The position numbers and the translations under genes were made by a program. A stretch of DNA of 64,000 nucleotides from Shigella phage Sf21, in the sequence record MF327007; one strand, written 5' to 3'. This document shows, one piece after another, positions 1-64,000 of this stretch. How positions within the stretch are numbered: position 1 is the first letter of the stretch; every line of letters starts with the position of its first letter. The notes under the pieces are model-generated. The model was not told the DNA's origin. It did no database searches and saw nothing but the letters and a program-made list of their open reading frames with translations.

Positions 1-170
1 AGCTCACTCCAAACTTCTGTTATATTTACTGTGCCGTCGATGTTTAAAATAAAACAGTCAATCATTAATCCAATAAGACTACCTGTAAGAGCTGCAAATG
101 CTGATATGGCAAGAATTAATAGTGCCTCTGGAAACGAATATTTGACTTTATTTAGTTTTGGCTTTTGCAT
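1..170 (-). CDS. hypothetical membrane protein, N-terminal part only (ORF runs past window start)
   Basis: ATG at 168-170 (minus) with AGGAAT 6 nt upstream; hydrophobic start MQKPKLNKVKYSFPEALLILAISAFAALTGSLIGLMI; no stop before window edge. Confidence 0.3.
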   Translation of the reverse strand, partial: MQKPKLNKVKYSFPEALLILAISAFAALTGSLIGLMIDCFILNIDGTVNITEVWSE

Positions 171-565
171 CGTGATTCCTTAACAAATTTCATAATTTCA
201 TTAAATTCATACGCAGCAAGTTTAAGCTGATGTTCCTTTTTAATCTTTTTACACTGAGCTTTCCATTCGCGTACGCGTTTACGATAGTGTCTTCCTTGAT
301 ACCAGTATCCTACCCAATTTACAGGTACTAATAAAAATGGAACTACTAATGGAAGAATTAATACTAACAGAAATACTGTGTCTGATTCAATATCAGTAGT
401 AACATCTATAACTATTCCAATAATCATTAGGATTATAAATGATACAGCTGTCACAGGACCTACTAATACATCAGTAGGAATTAGCTGGCGCTTTAATTCA
501 TACTTCAACGGTTTACTTGGAAGGTATAGTGATGGTTTTGACATATTCTCTACATTCCTTAACAA
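152..565 (-). CDS. small integral membrane protein (hypothetical)
   Basis: 137-aa ORF with two hydrophobic helices (VSFIILMIIGIVIDV; FLLVLILPLVVPFLLV); start may be internal Met MSKPSLY. Confidence 0.45.
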   Translation of the reverse strand: MLRNVENMSKPSLYLPSKPLKYELKRQLIPTDVLVGPVTAVSFIILMIIGIVIDVTTDIESDTVFLLVLILPLVVPFLLVPVNWVGYWYQGRHYRKRVREWKAQCKKIKKEHQLKLAAYEFNEIMKFVKESRCKSQN

Positions 566-1127
566 ATTTTTCTAGTAATAAATCGCTTTCAAAATTGGGA
601 TTTTCTACGAATTTATCAAAAAGATCATCAACAATAGTTAAGATATTCTTTTTACTAAGAATACGTTTATTTTCATGCTTCGTTTCAGAATCAACTATAA
701 GAGTAAAGAAATATTTCTTGCCCTGAAATTTTACCGTAGTATCAATATAGAATAAATTTGACTTTTGTAAATTACGTTTAAACCATGCATCACTTAAACT
801 ATAAACGCCAAGATAATCATAATCGTCGTTTAAATAACAAACCGTCCATTCAGGAGAAATGAAATCAGTAAATTCAACATCAAAATCACACGTCAATGAA
901 TGAATTGATTCAATACTGTTAATGAGTATTCCAGGACGTATTAAAGACTTTTTACCTTTAGAAAATCTTCCGGAAAGGCTTTCATCAGTTTCATATGAAG
1001 ACCCCCAATAGTAATTACGTCCTTCTGCCATGCGTTTAAGAGCATTTAGTAATTGGTCTGGAACATCAACCTGTCTTTGGAACTCTTCAAACATTGAATT
1101 GAAATCACTTTGCATTTTCATTTTCAT
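513..1127 (-). CDS. hypothetical protein
   Basis: 204-aa ORF downstream of hairpin 1146-1166; no motif recognised. Confidence 0.5.
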   Translation of the reverse strand: MKMKMQSDFNSMFEEFQRQVDVPDQLLNALKRMAEGRNYYWGSSYETDESLSGRFSKGKKSLIRPGILINSIESIHSLTCDFDVEFTDFISPEWTVCYLNDDYDYLGVYSLSDAWFKRNLQKSNLFYIDTTVKFQGKKYFFTLIVDSETKHENKRILSKKNILTIVDDLFDKFVENPNFESDLLLEKFVKECREYVKTITIPSK

Positions 1128-1145
1128 TCCTATTTACTCCAAGTA

Positions 1146-1166
1146 TAAGGGGCCGAAGCCCCTTAT
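1146..1166 (-). terminator. stable UUCG-tetraloop hairpin (GGGGC-UUCG-GCCCC)
   Basis: palindrome TAAGGGGCCGAAGCCCCTTA right after stop of 1169..1762. Confidence 0.55.
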
Positions 1167-1168
1167 CA

Positions 1169-1762
1169 TTATTTCAGAGAATTAATGTATTCCTGAACAT
1201 CGGCAGAGGTAGTTTCAACCCCAGAAATATTACCGTTAAAGGTTTCAACTCGAGCAAGGGTATCTTCAATATCAACCTTAGTCAGTGCTGCAATTTCAAC
1301 TACATCATCAGCAGTACTAATTCCAAGGGCATTCGCAGCACGAGTTTCACGGATATATTCCAATTTAACTGCAAGTTCTTGGCGAGCATCATCTAACTCA
1401 ACTACTTTCTTGGCGATTTCAATTCGCATTTCAGCATAACCATCAGCTTTAGTAGTCAACTGCTCAGCTGTTCGACGATATAGTAAACCAAGTTTAGCAT
1501 GCATTGTTACATCTTGACCTTCCGAAAGAAGCTTGCGAATTTCACGCTCTTTTGATTCGGCCTGCTTATTCTTTTCGACAATAAGTTCACGAATACGCTT
1601 TTCTTCATTAATAGATTTAACAGAAGCAGTTTTTAGATCTTTAATCTTATCAAGTAGTTTTGCTGCTGCAGCAGTATACTGTTCTTCAACAGATAGATTT
1701 TTAGCCATAGCAGAACCAAGTTTAGTGCGAATAAACTCAACAATTTTCTTCAGTGTGTTCAT
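1169..1762 (-). CDS. coiled-coil protein with PspA/IM30-like architecture (tentative)
   Basis: 197 aa; SD AAGGAAAT before ATG at 1760-1762; N-terminal amphipathic segment then long K/E/R-rich helical region. Confidence 0.5.
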
Positions 1763-1805
1763 AGTATTTCCTTAGGTTAATTAAGATTTAAAATCCATGA
1801 GAGTA

Positions 1806-1982
1806 TTATACTCCGGATAGTTTGTAAACTATTTCAACATCGCCTTTTGCTGCTTTATAACCTTCAGCCCAAGATACAACCGAGTTTTTATCTGAAGATT
1901 CAAATTCTGGCATTGGGCTTTCGCCAATGTTCACGCAGTATGTTTCTTCATTTTCGTCGAACCAAATAATTAAAGTAGTCAT
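1806..1982 (-). CDS. small hypothetical protein (58 aa), not in ORF track
   Basis: ATG at 1980-1982 preceded by GGAGAAATAA; translates MTTLIIWFDENEETYCVNIGESPMPEF... Confidence 0.3.
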   Translation of the reverse strand: MTTLIIWFDENEETYCVNIGESPMPEFESSDKNSVVSWAEGYKAAKGDVEIVYKLSGV

Positions 1983-2051
1983 TTATTTCTCCGTTTCTGT
2001 ATTTGTTTTTGATAAGTCTATAATAACACCGTCCTTGGTGTTTGTACACAA

Positions 2052-2327
2052 TTATTTCATATTATTGAAATATTCTTCTGCGATTTCGTCGTTATCATGG
2101 TAAACTTTAGAAGACAGTTTAACATAACCTTCTGCCGTGAACATGTTAATCACAACCTTTACAGTATACCACTGACCGTCTTCATTACCCATTACTGCGT
2201 AAGTTTCAAACATCGGATGATCAGGACCGATAACTTTAATATCATTCACTGTACGACCGAAATCTTCTGAAACACATTTCATAAAGAAGTTGAACAGTTC
2301 GCCGTAATTATCCATTTCATTCTCCAA
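2052..2327 (-). CDS. hypothetical early protein
   Basis: 91-aa ORF directly downstream of early promoter GTTTAC-N18-TACTAT at 2358-2387. Confidence 0.5.
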   Translation of the reverse strand: MENEMDNYGELFNFFMKCVSEDFGRTVNDIKVIGPDHPMFETYAVMGNEDGQWYTVKVVINMFTAEGYVKLSSKVYHDNDEIAEEYFNNMK

Positions 2328-2357
2328 ATTGTTTTCTGTATCAGTAGTTGATAGTTG

Positions 2358-2387
2358 TATAGTACCATGGAAGAACAGGGATGTAAA
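2358..2387 (-). promoter_or_regulatory. T4-type early promoter (-35 GTTTAC, 18-nt spacer, -10 TACTAT)
   Basis: minus strand reads CACAAAACTGTTTAC-N18-TACTAT with A/T-rich upstream tract; precedes ORF 2052..2327. Confidence 0.7.
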
Positions 2388-2528
2388 CAGTTTTGTGAAA
2401 AAATTTTTTAAAAAGTTTTAGGGAATTCTAGGGTCAGGAGGGACAATTAAAAGGTAGGATAATATATTATAAAGGGTATAAACTAAATGATGCCCAGAGA
2501 GGCCCGGAAAGGCCTAGATACCAAAAAG

Positions 2529-2552
2529 CCCCAACCTTTCGGCTGGGGCTAA
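2529..2552 (-). terminator. intrinsic terminator hairpin with U-run
   Basis: minus strand AGCCCCAGCCGAAAGGTTGGGGCTTTTTGG after stop of 2558..3031. Confidence 0.7.
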
Positions 2553-2557
2553 GAATG

Positions 2558-3031
2558 TTATTTGATTTGTTTAGCAGACCAAATGCGGTCTTTAATAATT
2601 TTTTGGATGTCTTCAACATATTCAAGAGAGTGAACATGTGGGTTATCTTTGAAACTATAAGCACGAGCTAGCTTTTGGCCTTCAGTTTTGATTATCAAAA
2701 GTTCTTTAAGAATTGCTTCATACCTAGAGATAATTCCTTTAGCAATATTTTTTTCTTGTGCTGCTTTAGGATCAGCCTTAGGAGCAGGTTTACCTGAAGC
2801 CTTTGCAAAAGCAGCTCCAGTAGCAACTAAACTTTTCCAAGCCATACTAACTGCATTCCCTGTAAATCCTTCGGCTTTCATATCACGAGCAAATTGGAAT
2901 CGTGATTCATCGGAAGCATCTTTATAGGAATATTTACCCGCGGCAATGGCAGCTTTTGCAACAGCTTGAATTTCAGTGCTAGATGCTTCATTTAACACCG
3001 CTTCATTTAAAAATTGAGCATATGATTTCAT
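2558..3031 (-). CDS. Lys/Ala-rich protein with internal-protein-like N-terminus (candidate packaged protein)
   Basis: 157 aa; N-terminus MKSYAQFLNE resembles T4 internal-protein capsid targeting sequence; TATAAATA late promoter 37 nt upstream; flanked by near-identical hairpins. Confidence 0.5.
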   Translation of the reverse strand: MKSYAQFLNEAVLNEASSTEIQAVAKAAIAAGKYSYKDASDESRFQFARDMKAEGFTGNAVSMAWKSLVATGAAFAKASGKPAPKADPKAAQEKNIAKGIISRYEAILKELLIIKTEGQKLARAYSFKDNPHVHSLEYVEDIQKIIKDRIWSAKQIK

Positions 3032-3067
3032 CTTATTTCCTGTTTTAATTCGTGGTTTTAATATACT

Positions 3068-3075
3068 TATTTATA
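3068..3075 (-). promoter_or_regulatory. T4 late promoter core TATAAATA
   Basis: exact TATAAATA on minus strand 37 nt upstream of ATG of 2558..3031. Confidence 0.6.
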
Positions 3076-3082
3076 CTAAAAA

Positions 3083-3106
3083 GCCCCAACCTTTCGGTCG
3101 GGGCTA
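3083..3106 (-). terminator. intrinsic terminator hairpin with U-run (near-identical copy of 2529-2552)
   Basis: minus strand AGCCCCGACCGAAAGGTTGGGGCTTTTTAG immediately upstream of late promoter. Confidence 0.65.
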
Positions 3107-3109
3107 AGC

Positions 3110-3414
3110 CTTGCGGCAACCTTGTCGGGGTTCCACCTGCTAAGGCAAGTGTTTGTACGAAACGCCGGGATTCGAACCCGGTTATTAAGCAGTTGACGCT
3201 ACTCAATATTTTTAAAAGGCCATATCTCGACCATATCCGAACGTTCCGTCAAAAACGCTACTCGGCTTACGGCAAAGATATTTCCTCGAATCGATAATTC
3301 GGTGCGCCGTTTCTGCTGTGATGTAAGAGGGCATCAATAAACGCAAAGATTATTAACGCAATTCCTTACTCAGGGAACATCAGTCCGACGACTTACCGGT
3401 AGCGACCCGGTTTC
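3110..3414 (-). ncRNA. candidate small stable RNA region with tRNA-like T-arm (unassigned)
   Basis: ~300 bp without a credible ORF next to the tRNA cluster; minus strand carries CCGGG-TTCGAAT-CCCGG at 3166-3182 with a possible 7-bp acceptor pairing, but no standard D or anticodon arm. Confidence 0.25.
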
Positions 3415-3765
3415 TTAATATTCTTTTAAAGCATCAATATGTTCACGGCGTTTACGCCATAAATCAATTGCTTCATACGCGGATTCAGCATTTCGAATTG
3501 GACGGCATTTATATAAAGATTTGTGATTTTGATATTGCGTAGATAACGGAATTTTATCTAAAAGGTCTTTACGTTCAAAGTATTCGTAACCATCTAAGCC
3601 AAATGAACGATTTTTGAGAAATTGCCAATGACCAAATTCGTTTTGAATATAAATATAATCCGCGTGTTGATAAAGTAAATTAATTTCACGAAATGAGATA
3701 TGTTTTTCATATTCATTGAAGTAAAATGTTAAATCATGAACTACTAAATAAACATTACTTTTCAT
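3415..3765 (-). CDS. hypothetical protein
   Basis: 116-aa ORF; SD GAGGAAAAT before ATG at 3763-3765, immediately downstream of tRNA-Arg. Confidence 0.5.
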   Translation of the reverse strand: MKSNVYLVVHDLTFYFNEYEKHISFREINLLYQHADYIYIQNEFGHWQFLKNRSFGLDGYEYFERKDLLDKIPLSTQYQNHKSLYKCRPIRNAESAYEAIDLWRKRREHIDALKEY

Positions 3766-3783
3766 ATTTTCCTCACTTATAAT

Positions 3784-3859
3784 TGGTCGAGGCAGTAGGG
3801 ATCGAACCTACGACCCAGGACTTAGAAGGTCCTTGCTCTTCCTTCTGAGCTATGCCCCG
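3784..3859 (-). tRNA. tRNA-Arg (anticodon UCU)
   Basis: 76-nt cloverleaf read on minus strand; anticodon loop CUUCUAA; T-arm GTAGG-TTCGATC-CCTAC; CCA encoded. Confidence 0.85.
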
Positions 3860-3863
3860 TAAT

Positions 3864-3939
3864 TGGGGTGACCGATGGGAGTCGAACCCATGACTACGAG
3901 AATCACAATCTCGAGTTCTACCAACTGAACTACGGCCAC
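3864..3939 (-). tRNA. tRNA-His (anticodon GUG), no encoded G-1
   Basis: 76 nt; anticodon loop UUGUGAU identical to E. coli tRNA-His loop; discriminator C73; base at -1 is U not G. Confidence 0.7.
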
Positions 3940-4053
3940 ATTAATACCTACTCCAACAATCAAGATGTCTTCACACGAAATTAAGAGAAGAGTGATCAGT
4001 TCAACCCCTATAATCGCGTCAAGTAGATATTAATGTGACAGTTGTCACAAATT

Positions 4054-4128
4054 TGGCGGACGTGATAGGATTCGAACCTATAACCAATCGCTTAACAGGC
4101 GATCGCTCTGCCATTGAGCTACACATCC
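4054..4128 (-). tRNA. tRNA-Asn (anticodon GUU)
   Basis: 75 nt; anticodon stem ATCGC/GCGAT, loop CUGUUAA; T-arm ATAGG-TTCGAAT-CCTAT; CCA encoded. Confidence 0.8.
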
Positions 4129-4132
4129 AAAT

Positions 4133-4219
4133 TGGTGGGGAGTGGTGGAGTCGAACCACCCGAGTCGCAATGACAATGAATTTACAGTCCACACCGCTAC
4201 CTCTACGGGATAACTCCCC
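4133..4219 (-). tRNA. tRNA-Tyr (anticodon GUA), class II with long variable arm
   Basis: 87 nt; anticodon loop CUGUAAA with G-U containing stem; T-arm GGTGG-TTCGACT-CCACC; CCA encoded. Confidence 0.7.
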
Positions 4220-4232
4220 CTAATTCTTAATT

Positions 4233-4307
4233 TGGTGGCCCTGGGTGGAATTGAACCACCATCTGGCGATTATGAGTCGCTTGCTTGAACCTTCCAGCTA
4301 CAGGGCC
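4233..4307 (-). tRNA. tRNA with CAU anticodon (T4 tRNA-Ile-like, or Met)
   Basis: 75 nt; perfect 7-bp acceptor stem GGCCCTG/CAGGGCC; anticodon loop CUCAUAA; CCA encoded. Confidence 0.75.
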
Positions 4308-4308
4308 T

Positions 4309-4384
4309 TGGTGCTGATTGACGGAATCGAACCGCCGACCTTCTCATTACAAGTGAGTTGCTCTACCTACTGAGCTAAATCAGC
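4309..4384 (-). tRNA. tRNA-Thr (anticodon UGU)
   Basis: 76 nt; anticodon loop CUUGUAA; D-arm GCTC-AGTAGGTA-GAGC; CCA encoded. Confidence 0.85.
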
Positions 4385-4389
4385 AAAAC

Positions 4390-4479
4390 TGGCGGAGGCG
4401 ATAGGATTTGAACCTATGAGTCGCCGGAGCGACTGCCGGTTTTCAAGACCGGTGCATTAAACCACTCTGCCACGCCTCC
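4390..4479 (-). tRNA. tRNA-Ser (anticodon UGA), class II
   Basis: 90 nt; anticodon stem CCGGT/ACCGG, loop CUUGAAA; long variable arm; CCA encoded. Confidence 0.85.
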
Positions 4480-4481
4480 AG

Positions 4482-4555
4482 TCTCCGCGGCAGGATTTGA
4501 ACCTACGACATTCTGCTCCCAAAGCAGACGCTCTACCAAACTGAGCTACACGGAG
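4482..4555 (-). tRNA. tRNA-Pro (anticodon UGG)
   Basis: anticodon stem TCTGC/GCAGA, loop UUUGGGA; T-loop TTCAAAT; CCA not encoded. Confidence 0.8.
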
Positions 4556-4565
4556 TAAATTAAAT

Positions 4566-4639
<74 letters not shown>

Positions 4640-4644
4640 AAATT

Positions 4645-4731
4645 TGGTGCGAGAAGTGGGACTCGAACCCACAAGGAAATCATTCCGCAGCATTTTAAGT
4701 GCTGTGCCTTTACCAATTTGACCATTCTCGC
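4645..4731 (-). tRNA. tRNA-Leu (anticodon UAA), class II
   Basis: 87 nt; anticodon stem CAGCA/TGCTG, loop CUUAAAA; long variable arm; CCA encoded. Confidence 0.85.
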
Positions 4732-4732
4732 G

Positions 4733-4805
4733 CTGGGAATAAAGGACTCGAACCTTTGCATCTAGCAGTCAAAGTGCTATGCCTTACCAACTTGGCTAAT
4801 TCCCA
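4733..4805 (-). tRNA. tRNA-Gln (anticodon UUG)
   Basis: 73 nt; anticodon stem TAGCA/TGCTA, loop CUUUGAC; CCA not encoded; abuts tRNA-Leu. Confidence 0.85.
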
Positions 4806-4891
4806 ATTATTAACAAAGGCTCTCAAACAAGAACCCTTGATGATAGAGGGTATTAATCAGTGCGGTATGAGTTAATAATAACAAATAATTC

Positions 4892-5407
4892 TTAAAGCAA
4901 ATTAAACATTTTAACGGTCGGCAAAACAATTTCTTCTTCTATATAAGAGTATTTAACACTCTCAACTACACGCAAAAAATCATAATCATAATACTCAGAA
5001 GCATTACCTAAAATATTAATAAGTCCTTCAAGCACTTTATTACCATTCACAAAGAATAAGTCAAATACGCGTTCTTCGTCTTCTTCGGATTTATTACCAA
5101 GGTCAACTTCTATATCAAAGACCTTTTTAATGAATTCTGGATAAAGTTGTTCTGAGAACAGTCCTTCAACCAAGTATTCATAAATAAAAAGCGATTGCTC
5201 GCTGAACAAGCCATTACCACAATAACGTTCAGCTTTAGTACTAGAATGTCTACTTTTAAACTTCTTTAAAAGATATTGAAATTGTAAGATTTCATGCTCT
5301 TCTACGCCAAACAGTGTTTTAGTTTTATAGTTGTCACCATCATTTTCCCAGGTAGTGACATCAATTACGTAACCCTGTGGAATTGTAGTACCTAAACAAA
5401 TATTCAT
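4892..5407 (-). CDS. hypothetical early protein
   Basis: 171-aa ORF, first of four translationally coupled (ATGA-overlap) minus-strand ORFs. Confidence 0.55.
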   Translation of the reverse strand: MNICLGTTIPQGYVIDVTTWENDGDNYKTKTLFGVEEHEILQFQYLLKKFKSRHSSTKAERYCGNGLFSEQSLFIYEYLVEGLFSEQLYPEFIKKVFDIEVDLGNKSEEDEERVFDLFFVNGNKVLEGLINILGNASEYYDYDFLRVVESVKYSYIEEEIVLPTVKMFNLL

Positions 5408-5703
5408 TTGCTCACCATATTAATGTAAGTATATTCAATACATTCAAGACCCAAAGGATTCTTGAAAATATCATATTCAAGAGGACCTTTTTCCGTTTCA
5501 ATAAAGAAATCAAAATTTACTGTATTAAATTTACGGTCTTCCTTCACTAATTTAACTTGTGAAGATGAACGGTCAATGTAAACCTTTTCAACTTCAAAAC
5601 ATGTTAAAATGCCATAATCATCAATCAAGGCTTTAGCTGCTTCTTGATCATATTTATATCCATTTTCAATGGATGATACTTTAGCATAAAGAATCATTAT
5701 CAA
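5404..5703 (-). CDS. hypothetical protein
   Basis: 99-aa ORF overlapping neighbours by 4 nt. Confidence 0.5.
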   Translation of the reverse strand: MIMILYAKVSSIENGYKYDQEAAKALIDDYGILTCFEVEKVYIDRSSSQVKLVKEDRKFNTVNFDFFIETEKGPLEYDIFKNPLGLECIEYTYINMVSK

Positions 5704-6098
5704 CCTTCATCAACAACAGTATGCGTATTGGCATTTACGATTTGCCACCAATCAAAGCGATTAGAATCCATCGGTTTGTTTTCATTTTCTTTGATAATGT
5801 CACGGAGTTCATCTTCAGAGAATGCTTTAGCAATTAAATCGGTATACCCACCACGGGGATAATAATTATCACCTGCAAACAAAAGGAAATTTACCTTCCC
5901 GGAAGGAACATACGCTTCCTTAGGATACTTGTTTCCTGCGTGGTCAACCACTTCAATATAACGGTAAGGAATATCGGTTCTTTCAACCCATTGCCATGCC
6001 GCTGCAGGGGAATCGAAAGCATCTACACCTAAACGATTATCTTCATCTTTAGACGGATTATTTTCGTAATCCGCATATACATAATATTCAACGTTCAT
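5700..6098 (-). CDS. hypothetical protein
   Basis: 132-aa ORF overlapping neighbours. Confidence 0.5.
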   Translation of the reverse strand: MNVEYYVYADYENNPSKDEDNRLGVDAFDSPAAAWQWVERTDIPYRYIEVVDHAGNKYPKEAYVPSGKVNFLLFAGDNYYPRGGYTDLIAKAFSEDELRDIIKENENKPMDSNRFDWWQIVNANTHTVVDEG

Positions 6099-6283
6099 TA
6101 TTCACCTTTAGAAATTTTATCCATAACAATAGCAATTAAACCAATTAAAAATGCTACTACAAGTGAAAAAACATTTTCTGCCGTAGTCAATAATCCGCAT
6201 ATAAATCCAACAAACATTGAAAAACTGAAAGCGGAAGCAGAAATTGCAATAGCAACATTTCGAATTAATTCACAACGTTTCAT
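6098..6283 (-). CDS. small membrane protein (61 aa)
   Basis: ATG at 6281-6283 with AGGAGAATAAA SD; hydrophobic core FSFSMFVGFICGLLT...LVVAFLIGLIAIV; ORF-track start at 6424 is upstream of the promoter and unlikely. Confidence 0.5.
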   Translation of the reverse strand: MKRCELIRNVAIAISASAFSFSMFVGFICGLLTTAENVFSLVVAFLIGLIAIVMDKISKGE

Positions 6284-6311
6284 TTTATTCTCCTCAGTAG
6301 TTGATAGGGTA

Positions 6312-6341
6312 ATAGTATCACTACCCCATCTAAAAGTAAAC
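6312..6341 (-). promoter_or_regulatory. T4-type early promoter (conserved module copy)
   Basis: GTTTAC-N18-TACTAT; precedes 6098..6283. Confidence 0.7.
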
Positions 6342-6575
6342 TTATTTTTTACGAAAAATTGATTTATTTTCTGCTGCCCATTTTTCAATAACTGCAGCAG
6401 GACCAGTAACAACAATTTTATCACCGTAATCTTCTGCGGCGAGTTGACCGAAATTATCTAATGCATCACGAAGAACTCCATGAGGCATTTCACCCATTTT
6501 ATCTTTCTTGCCAGTGTAAATAAACTCAACTTTTACATCAGCAGTTTCAGCAATAAATTCTTGGTAAGTTTTCAT
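6342..6575 (-). CDS. virion internal protein (IP family) with capsid targeting sequence MKTYQEFIAE
   Basis: N-terminus matches the T4 internal-protein capsid targeting sequence; own early promoter at 6610-6639; start taken at second ATG. Confidence 0.65.
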   Translation of the reverse strand: MKTYQEFIAETADVKVEFIYTGKKDKMGEMPHGVLRDALDNFGQLAAEDYGDKIVVTGPAAVIEKWAAENKSIFRKK

Positions 6576-6609
6576 TTTGATTTCCATTTGGTTTTGTTTT
6601 GATAGGGTA

Positions 6610-6639
6610 ATAGTATCACAACTAAAACCCTATGTAAAC
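6610..6639 (-). promoter_or_regulatory. T4-type early promoter (conserved module copy)
   Basis: AATTTCACAAAGTTGTTTAC-N18-TACTAT; precedes IP gene 6342..6575. Confidence 0.75.
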
Positions 6640-6651
6640 AACTTTGTGAAA

Positions 6652-6909
6652 TTATTTTAAATCTTCTAATCGTTTTTTCATCTTAGAACCATTTTTAGCA
6701 ATTTCTCCTGCATCGGAGCATAATGCTAAAAGTGCTTTAACTTTCGTTTGGTCTCCTTTAAAAGATGAAGGATCTACTGCAGCAGCAAGTTCTTTAATAC
6801 GAGAGAAAAGACGCTCAGCTTCAGCTAAAGCCATTCCAAGCTTTACTTCCATACCGTGGGAAGATTCAGTGATAGTAGTTTTTGTAGTAAACTCTTTGAA
6901 AGTTTTCAT
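6652..6909 (-). CDS. virion internal protein (IP family), ipI-position gene
   Basis: N-terminus MKTFKEFTTK...TE is capsid-targeting-like; SD AGGAAAAT; own early promoter at 6940-6969; adjacent to 57B as ipI is in T4. Confidence 0.6.
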   Translation of the reverse strand: MKTFKEFTTKTTITESSHGMEVKLGMALAEAERLFSRIKELAAAVDPSSFKGDQTKVKALLALCSDAGEIAKNGSKMKKRLEDLK

Positions 6910-6939
6910 TTTATTTTCCTAATTAATTTTGATGAGATA

Positions 6940-6969
6940 ATAGTATCACTACCTCATCAGCATGTAAAC
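6940..6969 (-). promoter_or_regulatory. T4-type early promoter (conserved module copy)
   Basis: AATTTCACAAAGTTGTTTAC-N18-TACTAT; precedes IP gene 6652..6909. Confidence 0.75.
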
Positions 6970-6981
6970 AACTTTGTGAAA

Positions 6982-7666
<685 letters not shown>

Positions 7667-7667
<1 letters not shown>

Positions 7668-8392
7668 TATAGTACCTTTAGTGTATTTTTAATTTTAGAA
7701 AAAAGTTCTTCAAGAGAACCATCGTTTGTAATTACTAAATCGCCATCACGAATTGGCAATCCAGCTTCTGTAATATGTGTATCATTGGATTTTTGACCAG
7801 GACGAACTACATGAATTACTGTAGCACCCATCGCCCTAGCCGCATCCATTTCATGATCTTGACGGGTATCAGGAACGATATAATAATCATAACCTGAGTT
7901 AAATTTATCAAGATAATCTAAAGCAAATAATTTTACCCAGTACATGCGGTCGAAGTTATTAACAATCAAATCCGTACCTAGGGCTTGCATCAGACGACGG
8001 ACTGACCATTGATCTTCAATATTATTTATAACGTCAGTAATTTTGTTAAATGCTACGAAATTAACTGATTCTTTTCCTTCGTCATCAAAAACAAACACAC
8101 CCTTAATTGGGCTTTTACCATTAAGATAGCAAAATGCTTGTTCCATAATCGTGATTACTTCTAATTTAGTCAGATTTAAATTAGTCTCACGATCATAGTC
8201 AATTCCTTCAAACTCTTTACGAGTTAAGCAAGGATAGTCGGTGTTTGCTGCAAATACTCCCCATGCATAAGCCAATGCATCCTTAATAGGACCAGCAAGT
8301 TGGTATTTAACTGCAGAATAATTGCTCATGATAAAATCAGCAGTAGTATCTTTTCCACTACGCTTTACACCGCTTAAAAAGATTAGTTTCAT
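7667..8392 (-). CDS. 1: deoxynucleoside monophosphate kinase (gene 1)
   Basis: 241 aa from ATG at 8390-8392 (SD GAGGAG); P-loop GVKRSGKDT. Confidence 0.85.
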
Positions 8393-8441
8393 GTGTTTCT
8401 CCTCAAATTTAATTAAGATTATAACACACAAAACTGAAGCA

Positions 8442-8972
8442 TTAAACTTCTGCTATAATTTTACCATCTTTTTCTACTTGAAAATAGGTGTAAGGAATCG
8501 TTGCTGTACATACTAAAGCCGGGTCTGAATCTTCCGTGTAGCTAAATTCTACTTCAGATAGGTCAGAAACCCAAGGCTTATAAAAATTTATTGACATCAC
8601 GATTTCAGTTTTACTATTATCTAAAATGTAAAGCGTAATGTATTCAGGACCTGTTTTTTGGGCAGTATTTTCGCCTGTAAGATAGTTACTAGTTCCTAGC
8701 ATCCATTCATACATTCCTATCCACGACTTAAGCTCTTCGTCAACTATAAATCTCACGATGAGTGGATCGTACTCAAATGTAACACCTGGACGTTGTGCTC
8801 GACCAAGTCCAAACGGCCCAGTCACGGTATCAGTAACAGGTATTCTAATTCCTGGAATAGGAACTGACTGAGCATTTAAAGTAAAAGCAGATGTAGTATT
8901 ACTATGTGGTATTGATACTACAAAGTTAGTTGTATTTGCTTGGTTAAAAATTTGTTGCAGAGCTTGCGACAT
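8442..8972 (-). CDS. 3: tail completion / sheath stabiliser protein gp3
   Basis: 176 aa from ATG at 8970-8972 (SD GAGGAA), T4 gp3 size; synteny. Confidence 0.8.
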   Translation of the reverse strand: MSQALQQIFNQANTTNFVVSIPHSNTTSAFTLNAQSVPIPGIRIPVTDTVTGPFGLGRAQRPGVTFEYDPLIVRFIVDEELKSWIGMYEWMLGTSNYLTGENTAQKTGPEYITLYILDNSKTEIVMSINFYKPWVSDLSEVEFSYTEDSDPALVCTATIPYTYFQVEKDGKIIAEV

Positions 8973-9078
8973 ATATTCCTCATAATGCTTTATAACTGTT
9001 GGTGGTATAATGGGTCTAAGTCCCTTCCATTCAATTCCATTTAGAACAAACAACAGAAAAGAATGGAAGATAATAGAA

Positions 9079-9903
9079 TTAAATATTTGACCAGACTTTG
9101 TTTGCAGAGAAACGTTTTCCTTTTGAAACGAACTGCTGAAGTGGCATCAATACAACGTTCGCCCAGTCTTTCGGGGCGATTTCAACAAGGCTACCCATAA
9201 TATTACCAGGTATATATGCCTTAATCATTTGGTCTGCACCCCTAAATCCTTTCACTTGACTCCAATCAATTTTTAATTTCGTTTTATTAGTAATAGTAGG
9301 TGTATTTGAATATTGCTTTAAAAGCTCTTCTAGGAATTGCTGGCGAGCTTTAGGTGGAATATAGTGCAAGTTCAATCCGTACATTAAATTATGCTTACCT
9401 AAACCAAGGTAAATTATCAAAGGAAATTTATCCCAGTAAGGAAGAGTTTCCTTGTGTTTAGCATCATAAGCAAAAGCATATATTCGTCCCGGCTGCGGGC
9501 GAACAACTTTATGTCCTTTTACTTGCTTAATAGTTTCAGCAAACCACTTTCTGGTTTTATTATTAATTGCTGCGCCTTCATTACGAATTTTATCGCGCAA
9601 TGTTTGTCTGAATGAATTTATCATAAGCAGTTGTCTTTCTTGCTTATTGAGTTTATTCATTGGTTTTGATTCAAGCTTTTGAATCTTTTCAGCTGTTTTA
9701 ATTCCTGAAGCATATTTTGACATTGCCGAAGTAAACGTAGAGTATTTGATTCCTCTTTCTTCAGCAAATTGCTTTCCTGTCATTCCTTTTGCTTTGGCCT
9801 TTCTGTATTCAAGACCTATCTGAATCCATTTCTTTTCGTTTAATGATTGCTTAACCTTTGGAACTTGGGGAGTGCTTTCATTAATTATTTGAAAAATAGC
9901 CAT
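9079..9903 (-). CDS. 2: DNA end protector protein gp2
   Basis: 274 aa, same as T4 gp2; basic protein; synteny. Confidence 0.85.
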
Positions 9904-10355
9904 TATGCCCCCTTAAAGCCAAGAGCTCGTAATCCATCTTCTGTTAGAATTCTAAATTTTATTCCACGCTTTTCAGCTAAAGATTGTGCTGCTTTCCATT
10001 TGTCGGTATTAACAGAATATGTATAAATTTCATTCATAAATCTTTTCTTCGCTGCGGTTGTTAGATGTGCTGGTTTAACTGGTGGTTGTGTTTCTTTTTT
10101 AGGTTTTATTTCAATAAAAAATTCTTGTCCAGAAGAATCTTTCATCCAAATATCCATGAAGTATCTACGTTTTTTCCCTTCTGCATTACAAAAATAAGGA
10201 ATTACTGCTGTTTCACTACCCCATGCAATAATTTCTGGATTTTTATCTAACCATTCAAAAAAGAATTTTTCCCAATTTGATCTATACGTAATTTTTTTAG
10301 GGTCACCTCTATACTTTGATATATTTTTAGGAACCCATTTTCCAGAATATGCCAT
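9903..10355 (-). CDS. 4: head completion protein gp4
   Basis: 150 aa, same as T4 gp4; late promoter TATAAATA (minus) at 10382-10389. Confidence 0.85.
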
Positions 10356-10366
10356 TGGATTCTCCT

Positions 10367-10374
10367 TATAAATA
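10367..10374 (+). promoter_or_regulatory. T4 late promoter core TATAAATA (gene 53)
   Basis: exact TATAAATA 29 nt upstream of gene 53 ATG. Confidence 0.7.
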
Positions 10375-10381
10375 GATAATA

Positions 10382-10389
10382 TATTTATA
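10382..10389 (-). promoter_or_regulatory. T4 late promoter core TATAAATA (gene 4)
   Basis: exact TATAAATA on minus strand 27 nt upstream of gene 4 ATG; divergent with gene 53 promoter. Confidence 0.7.
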
Positions 10390-10402
10390 AACAGGAGGGC
10401 CC

Positions 10403-11279
10403 ATGCTCTTTACATTTTTTGATCCGATTGAATATGCGGCCAAAACGGTGAATAAAAACGCGCCGACTATTCCTATGACAGATATTTTTAGAAACTATAA
10501 AGACTATTTTAAACGCGCTCTTGCGGGATACCGCTTACGTACTTATTATATCAAAGGTTCACCACGCCCGGAAGAATTAGCAAATACTATATATGGAAAT
10601 CCGCAGTTGTATTGGGTTTTATTGATGTGTAATGATAATTATGATCCGTATTATGGATGGATTACTTCGCAAGAAGCTGCTTATCAAGCATCTATACAAA
10701 AATACAAAAACGTAGGTGGAGACCAAATAGTATATCATGTGAATGAGAACGGTGAAAAATTTTATAATTTAATATCATACGATGATAATCCATATGTTTG
10801 GTATGACAAAGGCGATAAAGCTAGAAAATATCTATATCAAAGGTTCACCACGCCCGGAAGAATTAGCAAATACTATATATGGAAATCCGCAGTTGTATTG
10901 GGTTTTATTGATGTGTAATGATAATTATGATCCGTATTATGGATGGATTACTTCGCAAGAAGCTGCTTATCAAGCATCTATACAAAAATACAAAAACGTA
11001 GGTGGAGACCAAATAGTATATCATGTGAATGAGAACGGTGAAAAATTTTATAATTTAATATCATACGATGATAATCCATATGTTTGGTATGACAAAGGCG
11101 ATAAAGCTAGAAAATATCCTCAATATGAAGGAGCACTTGCTGCGGTCGATACGTATGAAGCTGCTGTTCTTGAAAATGAAAAACTTCGTCAAATAAAAAT
11201 AATAGCAAAATCAGACATCAATTCATTTATGAACGACCTTATACGTATAATGGAGAAATCTTATGGAAATGATAAGTAA
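10403..11279 (+). pseudogene. 53: baseplate wedge protein gp53, frame disrupted by internal 286-bp tandem duplication (fragments 10403..10918 and 10782..11279)
   Basis: Two overlapping ORFs share an identical ~95-aa block in different frames; removing one repeat copy gives a single 196-aa ORF, the T4 gp53 length. Confidence 0.8.
10547..11118. repeat. perfect tandem direct repeat, 2 x 286 bp
   Basis: 10547-10832 is identical base-for-base to 10833-11118; unit length not a multiple of 3. Confidence 0.9.
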
Positions 11280-12990
11280 TAACCTTAATTGGTTTGTTGG
11301 TGTTGTTGAAGATAGAATGGACCCATTAAAATTAGGTCGTGTTCGTGTTCGTGTAGTTGGTCTGCATCCACCTCAAAGAGCACAAGGCGATGTAATGGGT
11401 ATTCCAACTGAAAAATTACCATGGATGTCAGTTATTCAACCTATAACTTCTGCAGCAATGTCTGGAATTGGAGGTTCTGTTACTGGACCGGTAGAAGGAA
11501 CTAGAGTTTATGGTCATTTTTTAGACAAATGGAAAACTAATGGAATTGTCCTTGGCACGTATGGTGGAATAGTTCGCGAAAAACCGAATAGACTTGAAGG
11601 ATTTTCTGACCCAACTGGGCAATATCCTAGACGTTTAGGAAATGATACTAATGTATTAAACCAAGGCGGAGAAGTAGGATATGATTCGTCTTCTAACATT
11701 ATCCAAGATAGTAACTTAGACACTGCAATAAATCCCGATGATAGACCACTATCAGAGATTCCAACCGATGATAATCCAAATATGTCAATGGCTGACATGC
11801 TTCGCCGTGATGAAGGATTAAGACTAAAAGTTTATTGGGATACTGAAGGATATCCGACAATTGGTATTGGTCATCTTATCATGAAGCAGCCAGTTCGTGA
11901 TATGGCTCAAATTAATAAAGTTTTATCAAAACAAGTTGGTCGTGAAATTACTGGAAACCCAGGTTCTATTACGATGGAAGAGGCGACGACTTTATTTGAA
12001 CGTGATTTGGCTGATATGCAACGGGACATTAAATCACATTCTAAAGTAGGACCAGTCTGGCAAGCTGTCAACCGTTCTCGTCAAATGGCGTTAGAAAATA
12101 TGGCATTTCAAATGGGTGTTGGCGGTGTAGCTAAATTTAACACAATGTTAACTGCTATGTTAGCCGGAGATTGGGAAAAAGCATATAAAGCCGGTCGTGA
12201 TTCATTGTGGTATCAACAAACAAAAGGCCGTGCATCCCGTGTTACCATGATTATTCTTACGGGGAATTTGGAATCATATGGTGTTGAAGTGAAAACCCCA
12301 GCTAGGTCTCTATCAGCAATGGCTGCTACTGTAGCTAAATCTTCTGACCCGGCTGACCCTCCTATTCCAAATGACTCGAGAATTTTATTCAAAGAACCAG
12401 TTTCTTCATATAAAGGTGAATATCCTTATGTGCATACAATGGAAACTGAAAGCGGACATATTCAGGAATTTGATGATACTCCTGGGCAAGAACGATACAG
12501 ATTAGTTCATCCGACTGGAACTTATGAAGAAGTATCACCGTCAGGAAGAAGAACAAGAAAAACTGTCGATAATTTGTATGATATAACCAACGCTGATGGT
12601 AATTTTTTGGTAGCCGGTGATAAAAAGACTAACGTCGGTGGATCAGAAATTTATTACAACATGGATAATCGTCTTCACCAAATAGATGGAAGCAATACAA
12701 TATTTGTACGTGGCGATGAAACTAAGACAGTTGAAGGCAATGGAACTATCCTAGTTAAAGGTAATGTTACTATTGTAGTTGAAGGTAATGCTGACATTAC
12801 AGTTAAAGGAGATGCTACCACTTTAGTTGAAGGAAATCAAACTAACACAGTAAATGGAAATCTTTCTTGGAAAGTTGCTGGGACAGTTGATTGGGACGTT
12901 GGTGGTGATTGGACAGAAAAAATGGCATCTATGAGTTCTATTTCATCTGGTCAATACACAATTGATGGATCGAGGATTGACATTGGCTAA
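11263..12990 (+). CDS. 5: baseplate central spike gp5 (hub, tail lysozyme and beta-helix needle)
   Basis: 575 aa as T4 gp5; lysozyme segment DTEGYPTIGIGHL; C-terminal VxGxxxxx beta-helix repeats. Confidence 0.95.
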   Translation: MEMISNNLNWFVGVVEDRMDPLKLGRVRVRVVGLHPPQRAQGDVMGIPTEKLPWMSVIQPITSAAMSGIGGSVTGPVEGTRVYGHFLDKWKTNGIVLGTYGGIVREKPNRLEGFSDPTGQYPRRLGNDTNVLNQGGEVGYDSSSNIIQDSNLDTAINPDDRPLSEIPTDDNPNMSMADMLRRDEGLRLKVYWDTEGYPTIGIGHLIMKQPVRDMAQINKVLSKQVGREITGNPGSITMEEATTLFERDLADMQRDIKSHSKVGPVWQAVNRSRQMALENMAFQMGVGGVAKFNTMLTAMLAGDWEKAYKAGRDSLWYQQTKGRASRVTMIILTGNLESYGVEVKTPARSLSAMAATVAKSSDPADPPIPNDSRILFKEPVSSYKGEYPYVHTMETESGHIQEFDDTPGQERYRLVHPTGTYEEVSPSGRRTRKTVDNLYDITNADGNFLVAGDKKTNVGGSEIYYNMDNRLHQIDGSNTIFVRGDETKTVEGNGTILVKGNVTIVVEGNADITVKGDATTLVEGNQTNTVNGNLSWKVAGTVDWDVGGDWTEKMASMSSISSGQYTIDGSRIDIG

Positions 12991-13024
12991 TATACTTCCA
13001 ATGAGCGCTGATTTAGGAGAATCC

Positions 13025-13519
13025 ATGGAAGGTTCTTCTATCGACGTCACCTTTACCGCTCAATTAGAAACAGGTGAAACGTTAGTATCTATAAATATAA
13101 CTAGTTACGAAGAAACTCCTGGGGTTTTAGTAGAAGAAAATCGCTTATATGGAACATATGAATCTGTGTTTGGATTTGGAAATGACGCGTTGAAATATCG
13201 TTTAGGCGATGAATTTAAAACTGCTGCTTCATGGGAAGAACTTCCTACTGATTCTGATACTCAGTTGTATTTGTGGAAAGCTCCTCAAAATCTCCAGAAG
13301 ACATTCACTTACGAAGTAACATTAATATATGACTACCAAGAACAAAGTGAATCTGGAGGTTCTGGCAGTAATTCTAGGTCATCTTCTGATACTACTGAAC
13401 CGACTGATCCTCCTGCTCCAGTAAGAAAAACTCTCGTTAAAAATTATACTAAAACTATAGTTGGAAATTGGAGTCGTTGGGCTAATAAATTGAGAAGCTA
13501 TGTGTATGAGAGGTCATAG
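13025..13519 (+). CDS. gene 5.1-position protein (hypothetical)
   Basis: ATG at 13025 with GGAGAATCC SD; ORF-track start at 12962 lies inside gene 5. Confidence 0.6.
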
Positions 13520-13813
13520 ATGTCAGGATTAAGTTATGATAAATGTGTTACTGCTGGTCATGAAGCGTGGCCTCCAACAGTTGTGAATGCTACACAAAGT
13601 AAAGTATTCACTGGAGGAATTGCTGTTCTCGTAGCAGGCGATCCAATTACAGAACATACAGAAATTAAAAAGCCATATGAAACACATGGCGGAGTGACAC
13701 AACCTAGAACTTCTAAGGTATATGTCACTGGAAAGAAAGCTGTTCAAATGGCTGATCCAATATCATGCGGTGATACTGTGGCTCAGGCATCATCTAAAGT
13801 ATTCATTAAATAG
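13520..13813 (+). CDS. 5.4: PAAR-repeat spike tip protein gp5.4
   Basis: 97 aa as T4 gp5.4; position between 5 and 6. Confidence 0.8.
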
Positions 13814-13821
13814 GATTTAAA

Positions 13822-15804
13822 ATGGCAAATACCCCTGTAAATTATCAATTAACAAGAACAGCAAATGCTATTCCCGAGATATTCGTCGGGGGTACATTTG
13901 CTGAAATAAAACAAAACCTCATTGAATGGCTTAATGGCCAAAATGAATTTTTGGATTATGATTTTGAAGGCTCAAGATTAAACGTTCTGTGCGACCTTTT
14001 GGCTTATAATACGCTGTACATTCAACAGTTTGGTAATGCTGCTGTGTATGAAAGCTTTATGCGTACTGCTAACTTACGAAGTTCAGTTGTTCAAGCTGCA
14101 CAAGATAACGGATATTTACCTACTTCAAAATCCGCTGCGCAGACCGAAATTATGTTAACATGCACCGACGCATTGAATAGGAATTACATTACTATTCCTC
14201 GCGGAACTCGCTTTTTAGCATATGCAAAAGATACTTCTGTTAATCCATATAACTTCGTTTCTACCGAAGACGTTATTGCTATTCGTGATAAAAATAACCA
14301 ATATTTTCCGCGTTTAAAATTGGCCCAGGGACGTATAGTAAGAACTGAAATCATTTATGATAAATTAACACCTATTATCATTTATGATAAAAATATTGAT
14401 AGAAACCAGGTTAAATTATACGTTGATGGAGCAGAATGGATTAACTGGACAAGAAAGTCAATGGTTCATGCTGGTTCTACATCGACAATTTACTACATGC
14501 GTGAAACTATTGATGGAAATACTGAATTCTATTTTGGTGAAGGTGAAATTTCTGTTAATGCTTCTGAAGGAGCTTTGACCGCTAATTATATCGGAGGTCT
14601 TAAACCTACTCAGAACTCTACGATTGTTATTGAGTACATCAGTACTAATGGTGCTGACGCGAACGGAGCAGTCGGATTTTCATACGCAGATACATTAACA
14701 AATATAACTGTCATCAATATTAATGAAAATCCAAACGATGACCCAGATTTTGTTGGGGCAGATGGCGGCGGTGATCCAGAAGATATTGAGCGTATCCGCG
14801 AATTGGGTACTATTAAACGCGAAACCCAGCAACGCTGCGTAACTGCGACTGACTATGATACATTCGTTTCAGAGAGATTTGGTTCTATTATTCAAGCAGT
14901 TCAGACTTTCACTGATTCTACTAAACCTGGTTATGCATTTATTGCTGCTAAACCTAAATCAGGTCTGTATTTAACTACTGTACAGCGTGAAGATATTAAA
15001 AATTATCTCAAAGACTATAATTTAGCTCCTATTACGCCATCAATTATTTCTCCTAATTATCTTTTTATTAAGACTAATTTAAAAGTCACATATGCTTTAA
15101 ATAAGCTGCAAGAATCCGAACAGTGGCTCGAAGGTCAAATAATTGATAAAATTGATCGTTATTATACCGAAGACGTAGAAATTTTTAATTCATCTTTCGC
15201 TAAATCTAAGATGTTGACATATGTAGATGATGCAGATCATTCTATCATTGGCTCATCAGCGACAATTCAAATTGTTCGTGAAGTACAAAACTTCTATAAA
15301 ACGCCTGAAGCAGGTATTAAATACAATAATCAAATAAAAGATCGTTCTATGGAATCTAATACGTTTTCATTTAATTCTGGACGAAAGGTTGTAAATCCTG
15401 ATACTGGTTTAGAAGAAGATGTATTATATGACGTTCGCATAGTATCAACAGACCGAGATTCTAAAGGAATTGGTAAAGTTATTATTGGTCCATTTGCTTC
15501 TGGCGATGTTACAGAAAATGAAAACATTCAGCCATATACAGGCAACGATTTTAACAAATTAGCAAATTCTGATGGACGCGACAAATACTATGTTATCGGT
15601 GAAATAAATTATCCAGCTGATGTGATTTATTGGAATATCGCTAAAATTAATTTAACATCTGAAAAATTTGAAGTTCAGACCATCGAATTATATTCTGACC
15701 CAACCGATGATGTTATCTTTACTCGCGACGGTTCACTGATTGTATTTGAAAATGACTTACGTCCACAATACTTAACTATCGATTTGGAGCCTATATCACA
15801 ATGA
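13822..15804 (+). CDS. 6: baseplate wedge protein gp6
   Basis: 660 aa, T4 gp6 length; synteny. Confidence 0.95.
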   Translation: MANTPVNYQLTRTANAIPEIFVGGTFAEIKQNLIEWLNGQNEFLDYDFEGSRLNVLCDLLAYNTLYIQQFGNAAVYESFMRTANLRSSVVQAAQDNGYLPTSKSAAQTEIMLTCTDALNRNYITIPRGTRFLAYAKDTSVNPYNFVSTEDVIAIRDKNNQYFPRLKLAQGRIVRTEIIYDKLTPIIIYDKNIDRNQVKLYVDGAEWINWTRKSMVHAGSTSTIYYMRETIDGNTEFYFGEGEISVNASEGALTANYIGGLKPTQNSTIVIEYISTNGADANGAVGFSYADTLTNITVININENPNDDPDFVGADGGGDPEDIERIRELGTIKRETQQRCVTATDYDTFVSERFGSIIQAVQTFTDSTKPGYAFIAAKPKSGLYLTTVQREDIKNYLKDYNLAPITPSIISPNYLFIKTNLKVTYALNKLQESEQWLEGQIIDKIDRYYTEDVEIFNSSFAKSKMLTYVDDADHSIIGSSATIQIVREVQNFYKTPEAGIKYNNQIKDRSMESNTFSFNSGRKVVNPDTGLEEDVLYDVRIVSTDRDSKGIGKVIIGPFASGDVTENENIQPYTGNDFNKLANSDGRDKYYVIGEINYPADVIYWNIAKINLTSEKFEVQTIELYSDPTDDVIFTRDGSLIVFENDLRPQYLTIDLEPISQ

Positions 15805-18800
15805 CAGTAAAAGCACCTTCAGTCACTAGTCTCAGAATTTCCAAGTTATCCGCAAATCAGGTGCAAGTACGCTGGGATGACGTTGGTGCTAATTTCTACT
15901 ATTTTGTAGAAATCGCTGAGACAAAGACAGACTCGGGGGAAAATCTCCCGAGTAATCAATATAGATGGATTAACTTAGGATATACTGCAAATAACAGCTT
16001 CTTTTTTGACGATGCTGACCCATTGACATCATACATTATTAGAGTAGCTACAGCTGCACAAGATTTTGAGCAGTCTGATTGGATTTATACCGAAGAGTTT
16101 GAAACTTTTGCTACAAATGCTTATACATTTCAAAACATGATTGAAATGCAATTAGCCAATAAATTCATTCAGGAAAAATTTACTCTTAATAATTCTGATT
16201 ATGTTAATTTTAACAATGACACTATAATGGCTGCATTGATGAATGAATCATTTCAATTCAGCCCATCGTATGTTGATGTTTCATCAATAAGTAATTTTAT
16301 TATTGGTGAAAATGAGTATCATGAAATACAAGGTTCTATTCAGCAAGTATGTAAGGATATTAACCGAGTTTATTTGATGGAATCAGAAGGAATTCTATAT
16401 CTTTTTGAGCGCTATCAACCTGTAGTTAAAGTATCCAATGATAAAGGACAAACCTGGAAAGCCGTAAAGCTCTTCAATGACCGTGTAGGATATCCTTTAT
16501 CTAAGACAGTATATTACCAATCTGCGAACACAACATACGTTCTAGGATACGACAAGATTTTCTATGGCCGTAAATCGACTGACGTTAGATGGTCAGCAGA
16601 TGATGTCAGATTCAGTTCGCAGGATATAACATTTGCTAAACTTGGCGACCAGTTACATTTAGGATTTGATGTAGAAATCTTTGGTACTTATGCGACTTTA
16701 CCAGCGAATGTATATCGTATAGCTGAAGCCATTACTTGTACGGATGATTATATCTATGTTGTTGCCAGAGATAAAGTTAGATATATAAAAACGAGCAATG
16801 CACCTATAGATTCTGATCCATTATCTCCAACATATTCGGAAAGGCTATTTGAACCTGATACAATGACTATAACTGGAAATCCTAAAGCAGTATGCTATAA
16901 AATGGATTCTATTGGTGATAAAGTTTTTGCTCTTATTATCGGTGAAGTTGAAACATTAAATGCTAATCCTAGAACGTCAAAAATAATTGATTCTACTGAT
17001 AAAGGAATATATGTTTTAAATCATGACACAAAAACGTGGAAAAGAGTTTTTGGCAACACTGAAGAAGAAAGAAGACGTATTCAACCTGGGTATGCGAATA
17101 TGTCAACTGATGGTAAATTAGTTTCTCTATCTTCGAGTAATTTTAAATTTTTAAATGATAACGTTGTTAATGACCCTGAAACTGTAGCAAAATATCAGTT
17201 AATCGGTGCCGTTAAATATGAATTTCCTCGTGAATGGTTAGCTGATAAGCATTATCATATGATGGCATTTATAGCAGATGAAAAGTCTGATTGGGAAACT
17301 TTTACGCCTCAGCCAATGAAATACTATGCAGAACCATTCTTTAACTGGTCTAAAAAGTCTAATACACGGTGCTGGATAAACAACTCTAATAGAGCTGTAG
17401 TAGTTTATGCTGATTTAAAATACACTAAAGTTATAGAAAATATTCCGGAAACATCACCAGATAGATTAGTTCATGAATACTGGGATGATGGTGATTGTAC
17501 GATAGTAATGCCAAATGTTAAATTCACGGGATTTAAAAAATATGCGTCTGGGATGCTTTTTTATAAATCTTCTGGTGAAATAATTTCTTATTATGATTTT
17601 AACTATCGTGTGAGAGATACAGTAGAAATTATTTGGAAGCCGACTGGAGTATTTTTAAAAGCATTTTTACAAAACCAAGAGCATGAGACTCCTTGGTCAC
17701 CAGAAGAAGAGCATGGATTAGCTGACCCTGATTTAAGACCATTAATTGGCACAATGATGCCTGATTCTTATTTGTTGCAGGATTCGAATTTTGAGGCATT
17801 TTGCGAAGCATATATTCAGTATCTTTCTGATGGATATGGAACTCAGTATAACAATTTACGAAATTTAATTCGTAATCAGTATCCACGAGAAGAGCATGCA
17901 TGGGAATATTTGTGGTCAGAGATATATAAAAGAAACATTTATTTGAACGCGGATAAGCGAGATGCTGTTGCAAGATTTTTTGAATCACGTAGCTATGATT
18001 TTTATTCTACTAAAGGAATTGAAGCATCATACAAGTTTCTTTTTAAAGTTCTTTATAATGAAGAAGTTGAAATTGAAATTGAATCTGGGGCTGGTACTGA
18101 ATATGACATAATCGTTCAATCTGATTCTTTGACTGAAGATTTAGTAGGACAAACGATTTATACAGCCACAGGAAGATGTAATGTTACTTATATAGAAAGA
18201 AGTTATTCTAATGGTAAATTGCAATGGACCGTAACTATTCATAATCTTTTGGGAAGATTAATTGCTGGTCAAGAAGTTAAAGCAGAAAGACTCCCTAGTT
18301 TTGAAGGCGAAATTATTCGTGGAGTTAAAGGAAAGGATTTGCTTCAAAACAATATAGACTATATTAATAGAAGTAGATCATACTATGTAATGAAAATTAA
18401 ATCCAATTTACCTTCTTCCCGCTGGAAATCTGACGTTATTCGTTTTGTTCATCCAGTAGGATTTGGATTTATAGCAATTACCCTTTTAACGATGTTTATT
18501 AATGTTGGTTTAACTCTTAAACATACAGAGACTATAATTAATAAATACAAAAACTATAAATGGGATTCTGGATTGCCTACTGAATATGCTGATAGAGTAG
18601 CTAAATTAACTCCAACTGGTGAAATTGAACATGATTCAGTAACAGGAGAAGCAATTTATGAACCTGGCCCAATGGCTGGTGTAAAATATCCTCTTCCTAA
18701 TGACTATAATGCTGAAAATAATAATTCAATATTTCAAGGTCAATTGCCTTCTGAACGACGCAAGTTAATGAGTCCCCTATTTGATGCTTCTGGAACAACA

Positions 18801-18899
18801 TTTGCGCAATTTAGGGATTTAGTTAATAAACGTCTAAAAGATAATATAGGAAATCCAAGAGACCCTGAAAATCCAACACAGGTTAAAATAGATGAATGA
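15801..18899 (+). CDS. 7: baseplate wedge protein gp7
   Basis: 1032 aa, T4 gp7 length; synteny. Confidence 0.95.
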   Translation: MTVKAPSVTSLRISKLSANQVQVRWDDVGANFYYFVEIAETKTDSGENLPSNQYRWINLGYTANNSFFFDDADPLTSYIIRVATAAQDFEQSDWIYTEEFETFATNAYTFQNMIEMQLANKFIQEKFTLNNSDYVNFNNDTIMAALMNESFQFSPSYVDVSSISNFIIGENEYHEIQGSIQQVCKDINRVYLMESEGILYLFERYQPVVKVSNDKGQTWKAVKLFNDRVGYPLSKTVYYQSANTTYVLGYDKIFYGRKSTDVRWSADDVRFSSQDITFAKLGDQLHLGFDVEIFGTYATLPANVYRIAEAITCTDDYIYVVARDKVRYIKTSNAPIDSDPLSPTYSERLFEPDTMTITGNPKAVCYKMDSIGDKVFALIIGEVETLNANPRTSKIIDSTDKGIYVLNHDTKTWKRVFGNTEEERRRIQPGYANMSTDGKLVSLSSSNFKFLNDNVVNDPETVAKYQLIGAVKYEFPREWLADKHYHMMAFIADEKSDWETFTPQPMKYYAEPFFNWSKKSNTRCWINNSNRAVVVYADLKYTKVIENIPETSPDRLVHEYWDDGDCTIVMPNVKFTGFKKYASGMLFYKSSGEIISYYDFNYRVRDTVEIIWKPTGVFLKAFLQNQEHETPWSPEEEHGLADPDLRPLIGTMMPDSYLLQDSNFEAFCEAYIQYLSDGYGTQYNNLRNLIRNQYPREEHAWEYLWSEIYKRNIYLNADKRDAVARFFESRSYDFYSTKGIEASYKFLFKVLYNEEVEIEIESGAGTEYDIIVQSDSLTEDLVGQTIYTATGRCNVTYIERSYSNGKLQWTVTIHNLLGRLIAGQEVKAERLPSFEGEIIRGVKGKDLLQNNIDYINRSRSYYVMKIKSNLPSSRWKSDVIRFVHPVGFGFIAITLLTMFINVGLTLKHTETIINKYKNYKWDSGLPTEYADRVAKLTPTGEIEHDSVTGEAIYEPGPMAGVKYPLPNDYNAENNNSIFQGQLPSERRKLMSPLFDASGTTFAQFRDLVNKRLKDNIGNPRDPENPTQVKIDE

Positions 18900-19896
18900 T
18901 TCAAGTGTTATCTATCGTGCGATAGTTACTTCAAAATTTAGAACAGAAAAAATGTTGAATTTTTATAATTCAATTGGAAGTGGTCCGGATAAAAACACTA
19001 TCTTTATCACATTTGGAAGATCAGAACCGTGGTCATCAAATGAAAATGAGGTGGGCTTTGCCCCACCTTATCCAACCGATTCTGTATTAGGCGTAACTGA
19101 CATGTGGACGCATATGATGGGAACAGTAAAGGTTCTTCCATCAATGCTTGATGCGGTTATTCCTCGTAGAGATTGGGGAGATACTAGATATCCGGATCCA
19201 TACACATTTAGAATTAACGATATTGTAGTATGTAACTCAGCTCCTTACAATGCTACTGAATCAGGCGCAGGATGGCTAGTATATCGTTGTTTAGATGTTC
19301 CTGATACTGGAATGTGTTCAATCGCATCTTTAACTGATAAGGATGAATGCCTTAAATTAGGTGGAAAATGGACACCTTCTGTTAGGTCAATGACTCCTCC
19401 TGAAGGTCGAGGAGACGCGGAAGGAACAATCGAACCTGGAGACGGATATGTTTGGGAATATCTTTTTGAGATTCCGCCTGATGTATCTATAAATAGATGC
19501 ACAAATGAATATATCGTAGTTCCTTGGCCTGAGGAATTAAAAGAAGACCCAACTAGATGGGGGTATGAAGATAATCTCACTTGGCAACAAGATGATTTTG
19601 GATTAATTTATCGCGTTAAGGCAAACACTATACGTTTTAAAGCATATTTAGATTCAGTTTACTTTCCTGATGCTGCATTACCGGGAAATAAAGGATTTAG
19701 ACAAATATCAATAATCACCAATCCTCTTGAAGCTAAAGTTCATCCAAATGACCCAAACGTTAAAGCTGAAAAGGATTATTATGATCCGGAAGATTTAATG
19801 AGGCATTCGGGCGAAATGATTTATATGGAAAATAGGCCACCTATTATCATGGCAATGGATCAGACAGAAGAAATCAATATTCTGTTTACATTTTAA
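18892..19896 (+). CDS. 8: baseplate wedge protein gp8
   Basis: 334 aa, T4 gp8 length; followed by terminator hairpin. Confidence 0.95.
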   Translation: MNDSSVIYRAIVTSKFRTEKMLNFYNSIGSGPDKNTIFITFGRSEPWSSNENEVGFAPPYPTDSVLGVTDMWTHMMGTVKVLPSMLDAVIPRRDWGDTRYPDPYTFRINDIVVCNSAPYNATESGAGWLVYRCLDVPDTGMCSIASLTDKDECLKLGGKWTPSVRSMTPPEGRGDAEGTIEPGDGYVWEYLFEIPPDVSINRCTNEYIVVPWPEELKEDPTRWGYEDNLTWQQDDFGLIYRVKANTIRFKAYLDSVYFPDAALPGNKGFRQISIITNPLEAKVHPNDPNVKAEKDYYDPEDLMRHSGEMIYMENRPPIIMAMDQTEEINILFTF

Positions 19897-19900
19897 ATTA

Positions 19901-19920
19901 AGGGAGCCCATGGGCTCCCT
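19901..19920 (+). terminator. intrinsic terminator after gene 8
   Basis: AGGGAGCCCATGGGCTCCCT followed by TTTTCTTT. Confidence 0.8.
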
Positions 19921-19927
19921 TTTTCTT

Positions 19928-19935
19928 TATAAATA
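19928..19935 (+). promoter_or_regulatory. T4 late promoter core TATAAATA (gene 9)
   Basis: exact TATAAATA 25 nt upstream of gene 9 ATG, after terminator hairpin. Confidence 0.75.
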
Positions 19936-19959
19936 CTATAAACTCATAAGGAAACCGCT

Positions 19960-20826
19960 ATGTTCATTCAAGAACCAAAGAAATTGATTGATACCGGCGA
20001 AATTGGTAACGCTTCTACTGGTGATATCTTATTCGACGGTGGTAATAAAATTAATAGTGATTTTAACGCAATTTATAATGCGTTTGGCGATCAGCGTAAA
20101 ATGGCAGTAGCAAATGGCACTGGAGCAGATGGTCAAATTATCCATGCTACTGGATATTATCAAAAGCACTCTATCGCGGAGTACGCAACTCCAGTGAAAG
20201 TTGGCACTAGACATGATATTGATACCTCTACTGTAGGTGTTAAAGTTATTATTGAAAGAGGAGAACTTGGCGATTGTGTTGAATTCATTAACTCTAATGG
20301 ATCAATATCAGTTACTAATCCTTTAACGATTCAGGCTATTGATTCAATTAAAGGTGTTTCGGGTAATTTGGTAGTAACTAGCCCATATAGTAAAGTTACT
20401 TTACGTTGTATTTCATCTGATAATTCTACGTCAGTTTGGAATTATTCTATTGAAAGTATGTTTGGCCAAAAGGAATCACCGGCCGAAGGTACATGGAATA
20501 TTTCTACATCTGGGTCAGTTGACATTCCATTGTTTCATCGTACTGAATATAACATGGCTAAATTGTTAGTTACATGCCAATCAGTAGATGGAAGAAAAAT
20601 TAAAACGGCAGAAATAAATATTCTTGTAGATACTGTTAATTCAGCGGTCATTTCTTCTGAATATGCTGTCATGCGAGTTGGGAATGAAACTGAAGAAGAC
20701 GAAATCGCTAATATTGCATTTAGTATTAAAACAAATTATGTAACAGCGACTATAAGTTCTTCAACTGTCGGTATGAGAGCAGCAGTTAAAGTTATCGCTA
20801 CGCAGAAAATCGGGGTGGCTCAATAA
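19960..20826 (+). CDS. 9: baseplate protein gp9 (long tail fiber attachment)
   Basis: 288 aa; TATAAATA late promoter at 19928-19935. Confidence 0.95.
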   Translation: MFIQEPKKLIDTGEIGNASTGDILFDGGNKINSDFNAIYNAFGDQRKMAVANGTGADGQIIHATGYYQKHSIAEYATPVKVGTRHDIDTSTVGVKVIIERGELGDCVEFINSNGSISVTNPLTIQAIDSIKGVSGNLVVTSPYSKVTLRCISSDNSTSVWNYSIESMFGQKESPAEGTWNISTSGSVDIPLFHRTEYNMAKLLVTCQSVDGRKIKTAEINILVDTVNSAVISSEYAVMRVGNETEEDEIANIAFSIKTNYVTATISSSTVGMRAAVKVIATQKIGVAQ

Positions 20827-22631
20827 TGAAACAAAATATTAATATCGGTAATGTTGTTGATGATGGTACCGGTGACTACCTGCGTAAAGGTGGTATAAAA
20901 ATAAATGAAAACTTTGATGAACTTTATTATGAACTTGGCGATGGAGATGTTCCATATTCAGCCGGTGCCTGGAAAACTTATAATGCTTCATCCGGTCAAA
21001 CATTAAAAGCTAAGTGGGGAAAATCATACGCTATTAATACCTCTTCTGGAAGAGTAACTTTACAACTTCCTAAAGGAACTGTTAATGATTATAATAAAGT
21101 AATTAGAGCTAGGGATGTATTTGCAACATGGAACATTAATCCAGTTACTTTAGTAGCTGCTTCTGGGGATACAATTAAAGGGTCGTCATCGTCAGTTGAA
21201 ATTAATATTCAATTTAGTGATTTAGAGCTCGTTTATTGCGCTCCAGGACGTTGGGAGTATGTCAAAAACAAACAAATTGATAAAATTATTAGTTCAGATA
21301 TTAGTAATGTAGCTCGCAAAGAATTTTTAGTAGAAGTTCAAGGACAAACTGACTTTTTAGATGTTTTCCATGGAACTAGTTATAATGTCAATAACATCAG
21401 AGTAAAACACCGCGGTAACGAATTATATTACGGCGATGTATTTAGTGAAAACAGTGACTTTGGCTCTCCTGGGGAAAATGAAGGAGAATTAATTCCTCTT
21501 GATGGATTTAATATTAGGTTAAGACAGCCTTGTAATATTGGCGACACTGTTCAAATTGAAACGTTTATGGATGGTGTATCACAATGGAGAAGTTCATATA
21601 CAAGACGCCAAATAAAAGTGCTAGATTCAAAACTAACATCAAAGACTTCTTTAGAAGGAAGCATTTATGTTACTGATTTATCGGCGATGAAATCAATTCC
21701 ATTTTCAGCTTTTGGATTAATTCCTGGCGAACCCATTAATCCTAATTCTCTTGAGGTTCGTTTTAATGGAATTTTACAGCAACAGGCTGGAACAGCTGGG
21801 TATCCTCTGTTTTTGTGCGAAGGCGCTAATTCAGATACGCAAGAAGGATGTATATCTCTTGGTGGCGAATGGAAAGAATCAAACACAGATTATTCTATAG
21901 AATATGAAGATGGAAAACCTACCAGTCTTTTATTTGATAGAAAATTTGAATCAGGCGATATAATCGTTATAACGTGGTTCAATAATGATTTAGGAACTCT
22001 TTTAGAAAAAGATGACATCATTGAATTGACTGATGACCGTTATGTTAGCAAAGGATCGTCTACCGAAGTTACTGGCGATGTAGCCTTAACAGATTTTGAT
22101 AAAATTGGCTGGCCAAATGTTGAAAAAGTTGATTCTTATACTAGAACGTATAATTCAATATCATCTATTTTCGATAGCATTTATCCTGTAGGTTCAATTT
22201 ATGAAAATGCTATAAACCCAAATAATCCGGTGACTTATATGGGGTTTGGTTCGTGGAAATTATTTGGTAAAGGACAAGTTTTAGTAGGATGGAATGATGA
22301 TGTTACAGATCCAAACTTTGCATTAAACAATAATGATTTAGATTCTAGCGGAAATCCTTCACACACTGCCGGTGGAACAGTTGGAACAACGTCAGTAACG
22401 CTTGAAAATGCAAATCTTCCTGCGACTAAAACTGACGAAAGAGTTTTAATTGAAGATGAAAATGGATCAGTTATTATTGGAGGTTGTCAATATGACCCAG
22501 ATGAAACTGGTCCTATATATACAAAATATCGTGAAGACTATGCAACAACAAACTCTTCACATACTCCTCCTACTAATATTAGTAATATTCAACCGTCTAT
22601 TACTGTATACCGTTGGATAAGGATTGCATAA
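20826..22631 (+). CDS. 10: baseplate wedge protein gp10
   Basis: 601 aa; synteny. Confidence 0.95.
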
Positions 22632-23290
22632 TGAGTTTACTTAATAATAAAGCGGGAGTTATTTCCCGCTTAGCGGATTTTCTTGGTTTTAGAACTAAGA
22701 AAAATGATATTTCGATTATGAATAATCAGCCAGTAGGCGCTGTAACAATTTCACAAATATCAAAAGGTTTTTATGATTCAAATGTAGAATCTGCTATCAA
22801 TGACGTTAGAAATATGGCAGAGCAACCGGTTGGAGCTGTATTAGTTAATATAAGCGGCGTATCTCCTACTGGCGTGCAACAAACCGACTATTGGTCATTT
22901 GAAGGAACTGTTACTGATACTTCAGTCAAATCAGGTGACCCAGTTATTGTTAACATGTTTGGTATTCCAGTTAAAGCTACTAATGGAATGACTTCAATTG
23001 AATTTACTAGTGCCGTTAGAATAGCTCTACAGGAAATGGTTGTAAAATTTATTGCAATTGATTCATTTGAAGACCATCCTACCATAGGAAATAAAATACA
23101 AGTTAAGTATTTAGATAACCAAGAACATATCTTAGAACAATACTCTGATAAAGGAATTACTTTCAAACAGGAAATAATTTCTCCTTCTAAACCTGGGTAT
23201 GGAACTTGGCAATTATTAGGTGCGCAAACTGTTACGCTAGATAGTCACACACAACCTACAGTATTTTATTATTTTGAGAGAGTAGCATGA
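22631..23290 (+). CDS. 11: baseplate wedge protein gp11 (short tail fiber attachment)
   Basis: 219 aa from ATG at 22631 (TAATG overlap with gene 10 stop). Confidence 0.9.
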
Positions 23291-24837
23291 GTAACAATAC
23301 ATATCAGCACGTATCAAATGAATCAAAATATGTTAAATTCGATCCTACTGGATCGAATTTTCCTGGCACTGTTACGACAGTACAGTCTGCATTATCAAAA
23401 ATAAGTAATATCGGCGTAAATGGTATTCCTGATGCAACTATGGAAGTTAAAGGAATAGCAATGATTGCGTCAGAACAAGAGGTTTTAGATGGAACTAATA
23501 ACTCTAAAATCGTTACACCAGCTACATTAGCAACAAGATTATTGTATCCAAATGCTACTGAAACTAAATATGGTTTAACGCGTTATTCAACAAATGAAGA
23601 AACATTAAAAGGCTCAGATAATAATTCATCAATAACACCACAAAAACTGAAATACCACACTGACGATGTGTTCAAAAATAGATATTCGTCTGAGTCATCA
23701 AACGGGGTTATTAAAATATCATCTACACCTGCAGCTTTGGCTGGAGTTGATGATACTACTGCGATGACTCCGCTAAAAACCCAAAAACTTGCAATAAAAT
23801 TAATTTCGCAAATAGCTCCTTCAGAAGACACTGCAACAGAATCGGTGAGAGGAGTAGTTCAATTATCTACTGTTGCACAAATTCGTCAAGGAACTCTCCG
23901 CGAAGGATATGCAATTTCCCCGTATACCTTTATGAATTCTGTTGCAACACATGAATATAAGGGTGTTATACGCCTAGGAACGCAGACTGAAATTAATAAT
24001 AATTTGGGTGGTGTTGCAGTAACAGGTGAAACACTAAATGGTCGAGGAGCTACCGGTTCTATGCGTGGAGTAGTTAAATTAACGACGCAAGCCGGTATTG
24101 CCCCTGAAGGTGATAGCTCTGGAGCATTAGCATGGAACGCAGATGTAATTAATACTCGTGGTGGACAAACTATTAATGGTTCTTTAAATTTAGACCATCT
24201 TACAGCAAATGGAATTTGGTCACGCGGTGGAATGTGGAAAAATGGCGATCAACCTGTTGCCACTGAAAGATATGCGTCCGAACGAGTTCCGGTTGGAACT
24301 ATTATGATGTTTGCGGGTGATTCAGCACCTCCAGGTTGGATTATGTGTCATGGTGGAACCGTGTCAGGTGACCAATTTCCTGATTATAGAAACGTAGTTG
24401 GAACAAGATTTGGTGGCGATTGGAATAATCCTGGCGTTCCTGATATGCGGGGTCTTTTCGTCAGAGGAGCCGGCACAGGCGGTCATATTTTAAATCAACG
24501 TGGACAAGATGGCTATGGAAAGGATAGACTGGGCGTAGGATGTGACGGAATGCATGTTGGTGGTGTTCAGGCACAACAAATGTCATACCATAAACATGCT
24601 GGTGGTTGGGGTGAATATAACAGAAGTGAAGGCCCATTTGGCGCGTCAGTTTATCAAGGATATCTTGGAACTAGAAAATATTCCGACTGGGATAATGCTT
24701 CATACTTCACTAATGATGGATTTGAATTAGGTGGACCGAGAGATGCTCATGGTACACTTAATCGTGAAGGATTAATTGGTTATGAAACTAGACCATGGAA
24801 TATATCATTAAACTATATTATTAAAGTTCATTACTAA
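23287..24837 (+). CDS. 12: short tail fiber protein gp12
   Basis: 516 aa; synteny between 11 and wac. Confidence 0.9.
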
Positions 24838-24846
24838 GGATTACAA

Positions 24847-26304
24847 ATGATTGAATTAAAAGAGTTACCTTTTGTTGATAGCGTTCCTGACGAAGGTCAG
24901 GAACGTATTTCATGGATTAAAAATGGTGAAGAAATATTAGGAGCTAGTACTAAGTATGGAAATGATGGATCAATGAATAGACCAATTGTTTCCGTGTTTA
25001 AAAACGTCGAAGTTCTTGATGAAAATGTGGGAATTCTTAAAACTGCCATTGAAACATCACAGAAAGATATTAAAACAATTCAAGGAGTTTTAGATGTATC
25101 AGGAGATATAGAAGCACTATCGCAGATCAGTGTTAATAAAAATGACATATCGAATTTAAAGACACTTACCAGTGAACACACTGATATATTAACTGGAACC
25201 AATAATACAGTTGACAAAATTATTGCTGATATAGGTCCATTTAATGATGAAGAAAACTCTGTTTATAGAACAATTAGAAATGATTTATTGTGGATTAAAC
25301 AGGAATTAGGACAATATTCTGGCCAAGACATTAACGGTCTTCCTGTTGTTGGTAATGCTAGCACAGGAATGAAACACAGAATAATAACAAATAGTACATT
25401 ATTATCTTCACAGGGCATTCGTTTAAGCGAATTAGAAAATAAATTTACTGAATCTGACGTAGGATCATTAACTGTTGAAGTTGGTAAATTACGTGATGAA
25501 CTTGGTAATAAACCGGTAGATTTTGGACCAAATATTTATAATAGATTAAACACTATAGATGATAAACAAACTTTAATAAATTCTGATATAGCAGAAATTA
25601 AATCTTCTATTGGATACCCAGAAAATGTTTCTATAATAACAGAAATTAATAATAACAAAAGTAGCATTGAAGCTATTAATAATGAATTAAATCAGAGTGA
25701 AGGTGTTAAACAACGCTTAACGGCTATTGAAACTTCTATAGGTTCAGATGATATTCCTTCTAGCATTAAAGGAAAAATTAAAAATCACACAACTTCTATT
25801 GAGTCTTTAAACGGAATTGTTGGTGAAAACACTTCGTCTGGTTTAAGAGCGAATGTTTCGTGGTTAAATCAAATTGTTGGAACTGACTCCAGCGGAGGAC
25901 AACCGTCTCCTTCTGGATCTCTATTAAATAAAGTTTCAGTGCTTGAAGGAGAAGTTTCAGTTTTAAACAATAATGTTCAAAATATACAAGTTGAAATAGG
26001 AAATAATAGAACAGGAATTAAAGGTCAAGTTATTGAACTTACTTCACTTATAAATGGAAATAATCCTGACGGATCAACTGTTGAAGAACGAGGATTAACT
26101 AATTCTGTAAAAACGAATGAAACCAACATTGCGGCAGTCACACATGAAGTAAATACAGCTAAAGACAATATATCCTCTTTACAGAGCAGCGTTCAAGCTC
26201 TACAAGAAGCAGGTTATATTCCTGAAGCTCCAAAAGATGGCCAAGCTTACGTTCGTAAAGACGGCGAATGGGTACTACTTTCTACCTTTTTATCACCAGC
26301 ATAA
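24847..26304 (+). CDS. wac: fibritin (whisker antigen control, wac)
   Basis: 485 aa coiled-coil; C-terminal foldon [27 protein letters not shown]. Confidence 0.97.
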
Positions 26305-26308
26305 CATG

Positions 26309-26324
26309 GGGGCCGCAAGGCCCC
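26309..26324 (+). terminator. GNRA-tetraloop hairpin after wac
   Basis: GGGGCC-GCAA-GGCCCC right after wac stop; no clear U-run. Confidence 0.5.
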
Positions 26325-26336
26325 AAAGGATTTTAA

Positions 26337-28038
<1,702 letters not shown>

Positions 28039-28079
28039 TAAATATTATAAACTAATTAAAGCCCAGATTAGGAGAAATC

Positions 28080-31217
<3,138 letters not shown>

Positions 31218-31248
31218 ATATATTAAAGCATATTAAAGAGGATTAAAA

Positions 31249-33228
31249 ATGACTTTATTATCTCCGGGCATTGAGCTCAAAGAAACTACGGTTCAAAGCA
31301 CCGTGGTTAATAACTCTACTGGTACAGCAGCTTTGGCCGGTAAATTCCAGTGGGGTCCTGCTTTTCAGATTAAACAGGTTACAAACGAAGTAGATTTAGT
31401 TAATACTTTTGGTCAACCTACAGCTGAAACTGCTGACTATTTTATGTCTGCAATGAATTTCTTACAATATGGAAATGATTTGCGAGTTGTGCGCGCTGTC
31501 GATAGAGATACCGCTAAAAACTCATCTCCGATTGCTGGTAATATTGAATACACAATTTCTACCCCAGGTAGTAACTACGCGGTTGGAGATAAAATCACGG
31601 TCAAATATGTTTCAGAAGATGTTGAAACAGAAGGTAAAATTACCGAAGTAGATGCTGATGGAAAAATTAAGAAAATTAATATTCCTACTGCAAAAATTAT
31701 TGCTAAAGCTAAAGAAGTTGGCGAATACCCAACATTAGGTTCTAACTGGACTGCAGAAATTTCTTCATCTTCTTCCGGTTTAGCTGCAGTAATAACTCTT
31801 GGAAAAATTATTACTGATTCCGGTATTTTATTAGCTGAAATCGAGAGCGCTGAAACTGCTATGACAGCAGTTGATTTTCAGGCAAATCTTGAAAAATATG
31901 GAATTCCAGGAGTAGTAGCTCTCTATCCAGGCGAATTAGGCGATAAAATTGAAATTGAAATCGTATCTAAAGCTGACTATGCGAAAGGCGCTTCTGCATT
32001 ACTGCCAATTTATCCAGGTGGTGGTACTCGTGCATCTACTGCCAAGGCAGTATTTGGATATGGGCCGCAGACTGACTCACAGTACGCTATTATAGTTCGT
32101 CGAAATGATGCTATTGTTCAAAGCGTTGTTCTTTCAACTAAGCGTGGTGAAAAAGATATTTACGATAGTAACATCTATATTGATGACTTTTTCGCAAAAG
32201 GTGGTTCAGAATATATTTTCGCAACTGCGCAAAACTGGCCAGAAGGCTTCTCTGGAATTTTAACTCTGTCTGGTGGATTATCATCAAATGCTGAAGTAAC
32301 AGCAGGAGATTTGATGGAAGCTTGGGACTTCTTTGCTGACCGCGAATCTGTTGACGTTCAGTTGTTTATTGCGGGTTCTTGTGCCGGTGAATCTCTTGAA
32401 ACAGCATCTACTGTCCAAAAACATGTTGTTTCAATTGGTGATGCTCGTCAAGATTGCTTAGTATTGTGCTCACCTCCGCGTGAAACTGTAGTTGGAATTC
32501 CTGTAACTCGTGCAGTAGATAATTTAGTTAACTGGAGAACTGCAGCAGGTTCATACACTGATAATAACTTTAATATCAGTTCAACCTACGCAGCAATTGA
32601 TGGTAACTACAAATATCAGTATGACAAATATAATGATGTGAATCGTTGGGTTCCATTAGCAGCTGATATTGCTGGTTTATGCGCAAGAACTGATAACGTA
32701 TCTCAGACTTGGATGTCTCCAGCTGGTTATAATCGTGGCCAGATTCTTAACGTTATTAAACTTGCTATTGAAACTCGCCAAGCTCAGCGCGACCGTTTAT
32801 ACCAAGAAGCTATTAATCCAGTAACTGGTACAGGTGGCGATGGTTACGTATTGTATGGTGATAAAACAGCTACTTCTGTTCCTTCTCCATTTGATCGTAT
32901 TAACGTTCGTCGTCTGTTTAATATGTTGAAAACGAATATCGGACGTAGTTCAAAATATCGTTTGTTCGAATTAAACAACGCGTTTACTCGTTCATCATTC
33001 CGCACAGAAACTGCCCAATACTTACAGGGAATTAAAGCTCTCGGTGGAATTTATGAATATCGTGTAGTTTGCGATACAACAAATAACACTCCGTCAGTAA
33101 TTGATAGAAATGAGTTTGTTGCAACATTCTACATTCAACCGGCTAGAAGCATTAACTACATTACCTTGAACTTCGTAGCAACTGCTACTGGTGCAGATTT
33201 CGATGAGTTAACTGGTCTTGCTGGTTAA
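31249..33228 (+). CDS. 18: tail sheath protein gp18
   Basis: 659 aa; synteny. Confidence 0.97.
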   Translation: MTLLSPGIELKETTVQSTVVNNSTGTAALAGKFQWGPAFQIKQVTNEVDLVNTFGQPTAETADYFMSAMNFLQYGNDLRVVRAVDRDTAKNSSPIAGNIEYTISTPGSNYAVGDKITVKYVSEDVETEGKITEVDADGKIKKINIPTAKIIAKAKEVGEYPTLGSNWTAEISSSSSGLAAVITLGKIITDSGILLAEIESAETAMTAVDFQANLEKYGIPGVVALYPGELGDKIEIEIVSKADYAKGASALLPIYPGGGTRASTAKAVFGYGPQTDSQYAIIVRRNDAIVQSVVLSTKRGEKDIYDSNIYIDDFFAKGGSEYIFATAQNWPEGFSGILTLSGGLSSNAEVTAGDLMEAWDFFADRESVDVQLFIAGSCAGESLETASTVQKHVVSIGDARQDCLVLCSPPRETVVGIPVTRAVDNLVNWRTAAGSYTDNNFNISSTYAAIDGNYKYQYDKYNDVNRWVPLAADIAGLCARTDNVSQTWMSPAGYNRGQILNVIKLAIETRQAQRDRLYQEAINPVTGTGGDGYVLYGDKTATSVPSPFDRINVRRLFNMLKTNIGRSSKYRLFELNNAFTRSSFRTETAQYLQGIKALGGIYEYRVVCDTTNNTPSVIDRNEFVATFYIQPARSINYITLNFVATATGADFDELTGLAG

Positions 33229-33244
33229 TACGGTGCATTCTAAA

Positions 33245-33262
33245 GGCCTGTTTCGGCAGGCC
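33245..33262 (+). terminator. hairpin after gene 18
   Basis: GGCCTG-TTTCGG-CAGGCC after gene 18 stop. Confidence 0.5.
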
Positions 33263-33263
33263 A

Positions 33264-33271
33264 TATAAATA
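33264..33271 (+). promoter_or_regulatory. T4 late promoter core TATAAATA
   Basis: exact TATAAATA directly after gene 18 terminator hairpin. Confidence 0.65.
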
Positions 33272-33322
33272 CACTATATCCTTAATTCTTTAATTCTATA
33301 TGCCCTAGGTTAAACATAGGGA

Positions 33323-33330
33323 TATAAATA
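33323..33330 (+). promoter_or_regulatory. T4 late promoter core TATAAATA (gene 19)
   Basis: exact TATAAATA 15 nt upstream of gene 19 ATG. Confidence 0.75.
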
Positions 33331-33344
33331 CTACAGAGGCTAAT

Positions 33345-33836
33345 ATGTTTGTAGATGATGTAACACGAGCGTTTGAATCTGGTGATTTTGCTCGACCTAA
33401 CTTATTCCAAGTAGAAATTTCTTATCTTGGACAAAATTTTACGTTTCAATGTAAAGCCACTGCTTTACCAGCTGGTATTGTAGAAAAAATTCCAGTCGGA
33501 TTTATGAACCGTAAAATTAACGTAGCAGGCGATCGTACATTCGATGACTGGACTGTTACAGTAATGAACGATGAGGCACATGATGCTCGCCAGAAGTTTG
33601 TTGATTGGCAAAGCATTGCTGCGGGACAAGGAAACGAAATTACTGGTGGAAAACCTGCAGAGTATAAAAAGAGCGCTATCGTTCGTCAATATGCTCGTGA
33701 CGCTAAAACAGTAACAAAAGAAATTGAAATTAAAGGTCTGTGGCCTACTAACGTGGGTGAACTTCAATTAGATTGGGATTCAAACAACGAAATCCAAACA
33801 TTTGAAGTAACTCTTGCTCTCGATTATTGGGAATAA
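33345..33836 (+). CDS. 19: tail tube protein gp19
   Basis: 163 aa; two TATAAATA late promoters upstream. Confidence 0.97.
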   Translation: MFVDDVTRAFESGDFARPNLFQVEISYLGQNFTFQCKATALPAGIVEKIPVGFMNRKINVAGDRTFDDWTVTVMNDEAHDARQKFVDWQSIAAGQGNEITGGKPAEYKKSAIVRQYARDAKTVTKEIEIKGLWPTNVGELQLDWDSNNEIQTFEVTLALDYWE

Positions 33837-33842
33837 AATGAA

Positions 33843-33858
33843 TGGGGAGAAATCCCCA
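33843..33858 (+). terminator. GAAA-tetraloop hairpin after gene 19
   Basis: TGGGGA-GAAA-TCCCCA after gene 19 stop. Confidence 0.5.
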
Positions 33859-33868
33859 TCCTGCTTAA

Positions 33869-35493
<1,625 letters not shown>

Positions 35494-35494
<1 letters not shown>

Positions 35495-35739
35495 TGGAAG
35501 GTTTAATTGAAGCTATTAAATCAAACGACCTCGTAGCCGCTCGTAAATTATTTGCTGAAGCCATGGCTGCAAGAACGATTGATTTAATTAAAGAAGAAAA
35601 AATCGCTATCGCTCGTAATTTCTTAATCGAAGGTGAAGAACCTGAAGACGAGGATGAAGATGAAGATGATGACAAAGATAGCGATGATAAAGACGACAAA
35701 AAAGACAAAGACTCTGACGAAGACGAGGATGATGAATAA
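35494..35739 (+). CDS. 67: prohead core protein gp67
   Basis: 81 aa with highly acidic C-terminal tail; synteny. Confidence 0.9.
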
Positions 35740-36164
35740 TGCTTCTGATCCCTGAAACTCATGAATTAGTTCTCGAGAATGTCGAAGCACTTATTCCTGA
35801 AGCACAGGGTCGCTTTGACGAATTGTCTTCTGCTTTAAATAAAGACGATATAAATACAATTGTCGAGAATATGCTTGATGATGAAACTGATTTAGCGGTT
35901 GCATTAGCTTCTATTAATGAAAATATGCCGTTAAATGAATTCATCGTTAAACATGTTTCTGCCCGTGGTGAAATTACTCGCACTAAAGATCGCAAAACCC
36001 GCGAACGAAATGCATTTCAAACCACTGGGTTATCTAAAGCAAAACGTAGACAAATTGCTCGTAAAGCTACCAAAACGAAGATTGCCAATCCAGCAGGTCA
36101 ATCTCGTGCTCAGCGTAAGCGTAAAAAAGCTCTTAAACGCCGTAAAGCATTAGGATTAAGCTAA
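35739..36164 (+). CDS. 68: prohead core protein gp68
   Basis: 141 aa; synteny. Confidence 0.9.
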
Positions 36165-36802
36165 TGAATGAACCCCAATTACTAATTGAAACTTGGGGTC
36201 AACCTGGCGAAATTATTGATGGCGTACCAATGCTTGAATCTCATGATGGAAAAGACTTAGGTTTAAAACCGGGTTTATACATCGAAGGAATATTCATGCA
36301 AGCAGAAGTCGTCAATAGAAATAAACGTCTTTATCCAAAACGCATATTAGAAAAAGCGGTAAAAGACTATATCAATGAGCAAGTTTTAACTAAACAAGCT
36401 CTCGGAGAATTAAATCATCCTCCACGCGCTAATGTTGACCCGATGCAAGCCGCTATCATTATAGAAGATATGTGGTGGAAAGGAAATGACGTATACGGAC
36501 GAGCTCGTGTTATTGAAGGTGACCATGGTCCTGGAGATAAATTAGCAGCTAATATTCGTGCCGGATGGATTCCAGGAGTTTCTTCTCGTGGATTAGGTTC
36601 ATTGACTGACACAAATAAAGGTTATCGTATCGTAAACGAAGGATTCAAATTAACTGTAGGTGTTGATGCAGTATGGGGCCCAAGTGCTCCAGATGCATGG
36701 GTAACTCCTAAGGAAATTACCGAATCACAGACGGCGGAAGCCGATACAAGTGCCGATGACGCCTATATGGCTCTCGCAGAGGCCATGAAAAAAGCGTTAT
36801 AA
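36164..36802 (+). CDS. 21: prohead core protease gp21
   Basis: 212 aa; synteny. Confidence 0.95.
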   Translation: MNEPQLLIETWGQPGEIIDGVPMLESHDGKDLGLKPGLYIEGIFMQAEVVNRNKRLYPKRILEKAVKDYINEQVLTKQALGELNHPPRANVDPMQAAIIIEDMWWKGNDVYGRARVIEGDHGPGDKLAANIRAGWIPGVSSRGLGSLTDTNKGYRIVNEGFKLTVGVDAVWGPSAPDAWVTPKEITESQTAEADTSADDAYMALAEAMKKAL

Positions 36803-36832
36803 ATATTATTATCTAAACAACAGGACTACAAA

Positions 36833-37642
36833 ATGCTTAAAGAACAACTGATTGCTGAAGCGCAAAAAATTGATGCTTCCGTTGCTCTTGATAGTATTTT
36901 CGAATCAGTTAATATTTCTCCGGAAGCAAAAGAAACTTTCGGCACTGTATTCGAAGCTACCGTCAAGCAGCATGCCGTTAAATTAGCTGAATCTCATATC
37001 GCTAAAATTGCTGAAAAAGCAGAAGAAGAAGTAGAAAAAAATAAAGAAGAAGCCGAAGAAAAAGCTGAGAAGAAAATCGCTGAGCAAGCTTCTAAATTCA
37101 TCGACCATCTTGCGAAAGAATGGCTCGCTGAAAATAAATTAGCAGTTGATAAAGGCATCAAAGCCGAACTGTTTGAATCCATGCTTGGTGGATTAAAAGA
37201 GCTCTTTGTTGAACACAACGTTGTTGTTCCAGAAGAATCAGTTGATGTTGTAGCTGAAATGGAAGAAGAGCTGCAAGAACATAAAGAAGAATCAGCTCGT
37301 CTGTTCGAAGAACTCAATAAGCGTGACGCATATATCAATTATGTGCAGCGTGAAGTGGCATTGAGCGAAAGTACTAAAGATCTGACTGAGTCTCAAAAAG
37401 AAAAAGTCTCTGCTCTGGTCGAAGGTATGGATTATTCAGATGCATTCTCAAGTAAATTGAGTGCCATCGTAGAAATGGTGAAGAAGTCTAATAAAGATGA
37501 AAGCACTATTACTGAGAGTATAAATACTCCTGATACTGAAGCAGCCGGACTGAATTTCGTCACTGAAGCTGTAGAAGATAAAACTGCACCTGGTGCAGAA
37601 GATATTGTAAGTGTATATGCGAAAGTCGCATCTCGTTTCTAA
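36833..37642 (+). CDS. 22: prohead core scaffold protein gp22
   Basis: 269 aa, acidic coiled-coil; synteny. Confidence 0.95.
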   Translation: MLKEQLIAEAQKIDASVALDSIFESVNISPEAKETFGTVFEATVKQHAVKLAESHIAKIAEKAEEEVEKNKEEAEEKAEKKIAEQASKFIDHLAKEWLAENKLAVDKGIKAELFESMLGGLKELFVEHNVVVPEESVDVVAEMEEELQEHKEESARLFEELNKRDAYINYVQREVALSESTKDLTESQKEKVSALVEGMDYSDAFSSKLSAIVEMVKKSNKDESTITESINTPDTEAAGLNFVTEAVEDKTAPGAEDIVSVYAKVASRF

Positions 37643-37660
37643 TTTTAAAGGTTAACACAA

Positions 37661-39226
37661 ATGACTATCAAAACTAAAGCTGAACTTTTGAACAAATGGA
37701 AGCCATTACTGGAAGGTGAAGGTTTACCGGAAATTGCTAATAGCAAACAAGCGATTATCGCTAAAATCTTTGAAAACCAGGAAAAAGATTTCCAGACAGC
37801 TCCAGAGTACAAAGACGAAAAAATCGCCCAGGCATTTGGTTCTTTCTTAACAGAAGCTGAAATCGGTGGTGACCACGGTTACAACGCTACTAACATCGCT
37901 GCTGGTCAGACTTCTGGCGCAGTAACTCAGATTGGCCCAGCTGTTATGGGTATGGTACGTCGTGCTATTCCTAACCTGATTGCTTTCGATATTTGTGGTG
38001 TTCAGCCGATGAACAGCCCGACTGGCCAGGTATTCGCACTGCGCGCAGTATATGGTAAAGACCCAATCGCTTCCGGTGCTAAAGAAGCATTCCACCCAAT
38101 GTATGGTCCAGATGCAATGTTCTCTGGTCAGGGTGCTGCTAAGAAATTCGCTGCTTTGAAAGCAAGTGATACTCTTGAAGTTGGAACTATTTACACCCAC
38201 TTCTTCCAGGAAACTGGTACTGTATATCTACAAGCTACAGAAGTTAAGCAAATTGATACTAGCGCATCTGACGCAGCTAAATTAGATGCTGAAATTAAGA
38301 AACAAATGGAAGCTGGTGTACTGGTAGAAATCGCTGAAGGTATGGCTACTTCTATCGCTGAACTTCAGGAAGGTTTCAACGGTTCTACCGATAACCCATG
38401 GAATGAAATGGGCTTCCGTATCGATAAACAAGTTATCGAAGCTAAATCTCGTCAGCTGAAAGCTGCTTACTCTATCGAATTAGCACAAGACCTCCGCGCT
38501 GTTCACGGTATGGATGCTGATGCTGAACTGTCTGGTATTCTGGCTACCGAAATCATGTTGGAAATCAACCGTGAAGTTGTTGATTGGATTAACTACTCAG
38601 CTCAGGTTGGTAAATCTGGTATGACCCTGACTCCGGGTTCTAAAGCTGGTGTATTTGACTTCCAGGATCCGATTGATATTCGTGGTGCTCGCTGGGCGGG
38701 TGAATCCTTTAAAGCTCTGTTGTTCCAGATTGACAAAGAAGCAGTTGAAATTGCTCGTCAGACCGGTCGTGGTGAAGGTAACTTCATTATCGCTTCCCGT
38801 AACGTAGTTAACGTTCTGGCTTCAGTTGATACTGGCATTTCTTATGCTGCACAGGGTCTGGCTACCGGCTTTAACACTGATACTACCAAGTCAGTATTTG
38901 CTGGTGTTCTGGGTGGTAAATACCGTGTATATATCGACCAGTATGCTAAACAGGATTATTTCACTGTAGGTTATAAAGGTCCGAACGAAATGGATGCTGG
39001 TATTTACTACGCTCCATATGTAGCTCTGACTCCGCTGCGTGGTTCCGATCCGAAGAACTTCCAACCAGTAATGGGATTCAAAACTCGTTACGGTATCGGT
39101 ATCAACCCATTTGCAGAATCCGCTGCTCAGGCTCCGGCTTCTCGCATCCAGAGCGGTATGCCTTCTATTCTGAATAGCCTCGGTAAAAACGCTTACTTCC
39201 GCCGTGTATATGTTAAAGGTATCTAA
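37661..39226 (+). CDS. 23: major capsid protein gp23
   Basis: 521 aa; N-terminus MTIKTKAELLNKWKPLLEGEGLPEIANSKQAIIAKIFENQEKDFQ matches my recollection of T4 gp23. Confidence 0.98.
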   Translation: MTIKTKAELLNKWKPLLEGEGLPEIANSKQAIIAKIFENQEKDFQTAPEYKDEKIAQAFGSFLTEAEIGGDHGYNATNIAAGQTSGAVTQIGPAVMGMVRRAIPNLIAFDICGVQPMNSPTGQVFALRAVYGKDPIASGAKEAFHPMYGPDAMFSGQGAAKKFAALKASDTLEVGTIYTHFFQETGTVYLQATEVKQIDTSASDAAKLDAEIKKQMEAGVLVEIAEGMATSIAELQEGFNGSTDNPWNEMGFRIDKQVIEAKSRQLKAAYSIELAQDLRAVHGMDADAELSGILATEIMLEINREVVDWINYSAQVGKSGMTLTPGSKAGVFDFQDPIDIRGARWAGESFKALLFQIDKEAVEIARQTGRGEGNFIIASRNVVNVLASVDTGISYAAQGLATGFNTDTTKSVFAGVLGGKYRVYIDQYAKQDYFTVGYKGPNEMDAGIYYAPYVALTPLRGSDPKNFQPVMGFKTRYGIGINPFAESAAQAPASRIQSGMPSILNSLGKNAYFRRVYVKGI

Positions 39227-39239
39227 TCTTTGACGATTT

Positions 39240-39259
39240 AAGGGACCTTCGGGTCCCTT
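39240..39259 (+). terminator. UUCG-tetraloop terminator after gene 23
   Basis: AAGGGACC-TTCG-GGTCCCTT followed by T-rich tract. Confidence 0.75.
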
Positions 39260-39274
39260 TAGTTGTTTTTATGG

Positions 39275-39282
39275 TATAAATA
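39275..39282 (+). promoter_or_regulatory. T4 late promoter core TATAAATA (gene 24)
   Basis: exact TATAAATA 28 nt upstream of gene 24 ATG, after gene 23 terminator. Confidence 0.75.
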
Positions 39283-39309
39283 AATCATATAAACCAAAAG
39301 GAAAGCGCA

Positions 39310-40593
39310 ATGGCTAAAATCAACGAACTTCTGCGCGAATCAACCACAACGAATAGCAACTCAATCGGTCGCCCAAATCTCGTTGCTTTGACTCGCGCTA
39401 CCACTAAATTAATATATTCTGACATTGTAGCAACGCAAAGAACTAATCAACCTGTTGCTGCTTTTTATGGTATCAAATACCTTAACCCAGACAATGAATT
39501 TACATTTAAAACTGGTGCTACTTACGCCGGCGAAGCTGGGTATGTAGACCGAGAACAAATCACAGAATTAACAGAAGAGTCTAAATTAACTCTCAATAAA
39601 GGCGATTTATTCAAATATAATAACATCGTTTATAAAGTATTAGAAGATACACCATTTGCTGATATTGAAGAAAGCGATTTAGAATTAGCTCTTCAGATTG
39701 CAATTGTTCTTTTAAAGGTTCGTCTATTTTCTGATGCTGCAGTAACAAGCAAATTTGAAAGCTCTGATAGTGAAATTGCGGATGCTAGATTCCAGATTAA
39801 TAAATGGCAAACCGCAGTTAAATCTCGTAAACTTAAAACTGGTATCACAGTTGAATTAGCACAAGATTTAGAAGCAAATGGATTCGATGCTCCTAATTTC
39901 TTGGAAGATTTGCTTGCAACTGAAATGGCGGATGAAATCAATAAAGATATTCTACAGTCTTTGATTACAGTATCAAAACGCTATAAAGTTACAGGAATTA
40001 CTGATACTGGATTCATTGATTTGAGTTATGCATCTGCACCTGAAGCTGGTCGTTCATTATACCGAATGGTGTGTGAAATGGTTTCACATATCCAAAAAGA
40101 ATCAACTTATACAGCAACGTTCTGTGTTGCTTCAGCTCGTGCCGCTGCGATTCTTGCTGCATCAGGTTGGTTAAAACATAAACCAGAAGATGACAAATAT
40201 CTTTCACAAAATGCCTACGGGTTCTTAGCTAATGGTTTACCGCTTTATTGCGATACCAACAGTCCATTAGATTATGTAATCGTTGGCGTAGTAGAAAATA
40301 TTGGTGAAAAAGAAATTGTTGGATCAATTTTCTATGCCCCGTATACAGAAGGTCTTGACTTAGATGACCCTGAACATGTAGGTGCATTTAAAGTTGTAGT
40401 TGATCCAGAAAGTTTGCAGCCATCTATCGGTTTATTAGTTAGATATGCTTTATCTGCAAATCCTTACACTGTAGCAAAAGATGAAAAAGAAGCAAGAGTA
40501 ATTGATGGTGGAGACATGGATAAAATGGCGGGTCGTTCAGATTTGTCCGTTTTATTAGGTGTTAAGCTACCAAAAATTATCATTGATGAATAA
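39310..40593 (+). CDS. 24: capsid vertex protein gp24
   Basis: 427 aa; TATAAATA late promoter at 39275-39282. Confidence 0.95.
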   Translation: MAKINELLRESTTTNSNSIGRPNLVALTRATTKLIYSDIVATQRTNQPVAAFYGIKYLNPDNEFTFKTGATYAGEAGYVDREQITELTEESKLTLNKGDLFKYNNIVYKVLEDTPFADIEESDLELALQIAIVLLKVRLFSDAAVTSKFESSDSEIADARFQINKWQTAVKSRKLKTGITVELAQDLEANGFDAPNFLEDLLATEMADEINKDILQSLITVSKRYKVTGITDTGFIDLSYASAPEAGRSLYRMVCEMVSHIQKESTYTATFCVASARAAAILAASGWLKHKPEDDKYLSQNAYGFLANGLPLYCDTNSPLDYVIVGVVENIGEKEIVGSIFYAPYTEGLDLDDPEHVGAFKVVVDPESLQPSIGLLVRYALSANPYTVAKDEKEARVIDGGDMDKMAGRSDLSVLLGVKLPKIIIDE

Positions 40594-40597
40594 AACA

Positions 40598-40620
40598 AAG
40601 GGACCGAAAGGTCCCTTTTT
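40598..40620. terminator. bidirectional terminator between gene 24 (+) and rnlB (-)
   Basis: AAGGGACC-GAAA-GGTCCCTT flanked by A-run and T-run. Confidence 0.8.
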
Positions 40621-40622
40621 AT

Positions 40623-41627
40623 TTAACTTACCAATTCAATCCAAGCCGGACGAAGTACATCTTGTACCATTTTAACTAATTCCTTCTTAATCAAAGAAGG
40701 ATTATCCGCTTGAGTTAGAGTAATACCTTCACGAGAAGTTTCTTCCAAAATATCTTGAACAGTTAGCCCCATCACCTTTCCAAAATCTTTTGGACCAATT
40801 TCGCCAATTTTAGAAATAACGTTATTTACTCGGTTCAGTGTAACGTAACAAGCTAAAATTCCAACCAATTTGTTATCAGCTTCTGACAGTTCAACTTTAG
40901 CTTTAATAGGCTTATCAGACTTTTTCTTTTCACTAAATTTAGAGTTCTTGCATTTGATAGCTACGCGATTGCCATTAGGCATCCAAGAAGGATAACAAGG
41001 TTTCAATACATATCCTTCAGCGGTAAATACTTCGCCTTTTACTTCAGCATTCCAAACGCATTTATTTGCATCAACTAATCCAGCATGGTCTACCGTAAAA
41101 TTATAATCCTGGACGACAGAATCTAAATCATTTGGCAATTTAATAAGTTCTTCAAATTTACCGCGACCTAAAAGTGGAGCCATTTTAAATTTAAATGTAT
41201 TGCAGAATGATTCCATCATATAATCATCGACATAAGTCACATCACCACTTTCTGTAGTAACAATAATGTCAAATACATAAAAATCTTTATCGCCATAATC
41301 GACATTCTTCTGAATGCCAGGTCCGGCGAATTCACCGAAGACTTGATAAGATACAACCGCTGAAGTTTCCATAATATCTTGTACTGCTTTAATGGAATCA
41401 GCGTAATTCTTCAAAATAATTTCATGCCCAAAGAAATCTTCAGCAGGAAGAATAGGACCAGTGCGTTTAGCACAAGTTACTTTATCACGCTCAATAATTA
41501 ATGAGAAATTTGTGCCATGAATCTTTTCACGAGCTACCCATTCGCCACCAGTCAATCCTAAACTATAAAGTTTTTCAATGAATTTAGAATTGTAATGATT
41601 TTCAAGACTGCTATACTTTTTAAACAT
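40623..41627 (-). CDS. rnlB: RNA ligase 2 (RnlB, gene 24.1)
   Basis: 334 aa; nucleotidyltransferase lysine motif KIHGTN. Confidence 0.9.
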
Positions 41628-41636
41628 AATTAATCC

Positions 41637-41915
41637 TCAAAATGTAATTTCTAACCAATCACCATCACGCTGATCACTATTGACTTTAAAGCTAAATCCT
41701 TCTTTTCTCAGCCAATCACCAATTTCTTCAGTAATCAATTTATCGCGAGCAGTACAATAATAACTAAAATATGTTTTACCTTGTTCAGCTGCTTTATTAG
41801 CAAGTTCCGAAAAATCTTTAATAAAACACTCTAGCTTAAACTGTTTACTTTTAAGTGCTTTTTCGCGTAATCGATTAGCAAAAGATTCATTTTCATAAAG
41901 ATCATACTGTTCCAT
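41637..41915 (-). CDS. hypothetical protein (24.2 position)
   Basis: 92-aa ORF; synteny. Confidence 0.6.
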   Translation of the reverse strand: MEQYDLYENESFANRLREKALKSKQFKLECFIKDFSELANKAAEQGKTYFSYYCTARDKLITEEIGDWLRKEGFSFKVNSDQRDGDWLEITF

Positions 41916-41918
41916 TTT

Positions 41919-42116
41919 TCACCTTTTATTAATATGTCTTTTTCTATAGACAACTTTTTCTCGAGTTTCAAATTTATTCTTAGCAGTCATAGCTCGAGCC
42001 CATAATACAGCCACTTCTTTCGCCTGTAAGTTTAATTCACGAGCAATTTCAATGAATGACTTTCCAGACTCATGAAGAGTAAACACCACAACCTCAGTTC
42101 TCATAATCAATCTCAT
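41919..42116 (-). CDS. hypothetical protein (24.3 position)
   Basis: 65-aa ORF; synteny. Confidence 0.5.
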   Translation of the reverse strand: MRLIMRTEVVVFTLHESGKSFIEIARELNLQAKEVAVLWARAMTAKNKFETREKVVYRKRHINKR

Positions 42117-42183
42117 GTTATCGAGTTGATGCCATTATATACATCATTTTCTGAGTATGTTTTGTGTGCTTTCAAAATGAAGA

Positions 42184-42200
42184 AAGGGGCCGAAGCCCCT
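42184..42200 (-). terminator. UUCG-tetraloop hairpin after hoc
   Basis: same GGGGC-UUCG-GCCCC core as 1146-1166 and 62864-62879. Confidence 0.55.
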
Positions 42201-42211
42201 TATGATTATGA

Positions 42212-43636
42212 TTATGGATAGGTATAGATGATACCAGTTTCTAAAGCAGTTTTATGAATGATGTATCCATTGCGTGATTCTTGAACATCAACTTCTGGAT
42301 AGTCTTTCATCATCTTCTGAAGAGTGTAACGATGCAGGTAGTATTTACTGTCTGGATCTTCAGTTTTCCAATCTTTACCTTCTTCGGTCATTTTTTGGAT
42401 TTCATCCATAACCCACCAACCGCACCAGATATAAGCTGAAGTACGATGTGGAAGAGGATGAACATAAGGCAATTCACCTTCTGGTTCCGGAGCAACTTTA
42501 TCAGTTACCTGAACTTGGCCTGTTGCTTTAACTGTTTTACTATCATAGTCGGTTGCTGTAACGACAGCAGTAACTTCAATAGTTTGACTTCCAATAGATG
42601 AGGTGTCAACGGTGTATACGTTAGTTGACCCTTCTACAGGAGAAGAATCTTTCTTCCATGAATAAGTAATTTGTGCTGCTTCAGGTGCTCCAGTAACATT
42701 AGCCGTAAATGTAGCCGAAGCATCTTGCTGAACGTTAATAGAAGGAGGAGTCAATGTAACCTGTGGATTCATTGTCTTCTTATTAACTGTCAATGATACT
42801 TCATTAGAAGTAACTTCCTTTTCATTGTAATTTTCTGCAGTTACTTGCGCTACACATTTAATTCTTTTTACTCCACTTGTAGTTGGAGTATAGTTAAATG
42901 TAGAGTTAGTTTCTCCACCAATTTGAGAATCATCTACATACCACTTATATGTAGCAGACGCTCCATCAGGTTGAGAAGCTAAGGCAGCAGTAAATTGAAC
43001 TGGAGTTCCAATTACTCCAGCTGAAGGACTATTAGGAGTTACAACTAAAGTAGTCGCTTGGGTTTTCTTGTTAACAGTCAGCGACACTTCGTCAGAAGTA
43101 ACGGTCTTTGTATCATAATCTGTCGCAGTTACTTGAGCTACACACTTAATTTTTTTAACTCCGCTTATGGCAGGAGTATAGTTAAATGTAGCGTCAGTTG
43201 CTTCTCCCACAGGAGAACCGTCGACGTGCCATTGATACGTAGCAGATGCACCTGGCGGCTGTGAATCTAAGGCAGCGGTAAATTGAACAGCTGTTCCGAT
43301 TACTCCTTCCGAAGGACTATCAGGAGTTACTGTTATTGTAGTAGTCTGTGTCTTATTTTGAACTGTGATAGTTGTCGTAGTTTCTGCTGTTTCAGGTTCA
43401 GCTTCAGATTCTGGAACTGTATTTGTTGCAACTACTTTAATAGTCTTTTGACCTGCAGGTCCTTTTAGTACATAGCTAAAAGTTGCTTCAGCTCCATCCT
43501 GTGGAACATTATCTACACTCCAAGCATAGGTAATAGTTCCACCTTCAGTTTGACCACTGGGTGCAGCAGTAAACTGCTTGGTTTCATCAATAACTCCTGT
43601 TGGGGTTTTAGGAGTTATATCAACTGTAAAAGCCAT
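42212..43636 (-). CDS. hoc: highly immunogenic outer capsid protein Hoc, with tandem Ig-like domains
   Basis: 474 aa; repeated ~95-aa Ig-like units, also seen as DNA repeats; start ATG with SD AAGGATAA. Confidence 0.85.
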   Translation of the reverse strand: MAFTVDITPKTPTGVIDETKQFTAAPSGQTEGGTITYAWSVDNVPQDGAEATFSYVLKGPAGQKTIKVVATNTVPESEAEPETAETTTTITVQNKTQTTTITVTPDSPSEGVIGTAVQFTAALDSQPPGASATYQWHVDGSPVGEATDATFNYTPAISGVKKIKCVAQVTATDYDTKTVTSDEVSLTVNKKTQATTLVVTPNSPSAGVIGTPVQFTAALASQPDGASATYKWYVDDSQIGGETNSTFNYTPTTSGVKRIKCVAQVTAENYNEKEVTSNEVSLTVNKKTMNPQVTLTPPSINVQQDASATFTANVTGAPEAAQITYSWKKDSSPVEGSTNVYTVDTSSIGSQTIEVTAVVTATDYDSKTVKATGQVQVTDKVAPEPEGELPYVHPLPHRTSAYIWCGWWVMDEIQKMTEEGKDWKTEDPDSKYYLHRYTLQKMMKDYPEVDVQESRNGYIIHKTALETGIIYTYP

Positions 43637-43645
43637 AAGTTATCC

Positions 43646-44326
43646 TTATTTTAATGTTACGAAAGAAGAATTACGTGTTTCACGAATTAGAACTGATCCG
43701 TCACGATTAATGTAGTAAATTAAGCTAAATAAAGTTTGGTGTGCCGACGCATGTTCAAAACTAGTTGGGTGAGATTTCCAATCTGGGGTTTCAGCAATCC
43801 ATTGATAAATCCACCAAGGAACAGTGCAGAATCCTGGATTTTTTCCAATCAGCTGAAGATTCGGACTAAAGTTTTCCGGAAGAGTAAATACAGACGGCTT
43901 TTCAGATTCAATAATCTCAGCTACAGCCTGTTCGAATTTTTCTTCAACAAAAGGAGTATCTTCAATTAAAACAGTGGTATTTTCAGGAATTTTATCCGTT
44001 TCTACTACTTCAATTTTAATGTCAGATTTAACCGGAGAATCAATCAGAAGTGCTGCCTCTGGATTGACTTCTTCATCGTCATATTTTAATCCGTCTGCAG
44101 CATCAGCAGCATCAATTAAGTCTTTAATAGATAACCCATCAGTCTCTGGCATAGGTTCACTAGCGAGCTTCTGGAGAGCTTCTTCAATATCATTAACGAT
44201 ATTATCAAAAGATTTATTCTTTTTGACCTTTATACCAAACTGTTCAGCATATTCAGCTAATTTAGCTTTAGCTTCTTTATTATCATCAAGAGCCTTCAGC
44301 TCTGCAATATAATCTTTATCTATCAT
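43646..44326 (-). CDS. inh: Inh, inhibitor of prohead protease
   Basis: 226 aa, T4 Inh length; position between hoc and uvsW. Confidence 0.75.
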   Translation of the reverse strand: MIDKDYIAELKALDDNKEAKAKLAEYAEQFGIKVKKNKSFDNIVNDIEEALQKLASEPMPETDGLSIKDLIDAADAADGLKYDDEEVNPEAALLIDSPVKSDIKIEVVETDKIPENTTVLIEDTPFVEEKFEQAVAEIIESEKPSVFTLPENFSPNLQLIGKNPGFCTVPWWIYQWIAETPDWKSHPTSFEHASAHQTLFSLIYYINRDGSVLIRETRNSSFVTLK

Positions 44327-44339
44327 AATATTTCCTCAG

Positions 44340-44347
44340 TATAAATA
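44340..44347 (+). promoter_or_regulatory. T4 late promoter core TATAAATA (uvsW)
   Basis: exact TATAAATA 30 nt upstream of uvsW ATG. Confidence 0.65.
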
Positions 44348-44376
44348 TAGATATATTTATTACATGGTATTTAGAC

Positions 44377-45888
44377 ATGACTGACATTAAAGTACATTTT
44401 TATGATTTTAGTCACGTGAGAATTGATTGCGAAGAAAGTACATTTCATGAACTCCGTGATTTCTTTAGCTTTGAAGCTGATGGGTATCGTTTTAATCCGA
44501 AGTACAAATATGGCCACTGGGATGGACGAATTCGTCTTTTAGATTATAATCGCCTTCTTCCATTCGGTTTAGTCGGGCAAATTAAAAAGTTCTGCGATAA
44601 CTTTGGCTATAAAGCCTGGATTGACCCACAGATTAACGAAAAAGAAGAATTATCAAGAAAAGATTTTGATGAATGGCTTTCTAAATTAGAAATCTATTCA
44701 GGAAATAAAAGAATTGAACCGCATTGGTATCAAAAAGATGCAGTGTTCGAAGGATTAGTTAATCGTCGTAGAATTCTTAATCTTCCAACATCCGCAGGTA
44801 AATCTTTAATTCAAGCTTTGCTTGCTCGATATTATTTGGAAAATTATGAAGGCAAAATTCTTATTATTGTTCCAACAACTGCTCTGACAACTCAGATGGC
44901 TGATGACTTTGTTGACTATCGTTTATTCAGTCATGCAATGATAAAGAAAATCGGCGGTGGAGCATCAAAAGATGATAAATATAAAAATGATGCACCAGTC
45001 GTTGTTGGTACATGGCAAACTGTAGTAAAACAACCAAAAGAATGGTTCTCACAGTTTGGAATGATGATGAATGATGAATGTCATCTTGCTACAGGAAAAA
45101 GTATTTCATCTATAATATCAGGTTTAAATAACTGCATGTTTAAATTTGGTTTGTCTGGTTCATTGCGCGATGGCAAAGCCAATATCATGCAGTATGTTGG
45201 AATGTTTGGTGAAATATTTAAGCCAGTAACGACCTCTAAATTAATGGAAGATGGACAAGTAACTGAGTTAAAAATTAATAGCATTTTTCTTCGCTATCCC
45301 GATGAGTTCACTACTAAATTAAAGGGAAAAAATTACCAAGAAGAAATAAAAATTATTACTGGGCTCAGTAAAAGAAATAAATGGATCGCTAAATTAGCTA
45401 TTAAGCTTGCACAAAAAGATGAAAACGCTTTTGTCATGTTTAAACATGTATCGCATGGTAAAGCTATTTTCGATTTAATTAAAAATGAATACGATAAAGT
45501 TTATTACGTATCAGGGGAAGTTGATACCGAAACCCGCAATATAATGAAAACCTTAGCTGAAAACGGTAAAGGAATAATTATAGTAGCTAGTTATGGTGTA
45601 TTTTCTACTGGTATTTCAGTTAAAAATCTGCATCACGTTGTTTTAGCACACGGTGTTAAATCTAAAATTATTGTATTGCAAACAATAGGTCGCGTATTAC
45701 GTAAACATGGTTCTAAAACAATTGCAACAGTCTGGGATCTTATAGATGACGCAGGCGTCAAGCCAAAATCTGCTAATACGAAAAAGAAATACGTTCATTT
45801 GAACTATCTTTTAAAACACGGCATTGATCGTATTCAGCGCTACGCAGATGAAAAATTTAATTACGTAATGAAAACAGTTAATTTATAA
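44377..45888 (+). CDS. uvsW: UvsW SF2 helicase
   Basis: 503 aa; helicase motif I LPTSAGKS and DExH-type box MNDECH. Confidence 0.92.
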   Translation: MTDIKVHFYDFSHVRIDCEESTFHELRDFFSFEADGYRFNPKYKYGHWDGRIRLLDYNRLLPFGLVGQIKKFCDNFGYKAWIDPQINEKEELSRKDFDEWLSKLEIYSGNKRIEPHWYQKDAVFEGLVNRRRILNLPTSAGKSLIQALLARYYLENYEGKILIIVPTTALTTQMADDFVDYRLFSHAMIKKIGGGASKDDKYKNDAPVVVGTWQTVVKQPKEWFSQFGMMMNDECHLATGKSISSIISGLNNCMFKFGLSGSLRDGKANIMQYVGMFGEIFKPVTTSKLMEDGQVTELKINSIFLRYPDEFTTKLKGKNYQEEIKIITGLSKRNKWIAKLAIKLAQKDENAFVMFKHVSHGKAIFDLIKNEYDKVYYVSGEVDTETRNIMKTLAENGKGIIIVASYGVFSTGISVKNLHHVVLAHGVKSKIIVLQTIGRVLRKHGSKTIATVWDLIDDAGVKPKSANTKKKYVHLNYLLKHGIDRIQRYADEKFNYVMKTVNL

Positions 45889-45902
45889 GGGCTTCGGCCC
45901 TT
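45887..45902 (+). terminator. UUCG-tetraloop hairpin after uvsW
   Basis: AAGGGC-TTCG-GCCCTT followed by TTGG. Confidence 0.6.
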
Positions 45903-46144
45903 TGGAGAAAAAGATGTTACTAGAATTTAAACAATTTCTTTATGAAGCTTCTATTGATGAATTTATGGGTAAAATTGCCTCTTGTCAAACATTAGAAGGT
46001 TTAGAAGAACTTGAAGCTTATTATAAGAAAAGAGTTAAAGAAACTGAATTAAAAGATACTGATGACATCTCTGTGAGAGATGCTTTGGCAGGAAAAAGAG
46101 CTGAATTAGAAGATTCAGACGATGAAGTAGAAGAAAGCTTTTAA
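45902..46144 (+). CDS. uvsW.1: UvsW.1 small acidic protein
   Basis: 80-aa ORF immediately after uvsW. Confidence 0.75.
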   Translation: MEKKMLLEFKQFLYEASIDEFMGKIASCQTLEGLEELEAYYKKRVKETELKDTDDISVRDALAGKRAELEDSDDEVEESF

Positions 46145-46199
46145 ATTAAAAAAGGCCCAACCAAAAAGGAAGGGCCAAAACTATAGACTAAAGGTCACA

Positions 46200-46367
46200 C
46201 TATAGCAAAAGTTGTGTTTCATTTAATTGTTCTTCCGAACTTTCTGAAACTGGTAGTTCTTTAATGTAATTATAGCAAGGCCCAGGATGTACAGGACCTT
46301 TGTCTGTTTCAACAACCAATGCAGAATCGATTGGAGTTTTACAGACAACACAAATCTTATCTGACAT
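46200..46367 (-). CDS. small Cys-rich protein (uvsY.-2 position), not in ORF track
   Basis: 55 aa MSDKICVVCKTP...GPCYNY; SD GAGGAG; TATAAATA (minus) at 46393-46400. Confidence 0.45.
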   Translation of the reverse strand: MSDKICVVCKTPIDSALVVETDKGPVHPGPCYNYIKELPVSESSEEQLNETQLLL

Positions 46368-46392
46368 GATTGTCTCCTCTAAATTATATATC

Positions 46393-46400
46393 TATTTATA
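46393..46400 (-). promoter_or_regulatory. T4 late promoter core TATAAATA
   Basis: exact TATAAATA on minus strand 26 nt upstream of small ORF 46200..46367. Confidence 0.5.
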
Positions 46401-46620
46401 TAACTCTCATATGCATATCAATGCCCATATCTTTGGAATAAAAATATTCATCAAGATATCCAGCAAATTTTCCTTTAACATAAAGTACATCTTCACCGCA
46501 TGGGTGGTCGGCCAGGATACGAATATCCTGACGCTTGAGATTATACTTTTTCATTAAGAATTGAATTTCCGTTTCGAATTCTTCTTCATAATTAAAAGCA
46601 TCATCAATGCTATATTTCAT
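46396..46620 (-). CDS. hypothetical protein (uvsY.-1 position)
   Basis: 74-aa ORF abutting uvsY stop. Confidence 0.6.
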   Translation of the reverse strand: MKYSIDDAFNYEEEFETEIQFLMKKYNLKRQDIRILADHPCGEDVLYVKGKFAGYLDEYFYSKDMGIDMHMRVI

Positions 46621-47033
46621 TATTTTCCAGCCTCAAATGCCCGCATGTCTTGAATATGCTTAATAGCAAATCCACGTGATTTAATAGCATCAAGAGCTCC
46701 GCTACAGAAATCCAATAAAATTCCCCAATATTGTAATGAAGTATCAACCTTTAAAACATCCTTATCAGCTGATAGAACTGTTTTCATTTCTGATTTCTCG
46801 TAACGATCCATACTAAATTCATCACCATCTCCTCGTCCCGAGTAGTAGTCTAATTTAGCTTTAAGAGCAACTTTTTTCTGTGCTTCAATTCTAAGCATTT
46901 CCTTTTTAATACTTGAATGCTTATTAAGCCATTTACTATATAACATCACATTATTAGCTGCTTCATACTGTAATTTAGTCGAATCTATAAACACATCTTT
47001 CTTCAATTCTTCTTGAAGATCTTCTAATCTCAT
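46620..47033 (-). CDS. uvsY: UvsY recombination mediator
   Basis: 137 aa, T4 UvsY length; synteny. Confidence 0.9.
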   Translation of the reverse strand: MRLEDLQEELKKDVFIDSTKLQYEAANNVMLYSKWLNKHSSIKKEMLRIEAQKKVALKAKLDYYSGRGDGDEFSMDRYEKSEMKTVLSADKDVLKVDTSLQYWGILLDFCSGALDAIKSRGFAIKHIQDMRAFEAGK

Positions 47034-47099
47034 ATTGTTCTCTATTCAATTGTTATTGGATGGACTTAGATTCATTATACCACGTTTATACGTGAAGCA

Positions 47100-47498
47100 T
47101 TATACTCTATTACTGGAAGCCAGTTGTAGTTTTATCTGCTCAATATCATCAGGGTTATCGATGACTGAAAAGCGTATTTCTACTATCAAAGTATAATCAT
47201 CATAAACCGGTATTACATTAACTGCTAATTTATCAATACGTGGCTCATAGTTTCTTACTGCGCTTTCGATATTACGTTCAACCGTGTCAGCAGTAAGAGG
47301 AGTCATATTCTCAAAAAGTTGGTCAGATAAATCGCATCCAAATTCAGGGTCAAACGGTCTTGAACCTTTTCTTGTTGTAATAATTCCTAAAAGACTATTT
47401 TTAATTGACCTTAATCCAAGTGATCTTGAAACGTCTTTGTTCCAATCCATTTTCATCTCTGGGTCAATATCAGAATAAAGCTTATTAATATTTGCCAT
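47100..47498 (-). CDS. 25: baseplate wedge protein gp25
   Basis: 132 aa; synteny. Confidence 0.92.
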   Translation of the reverse strand: MANINKLYSDIDPEMKMDWNKDVSRSLGLRSIKNSLLGIITTRKGSRPFDPEFGCDLSDQLFENMTPLTADTVERNIESAVRNYEPRIDKLAVNVIPVYDDYTLIVEIRFSVIDNPDDIEQIKLQLASSNRV

Positions 47499-48124
47499 TA
47501 CAATAGCTCAAAGAATTCTTTGAGTCCTCTTATTACATGAGCGTGGGTTTTTCCACACTCTGGACATTTAATTGGAACAGCCAAATAAACAGTAGGCTTT
47601 AAAAGCATATCTTTTATAGCTACAATATCTGACTCTGTGATGATAGAATATAAATCTTCCAATTCTTTTTCATTTAAGTCTTCAACTGGAATGCTTTCAC
47701 CGTTAGCATGAATCGTTTCTATACATGATACTATCATGTGGGCTATATTTTTATCATCAAAAATTTTAGGGTAATGGAATTTAATTTTAATGTCACCCAG
47801 TGTATACCAGAGGTCTTCTGGTGCATCTATTTGTGTATGTAATAGATTTATATGGGTTGGTATTTCAGTTCCACAGGTGCACTTCCAGGAGTTTTCGTGA
47901 TTAACTTCTCCAAGAGAATGCGCCCATAAATGAATCAGTAATAGTTCTGATTCTTGGCGGTTTAAATCTTTTGCATTTGTGCAGTCTTTGATTAGCTTTT
48001 TAACAATTACTTCTACGGAACCATCATTTTTGGCAGTAATAAGTTCTAGATATTCTTTAAGAGTAAATGCACGACAGTTGATTATTTTAGAACCAACTCT
48101 CACGTCAAATTTGTATTCATACAT
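47498..48124 (-). CDS. 26: baseplate hub protein gp26
   Basis: 208 aa; late promoter (minus) at 48146-48153. Confidence 0.9.
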
Positions 48125-48145
48125 ATTTAGCTCCTTTATTTATCA

Positions 48146-48157
48146 TATTTATAAATA
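48146..48157. promoter_or_regulatory. divergent overlapping late promoters TATTTATAAATA (genes 26 and 51)
   Basis: palindromic motif reads TATAAATA on both strands, correctly spaced for gene 51 (+) and gene 26 (-). Confidence 0.75.
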
Positions 48158-48174
48158 GAATAAAAGGAGCATCT

Positions 48175-48924
48175 ATGGCAAACATTATTCGTTGTAAATT
48201 ACCTGATGGTGTTCATCGTTTTAAACCATTTACGGTAGAAGATTATCGAGATTTTTTGTTAGTTCGAAACGATATAGAACATCGGTCATCACAAGAACAA
48301 AAAGAAGTAATTGCTGATTTAATTGCTGATTATTTTGGAGACTATCCAAAGACTTGGCAACCATTTATATTTTTGCAGGTATTTGTAGGTTCAATAGGTA
48401 AAACTAAAGTACCAGTCACATTCATATGTCCAAAATGTAAAAAAGAAAAGACAGTTCCATTTGAAATATATCAAAAAGAATTAAAGGAACCTATTTTTGA
48501 TGTAGCTAATGTTAAAATTAAATTAAATTTTCCTTCTGAGTTTTATGAAAATAAAGCAAAGATGATTACTGAAAATATTCATTCTGTTCAAGTAGATGAA
48601 ATGTGGTATGATTGGAAGGAAATTAGTGAATCAAGTCAAATAGAACTTGTTGACGCCATCGAGATAGAAACATTAGAAAAAATTCTCGATGCAATGAATC
48701 CTATTAATTTAACATTGCACATGTCGTGTTGTGATAAGTACATTAAAAAATACACTGATATAGTAGATGTGTTTAAGCTATTAGTTAATCCAGATGAGAT
48801 ATTTACTTTTTATCAAATTAATCACACACTTGTAAAAAGTAATTATAGCTTAAATTCAATAATGAAAATGATTCCTGCCGAGCGCGGATTTGTATTAAAA
48901 CTGATTGAGAAGGATAAACAATAA
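48175..48924 (+). CDS. 51: baseplate hub assembly protein gp51
   Basis: 249 aa; late promoter at 48150-48157. Confidence 0.9.
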
Positions 48925-50096
48925 TGAGTATGTTGCAACGCCCCGGATATCCAAATCTCAGCGTTAAATTATTTGAGAGTTATGACGCTTGGAGTAATAA
49001 TAGATTTGTTGAATTAGCTGCTACTATTACCACATTAACTATGCGTGACTCTCTTTATGGTCGAAATGAAGGAATGCTACAATTTTATGATTCTAAAAAC
49101 ATTCATACAAAAATGGATGGAAATGAAATAATTCAGATTTCTGTAGCTAATGCAAACGATATTAATAATGTTAAAACACGAATTTATGGATGCAAGCATT
49201 TTTCCGTGTCAGTAGATTCAAAAGGCGATAACATCATTGCTATTGAATTGGGAACTATTCATTCTATAGAAAATCTTAAATTTGGTAGACCATTTTTCCC
49301 TGATGCCGGGGAATCTATAAAGGAAATGCTTGGTGTCATTTATCAAGACCACACATTATTAACTCCAGCGATAAATGCTATTAATGCTTATGTTCCTGAT
49401 ATTCCATGGACTAGCACATTTGAAAACTATTTGTCATATGTAAGAGAAGTTGCTCTAGCGGTAGGAAGCGATAAGTTCGTATTTGTATGGCAAGACATCA
49501 TGGGAGTTAACATGATGGACTATGATATGATGATAAATCAAGAACCATATCCAATGATTGTAGGTGAGCCAACTTTAATAGGTCAATTCGTCCAAGAATT
49601 GAAATATCCATTAGCATATGATTTTGTTTGGTTGACTAAATCAAACCCGCATAAACGCGATCCAATGAAAAATGCTACTATCTATGCTCATTCATTTTTA
49701 GATTCTTCATTACCAATGATTACTACAGGAAAGGGTGAAAACTCTATTGTAGTGTCAAGGTCAGGTGCTTATTCTGAAATGACTTATAGAAATGGATACG
49801 AAGAAGCTATTCGTCTTCAGACTATGGCGCAGTATGATGGTTACGCTAAATGTTCTACTGTCGGTAATTTTAACTTGACTCCTGGCGTTAAAATTATTTT
49901 TAATGATAGTAAAAACCAATTTAAAACAGAATTTTACGTTGATGAAGTTATTCACGAATTATCAAATAATAATTCCGTAACTCATCTTTATATGTTCACT
50001 AATGCAACGAAACTGGAAACAATTGACCCAGTTAAGGTTAAAAATGAATTTAAAACTGATACTACCACTGAAGAAAGTAGTTCTTCCGATAAGTAA
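48924..50096 (+). CDS. 27: baseplate hub protein gp27
   Basis: 390 aa; synteny. Confidence 0.95.
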
Positions 50097-50577
50097 TAAA
50101 GAAGTTTCTATTCCTAAGATGGGTCTTAAACATTATAACATTTTAAAAGATGTTAAAGGTCCTGATGAAAATTTAAAGCTTCTTATTGATTCTATTTGTC
50201 CAAATTTATCACCTGCAGAAGTTGATTTCGTTTCTATTCATTTGCTAGAATTTAATGGAAAGATTAAATCTCGTAAAGAAATAGATGGTTATACTTATGA
50301 TATTAATGACGTTTATGTATGTCAAAGATTGGAATTTCAATACCAAGGAAATACATTTTATTTTAGACCTCCTGGAAAATTTGAACAATTTTTAACTGTA
50401 AGCGATATGTTATCCAAATGCTTGCTTAAGGTCAATGATGAAGTTAAAGAAATTAATTTTCTTGAGATGCCAGCATTTGTTTTAAAATGGGCAAATGATA
50501 TTTCTACAACTTTAGCAATTCCTGGCCCTAATGGTCCAATAACTGGAATTGGCAATATTATTGGATTATTTGAATGA
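50044..50577 (+). CDS. 28: baseplate hub distal protein gp28
   Basis: 177 aa from ATG at 50044, overlapping the end of gene 27. Confidence 0.85.
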
Positions 50578-52346
50578 AAAAGCCACAAGAAATGCAAACG
50601 ATGCGTAGAAAAGTTATTTCAGATAATAAACCAGTTCAGGAAGCGGCTAAATCCGCTTCTAACACTTTATCTGGGCTTAATGACATTTCTACAAAATTGG
50701 ATGATGCTCAAGCTGCTTCTGAATTAATAGCTCAGACTGTTGAAGAAAAATCAAATGAAATAGTTGGAGCAATTGATAACGTTGAAAGCGCAGTAAGTGA
50801 TACTACTGCCGGTTCTGAGTTAATTGCTGAAACTGTTGAAATTGGAAACAATATTAATAAAGAAATCGGTGAATCGCTCGGAAGCAAATTAGATAAATTA
50901 ACAAGTTTACTGGAACAAAAAATTCAGACAGCTGGAATTCAGCAAACTGGAACGAGTTTAGCAGTAGTCGAAAATGCTATTCCTGTTAAAGTCGTCGAGG
51001 ATGATACAGCTGAATCTGTGGGTCCTTTATTACCGGCTCCTGAAGCAGTTAATAATGATCCTGATGCTGATTTTTTCCCTACTCCTCAGCCAATTGAACC
51101 AAAACAAGAGTCTCCAGAAGAGAAGCAAAAAAGAGACGCATTTAACTTAAAAATATCTAATGCTTTAGATAAATTAACAAAGACAGTTGATTTCGGATTT
51201 AAGAAATCTATTTCAATTACTGATAAAATATCTAGCATGCTATTTAAGTATACCGTCAGTGCTGCTATTGAAGCTGCTAAAATGGTTGCATTGATAATGG
51301 CTGTTGTTATTGGAATAGACCTGCTGATGGTTCATTTTAAATACTGGTCAGATAAATTTTCAAAAGCCTGGGATTTATTTAGCACTGATTTTACTAAATT
51401 CTCTAGCGAAACCGGAACATGGGGTCCTTTATTACAGAGCATCTTTGATTCTATTGATAAAATTAAACAACTTTGGGAAGCTGGAGATTGGGGCGGATTG
51501 ACAGTAGCTATTGTTGAAGGGCTTGGAAGTGTTCTTTATAATTTAGGAGAGCTTATTCAATTAGGTATGGCTAAATTATCTGCAGCAATTCTTCGAGTCA
51601 TTCCTGGCATGAAGGATACTGCTGATGAAGTAGAAGGAAGAGCATTAGAAAATTTCCAAAATTCTACTGGAGCATCTCTTAATAAAGAAGACCAAGAAAA
51701 AGTAGCAAATTATCAAGATAAACGAATGAATGATGATCTTGGCCCAATAGCAAAAGGATTAGACAAAATTGCGAACTGGAAAACTCGTGCATCTAACTGG
51801 ATTCGTGGTGTAGATAATAAAGAAGCATTGACTACTGGCGAAGAACGTGCAGCAGAAGAAGAAAAATTAAAACAACTTTCACCGGAAGAAAGAAAAAATG
51901 CTTTAATGAAAGCTAATGAAGCTCGTGCTGCGATGATTCGTTTTGAAAAATACGCTGATTCAGCTGATATGAGCAAAGACTCGACAGTTAAATCAATTGA
52001 AGCTGCACATGAAGACCTTAAAAAACGGATGGATGACCCGGATTTAAATAATTCACCAGCGGTTAAAAAAGAACTTGCTGCTAGATTTTCTAAAATTGAT
52101 GCCACTTATCAAGAGCTCAAGAAAAATCAGCCTAATGCCAAACCTGAAACTTCTGCTAAATCGCCAGAAGCGAAACAGGTCCAGGTTATTGAAAAGAACA
52201 AAGCACAGCAAGCTCCTGTTCAGCAAGCATCTCCTTCAATCAATAATACTAATAATGTTATTAAGAAAAATACTGTCGTTCATAATATGACACCTGTCAC
52301 AAGCACAACTGCTCCTGGTGTATTTGGTGCGACGGGAGTTAATTAA
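50574..52346 (+). CDS. 29: tail length tape measure / hub protein gp29
   Basis: 590 aa; synteny. Confidence 0.95.
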   Translation: MKKPQEMQTMRRKVISDNKPVQEAAKSASNTLSGLNDISTKLDDAQAASELIAQTVEEKSNEIVGAIDNVESAVSDTTAGSELIAETVEIGNNINKEIGESLGSKLDKLTSLLEQKIQTAGIQQTGTSLAVVENAIPVKVVEDDTAESVGPLLPAPEAVNNDPDADFFPTPQPIEPKQESPEEKQKRDAFNLKISNALDKLTKTVDFGFKKSISITDKISSMLFKYTVSAAIEAAKMVALIMAVVIGIDLLMVHFKYWSDKFSKAWDLFSTDFTKFSSETGTWGPLLQSIFDSIDKIKQLWEAGDWGGLTVAIVEGLGSVLYNLGELIQLGMAKLSAAILRVIPGMKDTADEVEGRALENFQNSTGASLNKEDQEKVANYQDKRMNDDLGPIAKGLDKIANWKTRASNWIRGVDNKEALTTGEERAAEEEKLKQLSPEERKNALMKANEARAAMIRFEKYADSADMSKDSTVKSIEAAHEDLKKRMDDPDLNNSPAVKKELAARFSKIDATYQELKKNQPNAKPETSAKSPEAKQVQVIEKNKAQQAPVQQASPSINNTNNVIKKNTVVHNMTPVTSTTAPGVFGATGVN

Positions 52347-52354
52347 GGAATAAT

Positions 52355-53449
52355 ATGGCAATTGTTAAAGAAATAACTGCTGATTTAATTAAAAAGTCCG
52401 GTGAAACAATTTCAGCCGGACAGAGTACTAAATCAGAAGTAGGAACTAAAACATACACAGCCCAGTTTCCAACTGGGCGTGCTAGTGGTAATGACACTAC
52501 AGGGGACTTCCAGGTAACAGATCTATATAAGAATGGATTATTATTTACTGCATACAATATGTCATCTAGGGATTCTGGAAGTCTTAGAACGATGAGATCT
52601 AACTACTCTTCTTCATCTTCGAGTATTTTACGTACAGCCAGAAACACTATTAGTAGTACAGTATCAAAACTATCAAATGGATTAATATCAGATAATAATT
52701 CAGGAACAATAAGTAAAGTTCCTGTTGCAAATATTCTTTTACCGAGATCTAAATCCGATGTTGATACATCATCACATAGATTTAACGATGTTCAAGATAG
52801 TCTTATTACAAAAGGTGGAGGTACTGCTACTGGCGTGTTAAGCAATATGGCTTCAACTGCAGTATTTGGAGCACTGGAAAGTATAACACAAGGTATAATG
52901 GCTGATAATAATGAACAGATTTATACGACAGCCAGAAGTATGTATGGTGGTGCTGAGAATAGAACTAAAGTGTTCACTTGGGATTTGACTCCGCGTTCCA
53001 CAGAAGATTTAATGGCTATTATTAATATCTATCAATATTTTAACTATTTTTCTTATGGTGAAACGGGTAAATCTCAATATGCTGCTGAAATAAAAGGATA
53101 TCTAGATGAGTGGTATCGCTCTACTTTTATTGAGCCATTAACTCCAGAAGATGCAGTTAAAAATAAGACGTTATTTGAGAAAATGACATCGAGTTTAACT
53201 AACGTTCTTGTAGTTTCAAACCCGACAATTTGGATGGTTAAAAACTTTGGCGCAACTTCTAAATTTGACGGAAAAACAGAAGTGTTTGGACCGTGTCAAA
53301 TTCAAAGTATTAGATTTGATAAAACTCCGAATGGTAATTTTAACGGATTAGCTATTGCTCCAAACCTCCCTAGTACATTTACTCTTGAGATTACTATGAG
53401 AGAAATTATCACGTTAAATCGTGCTTCTTTATATGCGGGGACTTTTTAA
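52355..53449 (+). CDS. 48: baseplate tail tube cap protein gp48
   Basis: 364 aa; synteny. Confidence 0.95.
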   Translation: MAIVKEITADLIKKSGETISAGQSTKSEVGTKTYTAQFPTGRASGNDTTGDFQVTDLYKNGLLFTAYNMSSRDSGSLRTMRSNYSSSSSSILRTARNTISSTVSKLSNGLISDNNSGTISKVPVANILLPRSKSDVDTSSHRFNDVQDSLITKGGGTATGVLSNMASTAVFGALESITQGIMADNNEQIYTTARSMYGGAENRTKVFTWDLTPRSTEDLMAIINIYQYFNYFSYGETGKSQYAAEIKGYLDEWYRSTFIEPLTPEDAVKNKTLFEKMTSSLTNVLVVSNPTIWMVKNFGATSKFDGKTEVFGPCQIQSIRFDKTPNGNFNGLAIAPNLPSTFTLEITMREIITLNRASLYAGTF

Positions 53450-54414
53450 TGTATTCTTTAGAGGAATTTAATAATCAAGCAATAAACGCAGATTTCCAAC
53501 GTAATAATATGTTTAGCTGCGTTTTTGCAACAACTCCATCAACTAAAAGCTCTTCGTTGATAAGTTCAATTAGCAACTTTTCTTATAATAACTTGGGTCT
53601 AAATTCAGACTGGTTAGGATTGTCTCAAGGCGATATTAATCAGGGAATTACCACGCTAATTACTGCTGGCACACAAAAACTGATAAGAAAATCAGGGGTT
53701 AGTAAATATCTTATTGGTGCCATGAGTCAACGTACAGTTCAAAGTTTATTAGGCTCATTTACAGTTGGTACATATTTAATTGACTTCTTTAACATGGCAT
53801 ATAACTCATCTGGATTGATGATATACTCTGTAAAAATGCCAGAGAATAGATTATCCTATGAAACTGACTGGAACTACAACTCTCCTAATATTCGTATAAC
53901 TGGGAGAGAATTAGACCCTTTGGTTATTTCATTTAGAATGGATTCAGAAGCTTGTAACTATCGTGCAATGCAAGACTGGGTTAACGCTGTTCAAGACCCA
54001 GTAACTGGACTGCGTGCTTTGCCACAAGATGTCGAGGCAGATATTCAGGTTAATCTTCATTCTCGCAATGGATTACCTCATACTGCGGTAATGTTCACCG
54101 GATGCATTCCAGTGTCAGTGAGCGCTCCTGAGTTATCATATGATGGAGATAACCAAATAACTACATTTGATGTTACTTTTGCATATAGAGTCATGCAGGC
54201 TGGAGCAGTTGATAGGCAAGCTGCGCTTGAATGGCTTGAATCTGCTGCTATAAATGGTATTCAAAGCGTTCTCGGAAATAGTGGAGGTGTTACTGGACTA
54301 TCTAATTCGCTTTCACGACTCAGTAGATTAGGTGGAACTGCAGGAAGCATTTCAAACATTAATACTATGACAGGAATTGTCAATTCGCAAAGTAAAATAT
54401 TAGGAGCAATATAA
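53449..54414 (+). CDS. 54: baseplate tail tube initiator gp54
   Basis: 321 aa; followed by bidirectional terminator hairpin. Confidence 0.95.
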   Translation: MYSLEEFNNQAINADFQRNNMFSCVFATTPSTKSSSLISSISNFSYNNLGLNSDWLGLSQGDINQGITTLITAGTQKLIRKSGVSKYLIGAMSQRTVQSLLGSFTVGTYLIDFFNMAYNSSGLMIYSVKMPENRLSYETDWNYNSPNIRITGRELDPLVISFRMDSEACNYRAMQDWVNAVQDPVTGLRALPQDVEADIQVNLHSRNGLPHTAVMFTGCIPVSVSAPELSYDGDNQITTFDVTFAYRVMQAGAVDRQAALEWLESAAINGIQSVLGNSGGVTGLSNSLSRLSRLGGTAGSISNINTMTGIVNSQSKILGAI

Positions 54415-54417
54415 CAA

Positions 54418-54437
54418 TGGGGACCTTTCGGTCCCCA
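54418..54437. terminator. bidirectional terminator between gene 54 (+) and alt operon (-)
   Basis: TGGGGACC-TTTC-GGTCCCCA followed by TATTTTTATTT. Confidence 0.8.
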
Positions 54438-54442
54438 TATTT

Positions 54443-54733
54443 TTATTTACGGAATGAAATAAAAGCAGCAACTGAAGCAACTAAACTGTCTTCAATATAA
54501 ACTTCAATTTTTACCGGAGCTTCTGACTCAAATTTACCTGTTACTACACCTTGGAAAATGCTTTCAGTCTGTTCTGGCTTTGAAAAATTTTCAGAAGGAA
54601 AAATTCCGAACTTTTTATCTGTTCCAAAAATTTTAATAAATTCATCGTAAACTGCTTCATTAAAAGCATTATCAGCAGGAATAACGCCTTCAACTACAAG
54701 TTCTTGACCTAAAAAGCGCAAAGAAGATTTCAT
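54443..54733 (-). CDS. hypothetical protein downstream of alt genes
   Basis: 96-aa ORF, last gene of the minus-strand alt transcription unit. Confidence 0.55.
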   Translation of the reverse strand: MKSSLRFLGQELVVEGVIPADNAFNEAVYDEFIKIFGTDKKFGIFPSENFSKPEQTESIFQGVVTGKFESEAPVKIEVYIEDSLVASVAAFISFRK

Positions 54734-54793
54734 TTTGTGTTCCTCATGTTATGTCAGTAAGACTACTATAACACAACATAAGGAACTTGTAAA

Positions 54794-56851
54794 CTACATT
54801 TTGAACTTTTTAGACATTCCGTTGATGTTAACCAAAGAAGCCAAGATTTGAGAAACTTCGTTTTCCTCTTCTTTTGATTCTTCTACAAGGAATTGATTAA
54901 ATCCAGCCATTGGACGAACTTCACCAGTTTCCATTAGATGGTCTCCATCATATACTGATTCTTCTAATTGTTCAGAAGGAGGAACGATTGTACCTTCGAT
55001 TAGATACTTGTTATAAGCAGTTTCTTTCATAAAGTAAGTACTTACTTTATTAATCTTCAGTAAAATTCCACGTGGTAGAATAACTTCAGCTTCTGATGGA
55101 AATCCTGATAAATGACCTGGAACGATAACTTTGATTCGCTCAGCTCCTTTAATTACCATACCCACGCTAGTTTCAGCATCTTCATTAGCATATGTAGAAT
55201 GACTACCCATATGCATCAAATCTTCTGCATCAACAGAACCTTCTCCTTCGCCAGAAAATACTGCACCGGAATCATCTAGAGCCATATAGTTTTTACCATG
55301 CTCGCCGAAGATATTTGGTTTAAGTGATGTCGATACGAAGTTCTTGAAATAGAACATTTTATTTTCAATGTTATGACGCAAAGTTTTAAAGGTAACTTCT
55401 TGTCCACGGTAAAGTGTAGTTCCTGGAGGAAGAACTGAACCTTTAGCGAATGCAGAATCAAGCGTCTCAATATGTTTAATAGCTCGTTCCATATATTCTT
55501 CACGGGTAGAATCTGGTTTACCCAAAAGGAACGAGTTCATTTCAACATATGAATCTGCACAATAATCTTCAATTACATCAGATTCAGCTTGAGTTAATCC
55601 TTTTGGAGTTACTTCAGTGCTTGCGTATTCATATGCCTGAGCAGCAGATTCATTAATCAATTTATAAATGCCATTCATGACAAATTGAATAATAGCTGTC
55701 TTTTCATCTGGCGTAGCTTTAGAACCTTTAACCAAATCATTGACAATTTTCTTAATAACATCAAAGCTATTAGAAATATTAATGTCAGCGAGATCGCTCA
55801 AAATTTTATCGGTTTTATAATCAAAGAATTCTTTATTCTTTAAATATTCTTGAGAACCTTGATATGTTATATCGCTCTGCAGTCTGATAGACGGATCGCG
55901 TAAACGTGCATGGGCCAATGCAATATGATTTCGGAAGCTTTCTAGTTCATAATCGTTAGATTTAAAACGAGAAGCACTTCTCATACCACCGATAGCTCCT
56001 TTGCTGAAGTTTGAACCAATCTGAATAACGCCAGAGTTCATTGGTCCTTCTGCTTTATATACCGGAACTTTAGATTCAAACTCTTGATATTTCTTGGCAG
56101 CGAAGCTATCACCCTGTAGCGAAGCATCGACAGTAGAATATTGAGCTTGTGCTGCTAATCGACGACTAATTTTAGTTTTCTGAATAACAGCTTGATCCGT
56201 GCGCTTATCATTTTCTAAAGCAATAGAAGCAGCAACAGCAACAGCTTTAGGAACAGCATTACCTGTTTTAACGTCTACATAAACATCACCGACCTTTGAT
56301 TCAACTTTTGTGAATAACTCAGTTGAAATAGGAGGTACACCTGGAATGTCTTCTAAATTGGCATTTTTACGGTAAACCATAATATATGCATATTTCTTAT
56401 CATAGTCCCAGATTTCCTTTAAAAGAACATATCGACCTGCTCCTTTAGTACGTACTAAACGGTCAGCAATAACTTGCATTTGACGAGCTGCGCCATTTGT
56501 TTTACTTTTTAGTACGCGGAATAGGCATGCGTCGATTTTATACTGTTTCATTGTTTGAAGAGCAGTATCAAAAACGGCATTAATGACACCAATTGGATTT
56601 CCACCCAAGTTTTTAAGCTTAACTAATGATAGTTTCTCATTAACACCTATCATTACGATATGCATCATTTTATCGCCTGGCTTAACGTTTTTATTCGTAT
56701 CACCACCAGAGGTGTATGTACAAAATCTAAATCCAGGAAGCACGCTTTCTTCGCCGGCTTGAATAGCAAAAATTTGTGGTATTTTATGCTTAGGATTTAA
56801 GTTAACAACCGGCGCCGAAGCGCCGTCAAATAATTCTGTAATAAGTTCCAT
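54794..56851 (-). CDS. Alt-like mono-ADP-ribosyltransferase, paralog 1 (divergent C-terminal catalytic domain)
   Basis: 685 aa; N-terminus MELITELFD shared with paralog 2; R-S-E triad (LYRGQ, STS, EAEVILPRG); SD AAGGATAAATC. Confidence 0.85.
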   Translation of the reverse strand: MELITELFDGASAPVVNLNPKHKIPQIFAIQAGEESVLPGFRFCTYTSGGDTNKNVKPGDKMMHIVMIGVNEKLSLVKLKNLGGNPIGVINAVFDTALQTMKQYKIDACLFRVLKSKTNGAARQMQVIADRLVRTKGAGRYVLLKEIWDYDKKYAYIMVYRKNANLEDIPGVPPISTELFTKVESKVGDVYVDVKTGNAVPKAVAVAASIALENDKRTDQAVIQKTKISRRLAAQAQYSTVDASLQGDSFAAKKYQEFESKVPVYKAEGPMNSGVIQIGSNFSKGAIGGMRSASRFKSNDYELESFRNHIALAHARLRDPSIRLQSDITYQGSQEYLKNKEFFDYKTDKILSDLADINISNSFDVIKKIVNDLVKGSKATPDEKTAIIQFVMNGIYKLINESAAQAYEYASTEVTPKGLTQAESDVIEDYCADSYVEMNSFLLGKPDSTREEYMERAIKHIETLDSAFAKGSVLPPGTTLYRGQEVTFKTLRHNIENKMFYFKNFVSTSLKPNIFGEHGKNYMALDDSGAVFSGEGEGSVDAEDLMHMGSHSTYANEDAETSVGMVIKGAERIKVIVPGHLSGFPSEAEVILPRGILLKINKVSTYFMKETAYNKYLIEGTIVPPSEQLEESVYDGDHLMETGEVRPMAGFNQFLVEESKEEENEVSQILASLVNINGMSKKFKM

Positions 56852-56854
56852 GAT

Positions 56855-58909
56855 TTATCCTTGAACGAACTTGTAAGGCATGTTTGCAATATCTATACAA
56901 GACGCAATAATTCCAAGAGATGATTCTACTTTCTGTTTAACATTTGATGAAACAAATGATGCAAAGTCAACTCTGTCTTCTACTTCAATATCACCTGTCA
57001 TTGCAACCAATTCACCAGTTTCCATTAAATGGTCTCCGTCATAGATTACCGATTCGGTGAGCTCTTCCGTGGTCATAACTTCAGCTTGAATAAGCTTGTT
57101 GTTAGTTTTAACTGTTCCATCATTGTAAGATGCATCAGTTATTTTATTAACTTTGACCATTAATCCACGTGGCAAAATAACTTCCATTTCATTTGAAGGC
57201 GCTAAACTTCCACCGGGTAAAACAACATTGACTTTATCAGCCCCAGTAATAACCCATCCAATTCCGACTAAATTATCGCTAGAATTAACAAGCCCTTCAT
57301 CATTTTTATCGATAGAAATGTTTAGACGCTTTTCATCTGGTAAAACACCAACAGCTGAATCAGTCATCCAAGTACCAAAAATGTTTGGATATAATGATGT
57401 TGATACAAAATTTCTAAAATAAAAAACTCGATTTTTTACCAATGCTTCATATATTGAAGGTAACATTCGCTGTGAACGATATAAAGTAATACCTTTTGGC
57501 AATCGATCACCATTTTTAAAGGCTGAATCTAAATTATCAATAGCTTTTTCTATGTCAGATGCTGTCAAAATACTTGTACGCTCATCTGGATTATATAATC
57601 CCAAAAGAGCATTATTTATGTCTACATATCCTGAACCTACGTATTCACGAATTCCGCGTTTTTGTGCTGGTGTGTATTTAGATGAATCTTTATTTTCGAC
57701 TATAGGATGTAATGACCATCCAGCTGTAAGAGCATATCCACGTAATTCTCTTCGAATAATCTTTGTTTTTATTGCATTCCAAGAATTTTGTACTAACTCA
57801 TTTGCAGCATCTTGGTTTAAATGCGAATGTTTGTTAATATTTCTTTCAAACCAAGCACCTTTATATTTTTCTAAAGTATCATCGACGATAGAAGCAATAG
57901 TTTCTAAAGTTTTTATTGAAGTAATAGATTCTTTTCGTAATTTTTCTAAAGCTTTATTTTTTATTTCTGCATTAATAATGGATTCTTTATCTTCAGGAAT
58001 TATAGAAGCTTCTCTGAATGCCATCCCAGCTGTAACACTGCTAAGAGCATTCTCTAGTGCAAATCCTGAAGTAGAAATTACCGTTAATTCATTAGAATCA
58101 GAAATTAAAGGCGCGTCCGCTGGTTTATTTAATTCTGCCGCTGAAGCCTCAAATTTTTGAAACATCGGTGTTTCAAATCTAGAAGATTCCAATGACTGAC
58201 TTTGTGCAATTGCTCTACGGGAAATTTTAACTTTAACGATTACGGCTTGGTCAGAACGTTTATCATTTTCTTGTGCAATAGATGCAGCAATTGCCTCATT
58301 TTTGGTTACTTGAGCTCCAGTATCTTTATTGATATAAACATCACCGACCTTCGATTCAACTTTAGTAAAGAGCTCGGTGCTAATTTCTGGAACTCCTGGA
58401 ATGTCTTCTAGTGATACATTTTTACGATGTATAAGAATATATGCATACTTTTTATCGTAATCCCAGAGTTCCTTAAGAAGGACGTATCTGCCACCTGAAC
58501 GACTACGGATAAGTCTATCAGCAATAACTTGAATTTGTCGAGCTTGGCCAGCAGTTTTAGACTTAAGAATACGAAGCATACAAGCATCAATTTTATATTG
58601 ACGCATTGTTTGCATTGCAACAGTAAAAACTGAATTGATATAATTAATTGGGCTTGGACCAAGACCTTTTAATTTAGCAATTGAACCTTTAGCAGTTAAT
58701 GTAAAAGGAACAATATGCATCATTTTATCGCCCATTTTTAAATCGCGATTAGTATCACCTCCAGATGTATAGGTACATAAACGAAAGCCTGGTTGTTCAA
58801 TTGCATCATCAACATGAACTGAAAAAATTTGCGGTATTTTCTTCTTTGGATTTAAGTTTGTAATCGGAAGAGTAGTATCTTCGTCAAATAATTCTGTAAT
58901 AAGTTCCAT
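56855..58909 (-). CDS. alt: Alt mono-ADP-ribosyltransferase (packaged, modifies host RNA polymerase)
   Basis: 684 aa from second ATG; R-S-E triad (LYRSQ, STS, EMEVILPRG); TATAAATA (minus) at 58933-58940; adjacent to gene 30. Confidence 0.9.
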   Translation of the reverse strand: MELITELFDEDTTLPITNLNPKKKIPQIFSVHVDDAIEQPGFRLCTYTSGGDTNRDLKMGDKMMHIVPFTLTAKGSIAKLKGLGPSPINYINSVFTVAMQTMRQYKIDACMLRILKSKTAGQARQIQVIADRLIRSRSGGRYVLLKELWDYDKKYAYILIHRKNVSLEDIPGVPEISTELFTKVESKVGDVYINKDTGAQVTKNEAIAASIAQENDKRSDQAVIVKVKISRRAIAQSQSLESSRFETPMFQKFEASAAELNKPADAPLISDSNELTVISTSGFALENALSSVTAGMAFREASIIPEDKESIINAEIKNKALEKLRKESITSIKTLETIASIVDDTLEKYKGAWFERNINKHSHLNQDAANELVQNSWNAIKTKIIRRELRGYALTAGWSLHPIVENKDSSKYTPAQKRGIREYVGSGYVDINNALLGLYNPDERTSILTASDIEKAIDNLDSAFKNGDRLPKGITLYRSQRMLPSIYEALVKNRVFYFRNFVSTSLYPNIFGTWMTDSAVGVLPDEKRLNISIDKNDEGLVNSSDNLVGIGWVITGADKVNVVLPGGSLAPSNEMEVILPRGLMVKVNKITDASYNDGTVKTNNKLIQAEVMTTEELTESVIYDGDHLMETGELVAMTGDIEVEDRVDFASFVSSNVKQKVESSLGIIASCIDIANMPYKFVQG

Positions 58910-58932
58910 CATAGCCTCTCTAGTGTTTATTC

Positions 58933-58940
58933 TATTTATA
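58933..58940 (-). promoter_or_regulatory. T4 late promoter core TATAAATA (alt)
   Basis: exact TATAAATA on minus strand ~25 nt upstream of alt start. Confidence 0.7.
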
Positions 58941-58947
58941 AAATTAA

Positions 58948-58964
58948 AGGCCCGAAGGCCTTTA
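58948..58964 (-). terminator. UUCG hairpin between ORF 58962..59150 and alt late promoter
   Basis: minus strand AAGGCC-TTCG-GGCCTT. Confidence 0.5.
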
Positions 58965-59150
58965 GTAATCTAGTGGTAAGAGAGTACGATATATTTCAAA
59001 CTTTGGTCCTTTTTCATAGGCATCAAATGTTTCTGTAAATTTATTATAAGCGTATGCATCTACAAATTCGAGAATGACTTGTGATACAGAAGTAGAAACA
59101 TCTCCACCTTCTTTTTGAGCAATGACAATTGTTTCTAAGTAAGCTTTCAT
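58962..59150 (-). CDS. small hypothetical protein
   Basis: 62-aa ORF overlapping gene 30 stop by 4 nt. Confidence 0.45.
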   Translation of the reverse strand: MKAYLETIVIAQKEGGDVSTSVSQVILEFVDAYAYNKFTETFDAYEKGPKFEIYRTLLPLDY

Positions 59151-60607
59151 AAACCAGTTACCTCATGAAAATCACCAAATACATCCTCGAATGTATTAGC
59201 TTTAGTTTTATCTTCACGTAAACGAATCGCAATCGGAAGAAATAATTTAACGTAATCAGTGCGGCCATCAGATTTTAACCAACCGTTGCATTCGCACTCT
59301 AGAATTTTTCCAATATAATAATTTTGGTTTTCCATAATGCGAGTACGGTCAAGTTCATGCGATTTTACACCGGCTTTATCTTTTAAGCCTGAACCAGCAT
59401 TTACTTTAATTTTTCCACACTCTGACTCAAGAATAAATCCACCTGCTTTAGTAGGGTCTTTACGGTGAGGATAAATTCCTACAATTTTTAAATCAACATC
59501 AATTACTTCTTTAAATTTATAGAGATTTTTTGAACGAGCATTTTCCCATAATCCATCGGTATTTTTGAGAATAATACCTTCAAGACCTTGGTCAATATAC
59601 TTTTTATAAATTACCTTAGCTTCATCTAGGTTATTTACTACTTGGTTTTCAATTAAAATTACTTTATCATATCCTGATGTCATTTGTTCTAGTTTAGAAA
59701 AACGTACATCATATTTTAAACGAAACGCCGGAAGACCGTATATTTCTACTAACGGGACATAATCCCAGACCTGAAACTTCATGCATTGAGCTTCTTTTTC
59801 AGAAATGGTTCCCTTTAAAGATTTATTGGCGATGCCATTAGATGCAGTACGAGATTCAGCTACTTCGGCAAACTCTTTAGCTTTACTGATTTCAGGAGCA
59901 TCAAAAAGAAAATCTAGACCTTCTGGCTCTTTTTCAACTTGCTCATGATATACCAATTCGCCATCAATTAACACGCCTTCTGGATGAATCTGGCGGGCTT
60001 CTGCAGTCATTTTGATTAACTCTTCCTTAAGAAGATCTAATCCTAGATATTCATTACCAGCTCGTGATAAAAGACGAACATCATCTAATTCATCGCCTCG
60101 GACTTCAGCAAAACACCGAGCTCCATCTGCTTTTAACTGTGCAAAGGCTGGAAATTTGATATTCTTACTAATGCCTTTTTCATCATAAGAACTTGCCAGC
60201 ATTTGAGGTTGTTCAGGAATTAAACCTGGCCAAACTTTATTTGCAATAGATACTGAAGCACCGCATTCAAGATCTCGCATCATCACTCGACGCAAAACTT
60301 CAACATCATCCTTTTTACCATCAGTGATATATCCAGTTAATTCCTCAATTGCAGCATTTCCAGTCAATTTCCGAGTAGCTAACGTGAATTCAATGAAGTC
60401 AAGCATATCGGTAATAGTCAGCATTCCAAAACTCTGGGTAGCAATACCAGGTTTAGGCCATTTCTTGATATAATACTGTAACCCACGAGAATAAGTCAGA
60501 CGATATACTCGTTTAAGCAATTCATTATCTTTATTCTTTTCAAGAATTGCTTGCTTCTGCTTAGTTGATCCAATAGATGCTATTTCATTCAGAATTTTAA
60601 GAATCAT
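59147..60607 (-). CDS. 30: ATP-dependent DNA ligase (gene 30)
   Basis: 486 aa; N-terminus MILKILNEIASIGSTKQKQAIL; adenylation motif KADGARC. Confidence 0.97.
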   Translation of the reverse strand: MILKILNEIASIGSTKQKQAILEKNKDNELLKRVYRLTYSRGLQYYIKKWPKPGIATQSFGMLTITDMLDFIEFTLATRKLTGNAAIEELTGYITDGKKDDVEVLRRVMMRDLECGASVSIANKVWPGLIPEQPQMLASSYDEKGISKNIKFPAFAQLKADGARCFAEVRGDELDDVRLLSRAGNEYLGLDLLKEELIKMTAEARQIHPEGVLIDGELVYHEQVEKEPEGLDFLFDAPEISKAKEFAEVAESRTASNGIANKSLKGTISEKEAQCMKFQVWDYVPLVEIYGLPAFRLKYDVRFSKLEQMTSGYDKVILIENQVVNNLDEAKVIYKKYIDQGLEGIILKNTDGLWENARSKNLYKFKEVIDVDLKIVGIYPHRKDPTKAGGFILESECGKIKVNAGSGLKDKAGVKSHELDRTRIMENQNYYIGKILECECNGWLKSDGRTDYVKLFLPIAIRLREDKTKANTFEDVFGDFHEVTGL

Positions 60608-60873
60608 TGTTCATCCTTCAGAGTTTGATTTACATTTCTATTATAAATCAATTCATCATTAAGCTCAGGCAAAGACCTGTGATATGTAGTTCTAACTTTA
60701 TTTCCTTGCATCCAGTGCTTGACGTAAATGAAACCTTGCTCTACACATTTTTTAAAAATTCGTTCGTCTTTTTGAGCTCGGAATTCCGGATTGCATCTAA
60801 AAAATTGATTTACGTGACCATAATCACGTGTAGTATTACCTTCATTTTCATAAATAGTGTGAACGACAAACAT
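60604..60873 (-). CDS. hypothetical protein (30.1 position)
   Basis: 89-aa ORF overlapping gene 30 start. Confidence 0.6.
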   Translation of the reverse strand: MFVVHTIYENEGNTTRDYGHVNQFFRCNPEFRAQKDERIFKKCVEQGFIYVKHWMQGNKVRTTYHRSLPELNDELIYNRNVNQTLKDEQ

Positions 60874-61712
60874 TAGAATGCTCCTTGGAAAATATTATCA
60901 CCGCTAGTAGGTCTATTATACAAATACTCTATGCCACCAGGTTTAATATAGTTCCATGTCTGAAATGGATGTGTCTGATATGGATGGTATAGATGATTAT
61001 AAGGATTAAATCCAGGAGTTCTCCAGGTAGTGTTCCAAGGAAAAGAATCGTTTTTAACCATCTTCTCAATTAAATCTTTTATAGCTTTTTCACTATCAAA
61101 ACTTTCTTTATTTTCCTTCGGCGAAAAAAGCTTATTTTCTACATCATTCCATGTATAAACTCGCTGAGCAGTTTTTGGAATATTGTCACGCTCTCCTCGA
61201 GCCATCCAATAAACAGGAACATTTAATATTTCACTCGCATGATCGCAGTGATGAGCGAGATCGTCAATATAACAAATTACGTTATATTTCTCTTTTGCCT
61301 TTTTAAACAACTCTTCTTTTGAAGAATCATGACCACACATCATTACTTCTGAGAAGGCACCAGGAAAAAGAGCATTCAAATTAAATTGACGATTCAACAG
61401 AGCGTCAATAGAATCACCCAATGCTGTAACAGCTACAAAATTATAATCTTCTTTTAATTTGTTAATTACACACAGGGCATCTTTATATGGAGACAAGTAT
61501 CGAATAAAATCCGAACGATTGTATTTTTCAATTAGCTTAACGCCAAGTTCTTCATCGCAATTAAATAGTTTACCAGGAGAAATAAATTTCTCATCCTGGA
61601 TCATTTTTAAAATATGTTCTAACGGAAGATTATATTTCTGGGCAAAATAAGGAAGACCTGATTGCCAGCTTAAACATACTCCATCAATATCAGTTAAAAT
61701 AGTAGGCTTCAT
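60873..61712 (-). CDS. HAD-superfamily hydrolase (30.2 position)
   Basis: 279 aa; HAD motif I ILTDIDGV near N-terminus and acidic motif CYIDDLAHH. Confidence 0.7.
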   Translation of the reverse strand: MKPTILTDIDGVCLSWQSGLPYFAQKYNLPLEHILKMIQDEKFISPGKLFNCDEELGVKLIEKYNRSDFIRYLSPYKDALCVINKLKEDYNFVAVTALGDSIDALLNRQFNLNALFPGAFSEVMMCGHDSSKEELFKKAKEKYNVICYIDDLAHHCDHASEILNVPVYWMARGERDNIPKTAQRVYTWNDVENKLFSPKENKESFDSEKAIKDLIEKMVKNDSFPWNTTWRTPGFNPYNHLYHPYQTHPFQTWNYIKPGGIEYLYNRPTSGDNIFQGAF

Positions 61713-62173
61713 AGAGAATCTCTTAATAGGTTTAACACATTAATAAATTCAGCTTCGGTTAGTATTGTATCATCTTTTGTTAGACCACTAGCCATGCTGT
61801 GCTTCAAAACTTTTCCTTTCGAGGCTTGTAATGCATCACGAAAGCCCTTGTTTTGGATCGCTGCTTCAAAATATGCATTTGTGTATAATTCTTTCCACGC
61901 CGGGGAGTATCTTGAAAACGGAACTCCAAGCCAGAAGAGGGTCCCACGGTCCTGAGCTCTAGCATAAGACCTTCCAGCTTGTTGGGCGGCAAGCCCAGAT
62001 AACCCAAATATACGACGTTGTTGTTCAACATTTTTCACCTTGCATCCTTGGAGGAATCCTTCGAGACCTCCAAATTGAATACCATCCATAACGAAAGGCC
62101 ATTGAGCGAAATTACTTAATGCACATGATGGCCATCTAAAATTACTTCTAATCTCTAACTCAGACATTTTCAA
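61709..62173 (-). CDS. NADAR / YbiA-like (DUF1768) domain protein (30.3 position)
   Basis: 154 aa; block SNFAQWPFVMDGIQFGGLEGFLQGCK resembles E. coli YbiA FSNFAAWP...DG...SEHYFQAQK. Confidence 0.65.
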   Translation of the reverse strand: MKMSELEIRSNFRWPSCALSNFAQWPFVMDGIQFGGLEGFLQGCKVKNVEQQRRIFGLSGLAAQQAGRSYARAQDRGTLFWLGVPFSRYSPAWKELYTNAYFEAAIQNKGFRDALQASKGKVLKHSMASGLTKDDTILTEAEFINVLNLLRDSL

Positions 62174-62366
62174 TGCTTATAATTTCAACATCAGCCCAAT
62201 GACCATAGCAAGGAAGACGAAATTCAACTGGCCAGTTAGGGTCCTTTTCTAATATAATAGACTCAACTTGTGGTTCTTCGTGTTCATCAGTATACGGATT
62301 TTTATCTGTTACTTTATATGTGACCTTAATGTACTGAATTCCAAAAATCTTATTAATTATATTCAT
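62160..62366 (-). CDS. small hypothetical protein
   Basis: 68-aa ORF in overlapping array. Confidence 0.5.
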   Translation of the reverse strand: MNIINKIFGIQYIKVTYKVTDKNPYTDEHEEPQVESIILEKDPNWPVEFRLPCYGHWADVEIISIENV

Positions 62367-62560
62367 ATTAATTCCTTTAATCCATAGATAGGAGATAATT
62401 CATCGCCCATATGAAGGTCTTCATTTCCATCTACCCAAGAAACAATATAAGCCTCTTTTACTTGAACATCTCCCAATTTAAATGCGGGTAAAACCTTAGA
62501 AATTAATCCAGGTATACCAACTCCCTTTAATTCAACGGTTTGACCTAAAAAGAATTTCAT
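62363..62560 (-). CDS. small hypothetical protein
   Basis: 65-aa ORF in overlapping array. Confidence 0.5.
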   Translation of the reverse strand: MKFFLGQTVELKGVGIPGLISKVLPAFKLGDVQVKEAYIVSWVDGNEDLHMGDELSPIYGLKELI

Positions 62561-62847
62561 TAGAACCTCATCTGAAACCCATGTGATTTAACATTACCGC
62601 CGCCAATATCAGAAATATTAATTTCACGCGCAATTGAGGGATCAATGTCAATTTCGCCATTAAGTTTAATGATAGACAAAGTATCACGCCCATTTACAGT
62701 GCGAAACTCTAAAGGACAAACCACATCAACATAGTTTTTAATCGATTCGCTAGTAGGTTGCAAATGAGCAGGAAGGTCTTTAGGCGCCTTAGAGAAAACA
62801 ACTTCACAGAAATTTTTGCGGGTATCAAAATAAGTAGTCATAAACAT
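62560..62847 (-). CDS. hypothetical protein
   Basis: 95 aa from ATG at 62845-62847 (SD GAGGAAAAT); ORF-track start at 62898 overlaps upstream gene and hairpin. Confidence 0.55.
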   Translation of the reverse strand: MFMTTYFDTRKNFCEVVFSKAPKDLPAHLQPTSESIKNYVDVVCPLEFRTVNGRDTLSIIKLNGEIDIDPSIAREINISDIGGGNVKSHGFQMRF

Positions 62848-62863
62848 AGTATTTTCCTCAGTA

Positions 62864-62879
62864 AGGGGCCGAAGCCCCT
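62864..62879 (-). terminator. UUCG-tetraloop hairpin
   Basis: AGGGGCCGAAGCCCCT between 62888..63253 and SD of 62560..62847. Confidence 0.5.
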
Positions 62880-62887
62880 GTTTTATT

Positions 62888-63253
62888 TTAAATATCAAAT
62901 TCGTTAAGAACTACATCAAAGATTGCTTCAAGATGCTCAGGTTTAGCTCTGTTACTCAAAATATGACGAATCCAAGTTTTAACCAGAAGCTTACGATTAG
63001 CGCCATTCCAGCAAGGATGGGTCCCTAAATCGCGTTGACGAAAATCATCATCCAGAGCGATTTTAAAGTTGGAACCTTCCATCGTGATTGAAACCGTGAT
63101 ACCGTTTTCAAATCGCATATAAACGTAGTTAGGAGTCATATACTGTTCAATTTCGCATACTGATCCATTTTGATGTTTCCAAAGGCAAATAGTATCAATA
63201 GAACCTGCAATACCATTAGAAACATATTTACGTTCAAAGTTGATGTAGTTCAT
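62888..63253 (-). CDS. hypothetical protein
   Basis: 121-aa ORF followed by UUCG hairpin. Confidence 0.55.
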   Translation of the reverse strand: MNYINFERKYVSNGIAGSIDTICLWKHQNGSVCEIEQYMTPNYVYMRFENGITVSITMEGSNFKIALDDDFRQRDLGTHPCWNGANRKLLVKTWIRHILSNRAKPEHLEAIFDVVLNEFDI

Positions 63254-63321
63254 TTTTATTCTCCGAGATGTTTAATTGCGGTACAGGTATATAATATCAT
63301 ATCCTGTACCAAAGTAAACAA

Positions 63322-63654
63322 TTATTTTACTACTTTCCAGTGCTTCATGTCAAGTTTACCAACTTTTTTCATCTTCTCAATCAAACGTTCGGCACGTTGG
63401 CGAGCTGTAACATAATACCATTCGCCTAATTCATTTTGTTCAATTTTTCCAACGATTACTGTATTCAATTCATAAATCCAACCAGTAAAGAAATTATGAA
63501 CTTGAATTGTAAAGGTGAAATCTGTTCCCATACCTTCTGTTGTTTCTACTTCAATAATATCACCTTCAACTGCCATTAAGAACCACATAGTTTCATCATA
63601 TTTACCATTGAAGCATTTAGTCTTAACTGCAGCGTTCAGATTAATCGTTTTCAT
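63322..63654 (-). CDS. hypothetical early protein
   Basis: 110 aa; SD AAGGAGAATAAA; early promoter at 63682-63711. Confidence 0.6.
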   Translation of the reverse strand: MKTINLNAAVKTKCFNGKYDETMWFLMAVEGDIIEVETTEGMGTDFTFTIQVHNFFTGWIYELNTVIVGKIEQNELGEWYYVTARQRAERLIEKMKKVGKLDMKHWKVVK

Positions 63655-63681
63655 TTTATTCTCCTTTGTTTGTGTAAGATA

Positions 63682-63711
63682 ATACTATCACAAAGGAACC
63701 ATACTGTAAAC
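63682..63711 (-). promoter_or_regulatory. T4-type early promoter (conserved module copy)
   Basis: CATAAAGTTGTTTAC-N18-TAGTAT; precedes 63322..63654. Confidence 0.7.
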
Positions 63712-63742
63712 AACTTTATGCAATCTTTGGAAAATAAAAAAG

Positions 63743-63762
63743 GACTCCCGAAGGAGTCCTTA
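63743..63762 (-). terminator. UUCG-tetraloop hairpin preceding early promoter
   Basis: minus strand AAGGACTCC-TTCG-GGAGTCCTT after stop of 63765..63941. Confidence 0.55.
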
Positions 63763-63764
63763 AC

Positions 63765-63941
63765 TTATGCTTTCTGCTTACCAAAACGAGAAGCATCATC
63801 TCGAAGAACCGCACGTGCTCGGCGCATGATCTTCTCAACAGTTTGATTGATACGAGAGTTCGACCCACGCTTGTAGCCAGCGCGTTTAGAATCACCAACT
63901 TTCTTTTCAACTGCTTTCTTTGCTTTAGCTTGTTTTGCCAT
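63765..63941 (-). CDS. small basic protein (hypothetical)
   Basis: 58 aa from ATG at 63939-63941 (MAKQAKAKKAVEKK...); followed by UUCG hairpin. Confidence 0.45.
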   Translation of the reverse strand: MAKQAKAKKAVEKKVGDSKRAGYKRGSNSRINQTVEKIMRRARAVLRDDASRFGKQKA

Positions 63942-64000
63942 TATAAATTCTCTTTTAAATGAAAATGCAGGACTTATTGGCATTGCCTGCGCAAGCCCTC

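Follow-up and report, generated by a model that had tools for sequence, protein, structure and literature searches.

The left edge of the window, the 64,000 nucleotides of Shigella phage Sf21 (sequence record MF327007) that were analysed, carries a T4-type early gene cluster, e.8 - e.7' - e.6 - e.5 - e.4 - e.3, on the minus strand. Its genes and signals are listed below.

1..170, minus strand: N-terminus of e.3, a membrane protein of 120 aa, with 56 codons present and the remainder left of the window; 77% identical to T4 e.3 (residues 1-56)
152..544, minus strand: e.4, a 130-aa two-TM inner-membrane protein; 83% identical to T4 e.4; phrog_2604
175..190 and 554..569, minus strand: the two copies of a 16-nt exact direct repeat, AAATTTGTTAAGGAAT
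513..1121, minus strand: e.5, 202 aa, with the C-terminal tag FVKECR; 95% identical to T4 e.5; phrog_2607
549..566, minus strand: codons of the e.5 tag F-V-K-E-C-R, overlapping the e.4 Shine-Dalgarno sequence AAGGA
1145..1166, minus strand: stem-loop of 9 bp with a UUCG loop (-15.6 kcal/mol), 5 nt past the e.6 stop codon and ahead of e.5
1169..1762, minus strand: e.6, 197 aa, very probably a phage protein of the PspA/IM30 family; 100% identical to T4 e.6; phrog_1203
1800..1829, minus strand: promoter counterpart upstream of e.6, located by alignment to T4 L13089, which annotates a promoter there
1806..1982, minus strand: 58-aa acidic ORF in the e.7 position, a cassette replacement non-homologous to T4 e.7; phrog_5461
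2020..2048, minus strand: second, similar promoter-like site upstream of the 58-aa ORF
2052..2315, minus strand: e.8, acidic and soluble, 87 aa, encoded by the gene that opens the early transcription unit; 99% identical to T4 e.8; phrog_2678
2359..2387, minus strand: sigma-70 / T4-early-type promoter-like site upstream of e.8 (TTTACA, 17-nt spacer, TACTAT, with TG)

The genes follow the canonical T4 order (e - nudE - e.2 - e.3 - e.4 - e.5 - e.6 - e.7 - e.8 - rnaC/D - tRNAs), and orthology and synteny with T4 hold from e.3 to e.8, e.7 excepted, between the lysozyme gene e and the tRNA cluster. Of all virulent phages, T4 has been studied best, and the e.x region is dispensable in it; to our knowledge, e.2 to e.8 have been without an assigned function for decades. 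The T4 records annotate e.3, e.4, e.5, e.6 and e.8 as hypothetical only, and T4 e.6 (NP_049742) is named msp3 in GenBank L13089, where gene order and orientation are as in Sf21. All ORFs listed by the initial annotation are present on the minus strand where it placed them. Its statement that they are not T4 genes and do not follow the T4 gene order was wrong: the order is canonical, the proteins are 77-100% identical, and e.7 alone is swapped.

Sf21 differs from T4 in that the 112-aa T4 e.7 is replaced by the unrelated 58-aa ORF, which has no BLAST match to it, and in that additional ORFs lie between e.8 and the tRNAs. The boundaries of the e.7 swap are visible in the alignment to L13089. For e.5, the open frame spans 513..1127 (204 aa), with in-frame ATGs at 1127 and 1124 upstream of the T4-equivalent start at 1121; the e.4 frame spans 152..565, with its T4-equivalent start at 544. 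L13089 also annotates promoters at the places equivalent to the 2359..2387 and 2020..2048 sites. The promoter counterpart at 1800..1829 was missed by a consensus scan; its -35 box, GTTTACA, is conserved, and its -10 box, TACTCT, at 17-nt spacing, is degenerate. We regard the cluster genes as real and expressed, because the same proteins occur in >1,000 phage genomes and because T4 e.4, e.5 and e.6 proteins were detected in a published time course, with early RNA in T4 (PMC9697503 supplements).

Relationship of e.6 to PspA and Vipp1

From its sequence, e.6 is very probably a diverged member of the PspA/IM30/Vipp1 family, and thereby of the bacterial ESCRT-III superfamily. Significant similarity appeared only when a diverse family profile (alignment A2) was used. 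As a single sequence, e.6 matched nothing significantly in Pfam, PDB (phmmer), NCBIfam or PADLOC; in particular, T4/Sf21 e.6 alone lies below the gathering threshold of PF04012, with no match at E <= 1, and a narrow T4-like profile reached 20.6% against Vipp1 (hhalign). With A2, the alignment to Vipp1 rose to 94.2% (hhalign, E 1.1e-7) over 136 columns, pairing residues 1-138 with 1-140. Searched against PDB (hmmsearch), the A2 profile found Vipp1 best (E 8.5e-5) and had nine Vipp1/PspA sequences among its top matches, all colinear from residue 1 (1-146 to 1-147); E. coli PspA (4whe) was far weaker, at E 1.3.

Two distant members of the e.6 family pass the PF04012 cut-off of 33.9 bits, P0068 with 39.0 bits and P0066 with 35.1 bits, and both are tied to the T4-type e.6 profile over full length, at E 4e-20 and 4e-21, respectively. 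In total, 5 of 38 family members match PF04012, and none of the 38 has a Pfam match to Snf7 (PF03357). These data, together with the structural comparison below, bear out the initial annotation, which had read 1169..1762 as a PspA/IM30/Vipp1-type protein. That e.6 is instead a plain coiled coil among unrelated accessory genes, resembling PspA through composition and helical periodicity, is very improbable, given the end-to-end colinear match from Met1 to nine distinct Vipp1/PspA sequences, the two members above the curated Pfam threshold, the hhalign result, and a control in which A2 scored Vipp1(1-149) at 28.1 bits, the reversed sequence at -1.7 and 2,000 ordinary and heptad-preserving shuffles at <=7.8.

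Structure prediction (AF2) gave e.6 a helix at residues 2-22, aligned to Vipp1 alpha0 from Met1, followed by a long hairpin of alpha1 (25-80) and alpha2/3 (86-145). The model thus places in e.6 a long alpha1-alpha2/3 helical hairpin as in the ESCRT-III core fold. pLDDT is 83-96 in the hairpin and <50 in alpha0 and in residues 156-181. A Foldseek search, a check which the initial annotation had suggested, ranked Vipp1 first: the best 8 PDB matches were all Vipp1, followed by the archaeal ESCRT-III protein CdvB2. Values were modest (E 5e-3 and weaker, TM-score 0.42-0.52), and CdvB2 and Snf7 were weaker structural matches than Vipp1. The "K/E/R-rich helical repeats" described previously stand as to composition (34% K/R/E/D) and predicted helix (2-145); literal sequence repeats are absent. 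Likewise, the amphipathic character assigned to the N-terminal segment is moderate, with a hydrophobic moment of 0.45 and flanking Lys and Arg.

The homology covers the first ~140 residues of e.6, i.e., alpha0 and the alpha1-alpha3 hairpin. Vipp1/IM30 and PspA (PF04012; PDB 7o3w, 6zvr, 8qfv, 4whe) have an N-terminal amphipathic helix, as is predicted for e.6, and then an alpha1-alpha2/3 hairpin. They differ from e.6 in length (about 220-260 aa versus 197 aa) and in the remainder of the chain: the C-terminal ~50-55 residues of e.6 are specific to the phage family and do not align to PspA alpha4/alpha5, and the T4-type sequence stays under the Pfam threshold. Residues 147-197 are conserved in the phage family and were modelled with low confidence except for short helices at 151-160 and 186-196. 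A further difference is that e.6 comes from a virulent phage, where its partners are phage-specific and PspF/B/C are missing. The label "host specificity protein", which e.6 bears in some records, was unsupported by any search.

The conserved unit and its C-terminal tag

Related e.6 loci were gathered with alignment A1, and their ORFs were called crudely, from the first ATG. An e.5-family gene lies directly downstream of e.6 in 41 of 44 loci (local jackhmmer, whose E-values relate to a pool of only 866 ORFs). The hairpin follows right after the e.6 stop codon in every locus examined, and L13089 also annotates a stem_loop there. Among 18 versions of this hairpin, RNAalifold found 6 pairs, all 6 with compensatory double changes. 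In Aeromonas phages, the e.6-e.5 pair adjoins nrdD/nrdG instead of the tRNA and e genes. Sequence comparison of these loci indicates that e.6 is part of a conserved unit comprising the hairpin, an e.5-family gene and, in most lineages, small inner-membrane proteins; loci of Aeromonas and RB43-type phages are without membrane-protein neighbours.

The e.5 protein is modelled as a soluble alpha/beta protein, with a fold predicted at low confidence (pLDDT 61). Profile searches with e.5 against PDB, Pfam and NCBIfam were empty. Small alarmone synthetases (RelQ/RelP) were its top Foldseek matches, with probability <=0.25 and a TM-score of ~0.2; these matches were too weak to use, there was no sequence-profile match, and inspection by eye did not reveal the catalytic motifs of the RelA/SpoT synthetase fold.

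Hydropathy analysis found no transmembrane core in e.6 or e.5. It found two in e.4, in agreement with the earlier description of a two-helix membrane protein, and one in the partial e.3 ORF, which starts at 170 and is the hydrophobic ORF that had been seen to run off the window; the full e.3 gene is known from KAW1E185 and T4. Both termini of e.4 are predicted to be cytoplasmic (positive-inside rule). Paralogy of e.3 and e.4 is unsupported: their likeness (BLAST E 0.91) is confined to the region of the tag described below. No neighbour protein had a Pfam, NCBIfam or PADLOC match to PspB, PspC, PspF or LiaI, no cluster component matched the PADLOC defence-system library, and no AAA ATPase, such as a Vps4/CdvC-type partner, was found in the neighbourhood of e.6.

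The e.5 protein ends in F-[IV]-x-x-C-[RK], in its long form [hydrophobic]-[D/E]-x-F-[I/V]-x-x-C-[R/K], and so do many downstream proteins that are otherwise unrelated, most of them membrane proteins. The short form was counted 92 times in the final 45 residues of proteins from 21 BLAST clusters, and 0 times elsewhere in the 87,340 residues that make up the non-e.5 ORFs of the same loci, the tag having been defined from these very sequences and then counted in the same loci. It is carried by e.5 in 42 of 48 cases, and 49 of the 50 other carriers lie downstream of e.6. In the 64-kb window, e.5 is the only real gene with F[IV]xxC[RK]; e.4 ends in a variant, FVKESRCK, and full-length e.3 in relatives ends in EFV(S/I)DCRKIK. 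By prediction, the tagged tails face the cytoplasm. Ackermannviridae have an analogous tag (I-[V/I]-x-x-A-R-[G/S]-R): directly after their PspA-like genes come tiny membrane proteins that span the membrane once and end in IVxxAR(G/S)RR. Comparative support for the membrane partners that the initial annotation had proposed comes from the conservation of the e.6-e.5 pair and from the C-terminal tag common to adjacent membrane proteins.

In Sf21, each copy of AAATTTGTTAAGGAAT encodes the tag residues K-F-V-K-E together with the Shine-Dalgarno sequence of the following gene. We rejected the idea that the tag is a mere by-product of such a DNA element (ribosome-binding or recombination site), because it is encoded by 67 DNA versions with free use of synonymous codons and because, in Aeromonas and RB43-type phages, it occurs away from gene junctions. 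The codon usage reveals protein-level selection.

The tag may be real and yet unrelated to e.6. A host or phage enzyme, e.g., a protease or one that modifies arginine or cysteine, might read it as a signal for degradation, modification or targeting, and its closeness to e.6 would then reflect no more than the site of a gene-shuffling hotspot. The invariance of Cys and Arg/Lys hints at chemistry over simple helix packing, some carriers are small soluble proteins and not membrane anchors, the T4-type tag shares sequence with the ribosome-binding site of the gene that follows, and in Aeromonas phages e.6 and e.5 are present but tagged membrane proteins are not. Against this, the PspA-like gene is the sole gene common to all tag-bearing clusters, in two phage families whose tags are analogous though different in sequence; e.5, the obligate neighbour of e.6, is itself tagged in most cases; and codon usage shows that selection acts on the protein. 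We consider a signal unconnected with e.6 possible but not probable. The docking of proteins to e.6 through the tags is itself a tentative proposal, and should be read as doubtful.

Possible functions of the e.6 module

The arrangement of the locus recalls the PspA-PspB/PspC and LiaH-LiaI systems, in which a PspA-family gene also adjoins small inner-membrane proteins with cytoplasmic tails. These are effector-anchor pairs: PspB/C recruit PspA, and LiaI recruits LiaH. The e.6 locus differs in that its proteins have no sequence similarity to PspB, PspC or LiaI, in that several interchangeable membrane proteins take the place of one, and in that the phages have an extra constant soluble partner, e.5. 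We know of no short C-terminal tag of this kind in bacterial Psp/Lia systems.

On this basis, we propose the following model. The e.6 protein would be produced from early transcripts, in excess over its neighbours because the hairpin would terminate or stabilise its mRNA. It would bind the cytoplasmic face of the inner membrane via alpha0 and polymerise as PspA and Vipp1 do. Its recruitment or regulation would fall to the tagged tails that e.5 and the small membrane proteins carry, just as PspB/C recruit PspA and LiaI recruits LiaH. The polymer would maintain a sealed inner membrane and the proton-motive force; the threats countered may include the puncture made by injection, the loading of holin, superinfecting phage and membrane-depolarising defence effectors. 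Taken whole, the explanation that a T4-type cluster carries an e.6-based module for sealing the inner membrane is in our judgement evenly balanced. A role of e.6 in membrane maintenance, suggested by its sequence, is plausible, if just short of an even call. The broader proposal of a phage Psp-like system, in which an ESCRT-III-type e.6 polymer, an obligate e.5 and exchangeable, tag-addressed proteins act together in T4-like phages and Ackermannviridae, is speculative and rather unlikely.

Members of this family have been noticed before. Gp_125 of the Salmonella Kuttervirus SeF3a, which belongs to the same PHROG as Sf21 e.6 (phrog_1203), was described in 2022 as a PspA homologue, likewise from profile comparison, and as a candidate anti-Abi factor (PMC9409062). 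That work deals with a phage of the Ackermannviridae and is silent on T4 e.6, the e.5 partner, the hairpin and the tag; the function was hypothesised. We found no naming of T4 e.6, NP_049742 or T4p129 in the papers searched. Neither e.2 to e.8 nor PspA appears in the main text of the genome-wide T4 screens CRISPRi-ART and HIDEN-SEQ, and phage-encoded members are absent from two recent reviews covering the Psp and ESCRT-III families.

The anti-Abi proposal for Kuttervirus fits a reading in which e.6 is a PspA homologue serving conflict, blocking depolarising Abi or defence effectors or aiding superinfection exclusion, with the variable tagged membrane proteins as an arms-race arsenal. The tagged downstream genes are indeed highly variable and shuffled among related phages (21 clusters), the genes are early, and cassette swaps occur in the region of the cluster. 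However, known defence and counter-defence models match none of the components, and e.6 itself is strongly conserved, being found in >1,100 phage records and 100% identical across many Tequatrovirus genomes; such conservation is more in keeping with core physiology than with an arms-race gene. We regard a dedicated function in conflict as unlikely.

It is highly unlikely that e.6 is a mimic or decoy of host PspA, which would bind PspF, PspB/C or PspA to silence or hijack the phage-shock response. The part conserved in e.6 is alpha0-alpha3, which in E. coli PspA carries the regulatory contacts, and the polymer-forming alpha4/alpha5 are not recognisably conserved. T4 shuts off host transcription early, though, so there would be little gain from regulating a sigma-54 operon. 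Moreover, homologues of e.6 are found, together with conserved partners that the phages themselves encode, across phages of many hosts, Aeromonas and Proteus among them, and a self-contained phage module is therefore favoured over a decoy.

The relationship of e.6 to PspA and Vipp1 would bring virulent phages of bacteria into the ESCRT-III superfamily. Injection of T4 DNA is followed by a transient depolarisation of the inner membrane and then by recovery, and T4-infected cells keep their proton-motive force until the holin fires, and for hours in lysis inhibition. An early PspA/ESCRT-III homologue such as e.6 is a concrete candidate behind these old observations. The common C-terminal tag on interchangeable membrane proteins suggests a principle of recruitment, open to test in one of the most tractable genetic systems, and the proposed e.6 module as a whole is directly testable in T4. 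If true, the model would reveal a tag-based logic of recruitment, unrecognised until now, for a bacterial ESCRT-III homologue, and a way in which a phage reseals and energises the membrane of its host, sets the timing of lysis, or defeats membrane-depolarising immunity.

T4 gene order at the left edge

The window belongs to Tequatrovirus. Its first 4 kb align with Escherichia phage KAW1E185 at 95.7%, and for hundreds of T4-like genomes the figure is 90-96%. All left-edge genes lie on the minus strand, and BLASTP against T4 proteins assigned them as follows:

3..170, minus strand: e.3, first 56 residues (partial), 77% identity to T4
152..544, minus strand: e.4, 83% identity to T4
513..1121, minus strand: e.5, 95% identity to T4
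1169..1762, minus strand: e.6, 100% identity to T4
1806..1982, minus strand: 58-aa ORF in the position of T4 e.7, unrelated to e.7 by BLASTP
2052..2315, minus strand: e.8, 99% identity to T4

The initial annotation had observed these ORFs correctly. Its statement that they are not T4 genes and do not follow T4 order was wrong, because both the BLASTP assignments and the order match T4; in annotated relatives and in T4 itself, the order is e (lysozyme) - nudE - e.2 - e.3 - e.4 - e.5 - e.6 - e.7 - e.8 - rnaC/rnaD - tRNA cluster. The genes are known T4 ORFs.

In T4, these genes are transcribed as early RNA, and the proteins e.4, e.5 and e.8 are early, with e.6 appearing in the middle period (PMC9697503 supplements). 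In L13089 ('msp1-msp8'), an old GenBank record of T4, promoters are marked upstream of e.8, e.7 and e.6, and a stem-loop is marked downstream of e.6. In the window, the e.6 promoter has kept its -35 box and has a degenerate -10 element, and the following sites were found:

2387..2359, minus strand: T4-early-type promoter-like site before e.8, kept in the window
2048..2020, minus strand: second T4-early-type promoter-like site, before the 58-aa ORF
1145..1166, minus strand: stem-loop after e.6, UUCG loop, -15.6 kcal/mol

Several differences from T4 lie to the right of e.6. The 112-aa e.7 is swapped for the unrelated, acidic 58-aa ORF (phrog_5461), with boundaries near 2050 and 1829. Since the swap begins just past the stop codon of e.8 and reaches the e.6 promoter at its GTTTACA -35 box, this ORF looks like a cassette exchanged along with its own early promoter. 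A 157-aa ORF (phrog_2280; 2558..3031, minus strand) has no counterpart among the T4 genes e.2-e.8 or in the T4 e.8-rnaC interval and is flanked by two near-identical terminator-like hairpins, AGCCCCGACCGAAAGGTTGGGGCT and AGCCCCAGCCGAAAGGTTGGGGCT (3105..3082 and 2550..2527), each followed by a T-run, which suggests insertion as a gene cassette whose terminator was duplicated. The window also carries a 116-aa ORF (phrog_3355; 3415..3765, minus strand) between tRNA-Arg and the position of rnaC/rnaD, a place where T4 has no gene; neither rnaC nor rnaD was reported in 1..5000 at the Rfam gathering threshold. The tRNA cluster (3784..4805, minus strand) comprises 11 genes (Arg, His, Asn, Tyr, Met, Thr, Ser, Pro, Gly, Leu, Gln), without the homing-endonuclease gene segB; the T4 cluster comprises 8 tRNAs, Ile among them, and encloses segB.

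Relationship of e.6 to the PspA/IM30 family

By itself, the e.6 sequence had no significant match in Pfam, PDB, NCBIfam or PADLOC, and in PHROGs it belongs to phrog_1203, whose function is unknown. Its homologues form a compact family of about 195-205 aa, with only 45 clusters among 1.84 billion cluster representatives in an exhaustive profile search; identifiable members occur in Straboviridae and Ackermannviridae phages, and the remainder are in unclassified metagenomic contigs.

Profile comparisons agreed with the PspA-like character proposed for 1169..1762 in the initial annotation. When a diverse alignment of the family (A2), which takes in distant members to 18% identity, was searched against PDB sequences with hmmsearch, Vipp1 ranked top (E 8.5e-5) and nine distinct Vipp1/PspA sequences were among the best matches, all colinear from residue 1 to about 146 in each protein; E. 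coli PspA (4whe) was far lower, with E 1.3. In hhalign, A2 aligned residues 1-138 to residues 1-140 of a cyanobacterial Vipp1 alignment (94.2% probability, E 1.1e-7). Pfam PspA_IM30 was matched directly by 5 of 38 family members, two of them above the curated cut-off of 33.9 bits (P0068, 39.0; P0066, 35.1), and both of these distant members are joined to the T4-type profile over their full length at E about 1e-20. As counter-evidence, a narrow T4-like profile reached just 20.6% in hhalign. A generic coiled coil is an unlikely explanation of such matches; in a composition control with reversed Vipp1 and 1,000 ordinary plus 1,000 heptad-preserving shuffles, A2 scored Vipp1(1-149) at 28.1 bits, the reversed sequence at -1.7 and the shuffles at 7.8 or less.

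The AlphaFold2 model of e.6 (mean pLDDT 74) has a low-confidence N-terminal helix (2-22), a long hairpin (25-80 and 86-145, pLDDT 83-96) and an ill-defined C-terminal part with short helices. In Foldseek against PDB, Vipp1 took the first 8 places (probability 1.00, E from 5e-3, TM-score 0.42-0.51), ahead of archaeal ESCRT-III CdvB2. Also as counter-evidence, the final ~55 residues did not align with PspA alpha4/alpha5. Mainly on profile-level evidence, and in agreement with the predicted fold, we place e.6 in the PspA/IM30 family (bacterial ESCRT-III superfamily) as a diverged protein with a family-specific C-terminus.

Several GenBank/UniRef records of e.6 homologues (e.g., ESh16, EC.W14-2, VR20) carry the name 'host specificity protein', which none of the searches supported and which appears to spread through automated annotation. 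In phage RB43 (3300..3950 of its locus), the homologue is frameshifted, with the N-terminal part and the residues from ~100 in different frames, and the annotation covers just the C-terminal 97 aa. The frameshift marks either a pseudogene or an error in sequencing.

The e.6-e.5 pair, its hairpin and a shared C-terminal tag

We compared 40 viral loci whose e.6 relatives show 49-99% identity, together with several more distant loci, and found a partner gene, a hairpin and a C-terminal tag as common features. An ORF for a soluble protein of 178-315 aa begins 30-67 nt past e.6. A local jackhmmer search seeded with the e.5 of the window converged on the ORF right after e.6 in 41 of 44 loci (866 ORFs; E-values relate to this small pool), and in Aeromonas phages the pair is located beside nrdD/nrdG and not between the tRNAs and e; these data argue that e.6 and e.5 move as a pair. 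The e.5 family evolves so fast that BLAST does not join its subfamilies. Larger phages (two Aeromonas phages of about 230 kb and one phage of 235 kb) have two tandem e.5-family genes after e.6. The e.6-e.5 gap always contains a stable GC-rich hairpin whose sequence varies by lineage; RNAalifold on 18 versions predicted six pairs, each of which shows compensatory double changes. A terminator-like T-run comes after some versions but not after the T4-type ones.

Proteins of the e.5 family end in F-[I/V]-x-x-C-[R/K], in most cases with hydrophobic-acidic-x ahead of it. This tag also closes many otherwise unrelated proteins encoded just downstream, including the two-transmembrane proteins e.3 and e.2, e.4 (variant FVKESRCK), and small membrane or soluble proteins in Mosig-, Dhaka-, Moon-, Winkler- and Jiaoda-type phages. 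Defined after being seen in these loci, with ORFs called crudely from the first ATG, it occurred 92 times within the final 45 residues, in 21 BLAST clusters, and was absent from every other position in the non-e.5 ORFs of these loci (87,340 residues). All but one of the 50 non-e.5 carriers lie downstream of e.6, and in the whole 64-kb window e.5 is the sole real gene bearing the tag. The tag might be unrelated to e.6. The window tag overlaps an exact 16-nt repeat that also holds the Shine-Dalgarno sequence of the next gene; in Aeromonas and RB43-type phages the tag is away from gene junctions. Selection on the tag acts on the protein, since synonymous codons are interchanged freely among its 67 distinct DNA versions. 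For e.4 and e.2, the positive-inside rule predicts that the tagged tails are cytoplasmic.

A second recurrent C-terminal motif, G-x-W-[V/I]-S-S-S-x-x-C (e.g., VGAWVSSSEMC, GGWVSSSSEC), is found in tandem small ORFs (65-106 aa) of Mosig-, Dhaka-, Jiaoda- and Moon-type phages (loci L017-L034, L038-L042, L049 and L050), roughly 0.9-1.6 kb downstream of e.6. They form a further family of small proteins with tagged tails within the same hyperplastic region.

The PspA-like gene of Ackermannviridae, seen in Agtrevirus pSal-SNUABM-02 and in a related metagenomic contig, is of the Pfam-positive type. Downstream of it come a gene for a protein with a transmembrane segment at its N-terminus and then genes for 1-3 tiny single-pass membrane proteins, whose endings (IVENARGRRR, IVNKARGRRK, IVSQARSRRQ, IIKHARSRTRQ) are an analogous tag. 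At a very distant locus, a six-transmembrane protein ending in IDSIIEHSKRN is encoded immediately upstream. Membrane-protein neighbours are not universal, as Aeromonas and RB43-type phages show the e.6-e.5 pair only.

A possible role at the inner membrane

In the literature searched, no paper named T4 e.6, two reviews covering the Psp and ESCRT-III families are silent on phage-encoded members, and we found no account of e.6 and e.5 as an obligate pair, of the hairpin with its covariation or of the shared tag. PspA homology of phrog_1203 was noted once, for a Kuttervirus protein, and an anti-abortive-infection role was proposed for it (PMC9409062).

An unlikely reading is that the e.6 protein serves as a decoy for host Psp. 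We favor a membrane-protective role, in which early transcripts would yield e.6 and the hairpin would end or stabilise its message, letting the polymer-forming protein reach higher levels than its partners. In the manner of PspA/Vipp1, e.6 would attach via alpha0 to the inner membrane on its cytoplasmic side and assemble through its hairpin core, and the tail common to e.5 and the small membrane proteins would serve to recruit or regulate e.6, with PspB/C-PspA and LiaI-LiaH as analogues. The benefit would be an inner membrane that stays sealed and energised during infection: it would recover after injection, tolerate holin build-up and lysis inhibition, and resist superinfection or membrane-depolarising defence.

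Follow-up and report, generated by a model that had tools for sequence, protein, structure and literature searches.

A probable late-gene cassette between repeated terminators at the rnaC–e.8 site of a Tequatrovirus genome

The stretch of Shigella phage Sf21 DNA analysed here (record MF327007; 64,000 nucleotides, hereafter the window) contains between rnaC and e.8 an interval that is probably a self-contained, transcriptionally insulated late-gene cassette, carried on the minus strand of a Tequatrovirus genome and likely encoding a packaged leader protein. Its single gene, gene A (2558..3031, minus strand), is an ORF of 157 amino acids running from 3031 to 2558 and beginning MKSYAQFLNE, a candidate internal protein, that is, one packaged in the head and injected. 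The gene is enclosed by two near-identical predicted terminators, and among related phages the same site is empty, filled by gene A, filled by a second gene (gene B), or filled by both.

Terminators and promoter of the cassette

A sequence-only reading of the window had singled out two 31-mers at 2523-2553 and 3078-3108 as direct repeats, and these are indeed present at those positions and differ by two bases (a CT/TC swap). Self-BLAST extends the repeat to 36 nt, with a left copy at 2518..2553 and a right copy at 3073..3108, neither assigned to a strand, which are 33/36 identical and 555 bp apart; the right copy takes in the first 3 bases of the motif TATAAATA. No third copy of the 31-mer turned up in the 64-kb window when as many as 3 mismatches or 8 substitutions were allowed. 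The coding strand of this interval is the minus strand, on which the repeat reads CUUAGCCCC(GA/AG)CCGAAAGGUUGGGGCUUUUU: a 10-bp GC-rich stem closed by a GAAA tetraloop, with U5 behind it. The free energies of the two hairpins are -20.3 kcal/mol (z = -3.6) and -20.8 kcal/mol (z = -3.9). They are the two best terminator-like matches in a terminator scan of window positions 1-8000. The CT/TC difference puts an A-U and a G.U pair in each other's place, which leaves both copies fully paired. Rfam searches by gathering score and by E-value returned tRNAs only, the hairpins, rnaC and rnaD matching none of its families.

Hairpin R (3078..3108, minus strand) is the predicted intrinsic terminator of the tRNA-rnaD-rnaC unit and bounds the cassette on its upstream side. 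T4 has an orthologous single hairpin (locus L003, 6331-6361), from which hairpin R differs at 1/31 positions, and like the T4 hairpin it is placed after the conserved 3' flank of rnaC. The coordinates of rnaC (species 1 stable RNA; 3156..3294) and rnaD (species 2 stable RNA; 3301..3418), both on the minus strand, were obtained by aligning the window with the annotated T4 sequence. Hairpin L (2523..2553, minus strand), the direct-repeat copy of hairpin R, is the predicted intrinsic terminator of gene A and the downstream boundary. About 135 nt downstream of it lies the e.8 promoter, of sigma-70/T4-early type (TTTACA-17-TACTAT with TG; 2359..2387, minus strand), and the next gene downstream of the cassette is the e.8 homologue (2052..2327, minus strand).

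A putative late promoter motif, TATAAATA (3068..3075, minus strand), is located 2 nt past the T-run of hairpin R, its 3' end 36 nt upstream of the gene A ATG (3031), and a Shine-Dalgarno sequence read as AGGAAA (3036..3041, minus strand) stands 4 nt before that ATG. The junction CTTTTT(A/G)GTATAAATA also occurs in JB75, TH09 and the Klebsiella phage KpV477. Against the late-promoter reading, the motif at this position is AATAAATA in Mosigvirus and Dhakavirus, and the motif of gene B is AATAAATA or GATAAATA. On the minus strand of the window TATAAATA was observed 8 times against approximately 6.8 expected and is not enriched; because this count is near chance, the promoter call for gene A rests on position and conservation. 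The motif proposed from the window as a late promoter is an exact one, in place and conserved in Tequatrovirus and KpV477, but it draws no support from motif frequency.

These signals suggest how the cassette may be expressed. An early or middle tRNA-rnaD-rnaC transcript would end at hairpin R, and two bases on the late promoter TATAAATA would start a short mRNA for one 157-aa protein; this mRNA would in turn end at hairpin L, with the early promoter of e.8 coming next. Gene A is accordingly presumed to be expressed late.

The leader of gene A and the case for packaging

The first ten codons of gene A (3002..3031, minus strand) encode a leader, MKSYAQFLNE, that resembles a capsid-targeting sequence and ends in L-x-E of the prohead-protease type. 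The (L/I)-x-E cleavage motif of gp21 is present at the leader end (L8-N9-E10, followed by A11) and is repeated as L13-N14-E15, followed by A16. The corresponding leaders are MKTYQEFIAE in IPII and IPIII of T4 and MKTYAEFLTE in gene B, each, as in gene A, followed by A. The suggestion that gene A has an N-terminus like that of an internal protein is borne out by this match to the IPII/IPIII leader and by its conservation in every homologue: the pattern M-K-(T/S)-(Y/F)-x-(E/Q)-F-(L/I)-x-E is kept in all gene A homologues, from four genera, while the residues beyond it vary. The pattern also stands on the neighbouring unrelated genes B and C, the remainder of each protein being different, and within the 64-kb window it occurs in 2 ORFs only, gene A and an annotated Ip gene at 6575..6342.

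Gene A matches phrog_2280, a family of unknown function, and no other PHROGs family, and no Pfam or NCBIfam family was found for it. An AlphaFold model (pLDDT 76.8) is all-helical and its best match in the PDB has E = 1.4, so that no function can be read from the fold. In every record seen the gene is annotated solely as a hypothetical protein. Both A and B match phrog_2280, which would make them candidate paralogues, but BLASTP and hhalign align the 10-residue leader alone, leaving homology between A and B past the leader unsupported. The ipIV protein of PST, also of 157 aa, was considered as gene A at another locus, which would have proved mobility, and BLASTP found no similarity between the two.

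An orthologue of gene A, g140 of the Yersinia phage fD1 (67942-68415; 157 aa, 96% identical and without a T4 homologue), was marked as particle-associated (PPAP) at the strict threshold in purified particles from a noisy preparation (PMC8309999 Table S3). In that study 113-137 of 277 gene products, thymidine kinase, DenV and NudE among them, were called particle-associated, and 672 host proteins were recovered as well (PMC8309999). The publication on phage fPS-2 contains no proteome. In view of this noise, the detection of g140 is weak evidence for packaging. It is possible, though we consider it unlikely, that gene A encodes a cytoplasmic late protein that is never packaged and acts inside the infected cell, its likeness to the Ip leaders reflecting shared ancestry of a short motif or chance. 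The many non-structural enzymes on the fD1 list would fit such a protein, as would a leader of which just 5/10 residues are identical to MKTYQEFIAE (the variant residues being S3, A5, Q6, L8 and N9, mostly conservative substitutions) and a position outside the two Ip loci that the recent literature recognises. The last of these points concerns a convention about position and is no criterion of function. What argues against a cytoplasmic role is that the leader pattern has been kept across four genera and on the unrelated neighbours B and C, that its only other bearer in the window is an annotated Ip, and that packaging would accord with the late promoter motif and with the PPAP call at the strict threshold.

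By analogy with Ip1-3, then, a packaged gene A protein would be made late and carried into the prohead scaffold core by its leader, where the gp21 prohead protease would trim it after LNE, at E10 and/or E15; it would then stay inside the head until injected along with the DNA. A 2025 study showed that GmrSD type IV restriction enzymes are specifically inhibited by Ip1, Ip2 and Ip3, each of which acts on a different one (PMC12373910), and since this holds for all three T4 Ips, further proteins bearing the leader become concrete anti-defence candidates. The most likely role of gene A, on the same analogy, would be that of an inhibitor of a host defence; its encapsidation, processing, injection and anti-defence activity are what we infer from the Ip precedent.

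States of the site and recombination at the hairpins

A comparison of the locus across genomes, set beforehand as a test, revealed presence and absence of the gene, with the Tequatrovirus breakpoints in the hairpins, as predicted. Gene A alone, as in the window, is the commonest state, and teqskov, RB32 and RB51 are among the phages that carry gene A. Gene A is followed by gene B in JB75, HP3, OE5505, ime09 and TH09, and gene B alone is found in RB14, Shfl2, FL23 and Pu-Krd-SF7. The site is empty, with one hairpin and no gene, in T4, T2, T6, RB10, RB59, F2 and PST; in these phages the DNA left of hairpin L and right of hairpin R is contiguous, and in T4 the DNA upstream of e.8, the single hairpin and rnaC are joined directly. 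A two-piece match in TH09 raised the possibility of a third cassette lying between A and B, but this proved to be the ordinary A+B arrangement. Gene B, like gene A, carries a hypothetical-protein annotation only, and its terminator has no more than about 14 nt (GGGCTTTTTGGTAT) in common with the hairpin.

The breakpoints among these states coincide with the edges of the hairpin T-runs, at window positions 2523 and 3075-3078. From the hairpin and its TTTTT the sequence continues as (A/G)GTATAAATA into gene A or as AGTTTGAATC into gene B, and from TTTTT as GGTATCTAGG into the DNA upstream of e.8, and the A, B and e.8-upstream strings were found in all four combinations. Among 50,697 phage records, searched with 81-nt junction queries of which at least 80% had to be covered, the junction from gene A through the hairpin to the e.8-upstream DNA was found in 334 records, that from gene A through the hairpin to gene B in 129 and the empty junction in 80; the A protein was present in 510 records and the B protein in 165. 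The B-only count was estimated as the B total minus the A-to-B junctions, because the query joining rnaC, hairpin and gene B is unspecific, coverage of its positions 1-65 already meeting the 80% threshold. In IMG/VR the rnaC flank was found in only 7 loci. Further cargos follow the same terminator: in the Mosigvirus PNJ-6 it is succeeded by TATAAATA and an ORF starting MYTFNEFLAE, and in one IMG/VR locus (L007, with L010 as its empty counterpart) by TATAAATA and a 184-aa membrane ORF.

A mechanism for these states may lie in the very active recombination system of T4, which could cross over between the two terminator copies. Such a hairpin-to-hairpin crossover would delete gene A and leave one hairpin, the state of T4, T2 and T6, while a circle or a co-infecting genome could insert or exchange cassettes at the hairpin. 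Either route would give the none, A, B and A+B states seen in relatives, joined at the hairpin; the mechanism and its direction are presumed from these arrangements.

Other observations speak to the age of gene A. Mosigvirus and Dhakavirus have it at this site too, and in Jiaodavirus the site contains a homologue with an internal stop; the shared site across these genera indicates that the gene is old there and that T4 most likely lost it. Each record has gene A in one place, never at another locus, and its protein identity between the window and Mosigvirus (80%) is comparable with that of its neighbours e.6 (88%) and a 116-aa ORF (68%). With a single locus and a neighbour-like divergence, horizontal movement of gene A is not demonstrated. 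KpV477 and, in part, the Dhakavirus IME341 have gene A without a repeated hairpin immediately flanking it, which indicates that the flanking repeat is not obligatory, and in the Mosigvirus EP32a gene A was lost by a deletion whose right end lies outside any hairpin. The picture that these sequences suggest is of an old resident repeatedly lost or recombined, rather than of a gene hopping between places.

Those same observations (the one locus in four genera, the divergence within the range of the neighbours, the single copy per record, the EP32a deletion with one side not in a hairpin, and KpV477 with its gene but not the repeated hairpins) would be expected if gene A were simply an ancestral gene subject to ordinary deletions and no exchange, the terminators being the ends of two adjacent units, the T4-type loss having occurred once via the repeat, and the A, B and A+B states having arisen by ordinary homologous recombination of co-infecting genomes in flanking DNA rather than in the hairpins. 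We regard this as rather improbable, since breakpoints lie in the hairpin T-runs in every Tequatrovirus state examined and the junctions occur in four combinations. Moreover, the repeats remain alike beyond the functional stem, over CTTAG 5' of it and GTAT 3' of it, and stem variants are common to both copies within a lineage (GACC/AGCC in Tequatrovirus, TTCC in Mosigvirus and Dhakavirus), with the two variants in positions opposite to those of the window in IMG/VR locus L013. Finally, at least four unrelated cargos start exactly at the T-run/TATAAATA junction. That the hairpins are alike merely by convergence, as two strong terminators with GC stems and GNRA loops selected independently for termination efficiency, is highly improbable: both are canonical terminators, and differences between copies and lineages preserve pairing, as does the GGCCC...GGGCC variant of IME341, but the 33/36 identity includes bases outside stem and T-run, the 31-mer repeat with 2 matches was reproduced in 0/100 shuffles, and the terminators of gene B and at window 1145-1166 are quite different in sequence.

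The sequence-only reading had called gene A a shuffled cassette, and that description is supported, with qualifications. The A, B and empty states joined at hairpins support it, while the fixed single site and neighbour-like divergence count against shuffling of gene A between places. Its expectation that the gene would keep its flanking repeats in related genomes fails in KpV477 and partly in IME341, and agrees with the hairpin joints of every Tequatrovirus state examined.

The site in relation to Ip loci and PeSL cassettes

The principle at work here is already known, both from polymorphic Ip loci and from PeSLs, stem-loop/promoter cassettes that, in T4-type phages, bring about indels and produce mini-circles (PMC2839356, PMC4122927). 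The rnaC–e.8 site looks like a third Ip locus, one that takes late-promoter cassettes and stands empty in the model phages, and its emptiness in T4, T2 and T6 would explain why it was overlooked. More tentatively, and with less than even confidence, we posit that a third, unnamed Ip locus of the Tevenvirinae exists at the rnaC terminator and is filled in most sequenced Tequatrovirus, that 'late' PeSL-like cassettes are exchanged there within the terminator, and that its cargos, namely A, B and that of the PNJ-6 type, represent new head-packaged and injected inhibitors of host defences such as restriction enzymes of the GmrSD type. The site yields at least three leader-bearing candidates that are annotated only as hypothetical proteins, occur in hundreds of phages and are absent from the model phages; some of the phages carrying them were isolated for therapy or biocontrol. 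It is also an unusually clean natural case of direct-repeat terminators serving as joints for gene gain and loss, and empty, A, B and A+B alleles all exist for mixed-infection work.

Gene A resembles the T-even Ip genes (Ip1/IPI, Ip2/IPII and Ip3/IPIII of T4, IpIV-VI of PST) in being small, non-essential and on the early-gene strand, in having an N-terminal leader some 10 residues long that closes with (L/I)-x-E, and in its putative late-type promoter. It further shares with them presence/absence and replacement polymorphism among close relatives, and unrelated mature sequences behind a common leader. Repoila, in 1994, is said to have described Ip ORFs as having homologous regulatory sequences on both their 5' and 3' sides, with a proposed role in shuffling. 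Unlike the T4 Ip loci, with ipI between trna.4 and 57B and ipII/ipIII between denV and e, gene A lies between rnaC and e.8, at a site empty in T4, T2 and T6; its leader is a variant, and packaging, processing and injection are expected here by analogy.

As in PeSLs or PmSLs (Arbiol et al. 2010, PMC2839356; Comeau et al. 2014, PMC4122927), a terminator stem-loop is joined to a promoter, flanks single accessory ORFs, stands at the indel or replacement breakpoints of close relatives and insulates the inserted gene, with homologous recombination between repeated elements as the proposed mechanism. Unlike in PeSLs, hairpin R adjoins the late motif TATAAATA and not a sigma-70-like early promoter, the early-type promoter nearest hairpin L being only reached after some 135 nt; the term 'late promoter' has 0 occurrences in Arbiol 2010 (PMC2839356). 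The dispersed PeSL family also contrasts with the present hairpin, of which there are just 2 copies in 64 kb even at 8 substitutions, and whereas PeSL crossovers fall in the AT-rich or promoter segment, the homology here is the terminator itself. Compared with the terminator of the T4 species 1 RNA (rnaC), which is single and has the e.8-upstream DNA next to it, the terminator in the window is duplicated and encloses a gene.

Two predicted terminator hairpins around a putative late-promoter gene

The window is part of the genome of a T4-like Tequatrovirus phage; the segment 2300-3450 is 99.7–99.8% identical to phages LF82-9 and teqskov, with matches in 768 phage records in total. All local genes are carried on the minus strand and comprise, in order of transcription, a cluster of 11 tRNA genes (4805..3784), a 116-aa ORF of phrog_3355 (unknown function; 3765..3415) between tRNA-Arg and rnaD, rnaD (about 3418..3301) and rnaC (about 3294..3156), hairpin R, the 157-aa gene A, hairpin L, e.8, a 58-aa ORF, e.6 and e.5. 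The coordinates of rnaC and rnaD were obtained via alignment to the T4 and Aplg8 annotations; both RNAs are nearly identical to the T4 copies and well conserved in Mosigvirus, and neither matched an Rfam family, E-value search included. In T4, rnaD directly adjoins tRNA-Arg without the 116-aa ORF, whose stop codon in the window abuts or overlaps the rnaD 5' end, and segB lies beyond tRNA-Arg. The eleven tRNA genes compare with eight in T4, the additional ones being His, Asn and Tyr, and the tRNA with a CAU anticodon is called Met here and Ile in the T4 annotation. The 114-nt gap between tRNA-His and tRNA-Asn (3940-4053) has no match in Rfam or ARAGORN.

The sequence-only reading had described two 31-bp hairpins bracketing a single gene. 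Both 31-mers were found, at 2523-2553 (hairpin L) and 3078-3108 (hairpin R), and their two-base difference was confirmed; the 64-kb window holds no further copy at up to 3 mismatches or up to 8 substitutions, and two matches were obtained in 0 of 100 shuffles. In a self-BLAST the repeat reaches 36 nt (2518-2553 against 3073-3108, 33/36 identical). Read on the minus strand, each copy is CUUAGCCCC(GA/AG)CCGAAAGGUUGGGGCUUUUU and can pair into a 10-bp stem closed by a GAAA tetraloop, with five U behind it, a pattern from which both are predicted to be intrinsic terminators of minus-strand transcription; a T-run after the hairpins is absent on the plus strand. Free energies come to -20.3 and -20.8 kcal/mol (z-scores -3.6 and -3.9), and a terminator scan of the first 8 kb placed the two in the top positions. 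Because the differing bases swap an A-U and a G.U pair, both stems stay fully paired.

The late-promoter motif TATAAATA (3075..3068, minus strand) starts two bases past the hairpin R T-run, which ends at 3078, and is followed by AGGAAA (3041..3036) upstream of the gene A ATG at 3031; the gene ends at 2558, four bases before the start of hairpin L. The number of TATAAATA copies on the minus strand is not significant (8 observed, 6.8 expected). The junction CTTTTT(A/G)GTATAAATA is seen again in JB75, in TH09 and, further afield, in Klebsiella phage KpV477.

An internal-protein-like leader on gene A

The proposed internal-protein-like N-terminus held up, as residues 1-10 of gene A (MKSYAQFLNE, then A) follow the T-even internal protein (Ip) leader found in T4 IPII and IPIII (MKTYQEFIAE, then A) and in PST IpIV (MKTYQEFITE, then A). 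The pattern is kept in all gene A homologues, from Tequatrovirus, Mosigvirus, Dhakavirus, Klebsiella and Yersinia phages, and the residues downstream of it vary. In the region of residues 1-15 (window 2987-3031, minus strand), Tequatrovirus gene A carries a five-residue duplication, LNEAV-LNEAS, that its orthologues in Mosigvirus and Dhakavirus do not have and that doubles the L-x-E motif, a putative prohead protease cleavage type. Elsewhere in the window the leader occurs in one other ORF only (6575..6342, minus strand), which is annotated as an internal virion protein (phrog_8111) and located where ipI classically lies. The longest frame of this ORF (6342-6587, minus strand) opens four codons before the leader methionine (MKTYQEFIAET...), and an early-type promoter (TTTACA-17-TACTAT, 6638..6610) lies upstream, with no TATAAATA.

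The gene A protein belongs to phrog_2280 (unknown function) and to no family in Pfam or NCBIfam, and the homologues found are exclusively hypothetical proteins of T4-like phages. Its AlphaFold model is all-helical (pLDDT 76.8), with no meaningful match in the PDB. The orthologue g140 of Yersinia phage fD1 (phiD1, NC_027353/HE956711; 67942-68415), 157 aa long and 96% identical, is listed as particle-associated (PMC8309999, Table S3). In that study 113-137 of the 277 gene products scored as particle-associated, clearly non-structural enzymes among them, and the particle preparation also yielded 672 host proteins (PMC8309999); the detection of g140 is consistent with packaging of gene A, and not decisive.

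Cassette states, age and probable exchange at the rnaC terminator

Locus states were read from a spread sample of 728 matching records. In T4 one hairpin (6331-6361 of its comparison locus) stands directly between the e.8 upstream region and the rnaC 3' flank, an arrangement that is exactly the window sequence minus a 555-bp unit. The phages compared carry gene A alone (a contiguous match of 971 nt), neither gene (a 415-bp span in T2, T6, T4, RB10, RB59 and F2; PST is also empty), a different cargo (~680 bp; RB14, Shfl2, FL23) or gene A together with that cargo (a ~1650-bp span in JB75, HP3, OE5505, ime09, KRT47 and others). The alignments break off at query positions 194 and 746-749, equivalent to window 2523 and 3075-3078, the T-run edges of both hairpins. 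The second cargo, gene B, encodes 187 aa with the N-terminus MKTYAEFLTE, then A, has ATAAATA upstream and ends in its own terminator, which differs from the hairpin (CCCTATC-taaat-GATAGGGCTTTTT). Genes A and B are both interrupted in phage OE5505, with ORFs of 36 and 106 aa from the leaders, which may mean that both cassettes are decaying or that the sequence contains errors.

On the transcribed strand, hairpin-TTTTT leads into (A/G)GTATAAATA at the start of A and into AGTTTGAATC at the start of B, and TTTTT into GGTATCTAGG where the e.8 upstream region begins; each of the four joint combinations was found. Using 81-nt junction queries, with a record counted at ≥80% coverage, the 50,697 phage records yielded 334 with gene A, hairpin and e.8 upstream region (which may take in some Mosigvirus), 129 with A, hairpin and B, and 80 with the empty junction, counts that are approximate given that laboratory T4 derivatives are over-represented in the database and that one of the queries lacked specificity. 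Gene A occurs in any context in 510 records and gene B in 165, so that B alone accounts for ~36. These locus states and T-run junctions support the earlier interpretation of gene A as a shuffled cassette, present or absent among relatives with breakpoints at the hairpins, as essentially right.

The rnaC terminator is a landing place in further lineages as well. In Mosigvirus PNJ-6, TATAAATA stands right behind the T-run and precedes a third leader-bearing ORF (MYTFNEFLAE, then T); this ORF (1584-1970 and downstream in the comparison locus) is apparently shortened at a poly-A run, and the frame that runs on is similar to the C-terminal region of the Klebsiella/Yersinia homologues (TPDLY...), which hints at possible domain shuffling inside this protein group. 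One IMG/VR locus (L007) has TATAAATA, a 184-aa predicted membrane ORF and its own terminator at this position, and another (L010) presents exactly the corresponding empty site, with the joint at GGGCTTTTTTATA. In Mosigvirus EP32a a deletion from the T-run to the Shine-Dalgarno of the next gene has removed gene A, so hairpin homology on both sides is not used by every event. Mosigvirus AlbertHofmann has both flanking hairpins with the stem GCCCCTTCC...GGTTGGGGC and loops GAAA and TTAC. Dhakavirus IME341 has a hairpin upstream of gene A, a different short terminator immediately after it and, ~100 bp beyond, a third related hairpin with a compensatory GGCCC...GGGCC change. The homologue in Jiaodavirus (Klebsiella phage) KpV477 (2425-3020 of its comparison locus) contains an in-frame TAA stop, possibly because it is a pseudogene or was missequenced; it is annotated as two short CDSs and is preceded by a terminator with a different stem and an identical junction CTTTTTAGTATAAATA.

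Gene A occupies the same site in several genera (Mosigvirus, Dhakavirus and Jiaodavirus besides Tequatrovirus), and its divergence from Mosigvirus (80% protein identity) sits within the spread of the neighbouring genes (e.6 88%, 116-aa ORF 68%, e.5 45%). For these two reasons gene A is read as an old resident of the site, and the empty T4 state most simply as a loss. The T4 hairpin combines the right-copy stem (GACC) with the left-copy trailing bases (GGTAT), a hybrid that would be the expected remnant of a crossover in the hairpin 3' half. Convergence of the two copies on a terminator fold is disfavoured, since the stems are lineage-specific and common to both copies (GACC/AGCC in Tequatrovirus, TTCC in Mosigvirus and Dhakavirus), the variants are swapped relative to the window in IMGVR_UViG_2938479101_000005 (AGCC upstream of gene A, GACC downstream), and repeat identity reaches outside the functional stem; together these argue that the copies exchange sequence. 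The downstream hairpin of phage KAW1E185 (1723-1753 of its comparison locus) has a perfect AACC/GGTT stem with loop TTTC, not GAAA, an inverted loop of the kind that a hairpin flip or a template switch leaves behind.

Proposed mechanism and relation to known systems

We posit that hairpin R would stop early/middle transcription of the tRNA operon, and that late transcription would start at TATAAATA and stop at hairpin L, which would insulate gene A from its early neighbours. The leader may load the protein into the prohead core, and gp21 would cut it after E10 and/or E15, leaving a product predicted to be retained in the head and then injected. The T4 recombination system needs only small homology patches (<50 bp; Singer et al. 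1982, cited in Arbiol et al., PMC2839356). Junction patterns suggest that the direct-repeat terminators are substrates for the phage recombination system, with deletion, Campbell-type reinsertion of an excised circle or exchange during co-infection as possible outcomes.

The underlying principle of these cassettes is already known, and Repoila et al. in 1994 reportedly noted that Ip ORFs are flanked by homologous regulatory sequences. Stem-loop/promoter cassettes that bring about indels in T4-type phages are well documented under the names PeSL and, for the middle-promoter form, PmSL, and their authors connect them to the polymorphic Ip loci of Repoila et al. 1994 (PMC2839356, PMC4122927). The searched literature yielded no late-promoter form of such a cassette (Arbiol 2010, PMC2839356, does not use the term 'late promoter' once), no mention of this rnaC-terminator site, a 2025 paper mentioning 'the two Ip loci' (PMC12373910), and no naming of genes A and B as internal proteins, all examined records giving hypothetical protein. 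The site is probably a third internal-protein locus, holding terminator-bounded late cassettes and empty in T4, T2 and T6. Ip1, Ip2 and Ip3 are inhibitors of GmrSD type IV restriction enzymes, each acting on a different one (PMC12373910), which provides a concrete hypothesis for what A and B do; the locus offers anti-defence candidates that can be tested and, as a natural system, a clean case of gene gain and loss mediated by terminators.

Follow-up and report, generated by a model that had tools for sequence, protein, structure and literature searches.

The segment described here, positions 3110-3414 read on the minus strand, belongs to a stretch of 64,000 nucleotides of Shigella phage Sf21 (record MF327007), which we call the window and which covers the tRNA region of this T4-like phage (Tequatrovirus). 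ARAGORN finds eleven tRNA genes at 3784-4805 on the minus strand, ten of which are recovered by Rfam at gathering score. Their minus-strand order, Gln-Leu-Gly-Pro-Ser-Thr-Met(CAU)-Tyr-Asn-His-Arg, is the T4 order with extra tRNAs. After tRNA-Arg comes an open reading frame of 116 aa (3415-3765, phrog_3355), followed by homologues of two T4 RNAs on the same strand as the eleven tRNA genes: rnaD (T4 species 2 RNA) at 3301..3415 and rnaC (T4 species 1 RNA) at 3156..3294. The 5' boundary of the rnaD homologue is uncertain and could lie as far out as 3418, since the first bases of the homology are shared with the stop codon of ORF 3415-3765. The annotated end of rnaD is separated from the start of rnaC by an A/U-rich spacer of 6 nt, GAAUUA (3295..3300, minus strand; AAAUUA in T4), a presumed processing site.

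A 3' trailer follows rnaC at 3106..3155 on the minus strand. It contains a 7-bp hairpin (CACUUGC-CUUA-GCAGGUG, 3134-3151) and is kept both in T4 and in JS98, the latter lacking rnaC. The tRNA/rnaD/rnaC unit then runs into an intrinsic terminator (3082..3105, minus strand) with a 10-bp GC-rich stem, a GAAA loop and a U run, the only terminator-like site on the minus strand from the tRNA cluster to the next gene. Beyond it are the late-promoter motif TATAAATA (3075..3068) and a gene of 157 aa (phrog_2280). The position of the terminator fits the published picture of T4, in which a primary transcript of about 1.75 kb gives rise to eight tRNAs and to the species I and II RNAs and terminates beyond the species I gene (PMC2330249). 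A start of rnaD directly after tRNA-Arg, as in T4 where rnaD begins one base past that gene, was not found in Sf21, in which ORF 3415-3765 intervenes; we take this to be a feature of the context and not of the RNA.

Identity and distribution of the two RNAs

Species 1 RNA (rnaC) and species 2 RNA (rnaD) are small stable RNAs of T4 that have been known since the 1970s. In the T4 reference NC_000866 both are annotated as misc_RNA just downstream of tRNA-Arg, rnaD at 71053-71171 ('small, stable RNA; species 2 RNA') and rnaC at 70908-71046 ('species 1 RNA'). The rnaC sequences of T4 and the window are identical at 137 of 139 positions (T4 70908-71046 corresponding to 3156-3294 on the minus strand), and strand, length and place, after rnaD and ahead of the operon terminator, are the same. 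One of the two substitutions turns an A-U pair into a G-U pair in hairpin H2 and the other lies in a bulge of hairpin H1, both of which are described below. Positions 4-119 of T4 rnaD align to 3301-3415 (minus strand) and are identical save for one deleted nucleotide; the spacer to rnaC has 6 nt in both phages. Our covariance model of rnaC gives a single match in the window, of 145.9 bits, at 3156-3294. Judged by this agreement of sequence, the minus strand of 3110-3414 almost certainly carries the Sf21 orthologues of T4 rnaD and rnaC.

A BLAST search with 3040-3480 of the window against 50,697 phage records matched 805 of them, nearly all from T4-like phages of Escherichia, Shigella, Yersinia and Salmonella. 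The preliminary description of this DNA had proposed a structured non-coding RNA and had offered, as one of its options, a counterpart of the small stable RNAs of T4. Both ideas are borne out, the segment aligning base for base with rnaD and rnaC of NC_000866. Its presence in these 805 records and its covarying helices show that it clearly did not arise by chance. No homologue of rnaC or rnaD, and no extended match, was found by blastn in 5,426 complete E. coli genomes, and Rfam 15 holds no family that covers either RNA.

Further homologues were collected by BLAST from four different members in turn and by pattern scans, three of viral contigs and one of metagenome contigs. rnaC is found in Tequatrovirus, Mosigvirus, Karamvirus, Kanagawavirus, Moonvirus, Gelderlandvirus, Winklervirus and Marfavirus and also in unclassified Citrobacter and Erwinia phages, which amounts to about ten genera of Tevenvirinae. 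The pattern scans and the four BLAST queries added genera and gave no loop variants beyond those known; several pattern-scan matches in GC-rich contigs were set aside as chance matches. Karamvirus, Gelderlandvirus, Moonvirus and Winklervirus lack rnaD; their rnaC stands by itself, flanked on each side by a tRNA gene (tRNA-Trp and tRNA-Gly, for instance) at a distance of about 5-8 nt. The reverse is seen in JS98 (Dhakavirus), which has kept rnaD and the 3' trailer and lacks precisely rnaC. Since each RNA occurs without the other, the two are separate modules.

Both RNAs are thus already known entities, and our only additions are the structural model and the observation of the missing Rfam family. 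As a discovery, a T4-like phage carrying the T4 stable RNAs is minor. Many GenBank records annotate a 'hypothetical protein' or 'tRNA-Lys' over rnaC/rnaD, and the rnaC alignment and covariance model could mend this mis-annotation as well as the gap in Rfam. RNAC was confirmed by Northern blot in T4 infection, and a transcriptome and proteome study of 2022 places RNAC and RNAD in a class of late-accumulating RNAs 'of yet unknown functions' (PMC9697503). Reviews and recent omics papers likewise give the roles of both as unknown, and we found nothing newer.

Predicted folds of rnaC and rnaD

In the following, rnaC is numbered from the T4 5' end, so that the window coordinate is 3295 minus the position, and the mature ends are those of the T4 annotation. 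The 139-nt RNA is predicted to fold into a four-way junction shaped like a tRNA, with a minimum free energy of -50.2 kcal/mol (z = -3.8), and single-sequence minimum free energy folds give the same junction in most members. We examined the pairing in a MAFFT alignment of 24 distinct sequences and in a model-guided alignment of 27. In the MAFFT alignment 87.9% of cells are in standard pairs, against 40-47% when the partners are slid by 1-3 columns, and changes on both sides occur at 29 of 52 pairs; none of 500 shuffles reaches the observed values. The model-guided alignment leans toward the model, and MAFFT gives nearly equal numbers: with model guidance 89.9% of cells are paired, against 38-49% when slid, both-side changes are seen at 30 of 51 pairs, and again 0/500 shuffles reach the observed values, all of these counts coming from one phage subfamily in which many covariation 'cells' share ancestry. 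On this comparative evidence the overall fold is very probably a covarying, tRNA-shaped four-way junction. When the whole stretch of 340 nt is folded at once, the minimum free energy structure pairs the 5' end of rnaD with distant parts of rnaC. We regard that fold as spurious because each RNA folds by itself and other phages carry one without the other.

The place of the D arm is taken by a long hairpin, H1 (3216..3286, minus strand; positions 9-79), with a bulge of 3-4 nt under its apical stem. Double changes that keep the pairing are seen at 14 of 19 pairs of its lower stem and at 5 of 6 pairs of the apical stem. An A/U-rich single-stranded linker follows, UUUAAAA (3209..3215, minus strand; positions 80-86), which together with the flanking C (3216, position 79) and A (3208, position 87) reads CUUUUAAAA; it is unpaired in every fold, and its sequence and length vary. 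Hairpin H2 (3183..3208, minus strand; positions 87-112) has a 10-bp stem and a 6-nt loop, CGUCAA, with both-side changes at 8 of 10 pairs and 92.6% of cells paired; H1 and H2 are the best supported parts of the fold. A113 alone separates H2 from the T-arm (3165..3181, minus strand; positions 114-130), which consists of a 5-bp stem and a UUCGAAU loop (CCGGG-UUCGAAU-CCCGG). The 11-mer GGTTCGAATCC occurs only twice in the 64-kb window, in this T-arm at 3165-3181 and in tRNA-Asn, with 0 copies expected in 100 shuffles. The T-stem is paired in 27 of 27 sequences, its middle pair being U-A, G-C, A-U or U-G. Kanagawavirus 'mime' and Winklervirus depart from the loop consensus, with UGCAUGC or UGCAUUC, so classic T-loop recognition cannot be essential everywhere. 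Work on species 1 RNA in the 1970s-80s is said to have found T and pseudouridine in this loop. The junction bases GAGGA, GGCC, AAAAU and UAACC are conserved across about ten genera.

The two ends of rnaC can pair with one another. The 5' strand CGAUUCG (3287..3293, minus strand; positions 2-8) faces the 3' strand CGUUUCG (3158..3164; positions 131-137), which is followed by U138 and A139 (3157-3156), the 3' end annotated in T4. Over seven positions the pairs are C-G, G-C, R-Y, U.U, U.U, C-G and G-C, that is, positions 2-4 and 7-8 pair with 135-137 and 131-132. The five Watson-Crick pairs are present in 24/24 sequences and both U.U positions are invariant; at the third pair the T4 clade has A-U and all others have G-C (CGGUUCG / CGUUCCG). 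The helix abuts the T-stem directly, as in tRNA, and in tRNA numbering C2 would be position 1, G137 position 72 and U138 position 73. The tail after the acceptor strand is UACAA in Sf21 and most genera and UCCAA in Marfavirus. The three bases past U138 are therefore ACA in most genera and CCA in Marfavirus, where the acceptor strand is followed at once by an encoded U-CCA. In addition, the rnaC covariance model matches genuine tRNAs from end to end, if weakly (E 0.006-0.25). The comparison suggests that the 5' and 3' ends form an acceptor-like helix stacked on the T-arm, a minihelix of tRNA type, which we rate as likely and not as proven, because its support is one compensatory event together with the topology. 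The 5' end annotated in T4 (U1) is one base upstream of the first acceptor-like pair, which counts against taking a canonical RNase P cut for granted.

The apical loop of H1, UUGACG (3247..3252, minus strand; positions 43-48), and the loop of H2, CGUCAA (3193..3198, minus strand; positions 97-102), are perfectly complementary in 27/27 sequences and invariant in every genus but Marfavirus. All seven Marfavirus members have UUGGCG/CGCCAA, a coordinated exchange of A-U for G-C at one pair. Loop-loop cells are paired at 100%, against 16-51% when the partner is slid, and the energy of the isolated duplex comes to about -5.5 to -9.4 kcal/mol, with UUGACG/CGUCAA at about -5.5 to -7.5 kcal/mol. The match is not accounted for by simple inverted duplication, since T4 and Marfavirus have unrelated stems beneath the loops. 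As with the acceptor-like helix, the support is a compensatory change in a single lineage, the rest being invariance, which is silent about pairing. We lean towards the view, which these alignments favour, that the loops pair within the molecule; an intermolecular version, in a dimer, may also occur. Up to the conserved bulge of 3-4 nt, H1 counts about 20 bp in its lower part, and a stack of the apical stem (4-6 bp), the loop-loop helix (6 bp) and H2 (10 bp) would come to about 20-22 bp. With such similar helix lengths, two rods lying side by side could close a ring at the junction.

In the rnaD homologue a 5' hairpin, ACCGG-GUCGCUA-CCGGU, is accompanied by a long irregular one whose closing helix is GUCGUCG / CGGCG-C-AC. 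Among seven distinct variants both the 5' hairpin and the closing helix are invariant and variability is highest in the central part, while the distal part of the long hairpin is swapped or remodelled among phages yet still paired. RNAalifold predicts 34 pairs from these seven variants, 8 of them with changes on both sides. The minimum free energy of -32.6 kcal/mol (z = -1.6) is unremarkable alone, and the role of rnaD may be only that of a by-product. During adaptation of phage BW1 to the host ECOR34, three independent evolved lines shared one SNP in the rnaD region (PMC12685909). This convergent change hints at a contribution of rnaD to host-specific fitness.

Processing, possible functions and alternative readings

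Taken as a whole, the explanation that we find reasonably probable is that of rnaD/rnaC orthologues at the tail of the tRNA operon, with rnaC shaped like a tRNA, processed and acting as a mimic. The layout is one of co-transcription: both RNAs form the minus-strand tail of the tRNA operon transcript, which the terminator at 3082-3105 brings to a stop. The minihelix would make rnaC a substrate for the tRNA-maturation enzymes of the host, its 5' side being cut by RNase P or RNase E and its 3' side trimmed by an exonuclease. Excision from the polycistronic precursor would leave a nuclease-resistant, stable rnaC, and these cuts would also set free rnaD, a structured spacer on its upstream side. 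A link to tRNA processing is favoured by the position of rnaC between tRNA genes in several genera and by the U-CCA of Marfavirus. T4 processing work of the 1970s-80s reportedly described a dependence of species 1 RNA on RNase P or RNase E, as well as self-cleavage of the species 1 precursor. We consider the chances that rnaC is processed by the host tRNA-maturation route to be about even. rnaC has no 7-nt anticodon loop and therefore cannot decode. The mature RNA would most likely be a tRNA mimic that occupies a tRNA-binding factor of the host or the phage, although a role as mimic or decoy is a tentative suggestion. Somewhat more speculative is the idea that rnaC represents a non-Rfam, tRNA-shaped and non-decoding RNA family of the enterobacterial Tevenvirinae, with two helices locked by their six-base loop-loop pairing in place of the D and anticodon half, that serves as a decoy or sponge for a tRNA-recognising factor, with rnaD contributing host-specific fitness; the target may be, for instance, a host tRNA-targeting defence nuclease or an enzyme of tRNA maturation or modification.

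The likeness to tRNA raises the question whether the segment simply holds a tRNA or a remnant of one. The preliminary description had pointed to a T-arm, to a possible acceptor pairing of CGGAACG with CGTTTCG, and, as one option, to a degenerate or intron-interrupted tRNA. The tRNA-like character does hold for rnaC. The T-arm is real and on the minus strand, at 3181..3165 and not at 3166-3182, which is one base off. The two heptamers also exist (3248..3242 and 3164..3158) and are complementary with one G-U, but their pairing (positions 47-53 with 131-137) fails the comparative test: no compensatory change supports it, and among 24 sequences the third pair is broken in 18 and the fourth in 13. 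CGGAACG consists of the last two bases of the UUGACG loop and the 3' strand of the apical stem of H1, so that this internal acceptor cannot coexist with a stem that covaries strongly (5/6 pairs change on both sides). The segment is not an intron-interrupted tRNA. The 5' strand of the likely acceptor-like helix is the RNA's own 5' end (3293..3287) and not the internal CGGAACG. Nor do standard D and anticodon arms lie between the heptamers, as had been remarked: ARAGORN reports no tRNA or tmRNA within 3110-3414, and the Rfam scan that had been suggested gives nothing in the segment at gathering score. A permissive Rfam scan of the segment returns only insignificant matches (tRNA-Sec, isrK and anti-hemB, E about 1-4), the sole tRNA-clan match being tRNA-Sec over 3157-3249, whose 16.6 bits (E=3.9) fall short of the gathering score, 47. 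The case for a degenerate or misannotated tRNA, about 93 nt long (about 3157-3249) and with the two heptamers as its acceptor, could draw on this match, on the pairing of the heptamers in the T4 type, and on records such as phage G4507, which annotates a 94-nt tRNA-Lys(ttt), and phage G29, which has a tRNA-Lys under the match. It could also draw on the T4-type linker, which contains CUUUUAA, a sequence that we take to be that of the tRNA-Lys anticodon loop. However, CUUUUAA is not kept outside the T4 type, and the 5' heptamer itself becomes CGCUGCU in KaAlpha, CGAUGCU in PEi20 and CGACGUG in Marfavirus. Together with the rejection by ARAGORN and Rfam in the window and the conflict with H1, this makes such a tRNA very improbable. 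The same linker had been considered as a clue to a PrrC decoy, an idea that was dropped because the linker is not conserved in other genera. A small protein-coding gene, the 'hypothetical protein' that many GenBank records place over the match, has short open reading frames to offer (3045-3206 on the minus strand, 3052-3297 on the plus strand and 3212-3346 on the minus strand). These are short and start with TTG or GTG instead of ATG, in line with the earlier remark that no ORF is credible; no frame is open in all 24 homologues, and substitutions in the stems are pairwise compensatory. The rnaC homologues, at 141-145 nt, differ in length by 1-4 nt, so the indels are not multiples of three. We regard a protein-coding gene as the least probable reading.

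The main rival to the tRNA-mimic reading is a purely cis-acting element, in which the segment would only punctuate the tRNA operon transcript for processing and stabilise its 3' end, and the RNAs set free would be inert by-products. Its location as the 3'-most part of the operon, directly ahead of the terminator, suits this idea, as does the resemblance of rnaD to a structured spacer. JS98 lacks rnaC and Karamvirus-type phages lack rnaD, with no obvious replacement, and T4 deletions of the tRNA region are said to be viable on laboratory hosts. In Karamvirus, Gelderlandvirus and Winklervirus, however, rnaC is internal to the tRNA array, where flanking tRNAs already provide processing sites and an end-protector is superfluous. 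Loops that are invariant save for one coordinated change, and junction bases conserved over about ten genera, exceed what punctuation would need, and in T4 the RNAs accumulate as discrete stable species (PMC9697503). A purely cis-acting role thus seems to us unlikely, and a degenerate tRNA, a small protein and a trans-acting regulator are all less likely than it. The last of these, an RNA that base-pairs with host or phage mRNAs, could explain the SNP shared by three independent BW1 lines (PMC12685909) and would agree with the description of RNAC and RNAD as late-accumulating small RNAs (PMC9697503). Against it, the most conserved stretches of rnaC that look single-stranded are the two loops, which are complementary to each other and so probably occupied; apart from the A/U-rich linker, no conserved unpaired stretch that could act as a seed is visible. 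In rnaD variability peaks in the central part, and blastn gives no extended E. coli match, which is a test of homology and not of short complementarity. We consider this regulator improbable.

The value of the comparative fold lies in what it offers to experimental studies. The species 1 and 2 RNAs have gone for about 50 years without an assigned function, and the fold provides concrete mutations. Testable features are the terminal acceptor-like helix with its tandem U.U, the paired loops, the placement between tRNAs and the encoded CCA of one genus.

Comparison with known tRNA-like RNAs

With canonical tRNAs, rnaC shares a T-arm with GGUUCGAAUCC, comprising a 5-bp stem and a 7-nt loop of the UUCRAnY type, and, probably, a helix of seven positions, formed by both ends, that directly abuts the T-stem. 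It is also located inside tRNA gene arrays, and its model gives weak cross-matches to tRNAs. H2, one base upstream of the T-arm, is placed like the long variable arm of class II tRNAs (RF00005 / RF01852). In contrast to a tRNA, rnaC has a 71-nt hairpin and a 10-bp hairpin with a 6-nt loop instead of D and anticodon arms, its acceptor-like helix contains two U.U mismatches, and CCA is not encoded except in Marfavirus. The segment also stays below the thresholds of Rfam and ARAGORN.

Another comparison is with tmRNA, whose precursor is listed among the substrates of RNase P (PMC11143913). As is likely for rnaC, tmRNA combines an acceptor helix of its 5' and 3' ends with a T-arm; like rnaC it has no normal D stem or anticodon arm, and it too is a stable RNA, matured by tRNA-processing enzymes. 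The differences are clear: the third pair of rnaC is A-U or G-C and not G3.U70, there is no tag reading frame and no series of pseudoknots, the RNA has only 139 nt, and ARAGORN finds no tmRNA.

The tRNA-like structures of plant viruses, the M3 RNA of phage phi80, YrlA and mascRNA are tRNA mimics that are processed by RNase P. Such mimics are listed as RNase P substrates in PMC11143913. In our Rfam scan the matches to YrlA and mascRNA fall on real tRNAs and none in the segment, and no similarity of sequence or model to any of these mimics was detected. The likeness that rnaC may have to these RNAs is one of principle, drawn from general knowledge of them: a tRNA-like module recruits the enzymes of tRNA metabolism to an RNA that does not decode.

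Loss and divergence of rnaC among related phages

Phage JS98 (locus L004, 1495-1735) retains rnaD, the 3' trailer and the terminator, with rnaC cleanly absent from between them. JS98 is a natural rnaC deletion, and is open to phenotypic comparison with its relatives.

Where rnaC is present, it varies between genera. Its tail in the Marfavirus loci from Klebsiella phages (L015-L019, L021-L023) reads CGUUCCG-U-CCA-A, and UACAA is found in other genera. In the Marfavirus tail, both a discriminator and CCA are encoded immediately 3' of the acceptor-like strand. The CCA-bearing tail and the UUGGCG/CGCCAA loop pair both occur in this one lineage. The 'mime' type of Kanagawavirus (loci L009, L025, L037, L039) and Winklervirus (L045, L046) carry UGCAUGC or UGCAUUC as the T-loop in place of UUCGAAU, with the T-stem and all else retained. 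These lineages can apparently dispense with canonical T-loop recognition.

In phage G4507 (locus L002, 1730-1823), G29 and many other records, the rnaC region is labelled 'tRNA-Lys(ttt)', or rnaC and rnaD are overlaid with hypothetical proteins. The tRNA-Lys label probably stems from the T4-type linker CUUUUAA together with the non-conserved internal pairing (CGGAACG with CGTTTCG) that the preliminary description had proposed.

Terminator-like hairpins around the operon end

Two near-identical terminator hairpins, AGCCCCAGCCGAAAGGTTGGGGCT and AGCCCCGACCGAAAGGTTGGGGCT, lie on the minus strand at 2527-2550 and 3082-3105 and bracket a 157-aa gene (2558-3031, phrog_2280). Both are followed by TTTT, with GTAT a few bases further on; the two hairpins are a repeated terminator cassette.

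We also observed a terminator-like site on the plus strand at 3395-3411, where the opposite strand of the rnaD 5' hairpin reads ACCGGTAGCGACCCGGT and then a T-rich tail, TTCTTAAT. This resemblance is probably incidental; the site could also act as a stop for antisense transcription arriving from the plus strand.

An extra ORF and a gap in the tRNA cluster

In T4 a single base is found at the junction of tRNA-Arg and rnaD, whereas Sf21 carries there a minus-strand ORF of 116 aa (3415-3765), a member of phrog_3355 (E=9e-52) of unknown function. Karamvirus phages also have a phrog_3355 member in their tRNA region, downstream of a tRNA-Met. The ORF appears to be mobile cargo of tRNA regions.

Between tRNA-Asn and tRNA-His, 114 nt on the minus strand (3940-4053) lack a tRNA call and contain a perfect hairpin, TGTGACA-AC-TGTCACA, at about 4026-4041. 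In T4 the gap of the tRNA cluster, between tRNA-Ile and tRNA-Arg, is occupied by the homing endonuclease gene segB; by analogy, the gap here is perhaps a site left empty or scarred.

Follow-up and report, generated by a model that had tools for sequence, protein, structure and literature searches.

[quoted passage not shown] An earlier note, drawn from the letters of this DNA, had regarded the three genes as insertions into an otherwise canonical T4 cluster and, from their common GUN anticodons, as possible anti-defence cargo. Here, we analyze the cluster within the window, the whole stretch of 64,000 nucleotides under study, and compare it with related phages, with the host and with published work on systems that attack tRNA.

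Results

Gene content of the tRNA cluster

Eleven tRNA genes were identified in the cluster by ARAGORN, all on the minus strand, in the transcription order Gln-Leu-Gly-Pro-Ser-Thr-CAU-tRNA-Tyr(GUA)-Asn(GUU)-His(GUG)-Arg(UCU). The cluster and its immediate surroundings contain the following features, with the source of each call in brackets.

4732..4805, minus strand: tRNA-Gln (ARAGORN)
4309..4805, minus strand: conserved part of the cluster, with the Thr, Ser, Pro, Gly, Leu and Gln tRNA genes (96% identity to T4)
4233..4307, minus strand: CAU-anticodon tRNA, ileX-like (Ile2 type), non-T4 allele (ARAGORN)
4133..4219, minus strand: tRNA-Tyr (GUA), class II, with a long variable arm, A73 and an encoded CCA (ARAGORN)
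4054..4128, minus strand: tRNA-Asn (GUU), with G73 and an encoded CCA (ARAGORN, Rfam)
4034..4049, minus strand: small hairpin GUGACA-ACUG-UCAC, directly 3′ of tRNA-Asn
3940..4036, minus strand: structured RNA element, the unannotated leader of tRNA-His (fold, covariation, covariance model)
3864..3939, minus strand: tRNA-His (GUG), with C73 and an encoded CCA (ARAGORN, Rfam)
3784..3859, minus strand: tRNA-Arg (UCU), non-T4 allele (ARAGORN)
3416..4287, minus strand: variable block, unalignable to T4 (blastn against the T4 locus)
3415..3765, minus strand: ORF of 116 aa between tRNA-Arg and rnaD, not in T4 (phrog_3355, E = 9e-52)
3156..3419, minus strand: T4 species 1 and 2 stable RNAs, rnaC at about 3156-3294 and rnaD at about 3301-3419

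The anticodon loops of the three additional tRNAs read CUGUAAA (Tyr), CUGUUAA (Asn) and UUGUGAU (His), and the ARAGORN run confirms both the genes and the anticodons that the earlier note had assigned to them. All three genes encode CCA and share the orientation of the other eight tRNAs. The Rfam tRNA model scores tRNA-Asn at 74.1 bits and tRNA-His at 65.1 bits. For tRNA-Tyr, the best Rfam match is the tRNA-Sec model at 30.9 bits, which lies below threshold, and some GenBank records tag the gene as tRNA-OTHER or pseudo; the annotation of the relative fFiEco06 gives it a tRNAscan-SE score of 51.2. The main E. coli identity elements are A73 and the long variable arm for tRNA-Tyr, G73 and the GUU anticodon for tRNA-Asn, and the G-1:C73 pair for tRNA-His. 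In the window genes, A73 and the long arm of tRNA-Tyr, G73 of tRNA-Asn and C73 of tRNA-His are present, and position -1 of tRNA-His is U. An identical tRNA-Tyr gene in phage T6 is expressed and active (PMC13096335). From their context, we infer that the three tRNAs are transcribed within a polycistronic minus-strand precursor and rely on host enzymes for processing and on host synthetases for charging.

The remaining eight genes had been described as the canonical T4 tRNAs in T4 order. This is true by anticodon, but tRNA-Arg and the CAU tRNA are identical to their T4 counterparts at only 50/76 and 47/75 positions, respectively, and are other alleles. In both its anticodon arm and its acceptor stem (C4-G69, C5-G68), the CAU tRNA is similar to E. 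coli ileX, which makes the name 'Ile-CAU' a reasonable one. The ORFs at 3415-3765, 4892-5407 and 2558-3031 match only PHROG families of unknown function, and none has a Pfam match. A structured stretch of 114 nt between the Asn and His genes, which the earlier note does not mention, is described below. The small hairpin at 4034..4049 is found in STP4-a as well.

A variable middle block without segB

In T4, the cluster runs Gln-Leu-Gly-Pro-Ser-Thr-Ile-[segB]-Arg-rnaD-rnaC. A blastn comparison with T4 aligns positions 4288-4911 of the window at 96% identity and, at 97.7%, positions 3073-3415, which comprise rnaD, rnaC and the terminator. The intervening 872 bp (3416-4287) show no alignment to the 845 bp that T4 has there. 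This block contains the ORF, tRNA-Arg, tRNA-His, the leader, tRNA-Asn, tRNA-Tyr and the CAU tRNA, and its T4 counterpart is Arg-segB-Ile. An unalignable block that also carries non-T4 Arg and CAU alleles argues for an allelic replacement and against the three separate insertions into a T4-type cluster that had been proposed. Nor did the genes displace the small stable RNAs of T4 as a cassette, another suggestion of the earlier note: rnaC and rnaD, whose coordinates were transferred from the Aplg8 annotation, are kept at 3156-3419 with 97.7% identity to T4, and the gene that occupies the slot in T4 is segB.

No SegB homologue was detected by tblastn in the 64-kb window. The phages T2L, RB1 and RB3 also have no segB and possess both tRNA-Tyr and tRNA-Asn, and the preferred cleavage site of SegB is a 27-bp sequence inside their tRNA-Asn gene (Brok-Volchanskaya et al. 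2008, PMC2330249). [quoted passage not shown] The window tRNA-Asn contains a SegB-type motif, GATTCGAAC, at 4069-4077 (+), which fits RAWTSGAAC. This motif, together with the lack of a SegB homologue, indicates that the window probably carries the homing-recipient, segB-free (T2L/RB3-type) allele. The features of that allele are all found here, namely T4-like flanks, Tyr-Asn right after the CAU tRNA and no segB, and the Asn-Tyr-CAU block is 97% identical to that of RB3.

Distribution among related phages

The window belongs to a Tequatrovirus, and its positions 3000-5000 are 99.8% identical to Escherichia phage 107. At least 80% of this region is present in 257 phage records, with the tRNAs annotated there. 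The Asn-Tyr-CAU block occurs in 384 records, and the spacer with tRNA-His, at an identity of at least 95%, in about 196 (for example wV7, Aplg8, Sf22 and phage 107); T4-type segB is found at full length in 126 records and with any match in 183, and all of these counts include RefSeq/GenBank duplicates. By the numbers for the Asn-Tyr-CAU block and segB, it is T4 that represents the minority, endonuclease-bearing form, and to speak of 'extra tRNAs' is T4-centered wording. The trio is already known, with annotations in hundreds of genomes, and its Tyr-Asn arrangement was mapped in 2008.

The content of the slot varies between relatives. RB3, whose sequence was deposited for the 2008 SegB paper, and RB14 have Tyr and Asn in the same slot, and fFiEco06 has Tyr and Asn without His. 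In T6, tRNA-Tyr adjoins segB, and Pro, Ser, Asn and His are missing; in KAW1E185, another GIY-YIG gene replaces tRNA-Pro. [quoted passage not shown] Lys-Asn ... (Asp)-Met-Gln-[spacer]-His. In these four sister genera, Tyr, Asn and His lie among many non-GUN tRNAs, and their companions in the clusters include Lys, Glu, Asp, Met, Gln, Trp and Phe. The trio looks like a subset of, or an import from, a larger repertoire of the whole family, and its assembly looks to have taken at least two steps, with Tyr and Asn first and the spacer and His later.

Codon and amino-acid demand

Demand was estimated from 70 ORFs of the window (19,431 codons, mostly of late structural genes) against a host reference of only 65 annotated E. 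coli K-12 genes (15,207 codons). On this basis Tyr is the most enriched amino acid (4.23% in the phage, 2.42% in the host, 1.75x) and Asn the second most enriched (5.76% and 3.84%, 1.50x), and His is the most depleted (1.36% and 2.34%, 0.58x). The eight highest phage-to-host codon ratios belong to AGA, GGA, ATA, TCA, AAT, ACA, TAT and TTA, with AAT at 2.79x (5th of 61 codons) and TAT at 2.76x (7th of 61), and every one of the eight is read by a tRNA of the cluster. An enrichment of 1.2-1.3x is also seen for Phe, Asp, Ile and Lys, yet no tRNA with a GAA, GUC or UUU anticodon is present. Demand is a good explanation for Tyr and Asn and no explanation for His. The earlier note had preferred anti-defence cargo to codon-usage helpers and had named a full codon-usage explanation as grounds for giving up its proposal; such an explanation fits tRNA-Tyr and tRNA-Asn, where the preference loses its footing, and fails for tRNA-His.

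tRNA-Tyr and defence systems that cut it

The window tRNA-Tyr is identical to that of T6 at 87/87 positions. Its identity is about 96% to Vequintavirus and about 86% to phages of Felixounavirus size (Felix-O1-size), and it matches T5 tRNA-Tyr at 75/88 positions, with the same variable and T arms. Only 58/87 positions are shared with E. coli tyrT. The gene belongs to a phage-type lineage that is common to unrelated coliphages.

Upon infection, the Septu system EcB88 (PtuAB) cuts the variable arm of tRNA-Tyr at C48/A49 (Chihara et al. 2026, PMC13096335). T4, which is without tRNA-Tyr, cannot escape Septu EcB88, T6 is intermediate and T2 is resistant. Over-expression of T6 tRNA-Tyr rescues T6 and weakens Septu EcB88 immunity, deletion of the T6 tRNA region sensitizes the phage to it, and T6 escapers have amplified tRNA-Tyr and segB (PMC13096335). 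The phage tRNA-Tyr is itself cut by PtuAB, and the effect is therefore one of dosage or decoy (PMC13096335). The same dosage conclusion was reached for T5 tRNA-Tyr against retron-Eco7 (Azam et al. 2024, PMC11555353). By analogy with T6 and T5, an anti-defence role for the window tRNA-Tyr would be correct, and the GUA anticodon would play no part in its mechanism. As a description of the whole trio, anti-defence cargo is only partly upheld: a gene identical to the window tRNA-Tyr counters Septu, the case for tRNA-Asn is plausible only, and for tRNA-His the literature searched yielded no nuclease.

tRNA-Asn and PARIS

The AriB effector of PARIS has tRNA-Asn(GUU) as a secondary target, which it cuts after U36-A-A-U39-C40, and a U39A change abolishes AriB cleavage of tRNA-Lys (PMC12409363). 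The window tRNA-Asn, which is identical to EcS1 tRNA-Asn at 65/77 positions, has G39 where the host has U39, a difference that disrupts the U36-A-A-U39 motif; it reads U36-A-A-G39, the same as T5 tRNA-Asn, and the host reads UAAU. PARIS escape by T5, and by T4-type phages, needs tRNA-Lys (PMC12409363). ARAGORN finds no tRNA-Lys encoded in the window. That tRNA-Asn might serve as a buffer against PARIS AriB is at most plausible.

The GUN anticodons and colicin E5

The earlier note had pointed out that the trio makes up three of the four substrate tRNAs of colicin E5. [quoted passage not shown] To this extent the observation is sound, but tRNA-Asp, the second-best E5 substrate, was not found by ARAGORN in the 64-kb window, and the anticodon loops of all three tRNAs are those of E. 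coli tyrT/V, asnT and hisR, with only stem position 39 of tRNA-Asn differing. In the literature searched, there was also no GUN-specific phage-defence nuclease; the specificity of DARNA, ApeA and AriB is either different or broad.

Phage tRNA variants that are insensitive to nucleases have been modeled as mutants of the anticodon loop (PMC10264068). Evasion of E5 through such loop changes was considered and rejected, the loops being equal to those of the host and YGUN being kept. Because YGUN is intact and the loops are identical to those of the host, E5 would be expected to cut the phage tRNAs too. They are predicted to be E5 substrates, not escapees, and only mass action could help. A relation between coliphage tRNAs and the targets of colicin E5 had been suggested before (van den Berg et al. 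2023, PMC10264068).

tRNA-His and its structured leader RNA

E. coli hisR has an identity-determining G at position -1. In every phage examined, comprising five Tevenvirinae genera including the window, and T5, position -1 of tRNA-His is U. Mature T5 tRNA-His probably carries U-1, and the T5 record annotates the tRNA as 78 nt with U-1 included. The same GenBank record states that T5 tRNA-His can be converted into an efficient suppressor. The window tRNA-His is identical to that of Klebsiella phage KpV477 at 75/76 positions. Together with its structured leader it appears to form a separate module, the nearest copies of which are in Klebsiella and Enterobacter T4-like phages. Codon demand does not explain its selective value, and no defence nuclease or system aimed at tRNA-His was found in the literature searched. 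Its codon demand is the lowest, G-1 is absent and no nuclease is known to target it, which makes tRNA-His the real puzzle of this locus.

The spacer between the Asn and His genes measures 114 nt, of which 97 nt (3940-4036, minus strand) form the structured element. On the tRNA strand, the spacer folds at -32.7 kcal/mol (z = -4.36). The leader adopts a three-way junction with a closing helix of 13-14 bp and internal hairpins, and the closing helix ends at nucleotide -2 of tRNA-His. Homologues of the spacer were found in 354 phage records that fall into six groups, Tequatrovirus, Jiaodavirus, Karamvirus, Kagamiyamavirus, Gelderlandvirus and one Vequintavirinae phage. In Gelderlandvirus the spacer is followed by a truncated tRNA-His, and in the Vequintavirinae phage it sits between tRNA-Gly and tRNA-Gln.

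Covariation was assessed in an alignment of seven leader sequences, using slid pairing partners as the control. Nine pairs are altered on both sides, and paired cells amount to 95%, compared with 35-50% in the slid controls. A covariance model of the leader scores 108.8 bits on the minus strand; on the plus strand it finds nothing in the window at E<=1, and four related loci reach at most 20 bits on that strand. No Rfam family matches the leader, and the covariance model detects no copy in T4, T6 or T5 and no second copy. Searches with blastn-short and the covariance model reveal no homology to T5 RNA III, RNA I or T4 rnaC/rnaD.

Other readings of the spacer were considered. A degenerate tRNA, such as a lost tRNA-Asp, was rejected on blank ARAGORN and Rfam results and on the fold, in which a closing helix of 14 bp leads into a three-way junction. 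A promoter was rejected as well, as no sigma-70-like site lies on the minus strand and the overall count of such sites is what shuffling predicts. A palindrome at the DNA level is disfavored by the score of 108.8 bits on the tRNA strand and the lack of a plus-strand match at E<=1.

T5 RNA III is a stable RNA of unexplained function. We tentatively raise the possibility that the 97-nt leader belongs to an undescribed family of small structured phage RNAs that travel within tRNA clusters, and is maybe a functional counterpart of T5 RNA III. As a speculation, the leader could steer 5′ processing such that the extra 5′ nucleotide is kept; alternatively, it may act as a stable RNA on its own. If the leader RNA is stable and functional, it would offer a handle on a decades-old puzzle, the small stable RNAs in the tRNA clusters of T4 and T5.

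Discussion

On the evidence above, the Tyr-Asn-(leader RNA)-His arrangement is probably the segB-free allele of a variable middle block in the Tequatrovirus tRNA cluster, an allele that is widespread and was described previously. The Arg-segB-Ile arrangement of T4 would be the alternative allele, spread by SegB cutting inside tRNA-Asn. As composition suggests, the additional supply of tRNA would meet the over-use of Tyr and Asn, and the same tRNAs may buffer translation against tRNA-depleting defences through dosage, an effect shown with the identical T6 tRNA-Tyr against Septu PtuAB; a similar buffering by tRNA-Asn against PARIS AriB is plausible. tRNA-His would have arrived as a separate module, together with its structured leader RNA. 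Neither supply nor defence buffering is demonstrated as a benefit for tRNA-His, because its amino acid is the least used (0.58x) and the gene is without G-1.

A purely nutritional role, in which the trio supplies codons and amino acids to an AT-rich, Tyr- and Asn-rich proteome and has no part in defence, explains a good deal. Enrichment among amino acids is highest for Tyr and Asn, their codons AAT and TAT are interleaved with those of the classical T4 tRNAs, and the anticodon loops are identical to those of the host. We nevertheless consider this role unlikely as the full account, given that the identical T6 tRNA-Tyr counters Septu and that T6 becomes more sensitive when its tRNA region is deleted (PMC13096335), that no amino acid is more depleted than His (0.58x), and that a phage with a 1.2-1.3x enrichment of Phe, Asp, Ile and Lys has no GAA-, GUC- or UUU-anticodon tRNAs. 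If instead the genes were neutral hitch-hikers in a hot-spot of recombination and homing, their content would merely reflect endonuclease-driven shuffling, for which there are several signs: segB is flanked by Ile and Arg in T4 and by Tyr and Arg in T6, a GIY-YIG gene stands in for tRNA-Pro in KAW1E185, T6 is without Pro and Ser, the Tyr and CAU-tRNA genes of Tequatrovirus and Vequintavirus share about 96% identity, and SegB cuts within most tRNA genes (PMC2330249). Neutrality is very improbable when cloverleaves, identity elements and CCA ends are intact over hundreds of genomes, the helices of the leader RNA are kept by compensatory changes, with purifying selection seen on the stems, and a function is shown for tRNA-Tyr (PMC13096335).

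The least probable of these alternatives is selection of the trio as a set that makes up for GUN tRNAs lost to an anticodon nuclease of the colicin E5 type. Three of the four isoacceptors are present, and the chance that three random draws from the 12 unserved amino acids all fall among these four is 4/220 = 0.018, a figure calculated post hoc; the idea has also been put forward before (van den Berg et al. 2023, PMC10264068), and it would give tRNA-His an otherwise missing explanation. However, intact YGUN motifs in host-identical loops confer no resistance, Asp is absent, colicin E5 is a bacteriocin with no GUN-specific phage-defence counterpart in the literature searched, and the known tRNA-Tyr nuclease cuts the variable arm. 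The history of the genes also speaks against a set, as they fall into at least two modules, with Tyr and Asn alone in RB3, RB14 and fFiEco06 and His apart with its leader, and the sister genera hold the three among many non-GUN tRNAs. Moreover, Tyr and Asn are expected from composition alone.

In the corrected picture, demand and defence together explain Tyr and Asn, and the T4 allele is the minority. The anti-defence role of this exact tRNA-Tyr was already published in 2026, and to this our finding adds little. What remains of value is the unexplained tRNA-His module with its conserved, covarying and unannotated leader RNA.

Comparison with known tRNA clusters

The window resembles T4 in its flanks and the six tRNAs from Thr to Gln (96%) and in rnaC/rnaD (97.7%), and differs from it in the middle block, which is unalignable, in the Arg and Ile alleles and in segB, which T4 possesses. 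T2L, RB1 and RB3 (GenBank AJ884578) and RB14 share with the window the order Gln-Leu-Gly-Pro-Ser-Thr-CAU-Tyr-Asn-...-Arg-rnaD-rnaC and have no segB, whereas the window adds about 190 nt of leader and tRNA-His module in the gap between Asn and Arg, as well as the ORF between Arg and rnaD. T6 has the identical tRNA-Tyr (87/87) in the same place after the CAU tRNA, but there segB adjoins Tyr, the Ile and Arg alleles are of the T4 type, and Asn, His, Pro and Ser are missing. The window has no segB, and amplification in cis of the T6 style is therefore not expected.

T5 resembles the window in encoding phage copies of targeted isoacceptors, and the T5 set counters retron-Eco7, PARIS and PrrC (PMC11555353, PMC12409363). 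T5 differs in having about 24 tRNAs, among them the tRNA-Lys that the window does not carry. The Asn tRNAs of T5 and the window both read UAAG, as opposed to UAAU in the host. The likeness extends to tRNA-His, which in both has U at position -1 and directly follows a structured RNA of about 100 nt. In T5 this is the 106-nt RNA III, which lies directly 5′ of tRNA-His and has a similar long closing stem. RNA III is without sequence similarity to the leader of the window, and the two are alike in position and architecture only.

A conserved RNA upstream of tRNA-His

The interval between tRNA-Asn and tRNA-His contains a conserved and unannotated structured RNA, here termed the leader element, whose copies in Sf21 and in the loci of compared phages (L-handles) are as follows.

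Leader element and its copies
Window 3940-4036, minus strand: leader element, ~97 nt, directly 5′ of tRNA-His
L010:2077-2173: copy
L011:2077-2177: copy
L015:1038-1133: copy
L016:1205-1300: copy
L017:481-577: copy
L018:1206-1298: copy

The element folds into a 14-bp closing helix with internal hairpins, contains nine covarying pairs and gives a strand-specific covariance-model signal. An Rfam search with it returned no matching family. It occurs in 354 phage records, one of which belongs to the Vequintavirinae, where the element does not adjoin tRNA-His.

Alleles and probable exchange of the neighboring tRNA genes

Neither tRNA-Arg(UCU) (window 3784-3859; 50/76 identity) nor the CAU tRNA (4233-4307; 47/75) is the T4 gene. 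In its acceptor stem and anticodon arm the CAU tRNA is similar to E. coli ileX; despite this likeness, it is labeled tRNA-Met by ARAGORN and in most GenBank records. Across window 4133-4307, Tequatrovirus (Straboviridae) and the rV5/FV3-like Vequintavirus phages (e.g., FV3, NC_019517) share ~96% identity in tRNA-Tyr and in part of the CAU tRNA. This level of identity suggests that tRNA genes have recently passed between coliphage families that are not related.

The anticodon stem of tRNA-Tyr carries a G30-U40 wobble in both Sf21 and T6 (position 40, window 4180-4181 region), whereas phage 107 and Aplg8 have G-C. The D stem contains a C-C mismatch, as judged by eye. Both features are consistent with the low score that tRNA-Tyr receives from the covariance model and with the instability reported for the T6 molecule.

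Insertions and flanking genes

In some close relatives, such as Escherichia phage KAW1E185 (L014:1785-2435), a GIY-YIG homing endonuclease gene replaces tRNA-Pro between tRNA-Gly and tRNA-Ser. The cluster has here another site of endonuclease insertion, distinct from the first. Three ORFs flank the cluster at positions where T4 has no counterpart.

Flanking ORFs
3415-3765, minus strand
4892-5407, minus strand
2558-3031, minus strand

They match phrog_3355, phrog_2290 and phrog_2280, PHROG families of unknown function, and contain no Pfam domains.

Comparison with T5 and E. coli

All phage tRNA-His genes examined keep C73 and carry U at position -1 (window 3940; T5, L008:6284; L010, L011, L012:2077), whereas E. 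coli hisR encodes the canonical G-1. T5 and the T4-like phages share U-1, and in both a structured RNA of ~100 nt, RNA III in T5, lies directly upstream of tRNA-His.

Follow-up and report, generated by a model that had tools for sequence, protein, structure and literature searches.

The tandem duplications described in phage T4 carry a recognizable signature at their junctions. All five of the independent dmd-tifA amplifications reported by Srikant et al. involved 6-10 bp of microhomology, one copy of which was kept at the junction, and the rII duplications, Hp17 and the CRISPR-escape events cited by the same authors were associated with 2-10 bp. Duplicated sequence can also enter a phage record by a purely technical route. 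T4 packages headfuls of about 102% of its genome from concatemers, and the recognised artefacts of phage assembly include artificial overlaps at contig ends, contigs longer than the genome (over 100% of its length) and redundancies that come to lie internally. The gene of concern in this work encodes gp53, the penultimate subunit of the T4 baseplate wedge, which is needed for the binding of gp25 and for the association of six wedges into the baseplate. It is counted among the essential genes of T4, and in phage SEA1, once the gp53 homologue had been replaced, plaques formed only with the protein supplied in trans; the description of gp53 as essential in an earlier note on this DNA is thereby in keeping with the literature on both phages.

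The window examined here (the whole stretch of DNA that was analysed, 64,000 nucleotides of sequence record MF327007 of Shigella phage Sf21) is of Tequatrovirus origin. Gene 53 occupies its conserved position between the divergent gene 4 and gene 5, the start of which overlaps the gene 53 end. The elements of the locus and of the repeat found within it are as follows.

9079..9903, minus strand: gene 2, DNA end protector, 274 aa; its 3' end is the origin of the sister records Sf20, Sf24 and Sf25
9903..10355, minus strand: gene 4, head completion, 150 aa, intact, divergent from gene 53
10367..10374, plus strand: T4-type late promoter TATAAATA, upstream of gene 53, from a motif scan
10547..10832, plus strand: copy 1 of the 286-bp unit; gene 53 nt 145-430, that is, codons 49-143 and the first base of the next codon
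10833..11118, plus strand: copy 2 of the 286-bp unit, identical to copy 1; gp53 frame displaced +1 relative to ORF1
10818..10847, no strand assigned: novel junction AAGCTAGAAAATATC / TATATCAAAGGTTCA (10832/10833), with no microhomology and absent from all public sequence searched
11263..12990, plus strand: gene 5, baseplate hub and tail lysozyme, 575 aa, intact; overlaps the gene 53 end as in T4

The promoter was assigned by its agreement with the T4 late promoter consensus, and the motif scan also placed a Shine-Dalgarno sequence (AGGAGG) downstream of it, directly before the gene 53 ATG. Two further features of the adjoining gene 5 may be recorded. A 45-aa antisense ORF (11285..11422, minus strand) lies inside the 5' end of the gene, some 170 bp downstream of the duplication, and matches in position repEB, annotated in phage T2 as the oriE replication initiation protein. 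Imperfect 24/48-nt tandem repeats towards the 3' end of the gene (12729-12861; a period of 8 or 16 codons) presumably encode the repeating octapeptides of the gp5 C-terminal beta-helix needle.

Direct comparison of 10547-10832 with 10833-11118 found 286 of 286 bases identical in a head-to-tail direct repeat, and Tandem Repeats Finder returned 100% matches with a period of 286, 2.0 copies and a score of 1144; the perfect 286-bp tandem duplication that had been described in gene 53 is thus confirmed. The repeat can be extended neither leftward, where T precedes copy 1 and the last base of the unit is C, nor rightward, where C follows copy 2 and the first base of the unit is T, and for this reason it consists of exactly two copies. 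A chance match over 286 bases has a probability of 4^-286 and is effectively impossible, and no second long perfect repeat occurs within the 64-kb window. Since 286 is not a multiple of three (3 x 95 + 1), the reading frame of gene 53 shifts at 10832/10833. For a PCR across 10400-11300, the products of about 880 and 590 bp that had been anticipated should be amended: the computed length is 901 bp if the duplication is present and 615 bp if it is not.

The consequence for the coding sequence is that gene 53 is broken into overlapping reading frames, two of them apparent from the sequence and a third chosen by the depositors.

10403..10918, plus strand: ORF1, 171 aa; gp53 residues 1-144 and a 27-aa out-of-frame tail; PF11246 profile positions 1-144 of 200
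10782..11279, plus strand: ORF2, 165 aa, as delimited mechanically; a 17-aa out-of-frame leader and gp53 residues 49-196; PF11246 profile positions 43-200
10911..11279, plus strand: second half as annotated by the depositors, 122 aa; gp53 Met75-Lys196; AUV63698.1 / YP_009618959.1, 'baseplate wedge subunit'

This anatomy bears out the division of gene 53 into one frame carrying copy 1 (10403..10918) and another carrying copy 2 (10782..11279). The out-of-frame tail of ORF1 begins LYQRFTTPGRISKYYIWK, and the corresponding wild-type gp53 peptide spans KARKYPQYEGAL. ORF1 has been deposited as AUV63697.1 / YP_009618958.1, 'baseplate wedge subunit [Shigella phage Sf21]', on a contig of 166,002 bp. 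The exact products of ORF1 and ORF2 gave no match in the contig index, which for ORF1 is a false negative, as an exact-sequence cluster look-up places it in NCBI/RefSeq; the 165-aa product of ORF2 is not in the protein collection, and no Shine-Dalgarno sequence precedes the ORF2 ATG codons. The accession order of Sf21 gp7 (AUV63703.1), gp12 (AUV63708.1) and fibritin (AUV63709.1) agrees with the gene order of the window. The duplication is, then, a property of the deposited GenBank/RefSeq genome of a cultured phage. Removal of one copy yields a single 196-aa ORF, as had been proposed, and this collapsed ORF is a full-length match to the PF11246 family (profile positions 1-200, E=3.9e-103) and is identical to T4 gp53 of the solved baseplate structures (PDB 5HX2_F/5IV5) at 195 of 196 residues, the one difference being A62T. 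The allele so restored is an ordinary and widespread one, found on 225 contigs.

Given that two gp53 fragments have been deposited, one may ask whether they could function as such. Were the duplication real and the split tolerated, ORF1 (residues 1-144 and its tail) and the Met75-196 fragment would both be made, the latter by termination-reinitiation at ATGTGTAA, and would co-assemble in the baseplate. The Met75 ATG (10911-10913) lies 2 nt ahead of the ORF1 TAA stop codon (10916-10918), the two being joined in the overlap ATGTGTAA, a geometry that fits translational coupling; the depositors annotated precisely the 171-aa and 122-aa coding sequences, six copies of gp53 suffice per virion, and Sf21 is viable. 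We nonetheless hold a functional split of this kind to be very improbable. The overlap of start and stop at ATGTGTAA is an accidental by-product of the frameshift and is not conserved, all relatives encoding one 196-aa protein; Met75 has no Shine-Dalgarno sequence; and the fragment would probably begin inside the LysM-like domain, a domain known from the literature whose position we judged from a sequence motif. We know of no precedent for a split gp53.

A ribosome could in principle also rejoin the two frames. The change of frame needed at the junction is +1, as the earlier note stated, and programmed frameshifting by +1 (or -2), either at the junction or beyond it, would yield a 291-aa gp53 with an internally duplicated core. 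None of the +1 shift motifs CTT TGA, CTT AGG, TCC TGA and CCC TGA is found between the junction and the ORF1 stop, however, and the sole X_XXY_YYZ heptamer (G GGT TTT at 10900) would shift ribosomes by -1 into the third frame and not into that of gp53. The sequence downstream of the junction is moreover that of the native gene, and the arrangement occurs in no relative, so that nothing about it is conserved. The suggestion of a +1/-2 frameshifting site accordingly finds no support; programmed frameshifting is effectively refuted by the sequence, and we assign it next to no likelihood.

Gene 53 is uninterrupted in every relative that we compared. The locus is matched by 502 Tequatrovirus phage records, and among the matches listed 40 of 40 span 815 bp, which is the 1101 bp of the query less the 286 bp of one unit. 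In all ten contigs bearing the exact gp5 allele of the window, gene 53 is intact at 196 aa, and no indel interrupts their collinearity with the collapsed window. The best relatives are Escherichia phage REP2 (~99% identity) and others at 97-98%, with no near-clonal sibling genome found; in REP2, the closest of them, gene 53 is intact and the BLAST alignment breaks exactly at 10832. The gene is intact also in the sister phages Sf24 and Sf25 of the same study, the records of Sf14, Sf17, Sf20, Sf24 and Sf25 all falling within the accession block MF327003-MF327009. As a more specific probe we used 50 nt centred on 10832/10833, on which the 28-nt megablast word seeds only if the junction is present, and found no match in 50,697 phage, 72,556 plasmid and 20,395 E. 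coli genome records. Low-complexity masking by BLAST was ruled out as the source of these negatives by a local control, in which the probe, under default masking, matched the window and not the collapsed window. A 44-mer and a 30-mer spanning the junction had no exact match in IMG/VR, JGI metagenome contigs or GTDB genome contigs, and the wild-type boundary 30-mer, which served as positive control for these scans, was found. No Logan read-assembly source is listed for the Sf21 proteins. Among the sequences searched, the duplication is private to the Sf21 record.

The remainder of the window gives no indication of a generally error-prone assembly. The large structural genes are all of T4-like length, and among the 66 REP2 ORFs of at least 90 aa that have a match of at least 80% identity in the window, only gene 53 is split; the other flag raised in this comparison was a spurious antisense ORF inside gene 23. 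With gene 53 the sole broken gene of 66 compared, we rejected that explanation.

A chimera of two strains would leave a different trace from the one observed. Co-occurrence of T4-like phages is frequent, the window has a mosaic make-up when compared with database genomes, and a co-assembly of two such strains might in principle have set their gene 53 alleles side by side. The copies are, however, identical at 286 of 286 positions, among them seven at which close relatives differ (gene 53 nt 201, 243, 267, 276, 309, 405 and 411). Both copies therefore come from one allele, and the two-strain chimera is rejected as having hardly any chance of being correct.

A genuine and very recent tandem duplication in the sequenced DNA requires fuller consideration. 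A genome defective in gene 53 might have become abundant by founder effect or through co-infection with a wild-type helper, or the junction reads of a minority variant might have led the assembler through the repeat twice. T4-type phages do form tandem duplications and amplifications through illegitimate recombination, the zero divergence between the copies suits a very young event, and a gain of 286 bp would readily be accommodated by headful packaging with its terminal redundancy of approximately 3.3 kb. It is also conceivable, if speculative, that replication-associated template switching was involved, as the duplication lies about 170 bp from the repEB and oriE region. Against this, the event destroys an essential gene and has no conceivable dosage benefit, and should be counter-selected. 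In a phage as recombinogenic as T4, direct repeats of 286 bp would revert appreciably to a single copy in each cycle, at a rate of perhaps a few per cent, and recombination between the copies would thus regenerate wild type every cycle. Sf21 has been described as an efficient infector of both Shigella and E. coli, and a stock in which the majority genotype lacks an intact gene 53 is hard to reconcile with efficient infection; as an efficient plaque former, the phage speaks against a gene-53-defective genome. The junction has, furthermore, been found nowhere else, whether in phage, plasmid, E. coli, IMG/VR, metagenome or GTDB sequence.

The junction itself also differs from every T4 case cited in having 0 bp of microhomology. 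The closest shared run, ATATC, stands out of register by 6 nt; the junction cannot have arisen from it. As 0 bp is expected at approximately 0.56 of arbitrary junctions, and as rare homology-free illegitimate joins exist, the absence of microhomology is weak evidence, supportive of an artefact and not decisive. On balance we regard a genuine duplication as unlikely.

The reading that we favour, at a probability of roughly three in four, is that the duplication is an artefact of assembly or finishing, an untrimmed contig overlap left inside the Sf21 record. As the DNA of T4-like phages is circularly permuted and terminally redundant, a de novo assembly would be expected to close on itself, and its output would be either a linear contig with overlapping ends or several contigs whose neighbouring ends overlap. 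Were such contigs rotated or joined to a chosen origin without trimming, the overlap would become an internal, base-perfect tandem duplication at an arbitrary position. In Sf21 that position would fall within gene 53 and, with a length that is not a multiple of three, would create an apparent frameshift; the actual phage would possess an ordinary single-copy 196-aa gene 53. The placing of the original contig ends, or of a contig join, at the gene 53 site is inferred, as is the software behind an overlap of 286 bp; the artefact reading as a whole is one of inference and not of demonstration. What is observed agrees with it in that the copies are identical, the boundaries are arbitrary, no copy occurs in independent sequence, and the genome is of a type that assembles as a circle. 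Of the three readings that the earlier note had put forward, then, the artefact is preferred, a recent duplication in a mixed or defective population is retained as a minority possibility, and the frameshifting site is dropped.

The manner in which the sister genomes were deposited is pertinent to the artefact reading. The records of Sf20, Sf24 and Sf25 (MF327006, MF327008 and MF327009) all start at the 3' end of gene 2, which shows that record origins were set manually by the depositing laboratory; Sf21 itself was presumably rotated as well. The origin of the Sf21 record differs from that of its sisters, as ORF1 is approximately its 145th protein by accession arithmetic. In records that follow the T4 convention the gene 53 locus lies at about 74-76 kb, and the window is consistent with bases 64,001-128,000 of a record starting at rIIA. 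The point in the window that matches the gene 2 origin of the sisters precedes the duplication by 1,468 bp, and gene 53 by ~1.3 kb, in a genome of 166 kb; this proximity may or may not be coincidental.

Several observations count against the artefact reading. The length of 286 bp matches neither a usual de Bruijn end overlap, which for SPAdes is 127 bp, nor a standard k-mer, and one has to suppose instead a manual contig join, a long merged read or an assembler of the overlap-layout kind. No leftover end overlaps were found in the sister records Sf20, Sf24 and Sf25; these close cleanly, and the pipeline therefore did not leave such overlaps systematically. Last, the sequence passed both the depositors and RefSeq in its present form.

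Several other features of the window are worth recording in their own right. Eleven tRNA genes (Arg, His, Asn, Tyr, Met, Thr, Ser, Pro, Gly, Leu and Gln) are clustered on the minus strand at 3784-4805; REP2 has a slightly different set of ten, and T4 has eight, fewer than the window. An intergenic repeat element of approximately 71 nt is present at 6299-6369, 6597-6667, 6927-6997 and 63669-63739, two copies of which contain minus-strand TTTACA-17-TACTAT promoters with an extended TG, consistent with early promoters of the T4 type. Adjacent paralogues of 685 aa each (54794..56851 and 56855..58912, minus strand) share a 50-nt stretch at 82% identity and are annotated in relatives as Alt-like RNA polymerase ADP-ribosyltransferases. 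A 288-nt repeat at 42774-43349 (minus strand) lies in the ORF 42212..43636, the product of which is a Hoc-like head decoration protein of 474 aa that gives faint Ig/PKD matches in Pfam. At 376 aa T4 Hoc is shorter, and the 474-aa allele thus seems to carry one extra Ig-like domain relative to T4. The identical protein is encoded in a REP2-related record (OQ174502.1) and on a metagenome scaffold; a Hoc-like protein of 474 aa is annotated in REP2 as well. A T4-like scaffold with the exact Hoc and fibritin of the window (ENA ERZ28582627, CHOI22-1_SAMN17049527_METAG-scaffold_3) is 352,897 bp long, about twice a Tequatrovirus genome, and looks like an over-length or concatemeric assembly in which a circular genome was carried past 100%.

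The significance of the Sf21 repeat is chiefly one of database hygiene. A probable finishing error of 286 bp has given rise to protein entries of 171 and 122 aa, both named "baseplate wedge subunit" and both apparently spurious, which are already propagated in RefSeq (under YP_ accessions) and NCBI nr, the 171-aa product also in UniRef. A simple rule of triage may be proposed: a base-perfect tandem repeat without microhomology at its junction, present in one record, within an essential gene of a circularly permuted phage, should be presumed an untrimmed overlap until reads contradict it. Should the duplication instead prove real, the record would offer a rare view, in a T4-like phage, of a harmful duplication soon after its origin or of a split gene that is tolerated, which would be of interest without being field-changing; a true split of gp53 would amount to a gene-fission event freshly caught in a T4-like tail machine.

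Set beside the known systems, the gene 53 repeat resembles each in part. With the programmed frameshifts of tail genes, such as lambda G/GT, it shares two overlapping ORFs in different frames within a gene of tail morphogenesis; those frameshifts are, however, conserved across relatives and have a slippery site, whereas the Sf21 arrangement occurs in one record and has no suitable site. With the T4 duplications (rII, Hp17 in genes 16-18, and dmd-tifA) it shares a head-to-tail repeat in a T4-type genome, with young and identical copies that headful packaging tolerates. The T4 events span whole genes, are selected for dosage and show 2-10 bp of microhomology, while the Sf21 unit lies within one gene, is out of frame and deleterious, and shows 0 bp; nor does it have the form left by short homology in T4, an array of more than 2.0 copies with one copy of the microhomology at the junction. 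With the artefactual end overlaps of phage assemblies, for example those of 127 bp from SPAdes, it has in common a base-perfect direct repeat, arbitrary boundaries, a junction with no biological signature and an assembly that closes on itself, and it differs in its length of 286 bp, which is not a standard k-mer size. The comparison nearest at hand is within the same window, where the Ig-like repeats of Hoc (42774-43349) form a tandem repeat of nearly equal length (288 versus 286 nt), likewise inside a structural gene. Unlike the gene 53 repeat, that of Hoc is a multiple of three (96 codons), its copies have diverged to 75% identity, its ORF is preserved and it is common to relatives; it is what a real, retained duplication looks like.
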